This document shows positions 1-64,000 of a stretch of DNA of 64,000 nucleotides, in pieces. The DNA comes from Octopus sinensis (taxonomy: Eukaryota): NCBI RefSeq assembly GCF_006345805.1, contig NC_043014.1, forward strand, positions 16,678,001 to 16,742,000. Direction: 5' to 3'. The position numbers were made by a program, and so were the translations under genes. Position 1 is the stretch's first letter. Each line of letters starts with the position of its first letter. The notes beneath the pieces are model-generated. The model had not been told where the DNA came from, searched no databases, and was given only the letters and a program-made list of their open reading frames with translations.

Positions 1-56
1 AAGCACTAAACTTGTAAAATAGTTCGCAGCATGCCCTGACATTTGGAATTCAAACT

Positions 57-271
57 CTGTTGGGGGGACAAACACAAACACACATATATATATACATATA
101 CATATATACAACGGGCTTCTTTCAGTTTCCGTCTACCAAATTCACTCACAAGGCTTTGGTCGGCCCGAAGCTATAGTAGAAGACACTTGCCCAAGGTGCC
201 ACGCAGTGGGACTGAACCCAGAACCATGCGGTTCATAAGCAAGCTACTTACCACACAGCCACTCCTATGCC
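57..271 (-). mobile_element. tRNA-derived SINE (Octopus OK/Meta-core-like), 5' part
   Basis: Reverse complement of ggagtggctgtgtggtaagtagc...ccttgggcaagtgtcttctactatag...ggaaactgaaagaagcccg; many copies in the window. Confidence 0.85.
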
Positions 272-340
272 TATCTTCAAAAAAAACAAAAAAAACGGAA
301 AGCAATGGACATGGAAATTAACAAAGCATAAAATACTCAC

Positions 341-533
341 CATACACCACACACACCAACAACTGTTCGACATTTGTTACAAAACCAACTACAGTTGGTC
401 AGTGTTTCGTTACATTTATGACACGTGGTGAGGATATTTGAAGACTGTTGGTTTAATATGGAAACTTCAGGGATTTTACTAAGTCTAATCACATCAGCAA
501 TAACCGACCATTGTTTAAACTGTTCTAATAAAT
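341..533 (-). CDS. WDR24: WDR24 coding exon (C-terminal helical region and start of Zn-binding region); next exon lies left of the window
   Basis: ttttcag|AT TTA...GTA TG|gtgagt. Encodes (D)LLEQFKQWSVIADVIRLSKIPEVSILNQQSSNILTTCHKCNETLTNCSWFCNKCRTVVGVCGV, matching recalled human DLLQRFRLWNVSNEVVKLS...CSHC...WVCDRC. Phase 1 to 2. Confidence 0.93.
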
Positions 534-1577
534 CTGAAAAACAAAGCAAAATTTCATTCAAGATATATAAAAAATTAATATATTTAGATTATGTTTTATC
601 TTTAAGTGGACGTTAAACGACGACGATGATGATGATGATGATGGTTAACAATGAACTATAAGGTTGAAAGGAATAAACTTTTACTTTTTTAAACATAGCA
701 AACATGCAAATCTGACAGATATGAATAAATTACTTTTTATTGACCCTTTGAAGTAATGATCCCTATAGTTGGTGTCTTCGAGAGAAGCTGTTTCCTCACA
801 CTCAAATCTTTGTATTGTTTTAAGATTGTTCTTAATTCAAGTACATGCACTGCACATATATTTGAACTCTGTTTTAAATGTAAACATTTAATTTATATAG
901 AATTTATAGACTTTAAAGTATACCACAAAGAAATTCTTTTAAAATGATTTAATGATTGGATAGAGGCCACTGCCCTTTGCAGCACTCAAAAGAATCAGGG
1001 CCCACAACTGTGCTTCTAAGGTTCAAAATTTGTGGTGGTATAGAAATATCAAAGAGCTGGAGGGTGAAACACAAGGATAGTAGAGAGTTCTATAAAGTTG
1101 AAATGATCAACTGCATGCGATATTTGGTGTTGATTTTTTTGAAACAAGCAAACAGCAACAACAGAAATTATATATATAAATAAAAGGGGCCAAATTGAAA
1201 ACCTAGCTACCTTGAGACTATTTTTGCAATGAGGGGGACATGGAACTTCTAAATAAATTCAAACACATGTAATAGTTTAATAAGTAAGCTTTATTTATTG
1301 AACATCAAAACATGAATGTTGATAGCAGCTTAAAATATTGCTTTTATAAACCTTTTTCGAGATAAAAAAAAACATTAATGGTTTAAAAAGATGTGTAACT
1401 TATTTTGGTACTTCTCAAAATAGGCCAAGTCCATATTGAGAAGTGGTTGATCATAGAAAAGGCATCCAACCACAGAAACCGTGACAAAAATGGGATGTAT
1501 GATGAAGGTAAGCTTTACAAGCTGCATTGTGGGTTACCTGTTTAGAAGGGCAATGACTCCAATTAAGAACTGGTACA

Positions 1578-1810
1578 GGTAGTTGTCGGAGCACTGCATC
1601 CTTCAAAACTTCCATGCTTCCTGAGATTCGCCAACACTACACCTGATTTTCTCTCCTCCATACACACGCAAGCATGTATCTGACTCATACACTGTTCACT
1701 TCCCAGACATTTGTACATTACTGCATATGCTTTATACGCAATTCTGACAAGTTGTGGTGCACCTGAGCACTGTATACAATAATTTTCTTATTATTCATCA
1801 TTATTATTAT
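1578..1810 (+). mobile_element. CR1 LINE 3' end fragment
   Basis: Near-identical to the 3' end of the 17475-17975 copy (gcactgcatccttcaaaacttccatg...gcactgtatacaataa). Confidence 0.8.
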
Positions 1811-2245
1811 TATAGAAAGGACACTTTGATCTTTCTCCTGACAACCTGTCTGGTATTAAAGGCACAAAATGCCATCAGTTCATGTGATAGAGTGGTTGGC
1901 AACAGGAAAGGCATCTAGCCATAGAAACCAAGACAAAAACGTAATGTATGAAGAAGACATAGATGCTGCACACGAGATTGCAAGCCACAGCTTGTGGGGG
2001 AAATAATTCTGAGTAAAAAATAACAGAGGGTAAGGAATTTCTTTGGTTATGATGCAGACAACCTCTTTAGAGCCAGTGACAACATAAAATGCACCCAGTC
2101 CATATTGTAAGACATACACAGCAATCGAATTGGTTAACATTCCTTGCTGGTGTGTGCGTGTACCAAGATAATGGGAGAATGACAAGTGATGAAAGGATGT
2201 GAGATTCACCTAACTTATACTTGCATGGAAATACAAATAAAAGGA

Positions 2246-2620
2246 ACTAGCACTATGACCCAGCAACGCCGGGTCATAGTGCTAGTGCATGCATATACAG
2301 CTGCGTGCGTGTGCACATACACGTGAGTACTGTTCAAATCTCCGATCAATCACATACAGCTAGCTGACATTCAATTGACATATCAAGTTTCGGGCATTTT
2401 TATTGGGTTTTGGATAGAAAATTCACAAAAAAAGTCACTTCTATTGATTTTTTAATGGCTTTGCAGGATGACTGGGGAAATGTAAAGATGTGCACGACCA
2501 CCCTTGGACGGTTTTGAATGACCATAGAAAGTGCAAGCCCTCTAACTGAAAAATTGTGGGTTTGTATAAAGGATACACACACACACAGAAAGACATTTTG
2601 CCATTTATATATATAGAGAT
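2246..2620 (-). mobile_element. Non-autonomous Helitron with a 16-bp terminal palindrome
   Basis: On the minus strand it starts ATCTCTATATAT and ends in a hairpin plus CTAGT; second copy at 18729. Confidence 0.75.
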
Positions 2621-2804
2621 AATGATGATGATGATGATGATGGTGATAATGGTAATGATGATAGTGATAGATAATCAACTGATTAAAATAGAGCTAATCA
2701 GAGTTAATCACAAACAAATTATATTTTCATTGACGATGTATTTATGCTGAACAGAAAACTTTTTAAAATAACCCATGCAAAACATTAAAAGAAACTTTAC
2801 ATAC

Positions 2805-2907
2805 CAATATAGCTTAGGAACCAACTTGTCCGCACTTTCAGATCAATTTCTGGCTGGATGCGATCCCCCAGGACAATCAACATAGAAACGGTTGACTGAA
2901 TGTCTTC
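2805..2907 (-). CDS. WDR24: WDR24 coding exon
   Basis: ttcaag|GAA...ATT G|gtatgt. EDIQSTVSMLIVLGDRIQPEIDLKVRTSWFLSYI vs human [34 protein letters not shown]. Phase 0 to 1. Confidence 0.93.
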
Positions 2908-3167
2908 CTTGAATAAGAGATATTATACCAATGTTTTATACAACTGTTAACTTTAAGAAACAAATTTCTATATTTTCTGTCTTAGAATGAATAAAAATGT
3001 TTTAACAAAGCCTTGCATTTACATATCACTTCTTATTACAACTCAACACCTTTGTAACAACTTAAATATAGAGTTTGGAAATTGTTTGTCAACCAAGTAG
3101 CATTACAGCTGTAGTAAAGTTTGAACATACAGTCAGCATTTTAGCACCTTAAATCATTACACTTCAT

Positions 3168-3360
3168 GAGGTGGCAGAAACGTTAGCATGCCAGGCGAAT
3201 TGCTTAGCAGTATTTCTTCTGCTGTTATGTTCTGAGTTCAAATTTCACCGGGGTCGATAAATTAAGTACCAGTTACGCACTGGATCGATATAATTGACTT
3301 AATCCGTTTGTCTGTCTTTGCTTGACCCCTCTGTGTTTAGCCCCTTGTGGGTAGTAAAAG
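3168..3360 (+). mobile_element. Nin/Deu-domain-like tRNA SINE (similar copies 27850-28079 -, 28560-28742 -, 36250-36476 -, 14620-14900 -)
   Basis: gaggtggcagaaacgttagc...gagttcaaatt...ggggtcgataaattaagtaccag...agccccttgtgggtagtaaa. Core resembles the Nin domain as recalled. Confidence 0.7.
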
Positions 3361-4477
3361 AACAAGCATATAAGAAAAAACAGTCATGTAAGAGAGCTTA
3401 AGAAGACCATGATGTTTGATAAAATCATCCTAAAAATTTATTCTCAATTCATTTTGGGACTGAGAGTACATATTACCAATCAAAGGAACCTCTACTGTGA
3501 AACCAGTTAAGATTCTTGACTTGTATCCTGTCGCTGACAGGATCTTGTCTTTTGTTCACAGCCAAGCCAAAACAACGAACAAGTCTATAGAGCTCTCAAA
3601 CTAGATACTATAAGTAGCATAATTCATGAAAGGGGGAATTGGTAGCACAATAGAACTGGGGGGAATAGTTTATTGGCATGTACTGATAAATTCAATTCAT
3701 CCAGTGAAAAAGTCACCTACAACAGACTGGAGTCATATCCAGTGGAAGATTGACCTTACATTCACCTAATAATACATAACCTGAAGATAGGCTCTAGCAC
3801 TCTGCCTACTTCATCATCAATTTAAGGTCCACATTTCCATGCTTGCATGGGTCAGACGGAATTTGTTGAAGCAGGTTTTTTTATGTTTGGCTGCTCTTTT
3901 GTCACCAACCTTTACTCATTTCCAAGCAGTGTAATATTTCTCTTTGGACAGACATGTTTTTATTGAAGATTGGAAATGAATGACACCACCTGTGTGCCAG
4001 TGACACTCATTTACAACCATCACATAATGTTACAACAAGGAGGTACAAAATACATATACACACATATACACAGGCATCTTTCAGTTTCCATGTACCAAAT
4101 CCACTCACAAGGCTTTGGATGGTCCAAGACCACAATGGAAGGCACTTGTCCAAGGTGTCACACAGTGGGAATAAACCCAAACCCATGTGATTAGGAAGCA
4201 AACTTTTTGACCAAACAGTTATGGCGATACTTATTTGTGTGTGATCCAGAAAAGGATTACATTTTAAAAATTGCAGGATTCATCATTACAAAGAGACTAT
4301 AACTTCGTGCAATAAATGTGGATTGAAATAATTACAATTAACAGACTTTGGGATATGGCAAATGCTACAAAGCAATTTTGCAAATAAAAATTTTTCTAAA
4401 CATTAATTTTGTTGCATCTGTAATTGCTTAACAAATGTTTGACATTCCTGTCTAAAATTTGGATTTTGCTACAGGTA

Positions 4478-4847
4478 CAGTAATCCCTTGACTATCGCAG
4501 GTGTTACATTCCAAAAACCCCTGCGATAGGTGAAAAATCCTTGAAGTAGAAACAGTACTGTACTGTATATTGTTATAAATTATTTTTATAATTTGCATAT
4601 ATATTTGTTTTATTTTTATATATTTAAGCTTTTATAAACTCTCTCCACACTCTTAGGAGTACCTGTGTCTTTTATTTAGACGTGAAAATGCTTATTTTAC
4701 CACAGAAGTAATTAAAATCTAAAAAGATATAAAAACCTATTGGCCACAGAAACCCATGATATACTAAGGAGTCCACAATATAAATTTACATATATTAGCC
4801 AGAAAAATCTGCGATGTACTGAGGGCGCAATAGGTGAGTGATTACTG
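4478..4847. mobile_element. pogo/Tigger-type MITE
   Basis: TA|CAGTAATCCC...GTGATTACTG|TA: terminal inverted repeats with TA duplication. Confidence 0.7.
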
Positions 4848-5126
4848 TATTGCACTGTGTTTTGGGTAACCCCAAGCCCCAGTTTTGGTAAGGTAGAAAT
4901 ATGTACTGAAATGTCCAACTGGGTAATTTCAAATAGGCTTGCATCCATTCAAATCTCTTTGCAAGACACTTAATTCAACATGTTTCAGTTTTCTTAAAAG
5001 CATGAAATAGTTGCTTCTCAGGGTATTTGTAAGAGAGCAGAGCTCTACTCTGAGGGGAGATTTACCTCTCTTCCACTTAACACCATATAAATCCTTGCAG
5101 TTGTGAGAAGATTAACTACTAACTAT

Positions 5127-5520
5127 AGGCGTAGGAGTGGCTGTGTGATAAGTAGCTTGCTTACCAACCACATGGTTCCTGGTTCAGTTCCACTGCATGG
5201 CACCTTGGGTAAGTGTCTTCTACTATAGCCTAGGGCTGACCAAAGCTTTGTGAGTGGATTTGGTAGACGGAAACAGAAAGAAGCCCGTTGTATATATGTA
5301 TGTATATGTTTGTGTGTCTGTGTTTGTCCCCCCAACATTGCTTGACAACCGATACTGGTGTATTTACGTCCCCGTAACTTAGTGGTTCGGCAAAAGAGAC
5401 CGATAGAATAAGTACTGGGCTTACAAAGAATAAGTCCTGGGACCGATTTGCTCGACTAAAGGCGGTGCTCCAGCATGGCCACAGTCAAATGACTGAAACA
5501 AGTAAAAAAGTAAAAGAGTA
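5127..5520 (+). mobile_element. Full-length tRNA SINE (OK/Meta-like); extra 3' tail copy at 5730-5852
   Basis: tRNA-like head aggcgtaggagtggctgtgtg, core, (TA/TG)n middle and tail ...tgactgaaacaagtaaa. Confidence 0.85.
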
Positions 5521-5892
5521 ATAAGTGAGGAATGTCAGAGATCAAGTTCTCGGTAGATTGAGATTTCATTAAGCGATATTTGTGATCACTGAGAGAAAGA
5601 AGGACTCAAGGGAATTATTAACGACAGCTTCAATCATCTTTAGTAAGTTTGGATCCCAAACATCGTTGACATGTTAGGGATCCAAAGGGCCAGTGTAATT
5701 TTAGCTTAGTGGGAGGTTGTAGGATGCAAAAGAGACCGATAGAATAAGTACTAGGCTTACAAAGAATAAGTCCTGGGGTCGATTTGCTCGACTAAAGGTG
5801 GTGCTCCAGCATGGCCGCAGTCAAATGACTGAAACAAGAGTAAAAGAGAGTAACTGTATATAAGCTATAAAGTATTATGATTACTGACTTAC

Positions 5893-6150
5893 TTCAGCAT
5901 AAGCAACAAGCATATCCGTAACCAGGGAGCTATAGTCCCACTGTGGTATAATGGGGAGTTTCACATTGATGTTGAGATCGTTCACTGCGGCGCCATTACT
6001 GATTGTTTCTTTATGGTTATGACTTGTAGCTTGAAATGAATTGTCATCACTGTCGCTTGCGGGTGAATAGTGAGGAGGAGGCACTGGTGGCACATTGCTA
6101 AAGTCAAGCTCATGACGAGGTTGGAAGGGTTCTACTGGAAGAGACCAATT
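5893..6150 (-). CDS. WDR24: WDR24 coding exon
   Basis: ccaacag|AAT TGG...GCT GAA|gtaagt. NWSLPVEPFQPRHEL...WDYSSLVTDMLVAYAE vs human VLPQEAFPLRHEI...DFFGVLVRDMLHFYAE. 86 codons, phase 0 to 0. Confidence 0.92.
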
Positions 6151-6219
6151 CTGTTGGAAAAAAAAAATTATACTGGATGTAAGGAAGATGAATTTTAAAA
6201 TATCTAACTAATGTCTTAA

Positions 6220-6440
6220 CCCTTTTGTTACCAATCTGGCCAAAACCAGCTCTGGCTCTGTAGTACAAATGTCTTGTTTTCATAAGTTTTGCATTAAAAT
6301 ATACCACCAAACCTTAGTCGCAATTTATGTTCCTAACACTTGTTTAATGATAACTAAGTTATTTTACTAAATTCTTTGTTATATTTAAAATAATTGAAAG
6401 AAACACAGAGCATCTCAAAATAAATATAGTAACGAAAGGG
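6220..6440. mobile_element. piggyBac-type MITE (copies 26239-26454, 33664-33882)
   Basis: TTAA|CCCTTTTGTTAC...GTAACGAAAGGG|TTAA; about 220 bp, repeated in the window. Confidence 0.8.
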
Positions 6441-6534
6441 TTAATACAAATTCTTTTGATGAATTTTTAACAACTAAGACACATAAAATATTCTTCTAAA
6501 ATCATTCATAATCATCTTTATCATACAATTGTTG

Positions 6535-6876
6535 TTGCCAGAGCGGCTAACTGGCTTCCGTGCCGGTGGCATGTAGGAGGCACCATTAGAGCGAGATCGT
6601 TACCAGCATCGCCTTACTGGCACCTGTGCCATTGGCATGTGTACAAAGATTTGAACGAGGTCGTTGCCAGTACCGCCTGACTGGCCCCCGTACCGGTGGC
6701 ACGTAAAAGCACCCACTACATGCTCGGAGTGGTTGGCATTAGGAAGGGCATCCAGCTGTAGAAACTCTGTCAGATCAGATTGAAGCCTGGTGCAGCCATC
6801 TGGTTCACCACACCTCAGTCAAATCGTCCAACCCATGCTAGCATGGAAAGCGGACGTTAAACGATGATGATGATGA
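6535..6876 (+). mobile_element. 5'-truncated RTE 3' UTR (similar: 13470-13945 +, 23606-23975 -, 24740-24975 -, 33068-33357 -, 48012-48378 +, 58303-58588 +)
   Basis: ~60-bp modules, then cacccactacactctcggagtggttggcgttaggaaggg...catgctagcatggaaagcggacgttaaac(gat)n: the same terminus as the ORF-bearing RTE copies. Confidence 0.85.
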
Positions 6877-6997
6877 ATGATCTGAAAGCAAATGAACTGA
6901 AGGAAACATGACCAAATGCTGTAAATCACTCATAAGTATAAGATGTGCTCTCAATACAGTTTACTTATGGCCCTTTATTTAGATATTTCTATATTAC

Positions 6998-7302
6998 ACT
7001 AGCAGTATCGCCCGGCGTTGCTCGGGTTTGTAAGGGAAATAACTATATAAGAATTTTTAGAGAGTTACTTCCCTTATATAATAGCAAAAAAATGCATTAA
7101 AAATGGGAAAAAATTATGGTAAATGTTTTTTTAAATCGTAGACTCATCGTAGACGCGCGCTAATACCCAGAAGGGCTCGATATGAATCACGACTACAAGA
7201 TACCCGCTTTTGGTTAACCTGCACCGCAAAATGTGGGAGTAGTTTGGAATCTAAATCGTAGGAGACAGACACTCACACAACTTCACTTTTATATATAAAG
7301 AT
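6998..7302 (-). mobile_element. Non-autonomous Helitron (related: 11431-11830 +, 25833-26219 -, 27198-27566 +, 38421-38554 -, 46295-46693 +)
   Basis: 5' ATCT(T/C)TATATA and 3' cccgagcaacgccgggcgatactgCTAG|T: hairpin plus CTAG, inserted between A and T. Confidence 0.8.
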
Positions 7303-8333
7303 TACGTGTCTGAACTACTGATGTCATTGTTGTGTTTGAAAGTTGATCAAACTGAATTTGTACAGGATATTTTAACACTAATTTCTGGTTGAGGGGTTGA
7401 CTTCTCCAAAGAAGCATTCAATGTAGTAGCATAGTAATAGTAAGGGTGCATTTGATGCTGTGTAGTGTTGTTGTTTAACCCTGGGTTAGCTTTGACTGAG
7501 TAGACCTATAACCAACACCATTCAGCAGTGTCTGTTCTGCCTTTTTTATGTGTCATATTCAAAGTATCCTTCTGTTTTTTAAGATAGAAGGGTGAACTTC
7601 AAGGAAGATTTGGCTGCCATTTCTGGCATGTTGAGCACCCCTAACAGTCTGTACATATATTGAGTGTGATGTAGTAGATGCAAGTATAGAGTAATTGTAG
7701 TAATGTAGATTTGATGGTTTTATTAGCATTAAGTAATTCTTGTGGATGGATTCCATCCTCCACTCCCAAGTGACTAAAAGTGGACTGACCCATTGCTATA
7801 AAATACTGTGAGTAATTGGAGTAAGCAGTCCATTTCGAGCCATTGATTGAGAGAGTTGAGTCTCGTTTAATAATAATCGTATTGCGTCATGTAAATATTT
7901 CTTTCCCCTGCTTTGTTATATATCCAACATCAGGATATAAAAGTAATTAAGGAACATCTTATAGCAAGCTTAACCCATGAGAGGATCTGTACTCAGAAAA
8001 GGAGGCTAACAAAATATTTTTCAGTTAAATACTGTTCCCATAAGTTAAAAACTATTAAATCTATAACTGTAAGACCAAACTCCTTTCTATGATGAAAGAA
8101 ACTAAAGATTATTCATGTATTTGACACAACGATCTTGACAAAGATGTTTTCTATGAAGTTGAAAATATCTCTCCAAATGAAAACCAAAGAAAGCGTTAAA
8201 GAAAAAGAAGAGTAATGAGAGGAGTGATTTATATTTAAAGAGTGCAAAGTAAAGGTAAAAGAAATCTTATAAAAGCAGAAGCTTTTGTTAAAACAAAAGT
8301 TTTACTGAAAATGCCATCAAAGTTAATACAAAC

Positions 8334-8500
8334 ATATCTATCATGAAGTACACTGTCAGCATCTTCTCGGTCATAAGAGAAATCTGTGTCTCCTTCACCA
8401 AAGAAAAAGTCTCCTTCGCCAAAGAAAAAGTCTCCTGTCTGACTGGCTAAACCAGTTTCTTGAACTTCATTTTCTAGGTCAGATTCTTCTTCACTGCATC
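8334..8500 (-). CDS. WDR24: WDR24 coding exon (acidic linker with duplicated GDFFFGE motif); donor position less certain
   Basis: ctacag|GA TGC AGT GAA...AGA TAT|gtttgt. CSEEESDLENEVQETGLASQTGDFFFGEGDFFFGEGDTDFSYDREDADSVLHDRY. Phase 1 to 0 fits both neighbours; the GTTTGT donor is weak. Confidence 0.8.
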
Positions 8501-8555
8501 CTGTAGAAAAAAAATAATCTCTATATATAAAACTGAGGATGTGTGTGTGTGTGTG

Positions 8556-8599
<44 letters not shown>

Positions 8600-10274
8600 T
8601 TTGTGTAAACCCGCAGAACTTCTGAAGTTTGCAACTGATTTTCTCTAAACTGGGGACATACACTACTTATGCTCCAGAGATGGTTTTAGACTCTTAAAAT
8701 TTGTCATATAATGTGTAATGGGGCCCCTGGGGGCAGAAAACTCCCTTTCCTGGGGTACATACAACTGCCTGCATGGTCCATGCATTGCTTCTGTTCAAAC
8801 TGGAAAAAAACAATAACTGAAATGATATAAGTAGGTTGTATTAAATGGATGAACCAATGTAAACTTCAAACAGAATTGTCTAAGTGGTAGCAATAATAGC
8901 CTGTTCCCGTAATACCATAGGTAGCGATTTGTTGGAATAAAAACCATTTGAAATGCACAATGTTTATTATGAAAAATGTGCTAAAATATGTTAAATCCTG
9001 AGCAACTATTCAACTATTTTATTTTAGCTTCAATATCAGTCTTTCTTCTAAACCTAGACAAAGCTCATACAAATATTCTTCAACTATTGATTACAAACCA
9101 AAATATCACATGTACATTAACCTACTAAATTATGGTGTCTAAGACCTAACCATGTTAGAGATCGTGTCCTTAATGAGACCTTGAGTACCCAAATGCTGCA
9201 TGCAGAACTGCATTTGTTTGGGAGCTGAGTTGTCCTCACAATGGTCACACGCTGTTTACACAAAGCAGTGCATGGTTGAGCCATGACTACTGATTCTCAA
9301 CCATGTCGGCAACCCAACCCCGTTTGTTAGAGACCGTGTCCTTAATGTGATCTTGCATACCTCGATGCTGCATGCAGAATCGTTTCCATTTGGGAGCTGA
9401 GTTGTGTTCACAATGGTCACATGCTGTTTACACAAAGGAGTGCACAGCTGAGCCACAAATATTGATTCCAAACTGATATATCGCATGACAGTGTTGTTTC
9501 CAAGCACTTCCTTGCCAATCACCCCCACCGCCTTACCATGTCATTTCTTTCATGCGATGCTGTTGAGAGTGCCCACAGACTACATCACCTAGATGTAGTT
9601 CCTATGTCTGCTGATTGTTCAGTTTGGTTGTGGCTGTGCTGACAGCTGCAAAGGAGAGTATATCCACTGAGAGCATTTTGGTGCATTCAAAAATCACATA
9701 CCACCCATCAACTTTTCCATGACAAGGTTAGGGCTTGGAATCTTTTGTATGGATGCATGACAGGTCACTTAGTTGAATGAGCCCTTCATTTAATCCACAA
9801 ATGTTTTATCGTCAGCGCTGCACTTCCCCATATCACATGTTTCAACTTAACTGTACCATATATACAAAGTATGCCATTTAAATCTCAAGCAATGCCGGGT
9901 ATGTCTGCTAATTTGATATAAATTATCACTATCATCATTAATTTTAAATTATCTTTTCAATAGGAGTATGGATTATGGGCTGTACATCATGGCAGTAAGA
10001 TGCAGTTTGTTTTAATTTTGGAATTGCTAACTTAAGGGAATTTAGGAGAAATTCTAACTGAATTCCACATTAATCATGTAGTAGATACATCTCTCTCTTT
10101 TCAGAAATGAATATCCAGTGTTAAGAACATCTCAGTTGTAGGTACAAGTGTGGGTAGTACCTACCACCCACATATGTAATTATGGACAAACAGTGGAAAC
10201 TAGTAAAAGAAAGAATAAATGGATACATACACCATATTTTATGCTTTTCAGTTTTAATACATCTTAAGATAACT

Positions 10275-10493
10275 AGGGTACTCTTTACTCTTTTACTCAT
10301 TTCAGTTATTTGACTGTGGCCATGCTGGAGCACCGCCTTTAGTCGAGCAAATCGACCCCAGGACTTATTCTTTGTAAGCCTAGTACTTATTCTATCGGTC
10401 TCTTATGCCGAACCGCTAAGTTATGGGGACGTAAACACACCACCATCGGTTGTCAAGCGATGTTGGGGTACACACACAGACACACAAACATAT

Positions 10494-10572
<79 letters not shown>

Positions 10573-10738
10573 TATGACGGGCTTCTTTCATTTTCCGTCT
10601 ACCAAATCCACTCACAAGGCTTTGGTCGGCCCGAGGCTATAGTAGAAGACACTTGTCCAAGGTGCCATGCAGTGGGACTGAACCCGGAACCATGTGGTTC
10701 GTAAGCAAGCTACTTACTACACAGCCAATCCTACGCCT
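10275..10738 (-). mobile_element. Full-length tRNA SINE (OK/Meta-like) with internal (CA)n(TA)n
   Basis: Reverse complement of the 5127-5520 family. Confidence 0.85.
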
Positions 10739-10919
10739 ACATACATCATATTTTATGTTTTAATACATCTTAAGATAACTAGAGTACATACATCATATGC
10801 AATCTTTTTCACTGGTAACATATCCCAAGATACCTAGACATATGGAATATTTCAGTAATGTTAGAATATTCGGATTCATCACAATATGAAGCCAGATTCA
10901 TAAATAATAAACAACGTAC

Positions 10920-10973
10920 CTGAGGTGTTTTCTCCACAACTTTTCTTGGGAGTTGCATCAGCAATTTTCCCAA
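10920..10973 (-). CDS. WDR24: WDR24 short coding exon
   Basis: ttttacag|TT GGG...TCA G|gtacgt. (I)GKIADATPKKSCGENTS. 54 nt, phase 1 to 1, bridges the flanking exons in frame. Confidence 0.75.
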
Positions 10974-11828
10974 CTGTAAAATATACAAAACAGACATTTG
11001 AATGAGAGGGGAGTGGAGTATGTATGTATTTTAACCAAAACTTTCTGTCTAATTCTTGCAAACTGGGGACAATTTTCAGACAGGTTCAATTATCGAAAGT
11101 ATTTAACCTTTCTTTAAAGACTACTTCATACAAAATGTAATGAAGTATCTATTTTTTAAACTAAGGCAAGTGAAACAATGTAAACTAATCTCAGAATGCA
11201 ATAAAATATCAATAACAAAGTAGGAAACTGTGGCTTAACGAGCCAGGCATGAGGTACACATTTGAAATAGTGAGAAACTTTAAAAACGTCAGGGAAAATT
11301 CCTGATTGATGTAGCCATTTGCCATAAAATTCTTCATGCTTACACACACACACTACACATCAGAAATAGCCAACTTAGAAAAGCTGGAGGGAGACCAAAA
11401 CAACTAAGGAGAAAAATGAAAAGGTCAAAGATATATATATATATATATATATAAAGCTGAAGTTGCCTGTGTATGGCAGGTTTGGTAGCCTTCAACTAAC
11501 ACTATCTCCTCCGAGACCCTGCGGCGCAAGTTGACCAAAATTGAGAGTATGATAGAAGAAGGCTTGCTCTTCATTCCGTAGAAGAAAAAATTCAAATCGG
11601 ACCATGTTAATATCAAAAATTATTTACATCAAAAAGGTGCTTTTTTTCTCTGAAAATCCCTATTTTTTATGATTTTTTGACTGCTGTGTCACCATTTTCT
11701 GGTGTATTTCAACCAGAAAAATGTTCACTTAAAGAGAATGACAAGCTACATAATGCAAAATTTTTACTTTTCAAAAATTCCAATTCTAAAGGGTCAAAAC
11801 AAACCCGAGCAATGCAGAGCGATACTGC

Positions 11829-11860
<32 letters not shown>

Positions 11861-12049
11861 AAGAGCAAGAAAATGTACATAACATATATCATATGATAAA
11901 TATATAACAATGATGTAGGAAGTTCTTTTTCAAATGAATGGTATTAGTTTGTCACTTTTAGAGACACTGTATTTTCATACTCTCTTAGAAGATATTTATA
12001 CTCCTTTTCTGCTGAGAGGACAGCTGAGACTGTGTGATTTCCATGTCTT

Positions 12050-12497
12050 TCACAAAGTTACCAGCGAAGGATAGATTGTATGATGCTTTTGCATGACCTG
12101 TGATGCTGCCTGGCAATGAGATGTGGGTACTGAATGTTGAGGATGTTCAAAGGCTGCTGGATGTGTAATGTTAGTGTGCATGGATAAAATGTTATAAAAT
12201 AAATGAGCTGAGAGAGAAGGTGGGTGTATGAGGGATCAAAGGTAGGATGTAAGAGATGACTGCTGGTATGGATAAATGATGTGTATGGATGATAAAAAAA
12301 AGATACCAGGAGCTCGATGATGAAGGAAACTGGGGGAGAGAAAGACCAAACAGGATGGATGCAGGAATAGTGATGGCTGATGTTTGGAGGCTGAATCTCA
12401 CAAAAGAGAAGACAAAGGAATGCAACAAATGCTGGCATGCTATGTTGGAAAAGACCCACCTAACCCATGCAAGCATGGAAAAGCGAATATGATAGTG
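12050..12497 (+). mobile_element. Decayed RTE fragment
   Basis: Remnant gcatgacctgtgatgctg...gctggatgtgtaatgttagtgtg of the RTE C-terminus, ending ...gcatggaaaagcgaatatgatagtgatg. Confidence 0.6.
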
Positions 12498-12559
12498 ATG
12501 AAAGACAATGTAAACAAGTTAACCATTAGCCGTTTAGAAAGAATTTAATGAGTACTTAC

Positions 12560-12683
12560 TCTTCTCCATATCAGGTTTATCACTAAGGTCAGAATATCCT
12601 GGACTGGAGTGGTATGGTGGAGTCAGGTTACTTGGAGAAGTACATGAATAAAATCCCTTTAAAATCATCCAAGTAAGGTACAC
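12560..12683 (-). CDS. WDR24: WDR24 coding exon
   Basis: ctgcag|GTG...AAG A|gtaagt. VYLTWMILKGFYSCTSPSNLTPPYHSSPGYSDLSDKPDMEK vs human VAQTWTMLRIIYCS. Confidence 0.9.
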
Positions 12684-14106
12684 CTGCAGAAGACCAACTA
12701 AGTCAATGTCACTATTAGCACCTTTATAATTTACAAGTAGACGAATATTAATATAGCACAGAAATATTGACATATCATACATTTATATGTGTCGCCATGA
12801 TAGATTGTTAGCCACTACACACATTTTTTTCTCTCCTTGTTTTTTCTGTGTCCCTTTCTGTAGAAGAGCAAAGGCTTGAAATGTAAAAGACTTTTTCAAT
12901 TCCTGAGCGTTATACTAGTACATCTGTTCGTTTTGTACACCACCTGTCTTCGTCTTTTGTTTTTTTTCATGAACTCTCCCCACACATTTATATATATGGG
13001 TATGATATAGACAGGTAGCTTCTGCTATAGGCCCACCCCTCAGGCAGATCAAAGCCTTGTGAATGGATTTGGAAGATGGAAACTGAAAAAAAGCACATTG
13101 CGTGTGTTTGCATACATCAGCACTTGCTTTTGCAAATGTTCTGACACTCAAGTGTTGCTCTTGTCACTTCTGTCAATAATACATCGGCTTACTTGATGCC
13201 TTCAAAACCATGAGGAATAAGAGATTCTTTATTTGAAAAACAAGTAGTAATTAGCTTCAGGAAGGGCAAGCATCCAGCTGTAAAAAATGCCTATTATTTG
13301 TCTAACCCATGCTTGTTAGGAAAAATGGGGGCAAAACAAACACACAGAAGACATTAACATGATTTAGACACATGCTATAAATAAGGGCAGGGATTATCTT
13401 TTACAAACATGATCTAAGCTAAGGTACTGATTATCTATGCAAAGAGCACCATATGAGTGTAATTGTTTGACAGAGCGGCTAAGCAGCTTCCGTGCCGGTG
13501 TCACATAAAAGGCACCATTCGAGCGTGATCGTTACCAGCGTTGCCTTTCTGGCACTTGTGCCCGTGCTAGTAGGGTGCCAAGAGCACCATCCGAGCGTGA
13601 TCATTGCCAGAGCAGCCAACTGGCTTCCGCGCTGGTGGTACGTAAAAGGGCATCATTCAAGTGTGATCGTTACCAGTGTCACCTTACTGGCACCTGTGCT
13701 GGTGGCATGTGTAAAAAGATTCGAGCAAGGTCTTTGCCAGTACCGCCTGACTGGCCCCTGTGCTGGTGGCACGTAAAAAGCACCCACTACACTCATGGAG
13801 TGGTTGGCGTTAGGAAGGGCATCCAGCTGTAGAAACTCTGCCAGATCAAGATTGGAGCCTGGTGCAGCCATCTAGTTCGCCAGACCTCAGTCAAAATTGT
13901 CCAACCCATGCTAGCATGGAAAGCGGACGTTAAACGATGATGATGTACACATGGTACGACAATGGATAAAGATTATTTGTTTTCTGTGTATAGTGTACAT
14001 ACAGGGATAGGGTTAGCAATTTCATAGAAATAATAAAAAGAACGATGTTGAACAATTCTCACCAACCAACAACTACAAAATAATATTTTCAAAATTAGAA
14101 ATTTAC

Positions 14107-14223
14107 CTGTTTTCTATTTAGTCTTTGAGCAACAGAAGCATTATGGTCACAGATTTCTTCAAAAGATTTACCATTAAGTTTGTACATATTAGCAGTATTA
14201 ATAAACCAGTCCATAGAAAAATC
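14107..14223 (-). CDS. WDR24: WDR24 coding exon
   Basis: ttttcag|GAT...CAG|gtaaat. DFSMDWFINTANMYKLNGKSFEEICDHNASVAQRLNRKQ vs human [36 protein letters not shown]. Confidence 0.94.
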
Positions 14224-15534
14224 CTGAAAAGAATATGGGTAAACTTAATTAGTAATATTAATGAGTTAAAGTATAATTACATAATTACAAGAAAGGCAGA
14301 AAGTTAATGCTAAATTTTGTTCATTAACTGGGAATGGTAAGTCGTAGATGATAATTCTGAACTAGAGATAAAATGAAAGTGAGAAAAGGTGAGATAATAA
14401 TACTAATAATAAACTTATTGTATACAATGTTCAGCTGCACTTAATTTAGTAAATAATAGAAATAAACCAAAAACTAGTCAATCATAAAGAATAATAATTC
14501 TTTCTGCTATAGGTACAAGCCCTGAAATTTTGGGCTAATTGATTACATCAGGTTTATCACTAATGGCAGATAATGCTCAAATGGGGTCTTATTTTACTAA
14601 CCCTGAAAGGATGAAAGGCAAAGGTAATTTAAATTCAGGAAGATTTGGAAGAAATGTCACTAGGCATTTTGACTGTGCTAAAATTGTGTCAGCTCACTGC
14701 CTTAATAATGGTTTAAAATTTTGGCATACGGTCAGTAATTTCAGAGAAGGGACAAATTGATTACATCAACCCAAGTGTTCAACTAAAACTTATTTAACTG
14801 ACCCCAAAGAGATGAAAAACAAAACTAACGCTGGTAGAATTTGAACTCAGAATGCTTAGTGGCATTTTGTCCAGTGTGCTAACAATTCTGCCAGCTCACT
14901 GCCTTAATTCTCTTATAAAACCAATAATAATAGTTGTGGCCATTATCATTTTAACATCCACTTTTCCAAGCTTGCATGGGTCAGATGGAATTTATTGAGG
15001 CAGATTTTCTATGGCTAAGGTGTCCTTCTTGTCACCAACACTTACTTGCTTCCAAGCAAGATAATATTTCCCCATGTTGAGACACTTGTATGATGGCGAT
15101 GCTCATGCACAACCATCACATAGTGACATGACAAGGGTACACACATACATACACACACATACTTATATATATATTCTGTTGTGTCTGGGGAGAGTCGTTT
15201 TCTTTTTGTGCCTTATAATATAACACACTCACCGGTAAATTTTTTCTTTTTTTTTTCCCCTAAAATATAAAGAATTTTGCAAACCAAATCCAAAAATGAA
15301 ATATATATATTATGACAGGCTTCTTTCAGTTTCCATCAACCAATTCCACTTACATGGCTTTGGTCAATGCAGAACTATAGTAGAAGACACTTGCACAAGT
15401 GCTATGCAGTGGGACTGAACCCAAAACCATATGGTTGGAAACTAGTCTCTCAATTACTCAGCCATACCTGCACTTAAAGCAACAGCTATGTAATTGTGTC
15501 AGAAATGAGCAAACAACATGGTAAGAGTACTTAC

Positions 15535-15623
15535 TGGGGAAGAATCAGATAGAAATAAATAAAGGTTGCTCTTGGCCCACATGTAATGCTCAGAACTTGG
15601 TGAAGAGGTAGAAGCTTCATCAG
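15535..15623 (-). CDS. WDR24: WDR24 coding exon
   Basis: gtttcag|CT GAT...CCA|gtaagt. (S)DEASTSSPSSEHYMWAKSNLYLFLSDSSP; AKSNLYLF resembles human ASSALSVF. Phase 1 to 0. Confidence 0.85.
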
Positions 15624-15941
15624 CTGAAACAAAGTAAAAATACCTACATTAAATATTGAAATAACAGCAACAATTTAATCTTCATTAAGCTCTGGAAAAC
15701 TGAGATGGTTGAGTGCATCATCGTTATAGTGGAGCTTCCATAAATATATTATATATGTATCAATATATATATATCATCATCATCTAACGTCTGTCTTCCA
15801 TGCTGGCATGGGTTGGACGTTTTGACAGGAGCCAACCAGATAGAAGACTACACCAGGCTATTGTGTCTGCTTTGGCAGGGTTTTTATGGCTGGGTGGCCT
15901 TCCTAACACCAACCACACTGTAGAGTGGACTGAATGCTTTT

Positions 15942-16247
15942 GTTTGTTCCTTCTCGAGCCATGCCTGGCTCATAAGGGCCGGCTTCCCGGTCTCCGTGGC
16001 GTATAGGTTCCCCACCTGGATGGGACGCCAGTCCGTTGCAGGTGAGCTGCAAGATGCAGGAGGAAAGAGTGAGAGAAAGTTGTGGCGAAAGAGTCAGCAG
16101 AAGTTCGCCATTACCTTCTGCCAGAGCCACGTGGAGCTTAGGTGTTTCGCTCATAAACACACACATCGTCCAGTCTGAGATTCGAACCCACGATCCCTCG
16201 ACCGCGAGTCTGCTGTTCTAACCACTAGGCCATGTACCTCCACACAC
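15942..16247 (-). mobile_element. V-domain-like tRNA SINE inserted in an older RTE tail (plus-strand copy 26840-27143)
   Basis: tRNA-like A/B boxes and core gcaacggactggcgtcccatccagg, similar to the recalled V-SINE core. Flanked by 13-bp TSD actga(a/g)tgctttt at 15929-15941 and 16248-16260. Confidence 0.75.
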
Positions 16248-17058
16248 ACTGAGTGCTTTTACATGGCACCAGCACACGTGAGGTCAGTTTCGGCATAGTT
16301 TTTATAGCTGGATGCCCTTCCAAATGCCAACCATTTCACAGTGTGAACTGGATGCCTTTTACATAGCACCAGCACAACCTGCAAGACAAGGAATTTTGAG
16401 AGGGGACAGGGCAATAGAGGAGGTGATCTTGGGTCAGATGATGAAAGATTAGAGTGTGACCAAGAGACAGCGATGTAGAAACAGGTGTCTTGTTATAGAG
16501 GAGGTATATGGTTACCCAGCCAAGAGAAAGAGAGTGATAACAAGAAAGAGGAGAGAAACAGGTGTGCTCTTTGTCACCCTCTAACCTATCATTCTTACAC
16601 GAGTTCCCCTCCTCAAATGTCCCTGCCCCTCTCATAATTCCTTGTCTTGTGAGTTACTTGGTGACCCTGCCAGTATTGGTACCTTGTAAAAAGCATCCAG
16701 CTGTAAAACTCACGCCACAACTAACCTTGCCTGTGCTAGTGCCACATAAAAAGCACCAAGTCCAGTCTGCAGAGTGGTTGGTGTTAGGATTCTCTTTTTA
16801 TAAGAATCGTTAACTAATAAACAATTAACTGATAAACAATTTCACCAGTGATAACTTTAGCTATAATTCATTGTGGATTGATAAAAACACTATCAATAAC
16901 TTAATATGGCTGTTAGATTCTTATCTACAAAACTGATTTTATGGTTTGTTACAATGGATCTCTGCTCTACATCAGTTTGATAATTACTCGTTTTCGACTA
17001 AACAAAAATGGAGACACCTATCTCAGGAAACTTAAGCAAGAACTAACGGAATACTTAC

Positions 17059-17283
17059 AGTAGAACTGTTTGGTAGGTTTGTGTATTTCTGAGATTTGAT
17101 CTCGATATGGTTTCAACAACTGTTCACTCACAGCCTGAGCTACATCACCGTTTTTACTTATATTCACTCCAACACGATTAATGTGATCAAGTGGGTGTTG
17201 AGCCTCTTTAAAAATATTTTGGCACAAATAGCCATCACGACCACAGCTGAGGAGGATGTTGGGACTGTTTCTCCACTGAATAC
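17059..17283 (-). CDS. WDR24: WDR24 coding exon (last WD40 repeat)
   Basis: tttcag|GT ATT CAG TGG...TAC T|gtaagt. IQWRNSPNILLSCGRDGYLCQNIFKEAQHPLDHINRVGVNISKNGDVAQA vs human [41 protein letters not shown]. Confidence 0.94.
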
Positions 17284-17474
17284 CTGAAATCAAATGACGA
17301 CAATAGTAAGTTCAATATTCATAATAAAACTATTAAAAAAATACATTTGTGAGCAACTGTATTTTTATACACAGTTTTATACAAAATGTCTGAAAGTTTT
17401 TTGTTTTTTTTTAATCTATTTTTAAGATATAACTTTAAAATTACACTGTTCTTAAATTTCTTTATTAGAAATAC

Positions 17475-17975
17475 ATACACGAAGAGAATACCCTCCATCA
17501 GGCATTTGCCATATTCTGAATGCCTTACTTCCCTGGGCATGGATACATTGAAACTCCGACGTCTGGCAGTTGACTTGGCAGACACCCATAAAATTATTAA
17601 CCATCTTACCAACAATAACTCTGAGCACCTTTTCAAACTCCACCTGTCTAACACCCGTGGACATGTTTACAAAGTCAGAAAACAGCACAGCTCCCATGAC
17701 TTTCGGAAACATTTTTTCACGCTAAGAGTTGCTGAAGCATGGAACAAACTGCCGGCATCAGTTGTTAGTTGTCGGGGCACTGCATCCTTCAAAACTTCCA
17801 TGCTTCCTGAGATTCGCCAACAATACTACACCTGATTTTCTCCCCTCCATACACACGCAAGCATGTATCTGACTCATACACTGTTCGCTTTCCAGACATT
17901 TGTACATTACTGCATATGCTTTATATGCACTTTTGACAAGTTGTGGTGCACCTGAGCACTGTATACAATAATTTC
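17475..17975 (+). mobile_element. CR1 LINE 3' fragment with open ORF2 C-terminus
   Basis: ORF 17386-17835: ...LPYSECLTSLGMDTLKLRRLAVDL...TRGHVYKVRK...RKHFFTLRVAEAWNKLP, a typical CR1 ORF2 tail. Confidence 0.88.
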
Positions 17976-18041
17976 ATTTTTAAATACATTATTTAAAAAA
18001 ACGAAATGAAAATAATAGTGAAAATGTATTGATCTACATAC

Positions 18042-18240
18042 CAGAAGCCACATCTTTGTGTCTGTTAAAGGCAGCCAGGGGAATGTATGGTCGACGAATA
18101 TCCCAAATATTGACAGCAAAATCCACAAGGAGGGAACTGCTAGCTATAAGATATTTGTAGTCAGGTCGCCACTTACACCTAGCTACTGAGGCCATGGTAT
18201 GTACAATATGAACGACTTTCTTTGTAGGCATATCCCACAC
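18042..18240 (-). CDS. WDR24: WDR24 coding exon (WD40)
   Basis: aatcag|GTG TGG GAT...TCT G|gtatgt. VWDMPTKKVVHIVHTMASVARCKWRPDYKYLIASSSLLVDFAVNIWDIRRPYIPLAAFNRHKDVAS, strongly similar to human WDR24. Confidence 0.96.
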
Positions 18241-18728
18241 CTGATTTGGAAAACAAACACATAAACATATATGATACAAAAAATATCTCATAAAACAAAT
18301 TTAAAAACATTTATCAAAAGACGTTCTTTCCTTATCATCAAAAAGGTTGCATGGATATCTGTAACTCAAATACATCTCAACACCACATTCATAGCCACAA
18401 CTTTTATCTTTGAGCTATCTGGTCTAATTTTTTGAACGACAATTATATAATGAAATGTTTAAAGATGTTCACTACAGCAACAATACTTACTGTATAATAT
18501 ATTCTGCAAATGGGTTCAGAATGTTCTCTCTATAATAGATATATTCTCTATATAGTAACAATTCTAACTTTATGTCATAATATTTGGCTCCAGGTTGCTC
18601 TCAAGATAAGGAATAACAAATGGTTCATATTGCCACTGAACAAAACAACTATGTGTACTGAAGTAACATAAATGAGACTGAGTTTTGGTGACTTTTAATA
18701 CAATTGAGAGGTAGACTTTTAAAACACT

Positions 18729-19055
18729 ACTAGCACTATGACCCGGCGCTGCCAGATCATAGTGCTAGTGCATGCATATACAGCTGCATGCGTGCGCACA
18801 TACACGCGAGTACTGTCCAAATCTCCAACCAATCACATACAGCTAGCTGGCATTCAATTGGCGTATCAAGTTTCAGGTATTCTGATTGGGTCTTGGATAG
18901 AAAATTCACAAAAAAGTCACTTCTATTGATTTTTTAATGGCTTTGTGGGGTGACTGGGGAAATGTAAAGATGTGCACGACCACCCTTGGACGGTTTTGAA
19001 TGACCACAGAAAGTGCAAGCCCCCTAACTGAAAAATTGTGGATTTGTATAAAGGA
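18729..19055 (-). mobile_element. Helitron copy split by the RTE insertion; remainder at 22876-22917
   Basis: Colinear with 2246-2620 up to gtataaagga; the missing end (acacacacagacagacattttgccgtttatatatatagagat) resumes after the RTE (gat)n tail. Confidence 0.85.
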
Positions 19056-22000
19056 GGTGTGGAAACAAGGATTAGAATCGAAGGGCCTTAGAATCAACCT
19101 AGCCAAAACCAAAGTCCTAATAAGTAGGAAGGTAGATAAATCACAAACGCCTTCAGGTAGATGGCCCTGCTCGATCTGTAAAAAAGGTGTAGGTAGAAAC
19201 TCTATAAGATGCACCAAGTGTAAGCTATGGACACATAAGAGGTGCAGCAATGTCAAAGGAAGGCTAACTAGGAAAATAGTTTTTGTCTGTGGCAAATGCT
19301 CAGGAGCAATAAACACTGGAAATGTGCAGAGACCAACTTCTGCCACGTTCCAGGGAGACAAACTAGAAGTAGTTGATAGCTTCCGCTACCTAGGAGACCA
19401 AGTCAGTAGCGGGGGTGGGTGTGCTGAAAGTGTAACTGCTAGAGTAAGAATAGCCTGGGCAAAGTTTAGAGAGCTCTTACCCCTGCTGGTGACAAAAGGC
19501 CTCTCGCTCAGAGTAAAAGGCAGACTGTATGATGCATGTGTACGTACAGCCATGCTACATGGTAGTGAAACATGGGCCGTGACTGCTGAGGATATGCATA
19601 AGCTCGCAAGAAATGAAGCCAGTATGCTCCGATGGATGTGTAATGTCAGTGTTCATAATCGTCAGAGTGTAAGTTCCTTGAGAGAAAAGTTGAACCTAAG
19701 AAGCGTCAGTTGTGGTGTGCAAGAGAGACGGCTGCGCTGGTATGGTCATGTGACGAGAAAGGCTGAAGATAGTTGTGTGCAAAAGTGCTACACCCTAGCA
19801 GTTGAGGGAACCTGTGGAAGAGGTAGACCCAGGAAAACCTGGGACGAGGTGGTGAAGCACGACCTTCGAACTTTAGGTCTCACTAAGGAAATGTCTAGAG
19901 ACCGATACCTATGGAAGTATGCTGTGCGTGAGAAGACCCGGCAAGACTAGTCAGGCCATAACCCGTGGCCCCTACCTGGGACGTAGTCAGTCCACCTGTG
20001 CATACCTTCCTTCTTGTGACACTTATGAAGACCTGTTGAGGCAAGTGAAAATCAAATCAAAACAAATCAAAATAGATGAACATCAATGGAATTGTATCTT
20101 TGTGGTACCAGTGCCGGTGGCACACAAGAAAACCACCCGAACGTGGCCGTAGCCAGTACCGCATCGACTGGCCTCTGTGCTGTGGGCACAACAAACACCA
20201 TCCGATCGTGGCCGTTTGCCAGCCTCATCTGGCACCTGTGTCGGTGGCACATAAAAACACCATCCGAAGACCCGGAGACGTAGTCAGTCCACCTGTGCAT
20301 ACCTCCCTCTTATGACACTTGTGAAGACCTGTTGAGGCAAGTGTGTGACACTTGTGAAGACCTGTTGAGGCAGAGGCAAGTGTGTGACACTTTGTGAAGA
20401 CCTGTTGAGGCAGAGGCAAGTGTGTGACACTTGTGGAGACCTGTTGAGGCAAGTGTGTGACACGCGTGACACTTGTGAAGACCTGTTGAGGCAAGTGTGT
20501 GACACTTGTGAAGATCTGTTGAGGCAAGTGAAAATCAAAATCAAACCAAATCAAAATAGATGAACATCAATGGAATTTGTATCTTTGTGGTACCAGTACC
20601 GGTGGCACACAAGAAAACCATCCGAACGTGGCCGTAGCCAGTACCGCATCGACTGGCCTCCGTGCTGTGGGCACAACAAACACCATCCGATCGTGGCCGT
20701 TCGCCAGCCTCATCTGGCACCTGTGTCGGTGGCACATAAAAACACCATCCGAAGACCCGGCGACGTAGTCAGTCCACCTGTGCATACCTTCCTTCTTATG
20801 ACACTTGTGAAGACCTGGTGAGGCAAGTGTGTGACACTTGTGAAGACCTGTTGAGGCAGAGGCAAGTGTGTGACACTTGTGAAGACCTGTTGAGGCAGAG
20901 GCAAGTGTATGACACTTGTGAAGACCTGTTGAGGCAAGTGAAAATCAAACCAAATCAAAATAGATGAACATCAATGGAATTTGTATCTTTGTGGTACCAG
21001 TACCGGTGGCACACAAGAAAACCATCCGAACGTGGCCGTAGCCAGTACCGCATCGACTGGCCTCTGTGATGTGGGCACATAACAAACACCATCCGATCGT
21101 GGTGGCCCCTACCTGGGACGTAGTCAGTCCACCTGTGCATACCTTCCTTCTTGTGACACTTGTGAAGACCTGTTGAGGCAAGTGAAAATCAACAAATCAA
21201 AAAATCAAAACAAATCAAAATAGATGAACATCAATGGAATCTGTATCTCTGTGGTACCAGTGCCGGTGGCACACAAGAAAACCATCCGAACGTGGCTGTA
21301 GCCAGTACCGCATCGACTGGCCTCCGTGCTGTGGGCACATAACAAACGCCATCCGATCGTGGCCGTTCGCCAGCCTCATCTGGCACCTGTCCGAAGACCC
21401 GGCAAGACTAGTCAGGCCATAGCCCGTGGCCCTTTCCTGGGACGTAGTCAGTCCACCTGTGCATACCTTCCTTCTTATGACACTTGTGAAGACCTGTTGA
21501 GGCAAGTGCTAATCAAATCAAATGACACTTGTGAAGGCCTGTTGAGGCAAGTGATAATAATAATAATAATAATAATAATAATCATAATCAAATCAAATCA
21601 AAACAAATCAAAATAGATGAACATCAATGGAATCTGTATCTCTGTGGTACCAGTGCCGGTGGCACACAAGAAAACCATCCGAACGTGGCTGTAGCCAGTA
21701 CCGCATCGACTGGCCTCCGTGCTGTGGGCACATAACAAACGCCATCCGATCGTGGCCGTTCGCCAGCCTCATCTGGCACCTGTCCGAAGACCCGGCAAGA
21801 CTAGTCAGGCCATAGCCCGTGGCCCTTTCCTGGGACGTAGTCAGTCCACCTGTGCATACCTTCCTTCTTATGACACTTGTGAAGACCTGTTGAGGCAAGT
21901 GCTAATCAAATCAAATGACACTTGTGAAGGCCTGTTGAGGCAAGTGATAATAATAATAATAATAATAATAATAATCATAATCAAATCAAATCAAAACAAA

Positions 22001-22875
22001 TCAAAATAGATGAACATCAATGGAATTTGTATCTTTGTGGTACCAATGCCGGTGGCACACAAGAAAACCATCCGAACGTGGCAGTAGCCAGTACCACATC
22101 GACTGGCCTCCGTGCTGTGGGCACGTAACAAACACCATCCGATCGTGGCCGTTCGCCAGCCTCATCTGGCACCTGTGTTAGTGGCACATAAAAACACCAT
22201 CCAAAGACCCGGCAAGACTAGTCAGGCCATAACCCGTGGCCCCTACCTGGGACGTAGTCAGTCCACCTTCTTATGACACTTGTGAAGACCTGTTGAGGCA
22301 AGTATGTGACACTTGTGAAGACCTGTTGAGGCAAGTGTGTGACAGTTATGAAGACCTGTTGAGGCAAGTGAAAATCAAACCAAATCAAAATAGATGAACA
22401 TCAATGGAATTTGTATCTTTGTGGTACCAGTGCCGGTGGCACACAAGAAAACCATCCGAACGTGGCCGTAGCCAGTACCGCATCGACTGGCCTCCGTGCT
22501 GTAGGCATGTAACAAGCACCATCCGATCGTGGCCGTTCGCCAGCCTCATCTGGCACTTGTGTCGGTGGCACATAAAAACACCATCCGAGCGTGGCCGTCT
22601 GCCAGCCTCGTCTGGCACCTGTGTCGGTGGCACATAAAAAACACCATCCGAGCGTGGCCGTTCGCCAGCCTCGTCTGGCACCTGTGTCGGTGGCACATAA
22701 AATCACCCACTACACTCTCGGAGTGGTTGGCGTTAGGAAGGGCATCCAGCTGTAGAAACACTGCCAGATCTGACTGGCCTGGTGCAGCCTTCGGGCTCCC
22801 CAGACTCCAGTTGAACCGTCCAACCCATGCTAGCATGGAAAGCGGACGTTAAATGAGGATGATGATGATGATGAT
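19056..22875 (+). mobile_element. 5'-truncated RTE LINE (copy A): open RT C-terminus with PHD finger and tandem-array 3' UTR
   Basis: ORF to 19950: KGLRINLAKTKVL...FRYLG...ARVRIAWAKFREL...AMLHGSETW...RLRWYGHV...GRGRPRKTW. Then 7 tandem units, a unique terminus and (gat)n. Confidence 0.92.
19932..22702 (+). repeat. Tandem array A: 7 units of ~290-490 bp (base unit ~334 bp)
   Basis: Unit starts at 19932, 20266, 20751, ~21101, 21393, 21786 and 22203. Nested 28-35-bp and ~60-bp subrepeats plus (AATCA)n and (TAA)n. Confidence 0.92.
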
Positions 22876-24180
22876 ACACACACAGACAGACATTTTGCCG
22901 TTTATATATATAGAGATATACAAGGGATGACAACAGTGTAGAATCTCTCTCATTCCAAGGCCTTCAATACAATTTCTTTTGTGATGCAGTGATGTTACTT
23001 GAATAATATATATTTACCTGGTGCTGACATACATCACCAGGTAAATGCATGCAGGTAGAATATCTAATTATCTTGCTACAAGAGAAAACATCACTGAAGA
23101 AGTTAACCAAAAGTACTCTGAGATTTTAAGTGGTGAAGTTTTTCAGGTCAATAAATAATCTGCTCAGAAAGTGAAAAATAAAAGCAATATTTGATACATG
23201 AAATCAAGGCAGAGAAAAGTCGACCTGAATACTGAACCAACTAACATTTACTTACAAGTTGTTATTTACCTTGAATTGGGTCTTCAACTGAAGATCAATA
23301 TGTCCAACTTCAAATTGCCATGCTGCTCACCATGACTCTGGCTCCGGGAATTTTCATCAGTGAGGTTAACTCCTCTTTAAACACATTACTGAAAGGCCAT
23401 TAACTTGTACAGGTTCCCCCATCCTTTGACAGGATGGAAAACTAACTATGAAGTGCCAGAACTCCATATTAATTTTCAAGTAGTTAAAGTGACTTAATGA
23501 ACCACCAGTTCCATCAACTGGAAATAATTCACTAATTGCATTGAACGTTAACTGAAGAGGGTCTTCTGTGCAGACTGCCTTGTAGTTTCACCAAATGAAG
23601 ATCATATCATCATCATCATCGTTTAACGTCCATTTTCCATGCTAGCATGGGTTGGACGGTTCAACCAGGGTCTGGAAAGCCAGAAGGCTGCACCAGGCTC
23701 CAGTCTGAACTGGCAGTGTTTCTACAGTTGGATGCCCTTCCTAACGCCAACCACTCTGTGAGTGTAGTGAGTGCTTTTAACATGCCAGGGGAGGCTGGCA
23801 ACAGCCATGATCAGTTGATGCTTTTCACGTGCCACCGGCACAGAAGCCAGTCAAGGCAGGGCTGGCATCAGCCACGTTTGGATGGTGCTTTTTACATGCC
23901 ACTGGCACAGGTATCACATCTACAATTTCCATTTGATTTTTTGATGTTGATGTACCTGACTCGTCAAATGAAATTCTGAAGATCAATATGCCCAACTTCA
24001 TATCTACCATACTACTCCCCATAACTTCACTATGACTGGCTCTGGGATTTTTCATCATTGAGGTTAACCCCCTCTTTATACACACTACTGAAAGCCCATC
24101 GACTCATACAAGTTCCTCCACTCTTTGACAGGAAGAAAAACTAACATTTAAAGCATACACTATCAGACAACTTTACTTAC

Positions 24181-24312
24181 TCTTATAGCTCTATCTCTTC
24201 CACCGGTGGCAAGCCAGTTTTTGTCCATAGGGTTCCAGTCCAGTGTGAACACTGGTCCTGTATGAGCTATTATCTCTCTATCAGGACGATCTGGACGTCG
24301 AATATCCCATTC
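24181..24312 (-). CDS. WDR24: WDR24 coding exon (WD40)
   Basis: aaatag|GAA TGG GAT...AGA|gtaagt. [44 protein letters not shown]. Confidence 0.96.
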
Positions 24313-25253
24313 CTATTTGTTTGAAAGAAAAAAGAAAAACTGTAACGCTTCTGTTACCAAATTTCTGCTGAAATATTGAAATACATTGTCTTTGCTTCAT
24401 TTAAGTTTGAAAATAATAGAGAATTTATAGTAAGACAACTTTGTCACGATTAGGCTGGAGTTTGGAATATAAATTAACATAATCTTTTGATGGACACTTT
24501 TAACGTAGTTCACTTCAAAACAAGAAATTCGTATCATAGGACAAGAGGCTGATCTCAGTGAGGTTGGTAACAAAAATGTTACTTAGCAACAGATCCAGTA
24601 GTCAGGAATTAAAGATCAAAATTTAGTGAAGTTTAGAAATGGACAAGAATGTCAACTGAAGATAATTGCAGACAATTGAATGAAATGCTGTCAATATAAG
24701 ACGACAGACATCAAAGATAAACAGCCAGCAAACAAATCACCATCATCATCATCCTCATCGTTTAACGTCCGCTTTCCATGCTAGCATGCGTTGGACGTAT
24801 GACTGAGGGCTGGCGAACCAGATGGCTGCACCAGGCTCCAGTCTTGATCTGGTAGAGTTTCTACAGCTGGATGCCCTTCCTAACGCCAACCACTCCGAGA
24901 GTGTAGTAGGTGCTTTTACGTGCCACCGGCACAGGGGCCAGTCACGCTAGAATTGGCAATGACCACACTCAAATCTCAGTATAAATAACTCGTTTTAAAA
25001 ATACAATATTGTTATCATTGCCATCGCCACCATCATCATCATTTAGCATCTATTTTCTATGCTGGTACAGAGTGAATGGTTTGACAGAATCGGATGAGTT
25101 GGTGGGTGGGAGCATTGTGCTGCTTCAAGCATGATTTCTATGGACTATAATAGACTAATTAGTAACTTATTCTATTGGAAAAGTAAATTTCTCAACTGCT
25201 TGCAATAATCAAGAATCAAAGCAAAGTGTAATAAACAAAAAACTTTTAATGAC

Positions 25254-25379
25254 CTGAACAATGCCATTTTCCAATCCGGCAGCAAAGCGGAAATATCCCG
25301 AACTATGTGGACAAAACTGAACATCACGAACACTTTCTTTGGCTGAAAATGTTTTGCTCACATCTTTCCGTCTGATGTC
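25254..25379 (-). CDS. WDR24: WDR24 coding exon (WD40)
   Basis: ttatag|GAC ATC...CAG|gtcatt. DIRRKDVSKTFSAKESVRDVQFCPHSSGYFRFAAGLENGIVQ. Confidence 0.95.
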
Positions 25380-25624
25380 CTATAAAGATAATAAAAGTCC
25401 TTGATATAGATAAAGCAGAAATATATAATCAGAGATGAAATTCAGTTGAATGAAGGAAAAGGGTTCTGAAATAATTATTGCATTAAGAAGGCTTCTAAAA
25501 TAAATATAAAAAATTACTGAATTTACATGGATGTAATTTTATAATCAATTATCATATTACATGCATTTTCAATGGCGTGTGAAATGATTCAGATAAACAG
25601 GTGAAGAAGCGGTAATGGCCTTAC

Positions 25625-25731
25625 GAATATTTTCATATCTCCATCTTGAGAACCACTGAGGAGAAGGGCAGGTTCTTTGTTATGAAATGTAACTCTGTGG
25701 ACAGTTCTTTTATGTGACATATAAACATGAT
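25625..25731 (-). CDS. WDR24: WDR24 coding exon (WD40)
   Basis: ttacag|AT CAT...TTC|gtaagg. (Y)[35 protein letters not shown] vs human [31 protein letters not shown]. Confidence 0.96.
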
Positions 25732-27705
25732 CTGTAAGGAGAAAGATTAATCGTGGTGAATGTATACAACATAAAACTCTTTTGAAAATATTAATGTATT
25801 TTATTAAAAGAATAAATAGAAATTTATTTGTTACTAGCAGTATCGCCCGGCGTTGCTTGGGTTTGTTTCGACCCTTTAGAATTGGAATTTTTGAAAAGCA
25901 AAAATTTTGCATTGTATAGCTTGTCATTCTCTTTAAGTGAACATTTTTCTGGTTGAATTACACCAAAAAATGGCGACACAGCAGTAAAAAAATCGCAAAA
26001 AATAGGGATTTTCATAGAAAAAAAGCACCTTTGTGATGTACATAATTTTTGGTGTTAACATGGTCCGATTTGATTTTTTTCTTCTACGGAATGAAGAGCA
26101 AGCCTTCTATTATACTCTCAATTTTGGTCAACTTGCGCCGCAAGTTCTCGGGGGAGATAGTGTTACTTGAAGGCTACCAAACCTGCCATACACAGACAAC
26201 TTCAGCTTTATATATAGATTAATTAATAATAAAATTAACCCTTTTGTTACCACATTTCTTTTGAAACACGCTACCTTTGTTTTAATCAATTTTAAAAACA
26301 ATGAACAATTTAGTGAAACAACTTGGCCATGTTAGGCTGGTGTTTGGAACAGAAATTAACAAGAAATGTTGATGGAAGGTTTTAATTTAAATCATTTTAA
26401 AAATATTGTATCACAGGAACAGGAGTGGTCTAAGGCAGGTTGGCATTAAAAGAGTTAACCAGGTGAGAAACATTTGTAAGGAAGAGAGAGAAACAAGAGT
26501 AGCAGATAAGAAAATTCAATCAATTGTGGTGAATACAATGTAGTTTTAATAAACATTCTAAAAAGTTTGGTTTCTTCCATTTTCGGTCTCTCTTCTATAA
26601 TGGTGTTGTCATTAAGTTATCCTAATTCTCCTTCATAAGTATCTCATTGTTTTAGTTATCAAATAAAATGTATTTGGTTTTATGATGTCTGTTTCAGTAT
26701 TAAATGTTTGGTATAAAGTACATTTTTCTTCCACTAAACACTCATTTTCTGTCAATCCCACTCTCGTATGCTCTAAATATATTTTGAAATACTCTAAGTC
26801 TGTAGTTTCAACAACGTGAATTTTAAACAGTAAATACTGTGGAGGCGCAATGGCTCAGTGGTTAGGGCAGCGGACTCGCGGTTTCGATTCCCAGACCGGG
26901 CGTTGTGTGTGTTTATTGAGCGAAAACACCTAAAGCTCTACGAGGCTCCGGCAGGGGGTGGTGGTGACCCCTGTTGTACTCTTTCGCCACAACTTTCTCT
27001 CACTCTTTCTTCCTGTTTCTTGAGTAACGCTGCGATGGACTGGCGTCCTGTCCAGCTGGGCGGGGGGAACATATACGTCACAGAAACCAGGAAACCGGGC
27101 CCATGAGCCTGGCTAGGCTTGAAAAGGGTGCATAAATAAATAAAACAAATACTGTAGCAGTTAAGTTAAAGTGACATGGAGAAGACAATAAAGTATATCT
27201 CTCTCTATATAAACGGCAGTTTGTGTGTCTGTTAGGTTGTACCCTCACCCTGACCACTGCTTTCAACCGATTCTGATGAAACTTGACACACACATAGCCA
27301 AATGTCATAATTCAAAACTAACGCAGCAAAAATTTTGAAAAGTTCCCCCAGTTCTGAAAAAAATCGAGAAATTCGACATGGGGTCGAGAATCAGAAACAC
27401 AAACCACAGACTGTCTAGGGGACGCAACTCGACCCTTTTTAACTCTCAAAAAAAATTTACCATCATTTTTTTTCCATTTTTTTGCTATTTTTGGGCTGTA
27501 ACTCTCTAAAAATGCTTTATTGTTTTTTTCCTTACAAACCCGAGCAACGCCGGGCGATACTGCTAGTAAAGAGATAAAAATCTGATTGATGTTGTTTCCA
27601 ACTGATTTTTACTGCATGAAATATTTTTAGTGATGCTTTAGTCTTGAGATTATTAACTTTTGTTAGAAAGTAAGATAAGAAAATAAGGAAAAAGTCAACA
27701 CTTAC

Positions 27706-27777
27706 AGAGCTTAGAAGGGGACTGTAAATCCCAAACTACAACAGAATTATTGGTTGCCACGGAAGCAATCTTGTTTT
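27706..27777 (-). CDS. WDR24: WDR24 coding exon (WD40)
   Basis: tctcag|AA AAC...CTC T|gtaagt. (E)NKIASVATNNSVVVWDLQSPSKL vs human ENLLATAATNGVVVTWNL. Confidence 0.93.
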
Positions 27778-29776
27778 CTGAGAAAAGAGAATATATTGAT
27801 CAATTCTTGTATTACTAAGCAACATAGGCTGGGAAAAACCTAATGTTTATTTCTTTACTACCCACAAGGGGCTAAACACAGAGGGGACAAACAAGGACAG
27901 ACAAACGGATTAAGTCGATTATATCGACCCCAGTGCATAACTGGTACTTAATTTATCGACCCCGAAAGGATGAAAGGCAAAGTCGACCTCGGCGGAATTT
28001 GAACTCAGAACGTAACAGCAGACGAAATACGGCTACGCATTCCGCCCAGTGTGCTAATGTTTCTGCCAGCTCACCGCCTTAAGAATATTCTTATACAGTT
28101 CAACTATTTTCTGTTAGTTTCTATTAATTACAAGCATACACCATCAAAAATTGCAGCTGTTTTAATTCCTTTATAGTTATAGGATTTCAACTGAATTTGT
28201 TTCATTTTGTTAAATATTTGAAACACTTGTTTTTAGAGGTTAAAATAAGAAACAAAAGGCCAGAACAGAACTGGTTTATTGCTGTAGGGGAGCTATGATT
28301 ACAAAAATTATACTTTAAAACAATTGCATAGTTACTTGCTTTTGATTTGCTATGTGTTACACTGAGAAAAGCTGCAAACATACAAAGAATTGTTTGAGTT
28401 CTAATTCAATATTTTCAATGAAATTTCAATTTGAACATCCACAAAGAGAAATAATCAAACAAAAATCTGAATCCAAGAAACATTGGTGTTCTTTGAATAC
28501 AACATACTGCTTAAATCTGTAATAATGGTTTCAAATTTTGGTACAAGGCGAGCAAGCTCAGAGGAGGGGGTAAGTCAATTATATAAACGTCAGCGTTCAG
28601 CTGGTACTTATTTTATCAACCTCAAGAGGGATGAAAGGCATAGTCGACCTCGGGTGACATTTAAAGTCAGAATGTAAGGATGAACAAAATGCAGCTAAGA
28701 ATTTTCCCCAGCATGCTAACAATTCTGCCAACTCATTGCCTTGCTTAAATTTGTAATAATGGAGAAGGCGTTCAAGACTAAATTTCAAGAAGGAATGGTG
28801 AAGGTATTTGGATGTAGATCAAATAATCCAACCATTTCAATTCAAAGGCTGTGTATAAATGTAAGAATTAAATTGTTCAAGAGAAATAACTCTAAGAGAT
28901 ATAAGAAAATAAAGAATGCTACTACTCTGCACTTGTAAATCCAGAACAACAACAAACAAGACAGTGAAAAACAGAAGACATCACACACCATACAGATTAA
29001 TAAATCCAATAAACAAATTTAACTTATTCTGAGAAATTTCACAATTGAAGCATTATTCATGATTAAGACAATGCTTGCAAGTAGAATAAAAATCATCCTT
29101 TTGTTTATTTCAAATGAAGTTGGAAGAGAGAACATATCTTTAGTTTTATTTACATGTTAGCAACTGTAAGGACCAAAATATTTACAAGGAGATTGTTATA
29201 CTGAAATGAAGAACAGGAGGGAAGATTAGGTCAGCACATGGACCATAAGTGCATTAACACCATAAAAGGAACAGTGAGAGTGTATATTATTTTCACACGT
29301 CAAGTATATCGACAGTTTTCTCCAGTGAAAGATCTAATTGAAAGACGTATGGTATATATGAAGAGAGTAAGATCAGTTTAGTGAGTACCATAAATGTAAG
29401 GAGTAGGTTCTTAGCAAATAAACTAAAACTCTGTAACTTTAATTTCATCCTTGGTCATAATCCAAATTATTTACTGTCCTAAATACTCCTGGGAAATTCT
29501 ATTTATCTATTTCTATATTTATCTATCTCTATAGTCAACAGGCCTGATCAGTCATTAATAAATATCTCTGATCACAAATAGTAAAGTAATCCTTGAGAAA
29601 GGGATGAATAAATATTTGATATTTATACTATAAGATCAATGTACAGCGATAAGGTCATAGACAAATCTGTGTTGTGATTGATTATATTGGAAATCAATAT
29701 AAACATTCCGAAGCACATTTGGCAAAGTGAGTCAAGAATTAGGTCAAAAGTTGATATTTTACTGCAGTTTATTATA

Positions 29777-30232
29777 CAGTGATCCCTCGCTACTTCGCAG
29801 TTCAACTATCGCAAATTTTTAAAATATATACATATGAACGCCTAAAATTTTTCATTAAATCCATTAAAATATTAATAATAAATATTATTTCCTAGTCTAA
29901 GAACAACAAAACAAGTGTAAAATAGCAAAAAAGCATATACAGGGGTATTTGAACTTAAGACGGGCTGTGATTGGTGCAATGGAGAGAGACGACGAATCAC
30001 AGCTTTCTATTTTGTAATCTGGCCTGTGTAACAGTAACAATCTTTATTAAAATCTAAAGTGTTATTGCTTAACAGTTGTCCTTGTTATTAATAGACTACT
30101 GTAATGGGTGGGTTTTAAAAGTCCAAATACACATTAAATAAATACTGTAAATATGGTGTCCCTACTTCGAGGAAATTCAGTTATCGCGGCCGGCCTCGGA
30201 ACCAATCTACCACGATAAACAAGGGATCACTG
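29777..30232. mobile_element. pogo/Tigger-type MITE
   Basis: TA|CAGTGATCCCT...AGGGATCACTG|TA. Confidence 0.75.
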
Positions 30233-30982
30233 TATAGATTCAGGTTTACATAAACGATCAATGGGAATAAGCTTTGATAAGAAGCATAACACACAGCTCC
30301 TGGTTCCAGTTTTTGGTTAAAATCATTTCACTTCAGATGACAGTCATAAGTTCCAATCTCTCTCTCTCCCTTTTTGCCAATCCAAGTACTGTAAAAACCC
30401 ATGTAATTTGCATACTTGTGTAATTTACACAGGTAATTTTCAGGTTAAAATTTGTTAAAAAAAATGCTTCTACTCATGAAAAATTTGTACCCAAAAGTTT
30501 TCAGAATTGCTGATATGGCCAGGACGAAAGGGTTTTCAATTTAGTTGTATTAAACATAATTGCACTGACTTATGATTAAATAACAATAATTTCTGTTTAA
30601 CAGGTATCGCATTACCAGCATATATATGTCAGACTTCAAAAAGTGGTTTAGTAAATTTATACAGAGAAAGTATGCATTATATCATCCAACATAAATAGCA
30701 GTCAACTTCCTTATTATTTAAGCCCATTAAATGAGTCAACTTCCGGTACAAATGTTTACATTTTGTTCCTTTTTTGTCAACAAAAAAAAAAGAAATTCTA
30801 AAAAAATTCTGGAAACAATCTACTCATGTAATTAATGCATTCCCTAAAGTTTATTTTTATTTTTGCGAAAAAAAGTGCGTAAGTTACATGGGTTATTACA
30901 GTAATCAATATTAGTTGTCACTGACTGATTGTGTTTTAGCAATATTTTAAGTTTCTGAGCAAAACAGTTGCAAAATACTTGC

Positions 30983-31096
30983 CTTCATTATGATTCCAGG
31001 TAACATCAGCAGCACTGCAGTTTAAGGTGTTTTTACCAACACGAAAATTTGCTTTCTCTTCAAAATTCTCTTCTCCAATTGAAAATATTTTGAATA
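30983..31096 (-). CDS. WDR24: WDR24 coding exon ending in a GC donor
   Basis: ttgaag|TA TTC...GAA G|gcaagt. (V)FKIFSIGEENFEEKANFRVGKNTLNCSAADVTWNHNE vs human [36 protein letters not shown]. Confidence 0.93.
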
Positions 31097-31221
31097 CTTC
31101 AATTTAAAGAAAAAAAATTACAAAATAAAATGAATAGACATTAAAAGACAGAAACTATAAATAAATTAACCTCTTTATGAAGTGACAGCTTTCAATAAAA
31201 GATTTTCTTAATCAAGTCAGT

Positions 31222-32470
31222 CATCATCATCATCATCATCGTTTAACGTCCATTTTCTATGTTGGCATGGGTTGGATTGTTTGACTGGGGACTGGCAAGC
31301 CAGAAGGCCTCACCAGGCTCCAATCTGATCTGGCAATGTTTCTACAGCTGGATGCCCTTCCTAACGCCAACCACTCTGAGAGGGTAGTGGGTGCTTTCTA
31401 TGTGCCACTGGCACAGGAGCCAGTCAGGTGGTACTGGCATCGGCCATGTTCGGATGATACTTTTTATGTGCTACCAACACAGAAGCCACTTGGGGCGGTG
31501 GGGGACATCGACCACGTTCGAATGGTGCTTTTTACATGTCACCGGCACAGGGAACCAGTCAGGCGGCACTGGCAACAACTCACGCATGAATGGTGTTTAT
31601 TGCATGCCACTAGCATGAGAGCCAGTCAGACAGCACTGGCATCGGCCACAACTAGAATTTCCATTTGATTGTGATTTGATTATTGATTTTGATTTTACTT
31701 GACTCAATAGGTTTCCTCGAGCACAGTATGCCACCCGACAATTCAAAGGTACTTTTTTAAATGGGCTGGTTATGCAACACTGGTATTGACTACGGCTGTG
31801 ATCTCACTTTATTTACTGGGTCTTCTCAAACACAGCATATCTCCAGAGGTCTCAGTCTTTTGTCATTGCCTCTATGAGGCCCAACGTTCAAAGGTCATGC
31901 TTCACCACCTCATCCCATGTCTTCCTGGGTCTCCCTCTTCCACAGGTTCCTTCCACTGTTAGAGAGTGACACTTCTTCACACAGCTCTTCTCATTCATAT
32001 GCAGCACATGACCATACCAGCATAGTCATCTCTTTTGCACACCACATCTGATGCTTCTTATGCGCAATATTTCTCTCAGGGCACTTACAGTTGTGTGTGC
32101 AGACTGAAATTGCACATCCAGCGGATCATACTAGCTTCATTTCTTTTGAGCCTATGCATGTCTTCAGCAGTCACAGCCCATGTTTCACTAGTGTATAGCA
32201 TGGCAGTTCGCACACATGCATCATACAATCTACCCTTCACTCTGAGCGAGAGGCCCTTTGTCACTAGTAGAAGTAGGAGCTTTCTGAACTTTGCCCAGGC
32301 TATTCTAGTGGCAATGCTCTGAGTATCCACCCCCACTACAGACTTGGTCACCTAGGTAGCAGAAGCTAACAACTACTTCTAGTTTCTCGCCCTGGCATGT
32401 GATGGAATCCATTTTCTGAGCATCTGTGGTGTTTATTGCCCCTGTGCATCTGTGGCACACAAAAGCTATC
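31222..32470 (-). mobile_element. Older decayed RTE copy with a single-unit 3' UTR
   Basis: ORF remnant ATRIAWAKFRKLL...RVKGRLYDACVRTAMLYTSETW, with frameshifts downstream. The 3' UTR has several ~60-bp modules but no 335-bp repetition. Confidence 0.85.
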
Positions 32471-33465
32471 TTCAGTGTGGTTAAGAAATTTGTTTCCTAA
32501 CTACATGATTTCAAGTTCAGCCTATTGTATGGTACTTTGGGCAAATGTCTTCTTCAGGATCAACCAAAGCTGTGCAGGTGGATAGTAGACAAAATCTGAA
32601 AGAAGCTTGTCGTGTGTGTGTGTGTCTCCTTGTCTTCACATTGTGTAGGGGTTGTGAAATGAGTGTCACTGTCATACAAGTGGTGCCCTCCATTTACAAT
32701 ATTCCATGAAAACATGCCTAACCATTGGGAAATATTAACCTATTTTGAAACGGGTAAGGGTTGGTAGTGAGAAGGACATCTAGTTGTAAAAAATCTGCCC
32801 CAACACATTCTATCTGACCCATGTAAGCATGAACAAGTGGATGCTAAAAGGATAATGGTGATGACTGATCAATCAGGACAGTTTTCTTTCAGTTTTCATC
32901 TATGAAATCCACTTTCAAAGCTTTGATCAGCCCAAAATTACAGAAGATACTTGCCCGAGATGCTGTACTGTGGGATTAAGCCCCAAAGCTATGTGTGGGG
33001 AATGAAATTCTTAACCATATAGACATGCCTTTACCTATAACCAGCAAACCAATTCTTATTTAATAGTACTCATCATCATCATCATTTAACATCCGCTTTC
33101 CATGCTAGCATGGGTTGGACAATTTTGATGGAGGGCTGACGAACCAGATGGCTGCACCAGACTTCAATCTTGATCTGGCAGAGTTTCCACAACTGGATGC
33201 CCTTCCTAACGCCAACCACTCTGAGAGTGTAGTGGGTGCATTTATGTGCCACCGGCACGGGGCCAGTCAGGCAGTACTGGCAACGACCTTGCTCGAATCT
33301 TTTACACATGCCACCGGCACAGGTGCTAGTAAGGCGACATTGGTAACGATCACACTATTCCACTGTACAAAAACTGAAGTGTGAGCTTAATTGAAAAACA
33401 TGTGAAATATTTGTAATACAATGAGAATATCATCCTCCAAATAGAAATAAAAGAATTTTTCCTAC

Positions 33466-33570
33466 CTTGACGTCCTACAATAACAACCTGATTAGCATAT
33501 TTATTAAGAGCTATAGCATTAATTTGTTCTTGAACACAATGTTGGATGGATATGGCAGAATGCTCTCTCA
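33466..33570 (-). CDS. WDR24: WDR24 coding exon (first securely identified one; no ATG inside)
   Basis: atttcag|TG AGA...CAA G|gtagga. REHSAISIQHCVQEQINAIALNKYANQVVIVGRQ vs human [28 protein letters not shown]. Confidence 0.9.
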
Positions 33571-34129
33571 CTGAAATAAAAAGATTAAAATTACACATTC
33601 AATTGTGATATTTTTAAAGTGAAGTACTCCTTGATAGGATTATGATTATATTTCTTCATTTAACCCTTTCATCACCAATCCGGCTGAAACCGGCTCTGGC
33701 TCTGAGTTCAAATGTCTTGTTTTCATTAGTTTTGAATTAAAATCTTCCACCAAACCTTAGTCACAATTTATGTTCCTAACACTAGCTAAATGATAACTAA
33801 ATTATTTTACTAAATTCTTTGTTATTTTTAAAATATTGAAAGAAACACAGAGCATCTCAAAATAAATACAGTAACGAAAGGGTTAATGCATATTTCTTCA
33901 AATCAAAATTACCAGGATATGAATTGAACAAATCAACCAATAATTGAATGCTTTATTACACAAGTAATATTGGATATCATTTTTGTAACTTGATATTAAA
34001 AGGGTTAAAATGACAACTTACAGGCATTAAAAATGGAGAACAAATAGCAAAAGAATCACCAATCTAAATAATAACATATTTTCAAATAAGAGAAGATTAA
34101 TCCCAGCTGCCGGATGAAATTTAGCACCA

Positions 34130-37100
34130 GAAACTAATTTTTCAAAGGATGTAGTTTCCTGACAGCTAACAACTGATGCAGGTAGTTTATTCCACACTTC
34201 CACAATTCTGAAAGTCATGGGTGCTGTGCTGTTTTTTGATTTTGTAAGCATGTCCATGGAATTTAGACATATGCAATTCAAAAAGGTGCCCAAAGTTGTT
34301 GTTGGAAAGATGGTGGATAATCTTGTGGGTGTCTACCAAGTCAGTTGCTAGATGTTGGAATTTTATTGTGTCTATGCTCAGGGAAGGAAGATGTTCAGAG
34401 TATGGTAGATTCCTGATGGCAGGTATTTGTCTGGTTTCACATTTCTGAACAGTTTCATAGAGGTTTCAGACTGGTGATGCAATTTCTAAGTGTGGAAATA
34501 CGAGGGGGTACCCAAAAGAAACTGGAATTTTGCAACATTATTTTACTCACTTAGATTTACATGTTTAGACTTTTATCGCCTTCAAATTATTCTCCATTTG
34601 AAGCAATGCATCAGTCCAGATGTATTTTCCACTGTTCGAAGCAGTCCTGGAACTCTTGCAAAGTGATGCCTTTTAATGCCTCTGCCAAAACATTTTCCTT
34701 TAGGGACTTTTTTCATTTGGGGGAACAAGAAATAAAAGATGCAGAGAGCAAGATTGGGTGAATAGGGGGGATAGGTAAGCGGGGTCATGCCATTTTGGGT
34801 CAAAAACTGTCTGACACTCAAGGCACTGTGTATAGGTGCATTGTTGTGATGAAACCACCACTCTTCACTTTGCCACAGGTCAGGGCCTTTTGTCTCTGCG
34901 TCTTGCAGACACTTCAGAACTGCCAAGTAAAATGTCTGATAAACAGTTTGACCAGGAGGAATAAATTCTGTGTGAACAATTCCTTTCACATCGATGAAAC
35001 AAATCAGCATCATCTTGACATTGGACTTCACTTGACGTGCTTTTTGGAGGTGGTGACACTGAATACTTTCACTGACTTGATTGCAGCTTCATTGCCGGGT
35101 CGTAGCCATAGCACCAGTTTTCGTCAATGACCCTTGAGAAAAATGGTTTCAATCAACTTCCAACTGTTCATGACATGCATTCAGTGGTGACTACTTCTGA
35201 TCTTCCATAAGCAAGCAAGGCACAAATTTTGCTGCAGTTCTTTTCATTCACAAGTCCTCACTCAAACTTCGTTGGGAGGAGCTCCAGGACACACCAGTCA
35301 TATCAACAAGTTCATCAATTGTTCGGCAATGGTCCTCCAAGATTAGCTCATGAATTTTCATTCATTCAGGCAGCTCATGGTCTCTCTGAATGAGGTTGGT
35401 CTTCAAGCAACAAGCGACCATTCCTAAAGCAGGAAAACCGCTTGTAAACTTGTGTTTTGCTCATGGTAGCATTCTTGTAAACTGTTTGAAGCATGGCAAC
35501 TGTTTCAGCCACCGTTTTCCCCCAGCAAAAAACAGAATTTCACAGAAGTATGCTGTTCCTTCATTTCAGCCATCATAAAAATCAATGAACAAGGGAGAAA
35601 CACTGCAAAGCAAAAACATACCACAAGGCAGTACAACCCCACTTGACCATGTCAGTCAGCAGACTGATGCCTGAGGCTCTCATCAAGTGGCTTCTAGTGG
35701 CAGAAGCTTGAGGCTACAAGTGGCTTGTCCCACAGAGAATGTTTCCAGTTACTTTTGGGCATCTCCTTGTACCATAGCCATATATAGCTTTAAACAGATA
35801 GCTGGAGGAAGGTACAGCTTGATGTCATCTACATAGTTCAAAATTTTAACTTCTTCATGTTGGCATCTTTATCATTAATATATGCAAAAAACAACAAGGG
35901 TCCAAGAACAGATCCCTGTGGTACATCAGATGTCATCTAATAGGGTGCAAAATGCTATCCTATAACTGTGACTACCTCTTTTAGACTGAGAATGAAGAAC
36001 TTCAACCAGTTATACCGATCACCTCTTATAGCCATTGCAGAGAGTTTTCCGACAAGTCGTTTGTGTGGCACAGAATTGAAGGCTTTAGCAAAGTCAAGAG
36101 AGATAACATCCACCCATGAGCCACTATCAGTAATTCAGGTGATGTTCCCAAGAAACTCAGTGAGCTGGCCACAGCTACTAGAGTTAGGGGAAAATCCAAA
36201 TTGTGAAGGTCAAATAAGGTTGTGAGAGTTCCAAAGCGTTTCTTATTTCTTTATTGCCCACAAGGGGCTAAACATAGAGGGGACAAACAAGGACATACAA
36301 AGGGATTAAGTCAATTACATCGACCCCAGTACGTAACTGGTACTTAATTTATCGACTCTGAAAGGATGAAAGGCAAAATTGACCTCGGCGGAATTTGAAC
36401 TCAGAATGTAATGGCAGACGAAATACCGCTAAGCATTTTGCCTGGCATGCTAATGTTTCTGCCATCTCCCCGCCTTTTCCAAAGAGTTCCAAAGTGTTTC
36501 TCTGACACAAGACACCATCAAACTGGCAATACAGGTAGAAAGACTGACTGGACCGTAGTTCACAGGTGATGTGTGATCACCCTTTATGAACAGAGGAATG
36601 ACACTGACAATTTTCCACTGCTCTGGGATAACACAGTTATTAAGAAAGAATTGGAAGAAGAATGAAAGCTGATGCAAAAGAAAGAACCGACAATGTTTGA
36701 GAATCAGACAGGTAACATTACCAAGACCAGGAGATGCATACTTGCACTTATTCTTGAGATGGCATCACAGCATTGCAGGTGTAATTGCCACAGATATTAT
36801 AGGATTTGTTGTCAGAGGTGGTGAAGATGGTATATTTGGATTTTCAGCAGTAACAATACCAGCATAGCATTCAGCAATAAGTTCTACACATTCTTTGGAT
36901 TCATCAGTAATCTGACCTGTGGGGGACTGCAAAGAGGGCTAACTGGAGAGTGAGGTCTCTGTTTCGAACATACCTGTTTCCAGAACACTTTGCTCTCAGG
37001 GTTGATTGCTATACGTTGTTCAAATTCAAGTTCTGCCTTTTAAGTCACCCGCTTAAGATGGTTAGATGAACTACTGAGCCTTCTTCGATAATTCTGTTCT

Positions 37101-37150
37101 ATGGAGTATTTGTTTCTGTTCAACATCATGACCGTCCTTCCTAGCCAGAC
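34130..37150 (-). pseudogene. Decayed CR1 ORF2 (RT), interrupted by a mariner (34501-35769) and a Nin-type SINE (36250-36476)
   Basis: Fragments KAELEFEQRIAINPESKVFWK (~37000), SDVPQGSVLGPLLF (~35900) and FRIVEVWNKLPASVVSC (~34190), in the expected order. Confidence 0.75.
34501..35769 (-). mobile_element. Full-length decayed mariner transposon
   Basis: TA-flanked degenerate TIRs (cgagggggtacccaaaagaaactgg / ccagttacttttgggcatctccttg). ORF ...WWFHHNNAPIHSALSVRQFL...TYPPYSPNLALC. Confidence 0.85.
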
Positions 37151-37232
37151 GGACTGCTACAGTCTCCCAAACTGCAGTTGATAATTATTGTGAAATTCTA
37201 AAATCAATTATGAAGTAGTATTTAAAATTTAC

Positions 37233-37286
37233 CATTATTTGCATATTAGATTTTCTCTGCCGAGGGGAGTATGCAATTTGATCCAT
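37233..37286 (-). CDS. WDR24: Candidate WDR24 start exon (MDQIAYSPRQRKSNMQIM); phase does not match the next exon
   Basis: ATG-initiated 54 nt ending at |gtaaat. Length fits the missing N-terminus, but it ends in phase 0 while the exon at 33570 needs phase 1. Confidence 0.25.
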
Positions 37287-37783
37287 TTGTTTTACAGAAT
37301 AATAAGAAACATAATACTGATGGAACTTAAAGTTCAGAGAGGAAATGAAGCTTTTGGCGATGTGTAGTCCAGACTCAGCAGAATTATTGAAGACGTTCTA
37401 GCAGTGACCATCCCGTGTTTTTATATTAATAAGACAACAGTGTCCAACTTGTCCTTGTTTTTATTTTTATCATTATTTCTGCTAAAGACGGCAGAATAAT
37501 TAGGCCGACCGCGTTGAACCTTCTTTGTGGACTTTCAGAGTCAAACTGTCTGCTTTGTCAGTCGAATACAGAAATATCAGCTAGAAAATGAAACGAACTA
37601 GGATGTTATATCAATAAAACAGTTTTAGTTGACGATTTTCCTGTTTGCTTGTTGCTTGCTGGTTTTTGTTATGTTGCTAGTAAATAGTTTTCCAAAACCC
37701 TAAAGTCAATAATATCACAGTTTTAATCTCGATAAGAAGTTGGCTAATTTATAAGTTAGTGTAGCAATAGCCATTTTAGCCAT

Positions 37784-37801
37784 TTTGAAATGTGGCGCGA
37801 A
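37784..37801. promoter_or_regulatory. Possible E2F + CHR-like motif pair upstream of the WDR24 5' region
   Basis: TTTGAA-atgt-GGCGCGAA with a 4-nt spacer, in a locally CpG-containing non-repeat stretch. Short motifs, so chance occurrence is plausible. Confidence 0.2.
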
Positions 37802-37917
37802 TTGGCAATATGATGTAATGTCTTTGCCGAAGAAATATCATTTTTATGCCATGTCCGAGTTAATCACAAATCTATTTTGATTTGTTGGTTAACGTATTAG
37901 ATAGAAAGAAGAAATTA

Positions 37918-38372
37918 GCTAAGGAATTTAAAGTCGTTGGCAGATTTAGCAGACGGTATTCTGGAATTATCGTCCAAAGAAACTGTAAATGCAATTCCAT
38001 CTATTTCGAATGAAATATAGGAATTAAAAGATTGTTACCAAAAACAATTTGAATTATTAACAAAAAAAATAGAGAGTTTGCAAGTCGAAAGAAACAGTCG
38101 CTCGGCGCAGATCAAGGAGCCCTAGTTTAAAAAGAAACGCCATATGTTGGTACCATGCTAAATTTGGCGACAAAGCATTCAAATGTATTAAACCTTGTGC
38201 ATTTGATTTCTTAAACAAAAAAAGGGAAAATTCAGGAAGCTTCTCAACCGCGACGAAATATGTGGATAATATCATAAAAAGTCGCGTATTCTTCGTCTAT
38301 GACTTAAACTCAAAAGAAAGGTTTTTAGTTGATACAGGAGCAGCTTGTTCAATTTGGCCTGTAAAACTTTTT
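37918..38372 (+). mobile_element. Ty3/Gypsy (CsRn1-like) gag C-terminus and protease fragment
   Basis: LKSLADLADGILE...ICWYHAKFGDKAFKCIKPCAF (CHCC-type gag motif)...RFLVDTGAACSIWP (aspartic protease DTG). One internal TAG; truncated. Confidence 0.85.
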
Positions 38373-38777
38373 AAAAAATTAAAGAGAAACTGTAAAGCAA
38401 CACTTTTAAACCATCAGGTTCCTGAAGGAAGAGCAACCCTTCTATCATACTCTCAATTTTGGTCAACTTGTGCCGCAGGGTCTCGGAGGAGATAGTGTTA
38501 CTTGAAGGCTACCAAACCTGGCACACACAGACAACTTCAGCTTTATATAGAGATAACACACACACACATTAATACACATACATGCACACACACACTCTCA
38601 CACATATTTTTATCCTTCACTTCCTACACACACACACACACACTCACACACACACACACACACACGCACGCACACACACACACACACACACCTTCTTAGC
38701 TTACAATTTTCCTTCAACAACTGACACTGTCATTATGCATATGTTTGCGTGTCTATGTGTGTAAAGAGAAAGTGTGG

Positions 38778-40022
38778 GGTTAAACTAAAGCGTTACACCA
38801 TTCAAAGAAACAACAAAAAAATGTGTGTAATAGGTGTAAAACAACTTCCTCTGAACGAATATGAAAAAAAAATACGCGAAAGGGGGGTGGGGAGAGGCCT
38901 CGGAAAATTCACATCGGGAAGTTCCGAAAGCGTCTGAGGGGCTGACCCTGGCACCAAAACAAAAAAAAAATAGTGTAATATGTGTAAAACAACTTGCTCT
39001 AAACGAATATGACAAAAAAATGCGCACTCGCGAAAGAGGGGTGGGGGAGAGGCCTCGGAAAATTTATATCGGGAATTTCCGAAAGCGCCTGACCCGGGCA
39101 CAAAAACAAAAACAAAAATAGCGTAATAAGTGTAAAACAACTTGCTCTAAACGAATATGATGAAAAAAATGCGCGCTCGCGAAAGGGGGGTGGAGGAGAG
39201 GCTTCGGAAATTTCACATCTTCAGTCCACGGCCTTTAAACTAAGAAAAAATAGTGTAATTGGTGTAAAACTACTTGTTCTAAACGAGTATCAAGAACACA
39301 CACTCACACATGAATCATAAACTCTGTATTTTTGTACATATTTCGCAAAAAAAAATAAATAAAGAGAAGAAATTCTGGAAAAAGTGAAGAAATGTTGGGT
39401 CTCTGCCATGTGAATCAAAATACGTGTCAGAAACATCTTGAAATACTACAGAAATTATGTTACGAAAATGATAATGTATACATTATGCGCGAAAATACAA
39501 ACATCTTCCGATGTGGAAGGACTGTTCGCCTTCGAAGGCAAAGACCAACGCAATGTGGATATTCTATATCCCTATACAGCAACACATTTTTGGAGCAGAG
39601 TCAGATACCACCCTGTAAAGTCCTGTTATTTGTAAATTACTTCCTTACAGACTGTTGGTCGCATGCATTAGTCATGGAAATTTTGAACATTTCGTATCCG
39701 ACCTCAATTGATTGGCGATCCTTCTGCTCCGAGGTTTGTCAGCATTGGGTTGAAAATTACCAGGACCAAATCGGTGGACCAGGAGTTGAAGTAGAGATCG
39801 ATGAAACAGTTATTGTAAGAAGAAAATACAATCATGGAAGACTCACAAAAACTATCTGGCTTTTCGGTGGACTGAAGATGTGAAATTTCCGAAGCCTCTC
39901 CCCAACCCCTCTTTCGCGAGTGCACATTTTCTTTTTCATATTCGTTCAGAGGAAGTTGTTTTACACCTATTACACACATTTTTTTTTTTATTCTTTGAAT
40001 GGTGTAACGCTTTAGTTTAACC
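38778..40022 (+). mobile_element. Merlin (IS1595/ISXO2-like) DNA transposon, internally deleted
   Basis: TIR ggttaaactaaagcgttacacc at both ends; 8-bp TSD AAGTGTGG (38770-38777 and 40023-40030). ORF 39392-39883 with IDWRSFCSEVC...QIGGPGVEVEIDETVIVRRKYNHGR...WLFGG. Confidence 0.9.
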
Positions 40023-40675
40023 AAGTGTGGTAAATAGGAGGAGTAAAAGCCTTTCAATTGTGATAGATGGAAATCGTAAAATATTGAGTTTTTTCAAATT
40101 TTTGCTTAATTGAGGGTCAAATTTTAAAAAAATTACATGCAATGACCGAACCGAATCTATTTCGAAAAATCATAGGTAACTTCTAATTGAAGAAATTCTA
40201 TATTGTAGAATTGTATTAAAAGGAAATCTGCCTTTTATCATAAGAGATTATTATGATAAAGTTTCACCTTTCTTTGTCTCCATCTTTCAAAAGCGGTCAA
40301 CAGTCTCCAAATTCATCCACCCGGAGCAAATGTTCTTTCTGGAAGACTTGGTTAAAGATATTCCTTTTGGTTGGTTTCTATTGTGGCAGAGATTCGCTAA
40401 GAGAAACAAAAATTCATCCTTTTTCGATTCTAAACGACACAAGAATTGCTTTACACATGTGACCTTAATTGTGTTGTTTATTTCACATTTACGATATAGT
40501 TACACCCCACCCTGTTTATTTTAAAATTTAAATGAAATTAAAATAGTTTTGCGATTGTATTATATTTAATTTAAAAATTAAGACCCGAGTAACGTGCACA
40601 GAATTGATAAATAAAATTAAGGGGGATGTGAACTCCCTAATATATGTCAATCATTATATACGTTTTATACGTATA

Positions 40676-40932
40676 TTTTTTTTTGTCATATTCGTTTAGA
40701 GCAAGTTGTTTTACACATATTACACTATTTTTTTTTTGTTTTGGTGCCCGGGTCAGTCCCTCAGACGCTTTCGGAAATTCCTGATGTGAATTTTCCGAGG
40801 CCTCTCCCCCACTCCCTTTTCGCGTCCGCGCATTTTTTTTTTTTTTCATATTCGTTCAGAGGAAGTTGTTTTACACCTATTACACACATTTTTTTGTTGT
40901 TTCTTTGAATGGTGTAACGCTTTAGTTTAACC
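40676..40932 (-). mobile_element. Orphan inverted copy of the Merlin left arm
   Basis: Reverse complement closely matches 38778 to ~39020, ending in the TIR. No partner end or TSD found. Confidence 0.8.
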
Positions 40933-42166
40933 GATTTTCCGAAGGATCGTGCATCTGTCTACGTAAAAAAATATTCGGTTTTAACTTTGTTTTCTCACCT
41001 GAAATATCTCAAATAACTTTATATGAGGAAGCTGTGGTGCCTTTAATAAATAATCTATTTTTAGGTGAGACTTTTCTTTTTTTTGTGTTTATACTTGTGT
41101 TTAGTAAGACGGAAGAATTAAAAATCGTCCATGACCTTTTTTTTCTGTACCGCCAAGAGACTAACGGGAGAATAGGAGGAAGTTCACCTCTGACCTGCTT
41201 CGAATGCATGTAAAAGCAGACGGCCTCTAAAGATATCCTTGGTCCAATTGAGGGTGTTAAACCGGTTAAGATTCACACTACCACTCAAAAATTCAGGAAC
41301 TGTTCCTCAAATGGGATCTTCCACAGTTTCTGCTCACCATATTCACCAGCCACAAGCAAGGCTGTAGTTAAGGCACTTGCCTAAGAAGTTGCAAACTTCT
41401 AACCACAGCCATGCATATGAGTAATTTTCGATCTCAGTATTTTTGGTGAACACACACATATATATGTATATATGCATGCCTTATATATATATATATATAT
41501 ATATAATATAAACCCATGCCAGCATGGAAAGCGGAAGTTAAACGATGACAGATTTATATATATATATATATATATATACACGTGTGTGTGTGTGTTTTAA
41601 ATAAAATGAGACAACAAAGCCAAAGTTATGTCGAACTTTATCTGCCACCTTCGGTCTTCTGGATACCAATACCTCACATATTTTTATATATACGCGCATT
41701 CATATATGTATATATGCATATATATAAATATATGCATGTTTTTATATATGCAAGCATACATATATGTATATATGCATTTATATATATATATATATGAATA
41801 CATATAAGTATATATGGATAATATTCATATTTTCTTTGGTACTTTAGCTTGCTCCCTTGCTTTGTGTCAATTCATAAGTTTGGTGCTCTGTGTGGCTTTT
41901 CGAGTTGTTTTTTACTCTTATTTCTAGCAATTGCTGGTACTAACTTGTACCCTTGTCTATTAACTTGCCTTTAGGTTTTAATTGCTTATGGGCCACCTGC
42001 ATTATAATACATCTAATATATGGTATTCATTGTGTGTGTGTGTGTGTGTATATATATATGTGTGTGTGTGTGTGTGTTTATGTATATTTATGTATATATA
42101 TGTGTGTGTGTGTGTGTATATGCATATCTAATATATTCGTGTGTGTGTGTGTGTATATATATATGT

Positions 42167-44495
42167 AGCTCGCAAGATGCGTAAGCTCGCAAGAAATGAA
42201 GCCTGTATGCTCCAATGGATGTGTAATGTCAGTGTTCATAATCGTCAGAGTGTAAGTACCTTGAGAGAAAAGTTGAACCTAAGAAGCGTCAGTTGTGATG
42301 TGCAAGAGAGACGGCTGCGCTGGTATGGTCATGTGACGAGAATGGCTGAAGATAGTTGTGTGCAAAAGTGCTACACCCTAGCAGTTGAGGGAACCTGTGG
42401 AAGAGGTAGACCCAGGAAAACCTGGGACGAGGTGGTGAAGCACGACCTTCGAACTTTAGGTCTCACCAAGGAAATGACTAGAGACCGAGACCTATGGAAG
42501 TATGCTGTGCATGAGAAGACCCGGCAAGACTAGTCAGGCCATAACCCGTGGCCCCTACCTGGGACGTAGTCAGTCCACCTGTGCATACCTTCCTTCTTGT
42601 GACACTTGTGAAGACCTGCTGAGGCAAGTGAAAATCAAAACAAATCAAAATAGATGAACATCAATGGAATTTGTATCTTCGTGGTATCAGTGCCGGTGGC
42701 ACACAAGAAAACCATCCGAACGTGGCCGTAGCCAGTACCGCATCGACTGGCCTCCGTACTGTGGGCACGTAACAAACACCATCCGATCGCGGCCGTTCGC
42801 CAGCTTCATCTGGCACCTGTGTCGGTGGCACATAAAAACACCATCCGAGCGTGGCCGTTCGCCAGCCTCGTCTGGCACCTGTGTCGGTGGCACATAAAAA
42901 TACCATCCGAAGACCCGGCAAGACTAGACAGGCCATAACCCGTGGCCCCTACCTGGGACGTAGTCAGTCCACCTGTGCATACCTTCCTTCTTGTGACACT
43001 TGTGAAGACCTGCTGAGGCAAGTGAAAATCAAAACAAATCAAAATAGATGAACATCAATGGAATTTGTATCTTCGTGGTATCAGTGCCGGTGGCACACAA
43101 GAAAACCATCCGAACGTGGCCGTAGCCAGTACCGCATCGACTGGCCTCCGTGCTGTGGGCACGTAACAAACACCATCCGATCGTGGCCGCTCGCCAGCCT
43201 CATCTGGCACCTGTGTCGGTGGCACATAAAAATACCATCCGAAGACCCGGCAAGACTAGACAGGCCATAACCCGTGGCCCCTACCTGGGACGTAGTCAGT
43301 CCACCTGTGCATACCTTCCTTCTTGTGACACTTGTGAAGACCTGTTGAGGCAAGTGAAAATCAAATCAAAACAAATCAAAACAAATCAAAATAGATGAAC
43401 ATCAATGGAATTTGTATCTTTGTGGTACCAGTGCCGGTGGCACACAAGAAAACCATCCGAACGTGGCCGCAGCCAGTAGCGCATCGACTGGCCTCCGTAC
43501 TGTGGGCACGTAACAAACACCATCCGATCGCGGCCGTTCGCCAGCTTCATCTGGCACCTGTGTCGGTGGCACATAAAAACACCATCCGAAGACCCGGCAA
43601 GACTAGTCAGGCCATAACCCGTGGCCCCTACCTGGGACGTAGTCAGTCCACCTGTGCATACCTTCCTTCTTGTGACACTTGTGAAGACCTGTTGAGGCAA
43701 GTGAAAATCAAATCAAATCAAATCAAAACAAATCAAAATAGATGAACATCAATGGAATTTGTATCTTTGTGGTACCAGTGCCGGTGGCACACAAGAAAAC
43801 CATCCGAACGTGGCCATAGCCAGTACCGCATTGACTGGCCTCCGTGCTGTGGGCACGTAACAAACACCATCCGATCGCGGCCGTTCGCCAGCTTCATCTG
43901 GCACCTGTGTCGGTGGCACATAAAAACACCATCCGAAGACCCGGCAAGACTAGTCAGGCCATAACCCGTGGCCCCTACCTGGGACGTAGTCAGTCCACCT
44001 GTGCATACCTTCCTTCTTGTGACACTTGTGAAGACCTGTTGAGGCAAGTGAAAATCAAAACAAATCAAAATAGATGAACATCAATGGAATTTGTATCTTT
44101 GTGGTATCAGTGCCGGTGGTACACAAGAAAACCATCCGAACGTGGCCGTAGCCAGTACCGCATCGACTGGCCTCCGTGGTGTGGGCACGTAACAAACACC
44201 ATCCGATCGTGGCTGTTCGCCAGCCTCATCTGGCACCTGTGTCGGTGGCACATAAAAACACCATCCGAGCGTGGCCGTTCGCCAGCCTCGTCTGGCACCT
44301 GTGTCGGTGGCACATAAAATCACCCACTACACTCTCGGAGTGGTTGGCGTTAGGAAGGGCATCCAGCTGTAGAAACACTGCCAGATCTGACTGGCCTGGT
44401 GCAGCCTTTGGGCTCCCCAGACCCCAGTTGAACCGTCCAACCCATGCTAGCATGGAAAGCGGACGTTAAATGATGATGATGATGATGATGATGAT
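42167..44495 (+). mobile_element. 5'-truncated RTE LINE (copy B) with tandem-array 3' UTR
   Basis: ORF to 42533, nearly identical to the C-terminus of copy A; 5 units, then the terminus and (gat)n. Confidence 0.92.
42515..44319 (+). repeat. Tandem array B: 5 units (394, 332, 347, 347, ~385 bp)
   Basis: Unit starts gaagacccgg at 42515, 42909, 43241, 43588 and 43935. Confidence 0.92.
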
Positions 44496-44505
44496 GTGTG
44501 TGCGC

Positions 44506-44870
44506 AGGAGTGGCTGTGTGGTAAGTAGCTTCCTTACCAACCACATCTTTCCGGGTTCAGCCCCACTGCGTGGCACCTTGGGCAAATGTCTTCTACTATA
44601 GCCTCAAGCCGACCAAAGCCTTGTGAGCGGATTTGGTAGACGGAAACTGAAAGAAGCCTGTCTATATATATATGTGTGTGTGTGTTTGCCTCCCCACCAT
44701 CGCTTCAACCAAGGTTGTGTGTTTACATCCCAGTAACTTAGCAGTTCGGCAAAAGAGACCGATATAATAAGTATTAGGCTTACAAAGAATAAGTCCTGGG
44801 ATTGATTTGCTCTATTAAAGGTGGTGCTCCAGCATGGCTGCAGTCAAATGACTGAAACAAGTAAAAGAAT
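44506..44870 (+). mobile_element. tRNA SINE (OK/Meta-like) abutting the RTE tail
   Basis: gcaggagtggctgtgtggtaagtagc...tgactgaaacaagtaaaag. Confidence 0.8.
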
Positions 44871-44950
44871 ATATGTATATATGCATATATATACTTACAT
44901 GTGTGTGTATATATATAATGTACATATGCATATATATATATATATATTTT

Positions 44951-44991
<41 letters not shown>

Positions 44992-45002
44992 ATGTATACA
45001 TA

Positions 45003-45930
45003 TCTCTCTATATATAATCGGCAGTTTGTCTGTCTGTGTGTCTGTCAGGTTGTACCCTCACCCTGACCACGGCTTTCAACCGATTCTGATAAAACTTGAC
45101 ACACACATAGCCCAATGTCATAATTCAAAACTAACGCAGTTCCCCCAGTTCTGAAAAAAATCGACATGGGGTCAAGAATCAGAAACACAAACTACAGACT
45201 GTCTAGGGGACGCAACTCGACCTTTTTTAACTCTCAACTCCATCAATATCCAGCTACTTGAAGCTATTCCTGGTGATGTTTACGTTTATAAATCTATTGA
45301 TAGGACAGCAGACCCCGCCGAGCTTGCCGATTATCCTGTTGAATTCCTGAATTCACTTGAACCGCCAGGCCTGCCGCCACACATCCTGAAGTTAAAAGTT
45401 GGTGCGCCCATTATGCTCATCAGGAATTTGGTTCCACCTAAACAGTGCAACGGCACACGTCTGGTTGTGAAACATTTGGCACCACATTTAATAACGGCCA
45501 CAATACTTACCGGTTGTGGGAAGGGAGAGGACGTCTTCATTCCACGCATGCACCTTCAACCGTCGGGCGCTGACCGACCAATCCACTTCAGGCGTTCTCA
45601 GTTTCCTGTTAAACTCTGCTTCGCAATGTTCATCAATAAATCCCAAGGCCAAATGCTACAAGTCGCTGGGTTACAGTTGGGCGAACAGTGCTTCATCCAC
45701 GGTCAACTCTATGTGGGCTGTTCACGCGTTGGGAGGCACAATGATGTTTTTATGTTTTCGCCCAAAGGGACAGCTAGGAACATCATATACACAGAAGTAT
45801 TCGAGTGAAGAGAAGACATTGCAACCTACACATGCGCCTTCGTTCCCTAGAGGGAAAGGACTAGATTGGGATTAGTCGTTGCCTACTAGGGGCTCTTACA
45901 TACCCGGGCAACGCTGGGCTATGCTGCTAG
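45003..45930 (+). mobile_element. Helitron derivative retaining the PIF1-like helicase C-terminus
   Basis: A|TC start and hairpin cccgggcaacgctggg + CTAG|T end. Open frame 45236-45808: YPVEFLNSLEPPGLPPHILKLKVGAPIMLIRNL...CNGTRL...FPVKLCFAMFINKSQGQ...HGQLYVGCSRV. Confidence 0.9.
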
Positions 45931-48519
45931 TATGTACTATATTTTAATGTGTATAAGGAACCCTTTGTCAGAAATTAGGTTAAAATATGAGAGTTTCTTA
46001 CACATGGATAGTATTGTAATCCCTTAGAAAACCTTTTTCCAAATTTTAACACCCCAAAATTAGGGTGTTCCTTATACACTTTAAAATATGGTGCATATAT
46101 GCACGTATTGGTATGTTGATGCAAACAGGGAAAAATAGAAGTCAAAATAAGAGTATATGTATATTGTTATTGATATTTAGCAGAAATAATAGCATGACTC
46201 AAAGTCAGATAGTTTTGTGAATTGGCTCTAACACACAAAACTCTGTCTTTGAGTCACTCCATTGCTTCTGCTAAATATCAATAAAACATATATATCTATA
46301 ATATAAATTGGACATGGGCGATCGTTGTATTCTTTCTTGTCTTGAGGTTCACAGCCAAACGGCAGGGTGGATTCGCGTGAAAAATGGCACACATGTGGGG
46401 ACAGGTGCATAGATTGGAATGCAGTTTGTATTTTTTTTCTAGCTTCCATACTTTCCAAGAAAATTGATTAAAACTTTTCTAATGGAATTTCCCTCTTTCT
46501 TCTGTCATTAAAACAACCAGTTGCTTAGGAGCTGTTTTCTGACGGGGTGGGGTCAGGAAATGTTCATATAGCAGGAGGCTCCAATTGAACCAGGGGACCC
46601 AAACTGATAAGGTTGACAAACGCTGTTATAGATTATGCCTAACTGAAAACAATCACAGCCACATCATCCAAACAAACCGGGCTTAGCTGCTAGTATATAT
46701 ATATATATATTCTGTTTATTGAATTCCACCCAATAATGGATGTGCAGCTAATTGTCTTTTTTGTTGCTGTTTGTTTTGAAGTATGCAACAGGCTGTAACT
46801 TATTTTTATTTCTCTCTTTCTAAGCTTTTCTTCTTGTGTGCTTTCAGCATACGGGTTTAAAATCTTTTAAAATCTGTTTTTTTTTTCAAAAAATAGGCAG
46901 TCTTTTGAATTTTGCATACAGAAAGTTAGAAATTGTGTTGATTGTAAGTGAAAGTTAGACAATCACTAACTCACTCTAGATACTTTACACTTCATTTTGG
47001 AAACAACTGTGTATTGAAGATTAATATAACATTTTAAATGTTTTATTTATAAGCTTCATAGGAGTGGCTGTGTATTTGAGAAAATTGCTTCCTAACCATG
47101 ATCTTGAATTCAGTCCTACTGTGCCGCACCTTGTGCAAGTGTCTTCTGCTATAGCCTCAGACTGACCAAAGTTTTGTGAGTGGTTTTGGTATATGGAAAT
47201 TGAAAGAAGCCCTTTGTGTGTGTGTGTGTATATATAAACATGTATGTGTGCCTCTGTTCTCCACTACTGCTTGACAGACAGTGTTGGTGTGTTTACATCC
47301 CCATGACCTAGCAGTTCTGTAAAGGGAACCAATGAAATAAATATTGGTGTTGATTTGTTTGACTAATGTTCTTGAAGGTAGTGTCCCAGCATCACTGCAT
47401 TCTTATGACTGAAACAAGTAAAAGATAAGATAGCCTAAAGAGATTTTGTTTACATTTTGAACACAGGGTGCAGGCGTGGCTGTGTGGTAAGTAGTCTGCT
47501 TCCCAACCACACAGTTTTGGGTTTAATTCCATTGTGTTACACTTTGAGCAAGTGTCTTCTATACTACTGGCAATGGGAAATATCTTCCTTGGAAACAGGT
47601 GAGGGTTGGTGACAGTCCGGGAATCTGGCTGTAGAAAATCAGCCTCTGAACTCAATTCGACCCATGCAAACATGGAAAAGTTGATATTAAAGCAATGAAG
47701 GTCATGGATTATCATGTCATTTAAATGTGGGTTGCTTTGGTCCCTGTGAAATTAATCTAATCATTAAAACATACCCCATTTAAGATAAATATCTTTTTCA
47801 TTTGTTTCAGTCATTTGACTCCGGCCATGCTGGAGCACCACCTTTGGGTCGAACAAATCGACCCCAGGACTTATTCTTTGTAAACCTAGTATTTATATTG
47901 GTCTCTTTTTGCCGGACCGCTAAGTTACAGGGACATAAACACATTAACATTTGTTATCAAGCTATGGTGGGGAGACAAAAACAGACACACAAACATATAT
48001 ATATATATATAGGTCTCCGTGCCGATGGCACGTTAAGCACACCATTCAAGTGTGATCGTTGCCGCATCGCCTTACCAGCACTTGTGCTGGTAGCATGTGA
48101 AACATTCGAGTGAGGTCGTCGCCAGTGCCGCTGGACTGGCTCCTGTGCAGGTGGCATGTAAAAAGCACCATTTCAGCGTGGCCGTTGCCAGTAGCACCAA
48201 ACTGGCCCTCGTGCCGGTGGCACGTAAAAGCACCCACTACACTCTCGGAGTGGTTGGCATTAGGAAGGGCATCCAGCTGTAGAAACTGCCAGATCAGATT
48301 GGAGTCTGGTTTGCCAGATCTCTGTCAAACCGTCCAAACCATGCTAGCATGGAAAGCGGACGTTAAATGATGATGATATAAAGTTTAGAAAGCTTCTACC
48401 TCTACTGGTGACAAAGGGTCTCTCACTCAGAGTGAAAGGTAGATTGTACGATGCATATGTGCAAACATGCCCTAGATTAATGAGTACTCTATACTTATAC
48501 TCCCCACTCTGCTTGTCTC

Positions 48520-49127
48520 TATTATCCATTCGTTTTGCAGTGCTTCTGTGAAATTCTGTTTTCTGCTGGGGGAAAACAGCAGCCAAAACAATTGTCATGC
48601 TTCAAACAGCTTACAAGGATGCTGCCATGAGCAAAACATAAGTTTATGAGTGGTTTCCACTCTTTAGGAATGGTCACTTGTCGCTTGAAGACCAACCTTC
48701 TGAATGAATGAAAATTCATGAACTGATCTTGGAGGACCATCACCGAACAATTGACGAACTTGTTGATATGACTGGTGTGTCCTGGAGCTCCTGCCAATGA
48801 ATTTTGAGTAAGGAATTGTGAATGAAAAGAATTACTGCAAAATTTTGTGCCTCACTTGCTCATGACTGAATGCATGTCATGAACTAAAAGAACAATTGGA
48901 AGTTGAACCAGACCCCTTTTTGAAGGTTATCACTGACAACAGCTAGTGCTACGGAATTTGCAGATATGGAAAAGGTGAAGAAAGAAATGATGTTAAAAAG
49001 CATCACTTCGCCTGGACCAATGCACTGCTTCAACGGAGAATACTTTGAAAGCAGTAAAAGTGTAAACATGTAAAACTAAGTGAATGAAATAATACAAAAT
49101 TTTGGCTTCATTTAGGTACCCCCCTCG
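48520..49127 (+). mobile_element. Internally deleted mariner, same family as 34501-35769
   Basis: KFCFLLGKTAAKTIVMLQTAYKDAAMSK remnant; ends ...ggtacccccctcg|TA. Confidence 0.75.
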
Positions 49128-49666
49128 TATGTGTGTACAATGGGCCTCGAGCTAAGACACGTGCCCAAGATATCATGCAATGGGACTGAACTAACCTTAT
49201 AGCTGTAGCTGTATCTCTACTTCTTCCAATCATAAATTGTATAAGTTGAATGCCTATAGGCTTAAATATACACACCTTGAAAATGAATGAACTATATATT
49301 ACAGATTCAGATAATTATTCTAGCAACATACATTTTATAATTATTACTATATGCACTAGATTTTAATTTTGGCTCAAATTCTTGTTTCAAAGAAGAAATT
49401 GGTCAATAAGTGTAGTTATCCATGTCAAATGAAATTTTGCAACTAGTATTCCCCTTAATACAAAGCTTTTAAAATTGGATTTACTAGCTCCATTGTTACA
49501 GACTATAGAAGTCCTTGATAAAAAGGAAAAGACAAATTCATTATGAAACTTCACCACTAACATCCAATCCACGGAATGATCACGACAATGAATAAATGTT
49601 TATTCTAAAATTACATTTAGAGAAATGAAAATGAAAGTAATTTATACATTATGAAGTCTTGTAGTT

Positions 49667-49772
49667 TTAAAACTTGCTTGCAGCCAATTCTAAGTCAATG
49701 GCATTCACAAGTCTGGTGAAATAGCATAAACCTGGTTGCACCTTCCGTAGCCTTCGTGCTATGTCTTCACAG
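49667..49772 (-). CDS. KNL1: KNL1-like terminal exon (C-terminal helix of second RWD domain)
   Basis: Long pyrimidine tract + ttttaag|C TGT GAA GAC...TTT TAA. CEDIARRLRKVQPGLCYFTRLVNAIDLELAASKF* vs recalled human SQDDIATILSKVPLENNYLKNVVKQIYQDL. AATAAA on the minus strand at 49599-49604. Confidence 0.7.
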
Positions 49773-50540
49773 CTTAAAATAAAAAGAAAAAAAAGGATCA
49801 GATTGATAGAGATAAATGTTTCATTTTGGAATAATAATATTAAAAGGATATTTTGGTGTCACTAATTCAACACCAAGTTATTTGACATCAGTCGTTTTAA
49901 TGTTTATCTCATTCTCTCCCACCTCTCTCTGTAGGTATGTATGTGTATGAACATATCTCTCCATGTGTATGGGGAGAGGGAAAGATATTGATGTCAATTG
50001 TCTTCAATAAATAAATTGTAATGTCTTGCTCTCTCTCCAAATATATATATGTGTATATTTCTGCACACATGTGTATGTGCCTCCAATCCTAAAAAGTTCT
50101 CTCATCAAAACTGGCTGAATGTCCAGTCAGTCATGCCAAATTGTCAGCATCCAAAAGGCTGTGCCTGATCATCACATTCTGTACTAAAGCACTGCTTAAT
50201 AAATTCATTAAGGCAGAGATTTTTACAGCCTGATGCCTTTCTTGTTGCCAACCTGCACCAATTTTCAAACAAAGTAATATTTCCTCATGGCCAGACATGT
50301 TTCACAGAAGATTCGAAAATGATGACACCACCTGTATGACTCCCATTACAACTAAGACAAAGAGACACTAATACACACACAACAGGCTTCTTTTAGTTTC
50401 TGTCAATCAAAACCACACACAAAGCTTTGGTTGGCTCCAGACTACAATAGACAACCTTGTCCAAGGTGCCACACAGTGAGACTGAAAACAAAACCTCTTG
50501 GTTAGGAAGTAAACTCCTTGATACAGCCTTGCCTGCACAC

Positions 50541-50657
50541 CTTACATTATAAAATTTTACATAAAACATTAAATTTTTAGGAAATTGGTCAGGGTCTTCA
50601 TCATCAAAAAATAAAGTTCACAAAATTGGAGGAGTTAGTTGAATTCAAACATAATTC
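50541..50657 (-). CDS. KNL1: Candidate KNL1 RWD-C segment, frameshifted as assembled
   Basis: ELCLNSTNSSNFVNFIF then, in another frame, DDEDPDQFPKNLMFYVKFYNV. The frame changes at the A6 run 50606-50611. It ends AG|gtgtgc in phase 2, which joins the terminal exon as NVSCEDIA (human NTSQDDIA). No clean acceptor. Confidence 0.4.
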
Positions 50658-50910
50658 TCACACACATTCCATTTTTATTACTTCCGAAGAAACCTCAAAA
50701 GTTAATATGTTCTTTTCCTAGCATAGCAATTTTATCAAAGGGATTATTTTATTATAAGCCATGGCTCCATGTGCATATGAGGCAGCAGAAGCAAAGATGT
50801 GAACCAGACATTCTAAGTCAAAGAGTATCTATAAGAGGCAGATTGCACAGGAGAGAACATATATATAACATAATATCAATTGTTCAGATGAGGAGGAAAA
50901 AAGAAAAGGA

Positions 50911-51018
50911 TTAATGCCAATTATTTTGCTGTTTCAAATGATGCTTCATGGATAAAGAATAGATCTCTTTAGCCAAATCCTGCAATTTCATCATCTCAGC
51001 ACTGAACACATGCAGCGA
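50911..51018 (-). CDS. KNL1: KNL1-like exon (end of RWD-N), runs into TAA with no GT donor
   Basis: ttacag|TCG CTG CAT. SLHVFSAEMMKLQDLAKEIYSLSMKHHLKQQNNWH* vs human MLEEFSLVVHHCRLLGEEIEYL. Confidence 0.75.
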   Translation of the reverse strand, partial: SLHVFSAEMMKLQDLAKEIYSLSMKHHLKQQNNWH

Positions 51019-51514
51019 CTGTAATAAGAAAAACAAAATTGTAATGTTAAAAAGAATTAAGATAAATGTCATTATCATCATTTAACATGTCATTCATGTT
51101 TGTACGAGTTGGACAATTCAACCTAATCTGACATGTCAGAGGACTGTGTTGAGCTCTAAAGCCTGAACACCCTTCCTGACTCCAACAATTTTACAGAGGT
51201 ACCAAGACTAATGAGATCACCAAGTAACTTGCAAGTCAAAATAGCCCACTCAACTGAGTGGGAGTGTAGCACAGAGGGAAATGACTTTATGCAACATGTT
51301 GAGAGGCTAAAGCATGATAGAGGGACAGGAGATAGACGGCTACTACACGTAGAGTGGTTGAGAGCAATTGGAAATAGTGATAAAAACGGTATCATGGCAT
51401 ATGCTCAAGGTACAAGAAGATAGAGATGGAAAGTTGGGAAGAATGGGTGAATACATTTACATGATTATGAGAAAATATGTTAAGTTACTGGGATTCAATA
51501 ACACAATGACCTAC

Positions 51515-51624
51515 CTTTGAGAATTGTGCGATAGTTGTGCAATTTTTGAATATTTCTGTCTCTTTTAAAGTTGCTTTCCTCATATTGTGTGCCAAGCATA
51601 ACCAAGGATGATCATCTGCCACAC
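51515..51624 (-). CDS. KNL1: KNL1-like exon (RWD-N)
   Basis: ttttag|GT GTG...AAG|gtaggt. (S)VADDHPWLCLAHNMRKATLKETEIFKNCTTIAQFSK vs human PPSSLLVHKLIFQYVEEKESWKKTCTTQHQLPK. Phase 1 to 0. Confidence 0.8.
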
Positions 51625-52979
51625 CTAAAAGCATACATATTTTTTAAAATCTATAAAATTAGACATTTACATTATTATGAGAAATACTATTTTGGCTAAT
51701 CCTTTATTAAAATTGAATATTCTGAGAAAGTACAAGAACAACCCAGATTATTATTGGTGTTATACATTCTAAAATGTAGCTTTCTTTATAAACAGACTAA
51801 GTGACATGAAATCCAGTTCAAGTGTTAGATGATTAGTGTTTATTAAAACTGTTTCCACAGGCCAAATTAAACAGGAGATTTAATCAAACAAAAAAGTAAT
51901 TATCAAAATTCAAATCATGCCAGGATGGAAGGAACATTTTGACAAGATCCGATAGGTCAGAGGATATCTTGCTCTAAGGTACCTGAATTGGCAAACTTTT
52001 TGTATGGCAAGATGGCCTCCCTAACACTAACTAACTACTTTATCAAGTGTAAATGGAGCTTTTTTTTTCATAACACATGTAACAAAGTACAGAAAGTCAA
52101 CACTTATTTATAACATATACTAGATGTTGTAAAATTCAGAATTAAATGTCTTGGTGAAGGAAGTCAAGCTCAAGAAAATTCAGAAGGCATAATTCAATTT
52201 TTCATACTAAAATAATTTATTATTTTACAATTTTTAAAAGAACGCTGAACAAAGTGTGTACAAAGGAATATGTAGCTTTTGTGGATGTTAATTAATTTAA
52301 AACATTTGCTGAAGGATGCATGTAGCAAGACAAAAATGAATTGGACATCACTTACTATATATTTTAAGTGTGTAATGTTATTGGCTGTAGAATTAATACT
52401 GACTAAAGCAGTAAAAAGGTTGCATGGTGTGGAATACTAACACTGTTGAAGCTGCATAGCAGGAATACGATAAGGATGCTAGGACTGTTAAAGAACCATT
52501 ATCTTCAGATATATTTGCAAGTGTTGTCAAATCAGCCAAATCTTCAAGTTGGTTATAAAAACCAGAATGTTTCAGCGCATAAAAAGTAATAATCATTAAT
52601 ACTGTTTAAACCACAACTCTTCATGATGAAAAGGAAAATCCAAACAGTGGTACTTCAAAATAAATGCTGTTGTATGTTCAATGTCCAGGCCACAACTAAG
52701 TGCTTAAAAAAATCAGCATGTTTCACTGGTGGACAGAAGTTGTTACTTCTATTTGTACACTGCCAACCCTACCTGGCTGGCGTCTGCCCAAACACAACTA
52801 AATTATGCTGCAGTGATAAAATAGCTCTGTCATGTTTCACTATACACATACACTGTAGATGTCTTGCCCCCAGTAAGGCTAAAGACTCCTCTTGATACTG
52901 CATTACCACTGCTTGATTTGCCAACACCTTTATAGTGTGTTATGTGTAGTTTGGGTTCTAATGGGATAGACAACCAATA

Positions 52980-54057
52980 TGAAAGCCATTGTTATTGTTA
53001 ACGTGTTTATTTACTATTCATGTTACACGGACTTGTCAACATTCGGCGTAGTAATACACTATATACTTTACACACAGTTGTACTGTTCACTAACAAAATA
53101 GTGCCAAGAGTGGGAATGTATTCTATATTCTATGCATGTATACACATAGATATGAATGTGTAACATCCCTTCTTCTTGAAAAAAAATAAAGGGGTCTTCT
53201 GGCAGTGAAGACAATATAAGTAGTCTCCCTTACTCTAATGGATTGTCAGCGCCAGGTGGCAATCCTGCAGCAGGAACTGTGAGATTATTCTGCCTCTGCT
53301 TTGTAATCTAGCTGAATTAGTTACTTATCTTTTCATTTTCTTTCTTTTTTCTTTAACGGTATCGAACCGGTGGCAGAATGTTCTTTCTCCATCTGGTGGA
53401 TCTTGTGCTTCGCACTGGTGTCTGAGGTGTGTTGTTGGGCTGCTGATAGGTGGTTGGTGCCCGTTGGGGTGATGATTCTGTAGGTGTTGTCACTGATGCA
53501 GCAGGTGTTGTACACGTTGTCCTCGACAGCTTTGGTGTTGGGCGGATGTGGGCCCTGTTGTGTCTCAGCTGCCTACCAGATTCCGTTTCTATTATATATG
53601 ATCTTGGAGTTTCAGCTCTACTGACAACCTGTGCTGGGATCCATGTTTTAGTTATGGGATCTTGAGTATGCACATGTTGTCCTCCAAGTATCTCAGGTAA
53701 ATATTGTGCATGTTTGTTGTAATACCTCTGTGATTGTTCTTGAGTGGCTGCTAGCTTTGCCCTTGTCTCTTTTTGGTCAATAGGAGGTTGGATCTTAGTT
53801 GGCAGGGTAGTTTTGTACTTCCTGCTATTCAGCAATTCTGCTGGGGATTTCATGTCAGCTCTCAGTGGTGGCAACCATTATGAAAGCCATTGTTATTGTT
53901 AACGTGTTTATTTACTTTAGCATGTTACATGGACTCGACATTCAGCGTAGTAATACACTATATACTTTACACACAGTTGTACTGTTCACTAACAAAATAG
54001 TGCCAAGAGTGGGAATGTATTCTATGCACGTATACACATAGATATGAATGTGTAACA
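52980..54057 (-). mobile_element. Miniature two-LTR Gypsy derivative (LTRs 52980-53165 and 53881-54057) carrying only the integrase tail
   Basis: TG...CA direct repeats of ~180 bp; minus-strand PPT aagaagaaggga next to the left LTR. ORF ...DMKSPAELLNSRKYKTTLP...WIPAQVVSRAETPRSYIIETESGRQLRHNRAHIR. Confidence 0.85.
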
Positions 54058-54328
54058 TAGTGTGTACTAAGTCTTTTATTCACGGTACCAGTACTTGTGC
54101 AGGTACCTTGTAATTTGCAAGACAAAAGAGCCTCATGACTGCAAACGAGAATAGGAGAGGGTGTGTTGATGTAGGTGAGGTATTGAGAGAAAGTATGAAT
54201 GGGAAGCTTTATTGTGAGAGGGTTGTAGTGGAGGAAGTAACAGCAGAGACAGTGTTGTTAGGTAGGTTGAGGGAAGGAGCAGAAGTAAAAGAGTCATATA
54301 TATATATATACATATATATATACACACA

Positions 54329-56151
54329 CAGAGGGTGTGTAAGGTATTTAAGGACATATCTTTTGGGGGTCATTGCTGCATTTTTTCTAAATCTGTATAA
54401 TCTTTGTTTCAGAAAATAATGATGGCAGACCCTCAGCTCACTCAAGAAATGAAGAGGCATGCTGTTATTGTGGTTATAAAGGCTGAGCATAGCAATTTAG
54501 AAATATCTCAATTTTTAAAAGTTGCCACATCTTTCGTTTACAAAGTTTGTAAGGAGCTAGAGACTGAAGATGGAAATGTATCACCAGTATCAAAGCATAA
54601 AAAGCATTCTAAATGCTCTGAAATCATCAGAACACTTGAATTTATCCAGTAAGTTCAACAGACCATTGATTACAATCTCAGAAAGTCCATGAGGTCAATT
54701 GCAAAAGATCTCCATGTATCAGAAGAAACAGTCAGAAATGTTGTCCACAAAGAAATCAGTCTTATATGATGATGAAAGGTCACTTTGTCCGAAAAAATGA
54801 AAGAAAATCACTACATTAGATCTAAAAAGTTCTTAAACTAAAAAATCCAGCAGAAGATGATCTGATTTGGTTTTTCTCAAATGAGAAAAACTTCAACCAA
54901 GATCAAAAAGTTAACAGAAGAAATGACAGATGTTTATGTGCAGACCCTTCTGAAGTTACAAGTGTTAGGCATACAAAATTTCCTGCAACTGTCATGGTTT
55001 TAGATGTTATCAGCAATGAAGGACATGTGATGCCTCCTTACTTCTTTCCACAAGGCCTCAGAGTTAACTCTGCTGCCTACATTGAGGTCCTGGAAACAAT
55101 TGTTAAACCCTGGAGAGACAGTGTATGCAATGGAAGACCATATGCGTTTCAGTAAGACTCTGTACTATCACACATGACTCTAGTAACACAGCAATGGATG
55201 GCTGAAAATTTCCATGATCACATAACCCCTAACATTTCCCCAGATCTCAATCCATTGGACTATTACATGTGGAGCATTGTTAAGAGAGAGGTCAATGAAC
55301 ACGCCCATAACAGCAAAGATTCTTTGAAAGCTGCCATAGTCAGAGTAATGTCCAAAATGAACCAAGACCACTTGATTCAAGTGTAAGAATTAGCACTTCC
55401 TTCTCTAAGCCTAGATTCGAAACCGAATCCAAGAATCCTCGGTCGCCCAAACCATGGCAACCAAAGGCGCGAAAAGAAAATTTGCTTTGTTCTGCCAAAA
55501 AGTGATTGATAATCTCCCTTTGACCTGCGACCCCAGCCATGTCAGGCGAAGTTCAACTGGACAAGTGCTGACCTACTTAGGCACTGTCTCTGCTGCAGTA
55601 TGTCTGTTTTTCTAGCTGTCACAAATATTATAAATACAAGGGTGAAACAGAGAGGCAGACAATCGCAGTGGAGACGGGAACAGACACATGAGATAGATCT
55701 ATCTACGTCCCAAGTTTTTGGCAGACGATAGAGACAAAAATGCTTGAAGTGCCGATCAACTACTGTTTCGAATGAAACATGCACACACACACACACACAC
55801 ACAAACATAAACATTTCTAATATGTACTCTATTCAAGCGACTCGTAGCAGTTGCCTGCATTTTGTATGTAGTGACCAATCACTAAACTAACACTGTAAAT
55901 AAATCATTTTAATCACAAATCGGTTTATGTATTTGTTTACATACACACTTAACCACTACACAAGCATATGGATGATTCAGATCTCATATAGAAGCAGTTG
56001 TTGAAGCTGAAGGTGGCTTTATTGAATAACATTATAGAAAAGAAGGTTTATTTTTATCCTCATAGCAATTTTTTGATAAATAAAGTTATCTATTATTATA
56101 TGTTGTTTTTTTATAAATATAAATCTGTTCTCAAATATCTTATGTACCCTG
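54329..56151 (+). mobile_element. Decayed Tc1/mariner (maT/DD37D-like) transposon split by a solo LTR
   Basis: Degenerate TIRs. Remnants FSNEKNF...KFPATVMVL...SPDLNPLDYYMW; the frame resumes after the insert as ...FRSHIEAVVEAEGGFIE*. Confidence 0.8.
55382..55960 (+). mobile_element. Solo LTR (579 bp)
   Basis: TGTA...TACA ends; 4-bp TSD CAAG (55378-55381 and 55961-55964); TATA-like motif near 55626 and AATAAA near 55898. Confidence 0.8.
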
Positions 56152-56304
56152 TATATATGAGAAAAAAAATTACATTTCAAAGATAAATATTGACAAAATA
56201 CAATGCTGCCCGACTATCCTGACTGCCTGACAGTTCATCATCATCATCAATAATTCTTTTTGATAAGTAAAAACAAAAAAAAAAAAGAATTTAACCAAAC
56301 TTAC

Positions 56305-56447
56305 TTTCCCAAACTTCATCAGTTACTACATTAATTTCAGTTACATTCTTCTGTGAATCAGTATACAGACTCAGCTGCAATGTATCGATCCAGAAAGTAC
56401 ATTTACAAACATTGGCTTCTAAATCCCAGATCTTCCACGGTGACAAG
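56305..56447 (-). CDS. KNL1: KNL1-like exon (start of RWD-N)
   Basis: ttttcag|C TTG...GAA A|gtaagt. LSPWKIWDLEANVCKCTFWIDTLQLSLYTDSQKNVTEINVVTDEVWE vs human LSEWDVVEWSDDQAVFTFVYDTIQLTI. Phase 2 to 1. Confidence 0.8.
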
Positions 56448-58898
56448 CTGAAAAAAGATGTAATATTCAGAACAAAGGAGAAAACAAATTTTAAAAAAGT
56501 AAATGCTTAAAAGTACACAATAATTATATACATATTTTTCTACCCCCATCTTTGTCCATCTGTTACCTTCCTTCCACACTCTCTTGCAAACTAACTTACC
56601 TACCCCCATTACCCTGTCAAATCCTCTATCACTTCTCTTATATTCACCTTCCTGTAACTTGAGTTACATCTTCACCACTGTTTTCTTTCTTTTCCAACTG
56701 GGGTAGCCATGTATCTATTTCTTCTACAGTAAGACACCAGTTTCTATCTCTCTACATACTTTAAACTCTCATCACCTGGCATAAAGCCACCTCCCTCAAT
56801 ACTACTCCCACCTCGGTTGAAGGATTGGGGTCTTGTCTTGTGAGTTACTTGGTGAACCTACTAGTGCCCCGAAACAAAACACCCAGAACTCTGTAAAGTC
56901 ATCAGTGTTAGGAAAGGCATCTAGCCATAGGAACCATTCCAAAGTAGACATTTGAGCTTGGAATGGTCCTCTAGCTTGGCAGCTCCTGTCAAAATGTCCA
57001 ACACACACATACCAGCACAGAAAATGGATGTTAAATGGTGGTGGTGGTGGTGGTGGTAGTGATGATGATTATGGTGATGAGACATTTTACTTTCAATTCT
57101 TCATGTTAAGCATACCCCATCATTAGCGCTATCATTTAATATTCATTTTCTGATAATGACCCAGTTCTGAAATATAATGGTTTTTTGGACAAGGACAAGG
57201 AGAAATATTTAAGATCCTACTTTTAGCCTTTTCATAATAAATCTGATGAACATATTTGATGTAATATACCTTGATGTTATAGTACTGTATTCTCTCAAAT
57301 ACCTTCAGGCAGAAAAACAAAACTCAACTATGATAATCATCATCATTTTAACGTCTAATTTTCTGTGCTTGAATGGGCCAGACATGAAATTATTTGAAGC
57401 ACATATTAAATGGTTGGATGCTCTTTCTGTTGCTAAAAATTGTGTGTTTCCAAGTAAAGTGATGTTTTCCCCTAGTTCTTTGAGTACACACACCTGGACA
57501 TCACTGCTTATGGTGTAACAGTAGTGTTTCTTGACAACTATCACACAATGTCAAGACTAAAAGATACAAACACACACATACAAAGCTCATTCGTTTTACA
57601 TCCACTTTCCCCTGCTAATACAAGTTAAATATATTTAGGTGCTGTTTTACAGCTGGAAGCCCTTCCTGTCACTAACCTCTACTGCATTAATATTCCTTGC
57701 ACTTTCTGTTTTTCATATAAGGGATCTCTTATTTCATGCACCTTTGAAAGTACAAAATGATTGGGTGATTTGTTGACAAAAACACCATTTCTAGTTGGCA
57801 ACTTCCATAGGTGTAAAGATAAACAAGCACATCACACACGAACACACAGCATACAGTTAGATGTACAACTGCTATGGGTAAGTTCAGTGCTCCACATAAA
57901 GTATCATCATCCAGCTATTGTGCACTTGAACGTCCAATGCAGAGGTTGCAAATAAACAAGTGCTCCATCAGTTACAACAGCCTGCTCATGAAAATGTGCA
58001 AGTGTTTGAGCACACCACAGTAGTAGTTCTCACGGAGATTCAGCATGACACAGATTGTGACAAGGCTGGTCCTTTGAAATAAAGATATTACTCATTTTTG
58101 CCAGCTGAGAAAGTGTCTTGCTCAAGGACACAACACATCATGGGGAATCTAACTTACGAACTTATGATTGTGAGCAGAACACTCTAATCACTAAGTCACG
58201 CACCTTCACTCTGGTTGCAAATAATCACAAAGGTGAAGTATATGTATGGAAGAAAGGATATAAATTTGTTTAGCATAATTTCTCATATATATATATATAT
58301 ATCCGAACGTGGCCGTTGCCAGCGCCACCCCGACTGGCTTCCGTGCTGGTGACATGTAAAAAGCACCATCCAATCGTGGCCGTTGACAGCCTGGCCTGGC
58401 CTCCGTGCTGGTGGCACGTAAAAAGTACCCACTACACTCATGGAATGGTTGGCGTTAGGAAGGGCATCCAGCCATAGAAACATTGCCAGATCAGACTGGG
58501 CCTGGTGCAGCCTTCTGGCTTCCCAGACCCCAGTTGCACCGTCCAACCCATGCCAGCATGGAAAGCGGATGCTAAACGATGATGATGGGATAGATAGAGA
58601 GAGAGGGAGAAAGGAGAGAGAGACAGGCACAGACATGGCTGTGTGGTAAGAAGCTTGCTTCCCAACTACATGGTTCTGAGATCAGTGCCAGCGTGACACC
58701 TTGGACAAGTGTCTTCTACTATAGCCTCAGGCCAAGGAAAGCCTTGTGAGTGTATTTGGTAGATGAAAACTGAAAGAAGCCTGTCGTATGCATGTGTGTG
58801 TGTGTCTATGTCTCCCACCACCAATTGACAACTAGTGTTGATGTGTTTACATCCCTGTAACTTAGCAGTTTAGCAAAAAGAGACTGAGAAAACAAGTA

Positions 58899-59825
58899 AT
58901 GGGTCATCCCATAAATAATGCGTTTTTTTTTATACTTTTAGTTTTCAATGTACGGCAAATATGGTGGGTGAGGCATAATTTCCCATTCAAACTGCTCCAA
59001 TCTTTGGAATGTCATCCTTGCTGTATGTGGCCGAGCATTGTCCTGATAGTAGAACACCTTTCGTCTTGAAACCAAAAATGGTCGTTTTCCTTCTATTGCT
59101 GACTTAAGTTGCTCAAGCTGCTTGCAGTAGATCTCTTTCGTTATCATTTGGTTTGGGTTGAAAAATTCAAAATGGACTAAACTTTTCATATCCTACCAAA
59201 CAGATAACACCTTCTCACCAGTCACTATTCAGTCCAAAAAAAAAGGTTCATTCGTGAGATGTGACATCAAAGAAGAACATACATTCATTCACTCTCTGCA
59301 CACAATTAGACTTGGAAAGTTTGTGAGGTACCCATTGACCCCAATTACTGGCTCTTATGACGGCACACAGGTGTCGATGAATGGTTGAATTACCAAATCC
59401 AAGCTTCTCTGTCAGTTCCTTAACAGTTACGATGGGATTTTGTTCCACCTTCCAGGACAAGACTCATCTTCTAGGCTGTAGTTTCTGCCTTGAAATTTCT
59501 GGAACCACCGTTGATATTGGCTTGCATTTATTGTCCAACCCCCATATACTGCATTAATATTCCTTGCACTTTCTGTTGCATTGTTGCCTTTATTGAACTC
59601 ATAAAGCAAAATATGCTGAATATGCTACTTTGTCACTTCCATTATAGCTTTCAAAAAATAACTGTTAAAATCGAACAGCACTCTTCAAAACTTGCACTAA
59701 GAATAAATACAAGGTAAAATTACTACCTGCTTTTATAGCAAGTTGATGCAGGTCGTTTATCCCATCCCCTCCAACTTTTAGTTCATGCAATTGAAAAAGA
59801 ACGCATTATATATGGAATGAACCAA
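58899..59825 (-). mobile_element. Decayed mariner inserted at a TA inside a SINE (SINE halves 58635-58896 and 59828-59945)
   Basis: TIRs atgggtcatcccataaataatgcg / cgcattatatatggaatgaaccaa with TA duplication. ORFs MLYEFNKGNNATESARNI...WFQKF and YQDNARPH...PHPPY. Confidence 0.85.
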
Positions 59826-60251
59826 TACTAGGCTTAAAATAAAAATAAGTACGGGGGGGGGGAATTCATTCAACTAAAATTCTTCAAGGCAGTGCCCCAG
59901 TATGGGTGCAGTCTGATGACTGAAACAAGTAAAAGATAAAAGATACATACAATAGGTTTTGGGATATAGTTGAAAATGACCATGCAGAAGGGCTGAAACC
60001 AAAACCAGGTGGTTGTAAAGCAAAGTTCTTATCCATAAAGCCATGTCTGAGTCTATGGATATGATCTGTTCTTTTTCTTTTCTTTCTTTTTTTTTTTTTT
60101 ATTTTGACTTCAATATAAGAGATGTAGCAAAATTAATAGGAATTCACAAATTATTAGTTCTATATATAAACTACTCAGTTACAAACTGAGGCATCCTTCC
60201 TACTTTTATGCACACAAGGTTTCTCAACACTGATAATAACTAGAGACTTAC

Positions 60252-60385
60252 AGGGAATAAATTTTAAGTTCAATATCTTTGTTCTCAACGGACAGTTGTT
60301 CAGGAATCTCTCCATTCTGTAATTGGCGGTAAGTATCATCCAGTTTTTTGCAGGTTTCGACTAGTTTAACTTTCTCAGCAGTTAA
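60252..60385 (-). CDS. KNL1: KNL1-like exon (coiled coil); acceptor uncertain
   Basis: cactcag|TTA ACT...TCC CT|gtaagt. LTAEKVKLVETCKKLDDTYRQLQNGEIPEQLSVENKDIELKIYS. The phase-2 donor fits the next exon; the open frame extends further 5'. Confidence 0.65.
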
Positions 60386-60578
60386 CTGAGTGCATTTCCG
60401 GTAAAGAGACCCAGCCAGCATCAATAAATTAAAAGCAATCAATAATTCATAATTAAACCATATCACATTAAATAGTTTTGTTAAATCCAAATAGAATAAT
60501 AGCAAGGTTTCTTTTGACAAAACTGAAACTTAGCAAATCTAGCATACTGGATTTGGGACTCTTTCTTCCATATTTGAC

Positions 60579-60662
60579 CTTTTTGACGTGTTGGGATTCA
60601 CTACAGCTACAGTCACCATCACCAGCAACATTAAAAAAATATCTCTTAAGAGTTTCGTTAAC
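60579..60662 (-). CDS. KNL1: Candidate upstream KNL1 exon
   Basis: tttttaag|GTT AAC...AAG|gtcaaa. VNETLKRYFFNVAGDGDCSCSESQHVKK, phase 0 to 0. Weak donor; no clear homology. Confidence 0.3.
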
Positions 60663-62711
60663 CTTAAAAATTAGTAAATAAGATATGTGGAGCATTCAGA
60701 GATGTACAGTTTTTTATATTTTGTATAAAAGAGTGAACAAAATGCCTGGGATTATTTTTCTTGTAGAAGCAACAATGGTGCTGTTAAGTAGCCACAATCA
60801 GTTCTATATATAAATCTATATTACTGTTCAATCCTTTGAAGCAGCCCACAGTTCTTGACTTCCAGATACATAAATATCAGGTGTCCAAGATCAGTAGAGT
60901 TAGTTACATTCATTGCATGATTCTTATTTAAGCTACATGTGTATCATCTTAATATTTCATATTTATGTGTATACAGACACAGCTGAGTGGTTAAGAAACT
61001 TGTTTCACAATCATGAGGTCCTAGACTCAATCCCACTGCTTGGTATCTTGGGCAAGTATCTTTACCATGACCTCAGATAATGAAATTGGGAAGCCAGAAA
61101 CTGCATGTAAGCTCATGAGATAGATTGCATCTGCAGTTTAAAAGTCCAGCCTTGTCATATCACACTGACTTAGTTTGGGAATTGTCATATGTCTGTGGTA
61201 TACTCATTCACTTATGTGTTGATTTAACAAATTCAACATTCAATTAAGCAAACAACTGAATGCTCATCCTCAAAACCAATGGAGGAAATAATCTATCATC
61301 TTTATGATAGACTTGTTCTTACAGTCATTACTTTAAAGATAGTATAGGAGTCTATGTAGAGATTTTTACTGCAACAACATACAGGTTGATTAACTACATA
61401 AACACTTACTCTCACTGGCTGCGGGTCTGAGAAAGCGAGGGTTAGGTATTTTTAAAGTATTTGACCCTTTACAGATCCTCTGACACTAGTGAGGAGAAAG
61501 TTATCCTTAAACCAGAGACCTGGTCAGAAAGCTCGCAACAGAGTGAACTCTTCTAAAAGCATCAAAGGTGCCAAGTGGTGGAGTTAAACTGGCCAATGGC
61601 AGCATTTGAACTCAAATGCAAAGTACTGGAACAAATACTGCAAGACATCCAGTCCAACATTCTTATTGTCCCATCAATCCAGCATCCTGGATTGATAACT
61701 TTGTTTTCTTCTTTTTTTTATCTCCTCTGAAAAGATGAAAGGTAGACCTTGATGTGATTTGAACACAGCATATAGTCAAAACAAATACCACAAGGCATCC
61801 TACTTGATCTAATAACTTCAATTCATTGCCCTAATTAACAGCTTTGTATTTTTACTCTAATTCAGGTAAGGTCTTAGAGCATTTTGCAGAATTGTATGAG
61901 AATTGTATGCATTTGGGGCAAGTCTGTCATCAGTAATCAATTGGCTGTACAGAAATTATAATTGCTGATTCAATTTCTGACAATAAATAATCAAATCAAA
62001 CATCTTTTGTATATATGACTATCATTTCCTCAAACAAACACAAACCCTATTCTTTTACAACACAAACTCCAACAAGTCCACTTGTTGGTTCTGCTACGAT
62101 CACTATCAAAAAAACCTTGAAATATATTAAAACAGGCTGGACAATAAACCAGATATAACATACTCAGACTGATAGCACCAACAGGAAATGGGATGTGTGT
62201 GGCACGGTCCCAGCCTAGATAAAAGCATGACACATGTAATGTACTGGAACAAAGTTTATGTGATTATATTTGTTCTCTTCACTTACTATTTATAAGACAA
62301 CACACTCAACTTGACATTATATTTAGTATAATCCTTATTATCAATAAACTTTTTTGTAACACAATCTCTGAAAAATTTATCTTCACCATCCAAAATAGAT
62401 ACTTACAAAGAAAGTATGCCTTCCTCTTTTTTTATGGATTCAGCTTCTACAAAAGTAAAAAAGCCATAAAATAAATTATTAATCAACTATATATCACAGA
62501 AATATCAGCAAATATGTGTGCACTATAAGTGTATTTTCTGCTATGTTTTCTTAATACACTATTTTGAGAGCACAGACTTATTAGACATAATGTTCACGTG
62601 GAATGTAAACACATCAACATCATATATTGCTCAATTCCATGTAAGAAATAGAAACGACAACTTTCACTCACACACGTGCATGCGTGTGTGTATATATATA
62701 TATATATATAT

Positions 62712-64000
62712 GAATGGGAGGAGGAGAGCCTGCCAAATGTTGACCCAGTAGAGAGACCAGCTATCCGAATAGGCAGCTCCCTAGTAGATAAAGCAATTAA
62801 GGATATGAAACCAGGTAAAGCCCCCGACCCATCAGGAATCACTGCTGAGATGCTTAAAACAGCTGGTTATGCGGGCTATGGCCTAGTCACCCGTATTGTT
62901 AACCAGGTAGTTCATAATGGAGTCATACCCAATGACTGGCGTAGCAGCACCATAGTCAACTGCTACAAGGGTAAGGGTGATGCTCTAGATAGAAATAACT
63001 ACAGGGGTATTAAACTGTTGGATCAGGTGATGAAGACCACAGAGAGGGTCATAACCCATCTCATTAGGGAGAGAATTTGCTTAGATGAGATGCAGTTCGG
63101 TTTTGTGCCGGGTAGAAGCACCACTGATGCTATATTCCTGGTCCGACAACTGCAGGAGAAATACCTAGCTAAAGATAAACCCCTCTACATAGCTTTTGTG
63201 GACTTGGAGAAAGCCTTTGACAGGGTCCCCCGATCCCTTATCTGGTGGTCGATGCAGAAAATGTTGATTGACGAATGGCTAATAAGGGCTGTACAGGCTC
63301 TATACAGAGAGGCTGTCAGCAAGGTTAGGATTGGCAACGAATATAGTGAAGAATTCCGGGTAGAAGTAGGTGTACACCAGGGCTCAGCCCTCAGTCCCCT
63401 TTTATTCATCATAGTCCTCCAGGCAATAACAGAGGAATTCAAAACAGGTTGCCCCTGGGAGCTCCTCTATGCTGATGACCTGGCCCTCATAGCAGAATCA
63501 CTACCAGAACTAAAAAAGAAATTTCGGGTGTGGAAACAAGGGTTAGAATCTAAGGGCCTTAGAGTAAATGTAGCGAAGACCAAAGTTATAGTATGCAGAA
63601 AGGCGAACTCAGCACATACCCCATCGGGCAGGTGGCCCTGCTCGAGCTGTAGGAAAGGTGTAGGTAGAAACTCCATAAGATGCACCCAGTGTAAGCTATG
63701 GACGCGTAAGAGGTGCAGCAACATCAAAGGGAAATTAACTGATAAGATAGCTTTCATGTGCGGCAGATGCACAGGGACAATAGACACCACAGACACTCAA
63801 AAATCAGATTCCATCACACTCCAGGGGGAGAAACTAGAAGTAGTTGATAGTTTCCGCTACCTGGGTGACCAAGTTAGTAGTGGGGGTGGATGCTCAGAGA
63901 GTGTCACCACTAGAATACGAATAGCCTGGGCAAAGTTTAGAAAGCTCCTACCCCTACTGGCGACAAAGGGTCTCTCACTCAGAGTGAAAGGTAGATTGTA
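62712..64000 (+). mobile_element. RTE LINE (copy C): uninterrupted RT reading frame running off the window
   Basis: About 429 codons with no stop by manual translation: GKAPDPSGITAEMLK...NYRGIKLL...QFGFVPGRSTTDAIF...FVDLEKAFDRVP...GVHQGSALSPLLF...LLYADDL...FRYLG. Confidence 0.92.

Follow-up and report, generated by a model that had tools for sequence, protein, structure and literature searches.

In the SVA (SINE-VNTR-Alu) elements of hominids, which are non-autonomous, a tandem array forms a central VNTR, and in mouse L1 tandem monomers serve as functional 5' promoter units. More generally, it is well documented that tandem repeats in transposon UTRs travel with the element or seed satellites (PMC9659126, PMC12628747). 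The hypervariable 3' UTR tandem repeats of the Ty3/gypsy element Ogre are the source of the PisTR-A satellite, and HeT-A has 3' UTR-derived repeats; among LINEs, the chicken HinfI (SCR1) satellite stems from the CR1 3' UTR together with part of ORF2, and the common cetacean satellite from the 3' end of L1 (PMC9659126). Lepidopteran RTEs possess an extremely short 3' UTR (PMC2887409). For the octopus element RTE-2_OV, a 3' UTR of ~600 nt has been described as ‘mostly microsatellite’, and its specific amplification failed (Petrosino et al., PMC9115989).

Here we describe two copies, A and B, of an octopus LINE with a tandem array at its 3' end, found in a window of 64,000 nucleotides, i.e. the whole stretch of Octopus sinensis DNA that was analysed. 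As in SVA and with the mouse L1 monomers, a variable tandem array lies inside a non-LTR retrotransposon, is apparently copied together with the element and has a number of units that varies from copy to copy. Unlike in these systems, however, the array is located in the 3' UTR of an autonomous-type LINE, no function is evident, and the units include the stop codon and the last codons of the ORF. With Ogre and HeT-A, the octopus repeats share their origin in a retrotransposon 3' untranslated region and their variation among copies; yet Ogre is an LTR element, and whereas the Ogre and HeT-A repeats are able to seed satellites, no spread beyond the octopus LINE into a free-standing satellite was seen. 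In extending across the end of a LINE ORF into the 3' UTR, the octopus unit resembles the chicken HinfI and cetacean satellites, but the latter are large genomic satellites outside mobile copies, whereas the octopus arrays comprise 1.8-2.8 kb inside bounded insertions. Lepidopteran RTEs (PMC2887409) and RTE-2_OV (PMC9115989) likewise end in a microsatellite rather than poly(A) and are often present as 3' fragments truncated at the 5' end, but no higher-order array of ~335-bp units has been reported for RTE-2_OV, for which only ‘microsatellite’ is given (PMC9115989), and a literature search revealed no account of one in a cephalopod LINE. The octopus arrays are a further example of a known transposon habit and reveal no new mechanism.

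Results and discussion

Two truncated LINE copies with tandem 3' ends

The features of both copies are listed in table 1. A sequence-only reading of this DNA had noticed that in copy A a segment is repeated seven times ahead of a single terminus and a GAT tail, and this arrangement was recovered when positions 19000-23400 were read again and when TRF was run on the whole window. TRF reported a period of 393 in copy A (21195-22560, score 1982) and of 347 in copy B (43026-44268, score 2248), along with nested 33/39-bp, 63-bp, 5-bp and 3-bp repeats. Each unit of copy A opens with the final 18 nt of the ORF and closes at the second or third 63-bp module, and unit B1 has retained one additional 63-bp module. 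The resulting 3' UTR has a length of 2.9 kb in copy A and 2.0 kb in copy B.

Table 1. Coordinates of copies A and B, their arrays and related features in the window.
Feature	Position	Strand	Remarks
Paralogous ‘empty site’	2246..2622	+	host-repeat copy uninterrupted across the copy A insertion point
Copy A, ORF remnant	19056..19950	+	5'-truncated LINE; C-terminal RT part with inserted PHD-like zinc finger
Copy A, array	19933..22587	+	7 tandem units A1-A7, 292-485 bp
Unit A1	19933-20266		
Unit A2	20267-20751		
Unit A3	20752-21101		
Unit A4	21102-21393		
Unit A5	21394-21786		
Unit A6	21787-22203		
Unit A7	22204-22587		
33/39-bp subrepeat array in A2	20313..20526	+	about 6-7 copies; TRF and comparison of unit middles
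Shorter 33/39-bp subrepeat arrays	20797-20940 (A3); 22274-22370 (A7)		
Perfect 393-bp tandem duplication, copy A	21195..21980	+	21195-21587 = 21588-21980; TRF period 393
63-bp modules, last unit to terminus of copy A	22422..22702	+	4.4 copies; TRF
Copy A, unique 158-bp 3' terminus	22703..22860	+	conserved predicted hairpins
Copy A, (GAT)6 tail	22858..22875	+	insertion end at 22874/22875
Older copy, same LINE family	31235..32473	-	~73% identity, single unit
Copy B, ORF remnant	42167..42533	+	truncation ~520 nt deeper into the ORF than in copy A
Copy B, array	42516..44267	+	5 tandem units, 332-394 bp; join identical to copy A
Copy B, unit starts	B1 42516, B2 42910, B3 43242, B4 43589, B5 43936		
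Copy B, tail	44184..44495	+	modules 44184-44319; terminus 44320-44477; (GAT)8 44472-44495

Neither copy is a full LINE; both are 5'-truncated fragments. Copy A itself retains only the C-terminal part of the RT, shows a PHD-like match (Pfam) in its ORF remnant and ends in KTRQD, followed by a TAG stop at 19948-19950. The ‘316-aa ORF’ does not belong entirely to the LINE, since LINE homology starts at 19056, not with the ATG at 19000, and this ATG and the first 56 nt represent flanking repeat.

The 327 bp 5' of copy A are a different dispersed repeat with a paralogue at 2246-2573. This paralogue reads through the insertion point as …TATAAAGGA/TACACAC… (also given as …TATAAAGGA/TACACACAC…; the slash marks the insertion point), and the joined flanks of copy A (18729-19055 plus 22875-22918) are collinear with 2246-2622 at ~93% identity. 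Because this empty site brackets copy A, the latter is a single discrete insertion of 3,820 bp at 19056-22875, without target-site duplication, and all seven units lie within the boundaries of the retrotransposed sequence. Copy B (42167-44495 overall) is flanked by (TG/TA)n and a SINE-like element, and its 5' join includes a short duplication of GCTCGCAAGA. The older copy gave one collinear BLAST alignment (reference positions 273-1478), in line with the single unit that had been attributed to it.

A shared join and nested variation

Units in both copies are connected by the same join, CATCCGA/AGACCCGG (the slash marks the point of joining). A search of the window with CATCCGAAGACCCGG, allowing at most one mismatch, gave seven matches, all seven of them within A or B, and none in 100 shuffles; a 30-mer spanning the join contains ACACCATCCGAAGACCCGGCAAGACTAG. 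The matches lie at 20261, 20746 and 22198 in copy A (the last one with one mismatch) and at 42904, 43236, 43583 and 43930 in copy B, which upholds the earlier observation that B carries the junction of A. Two further joins in copy A (21391 and 21784) are identical except that they lack 24 bp. That the units rejoin at a short microhomology also stands, but with respect to present-day modules (CCGAG) it consists of GA, i.e. 2 nt, and the GAA originally proposed would apply only to a donor module of the CCGAA type.

Within this common framework, the units vary at several levels, much as the first reading had it: ~38 bp are absent from each of A2 and A3, A3 and A4 are connected by a microhomology deletion through CGTGGCC, and units differ in their (AAATC)n and (TAA)n microsatellites as well as in the number of a subrepeat of 33-39 bp (TGACACTTGTGAAGACCTGTTGAGGCAAGTG, with a 7-bp inverted repeat), which is present in one to seven copies per unit. 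At their 3' ends, the units contain two or three diverged 63-bp modules each, and the same module type precedes every terminus. In sum, this is a clean, bounded LINE example of a 3' UTR with nesting at the microsatellite, 33-bp, 63-bp and ~335-bp levels.

Superimposed on this pattern is the 393-bp tandem duplication in copy A, the halves of which show no mismatch in 391 aligned bases; its register is offset from the canonical join, and each half includes a (TAA)n run. Such perfection suggests a very recent event, either an unequal exchange or slippage in place or a duplication made during assembly. The latter touches on the question of whether the arrays as a whole might be artefacts, composed of mis-joined reads from dispersed single-unit copies or of a collapsed or expanded repeat, and the perfect duplication does resemble those made by assemblers. 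However, the join sequence is absent from single-unit copies and so must exist in real DNA, 11 of the 12 units can be told apart by substitutions and indels, and two loci independently exhibit one architecture with clean insertion boundaries. We therefore regard an artefactual origin of the arrays as most improbable.

With respect to RNA structure, no Rfam match was found for units or tail, their folds were no more stable than those of shuffles (z about -0.1), and long inverted repeats were not detected in the units. A ribozyme or other structured RNA in the units was rejected on the grounds of the missing Rfam matches and shuffle-level folds.

Independent insertions from a probable multi-unit source

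Copies A and B differ in their 5' truncation points, in both flanks and in the length of their GAT tails, and A has a paralogous empty site, because of which they go back to two independent events of target-primed reverse transcription. The possibility that B is a segmental duplication of A was rejected, since flanks and truncation points differ, as was an origin of the units by insertion of one copy into another, since the units are devoid of the terminus and the GAT tail. Moreover, copy B has none of the A-specific deletions or expansions, while copy A reaches further 5' than B, so neither can have served as template for its counterpart. With 97.7% identity outside the array, A and B are the window's only young copies, and both are multi-unit.

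The join is idiosyncratic and unlikely to have arisen twice. Independent insertions that share one join point to a source element which already carried at least two units, would have been mobile and would have retrotransposed at least twice. The repeat block thus probably travelled with the element. This vindicates part of the proposal that the array is a mobile VNTR, namely the multi-unit 3' UTR in the source, which is required by the shared join in independent insertions; the source RNA may have carried as few as two units, with expansion following later, as the unit variants are copy-specific and none was found that is common to particular A and B units. The same array architecture is present in the independent insertions with different unit numbers, seven in A and five in B, in a sample of two copies; these are the only junction-bearing copies known and lie 22 kb apart in one window.

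Alternatively, the reverse transcriptase could generate such arrays anew at each retrotransposition by repeated template switching, in which case the identical join would be recurrent rather than inherited. Non-LTR reverse transcriptases such as that of R2 are well known to jump between templates, and both the short GA microhomology at the join and the small, template-switch-like duplication at the 5' end of B would fit. Yet copying from one template would not yield units that differ from each other by 2-6% within one copy and have different deletions and subrepeat numbers; furthermore, a microhomology of 2 nt does not specify a unique site, and such joins are absent from the single-unit relatives. 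Recurrent formation of the same join thus seems highly unlikely to us.

Unit divergence and the age of the arrays

Of the 556 sites compared outside the array, 13 (2.3%) distinguish A from B. Substitution divergence between units amounts to 1.8-3.5% within B (on average about 2.6%), 1.3-6.1% within A and 2.5-3.2% between A1 and the units of B. A comparison of 16/262 with 13/556 sites gave p = 0.013 in Fisher's test, with small counts and with a CpG density that is somewhat higher in the units than in the flanks, which is a caveat for comparing rates. Units that were duplicated only after insertion would be expected to have diverged by roughly the A-B distance at most. Unit divergence that equals or exceeds the distance between A and B outside the array suggests that most units are probably older than the insertions, although this is based on few sites and on units of somewhat raised CpG density.

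At the same time, adjacent units have variants in common (A2/A3, A4/A5, A5/A6, B1/B2 and B2/B3), and these neighbour-shared variants, together with the shifted register of the 393-bp duplication, indicate unequal exchange or slippage. As regards the earlier suggestion that the element may seed satellite-like arrays, this duplication is the sole in-place change observed. A maximum-likelihood tree of the units, in which an O. vulgaris unit served as the root, is star-like and groups the units of each copy into weak clusters; with this outgroup and the weak support of its branches, the tree did not resolve the order of duplications.

Could the VNTR then be mostly local? A source with only two units and a single join might have been inserted twice, with the five- and seven-unit arrays growing separately after insertion by unequal sister-chromatid exchange or slippage. 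This would agree with the confinement of every unit variant to one copy, the sharing of variants between neighbours, the weak clusters into which the units of A and those of B fall separately, and the perfection of the 393-bp duplication in A, which implies that it is very recent. It is hard to reconcile, however, with unit divergence (up to 6.1% in A and ~2.6% on average in B) that is at least as high as the 2.3% between A and B outside the array, and for this reason we consider predominantly local growth possible but rather unlikely.

Relatives and affiliation of the LINE

An exact look-up of the window ORF found it not on record. Homologues of the ORF remnant are RVT_1+PHD proteins of O. 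vulgaris (90% identity over half of the query) and O. bimaculoides, with more distant ones in cnidarians and bivalves. At the nucleotide level, an O. vulgaris copy (L001, 10401-11817) exhibits 88-90% identity and a metagenome contig (L003) 89%, and both have a single unit. A distant relative (L002, 67% amino acid identity) features a 540-bp 3' UTR with 52-bp modules (2.8 copies), the same terminus and (GAT)7. The 3' UTR in single-unit relatives comprises about 550 bp (11264-11817 in L001). All relatives have retained 52-63-bp modules, terminus and GAT tail but are single-unit, so these three features are ancestral to the family, whereas the ~335-bp higher-order unit is specific to the young subfamily represented by A and B.

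That the reverse transcriptase domain is of the non-LTR type is supported by the O. vulgaris relative L001, which matches Pfam RVT_1 at 2e-18. All copies in the window and in L001-L004 are 5'-truncated, and the APE region was recovered from none of them. The C-terminal motif of the LINE presumably resembles that of BovB. Simple (GAT)n repeats rather than poly(A) form the 3' ends of A, B and 18 related copies. The LINE is probably of the APE type and RTE-like. The GAT tail is compatible with RTE-like elements, but an ancestral 3' UTR of ~550 bp is at odds with the very short one of lepidopteran RTEs. The octopus LINE and RTE-2_OV could belong to one family, with RTE-2_OV compared by description only; its sequence is absent from the supplements of PMC9115989, and its unpublished status has also been noted elsewhere (PMC13282606).

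Further copies of the junction were sought in several collections. A junction-spanning ORF had no match among 5.8 billion proteins, and an antisense junction ORF, compared with 1.84 billion representatives, retrieved only a single-unit copy and an unrelated module-repeat protein. Neither JGI metagenomes nor GTDB genome contigs contained the join, the terminus was absent from the viral, metagenome and genome collections scanned, and no junction-bearing copy was present in 41 kb of O. vulgaris DNA (two loci). The collections searched hold very little cephalopod DNA, so these results have only slight bearing on abundance in the source genome. Within the window, free-standing satellite arrays were not found: outside A and B there are only modules and termini, and unit-like sequence is confined to the two copies.

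Origin and implications of the array

In the account we favour, and in which we have moderate confidence, A and B would be independent, 5'-truncated and dead-on-arrival insertions of the youngest subfamily of an octopus LINE whose RT contains an inserted PHD-like finger. The ancestral 3' UTR of this family would have consisted of ~550 bp with one 33-bp hairpin-forming element, (AAATC)n and three to five diverged 52-63-bp modules, and would have ended in the conserved 158-bp terminus and the (GAT)n tail. Within the young subfamily, a founding event at the GA microhomology of a source element would have connected an internal module to the last 18 nt of the ORF and duplicated roughly 335 bp, either by a template switch of the RT or by a slip during DNA replication or repair. 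The tandem segment would then have behaved as a minisatellite, gaining, losing and recombining units by unequal exchange or slippage, with nested subrepeats and microsatellites expanding within the units. The multi-unit 3' UTR would have been copied to new sites by target-primed reverse transcription, with the array continuing to change after insertion. The array itself, the common join, the independence of the insertions and the limits of A are shown by the sequence, while the founding mechanism, the unit number in the source RNA and neutrality are components of this account that we infer; a function would not be necessary to explain the array.

On this reading, inherited and in-place changes are both visible in a single case. 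If the subfamily is abundant, it would be a dispersed source of minisatellite variation and of satellite seeds in octopus genomes, and it would also pose practical difficulties for the annotation of repeats, the building of consensus sequences, PCR and the short-read assembly of octopus LINEs, among them the RTE elements for which activity in the octopus brain has been proposed. A more far-reaching idea, which we regard as quite doubtful, is that the youngest and possibly active subfamily changes its 3' UTR unit number at every retrotransposition as the RT switches between units. If true, the LINE would represent a retrotransposition-coupled generator of tandem-repeat variation, which would spread thousands of length-variable minisatellite loci (the window has two in 64 kb) and would be a likely cause of octopus LINE 3' ends resisting assembly and PCR.

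The conserved terminus

The terminus occurs 12 times in the window, five times in L001 and twice in L004, and is also present in L002 and L003. Most of these occurrences are tails of 170-390 bp without a common head. An identity of these short copies as SINEs was rejected, as they lack a common head, tRNA genes and Rfam matches; they are 5'-truncated LINE tails. It is likely that only the terminal region is required for recognition by the RT. An alignment of 20 termini revealed strongly conserved predicted hairpins with almost no covariation, and a role of these hairpins in RT recognition is plausible; one of them, CGTCC…CCATGC-TA-GCATGG…GGACG, is predicted about 10 nt 5' of the tail.

Dispersal of the LINE 3' end

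Besides the two 5'-truncated insertions with multi-unit 3' UTR arrays (copies A and B), the window holds eight more short copies of the LINE 3' end, each 170–390 bp long and consisting of modules, terminus and GAT tail, which brings the density of the terminus to about 1 per 5 kb. These copies share 74–89% identity with copy A. A SINE identity was considered for them and rejected, because a common head was looked for among the copies in the window and none was found; they are thus truncated LINE tails. One of them ends in (GAT)3 and adjoins an ORF fragment of the same LINE family, and this stretch (48136–48460) is a case of the family inserted into itself, whether nested or adjacent.

Features around the LINE copies (window coordinates unless a locus is named)
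Feature	Position	Remark
Dispersed repeat, unclassified	2246–2573; 18729–19055	host of insertion A
ORF pieces, exon-like	17021–17293; 18037–18291	minus strand
PHD-like zinc finger in LINE RT	19162–19300; L001 10001–10882	L001, O. vulgaris locus
Short 3'-end copies 1–4	6550–6868; 13579–13941; 15776–15941; 23615–23900	
Short 3'-end copies 5–8	24755–24941; 33078–33329; 48136–48374; 58301–58583	
LINE-family ORF fragment	48380–48460	84% to ORF nt 462–542
SINE-like element	44497–44660	immediately downstream of copy B
148-bp x 2.8 tandem repeat	38808–39219	85% matches; unrelated to LINE
184-bp x 7 tandem array	L004 16635–17923	93% matches; O. vulgaris OX597824.1

Surroundings of copies A and B

The dispersed repeat that hosts insertion A is at least 330 bp long, with 92% identity between its two window copies, and an imperfect (GAT)n run (2618–2662) lies downstream of the first. 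Two nearby ORF pieces, the second with a weak Pfam match to a beta-propeller model, look like exons of a minus-strand WD/beta-propeller host gene; in that case copy A would lie within one of its introns, in antisense orientation. The SINE-like element flanking copy B bears GCAGGAGTGGCTGTGTGGTAAGTAGC… together with GGTTCAGCCCCACTGCG; ARAGORN called no tRNA in it.

Domain layout of the reverse transcriptase

In the LINE RT, the PHD-like zinc finger is an insertion that separates the catalytic core from the C-terminal 'thumb' region. Precomputed domain annotation gives the RVT_1+PHD arrangement in the majority of homologues, which range from octopus to cnidarians and bivalves, so the layout is an old and widespread feature of this LINE lineage.

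Other tandem arrays

The 184-bp unit at the second O. vulgaris locus (L004) includes a tRNA B-box-like GTTCAAATTCCGCC, and the array looks SINE-derived, apparently a further case in octopus of a transposable element turning into a tandem repeat. In the representative protein library, the predicted 'protein' P0134 (221 aa), matched with the antisense junction ORF of the array, is a long run of CHRHR-type ~63-bp modules read antisense, so module arrays far longer than those in the window do exist somewhere in public data; the array behind P0134 shows a higher-order period.
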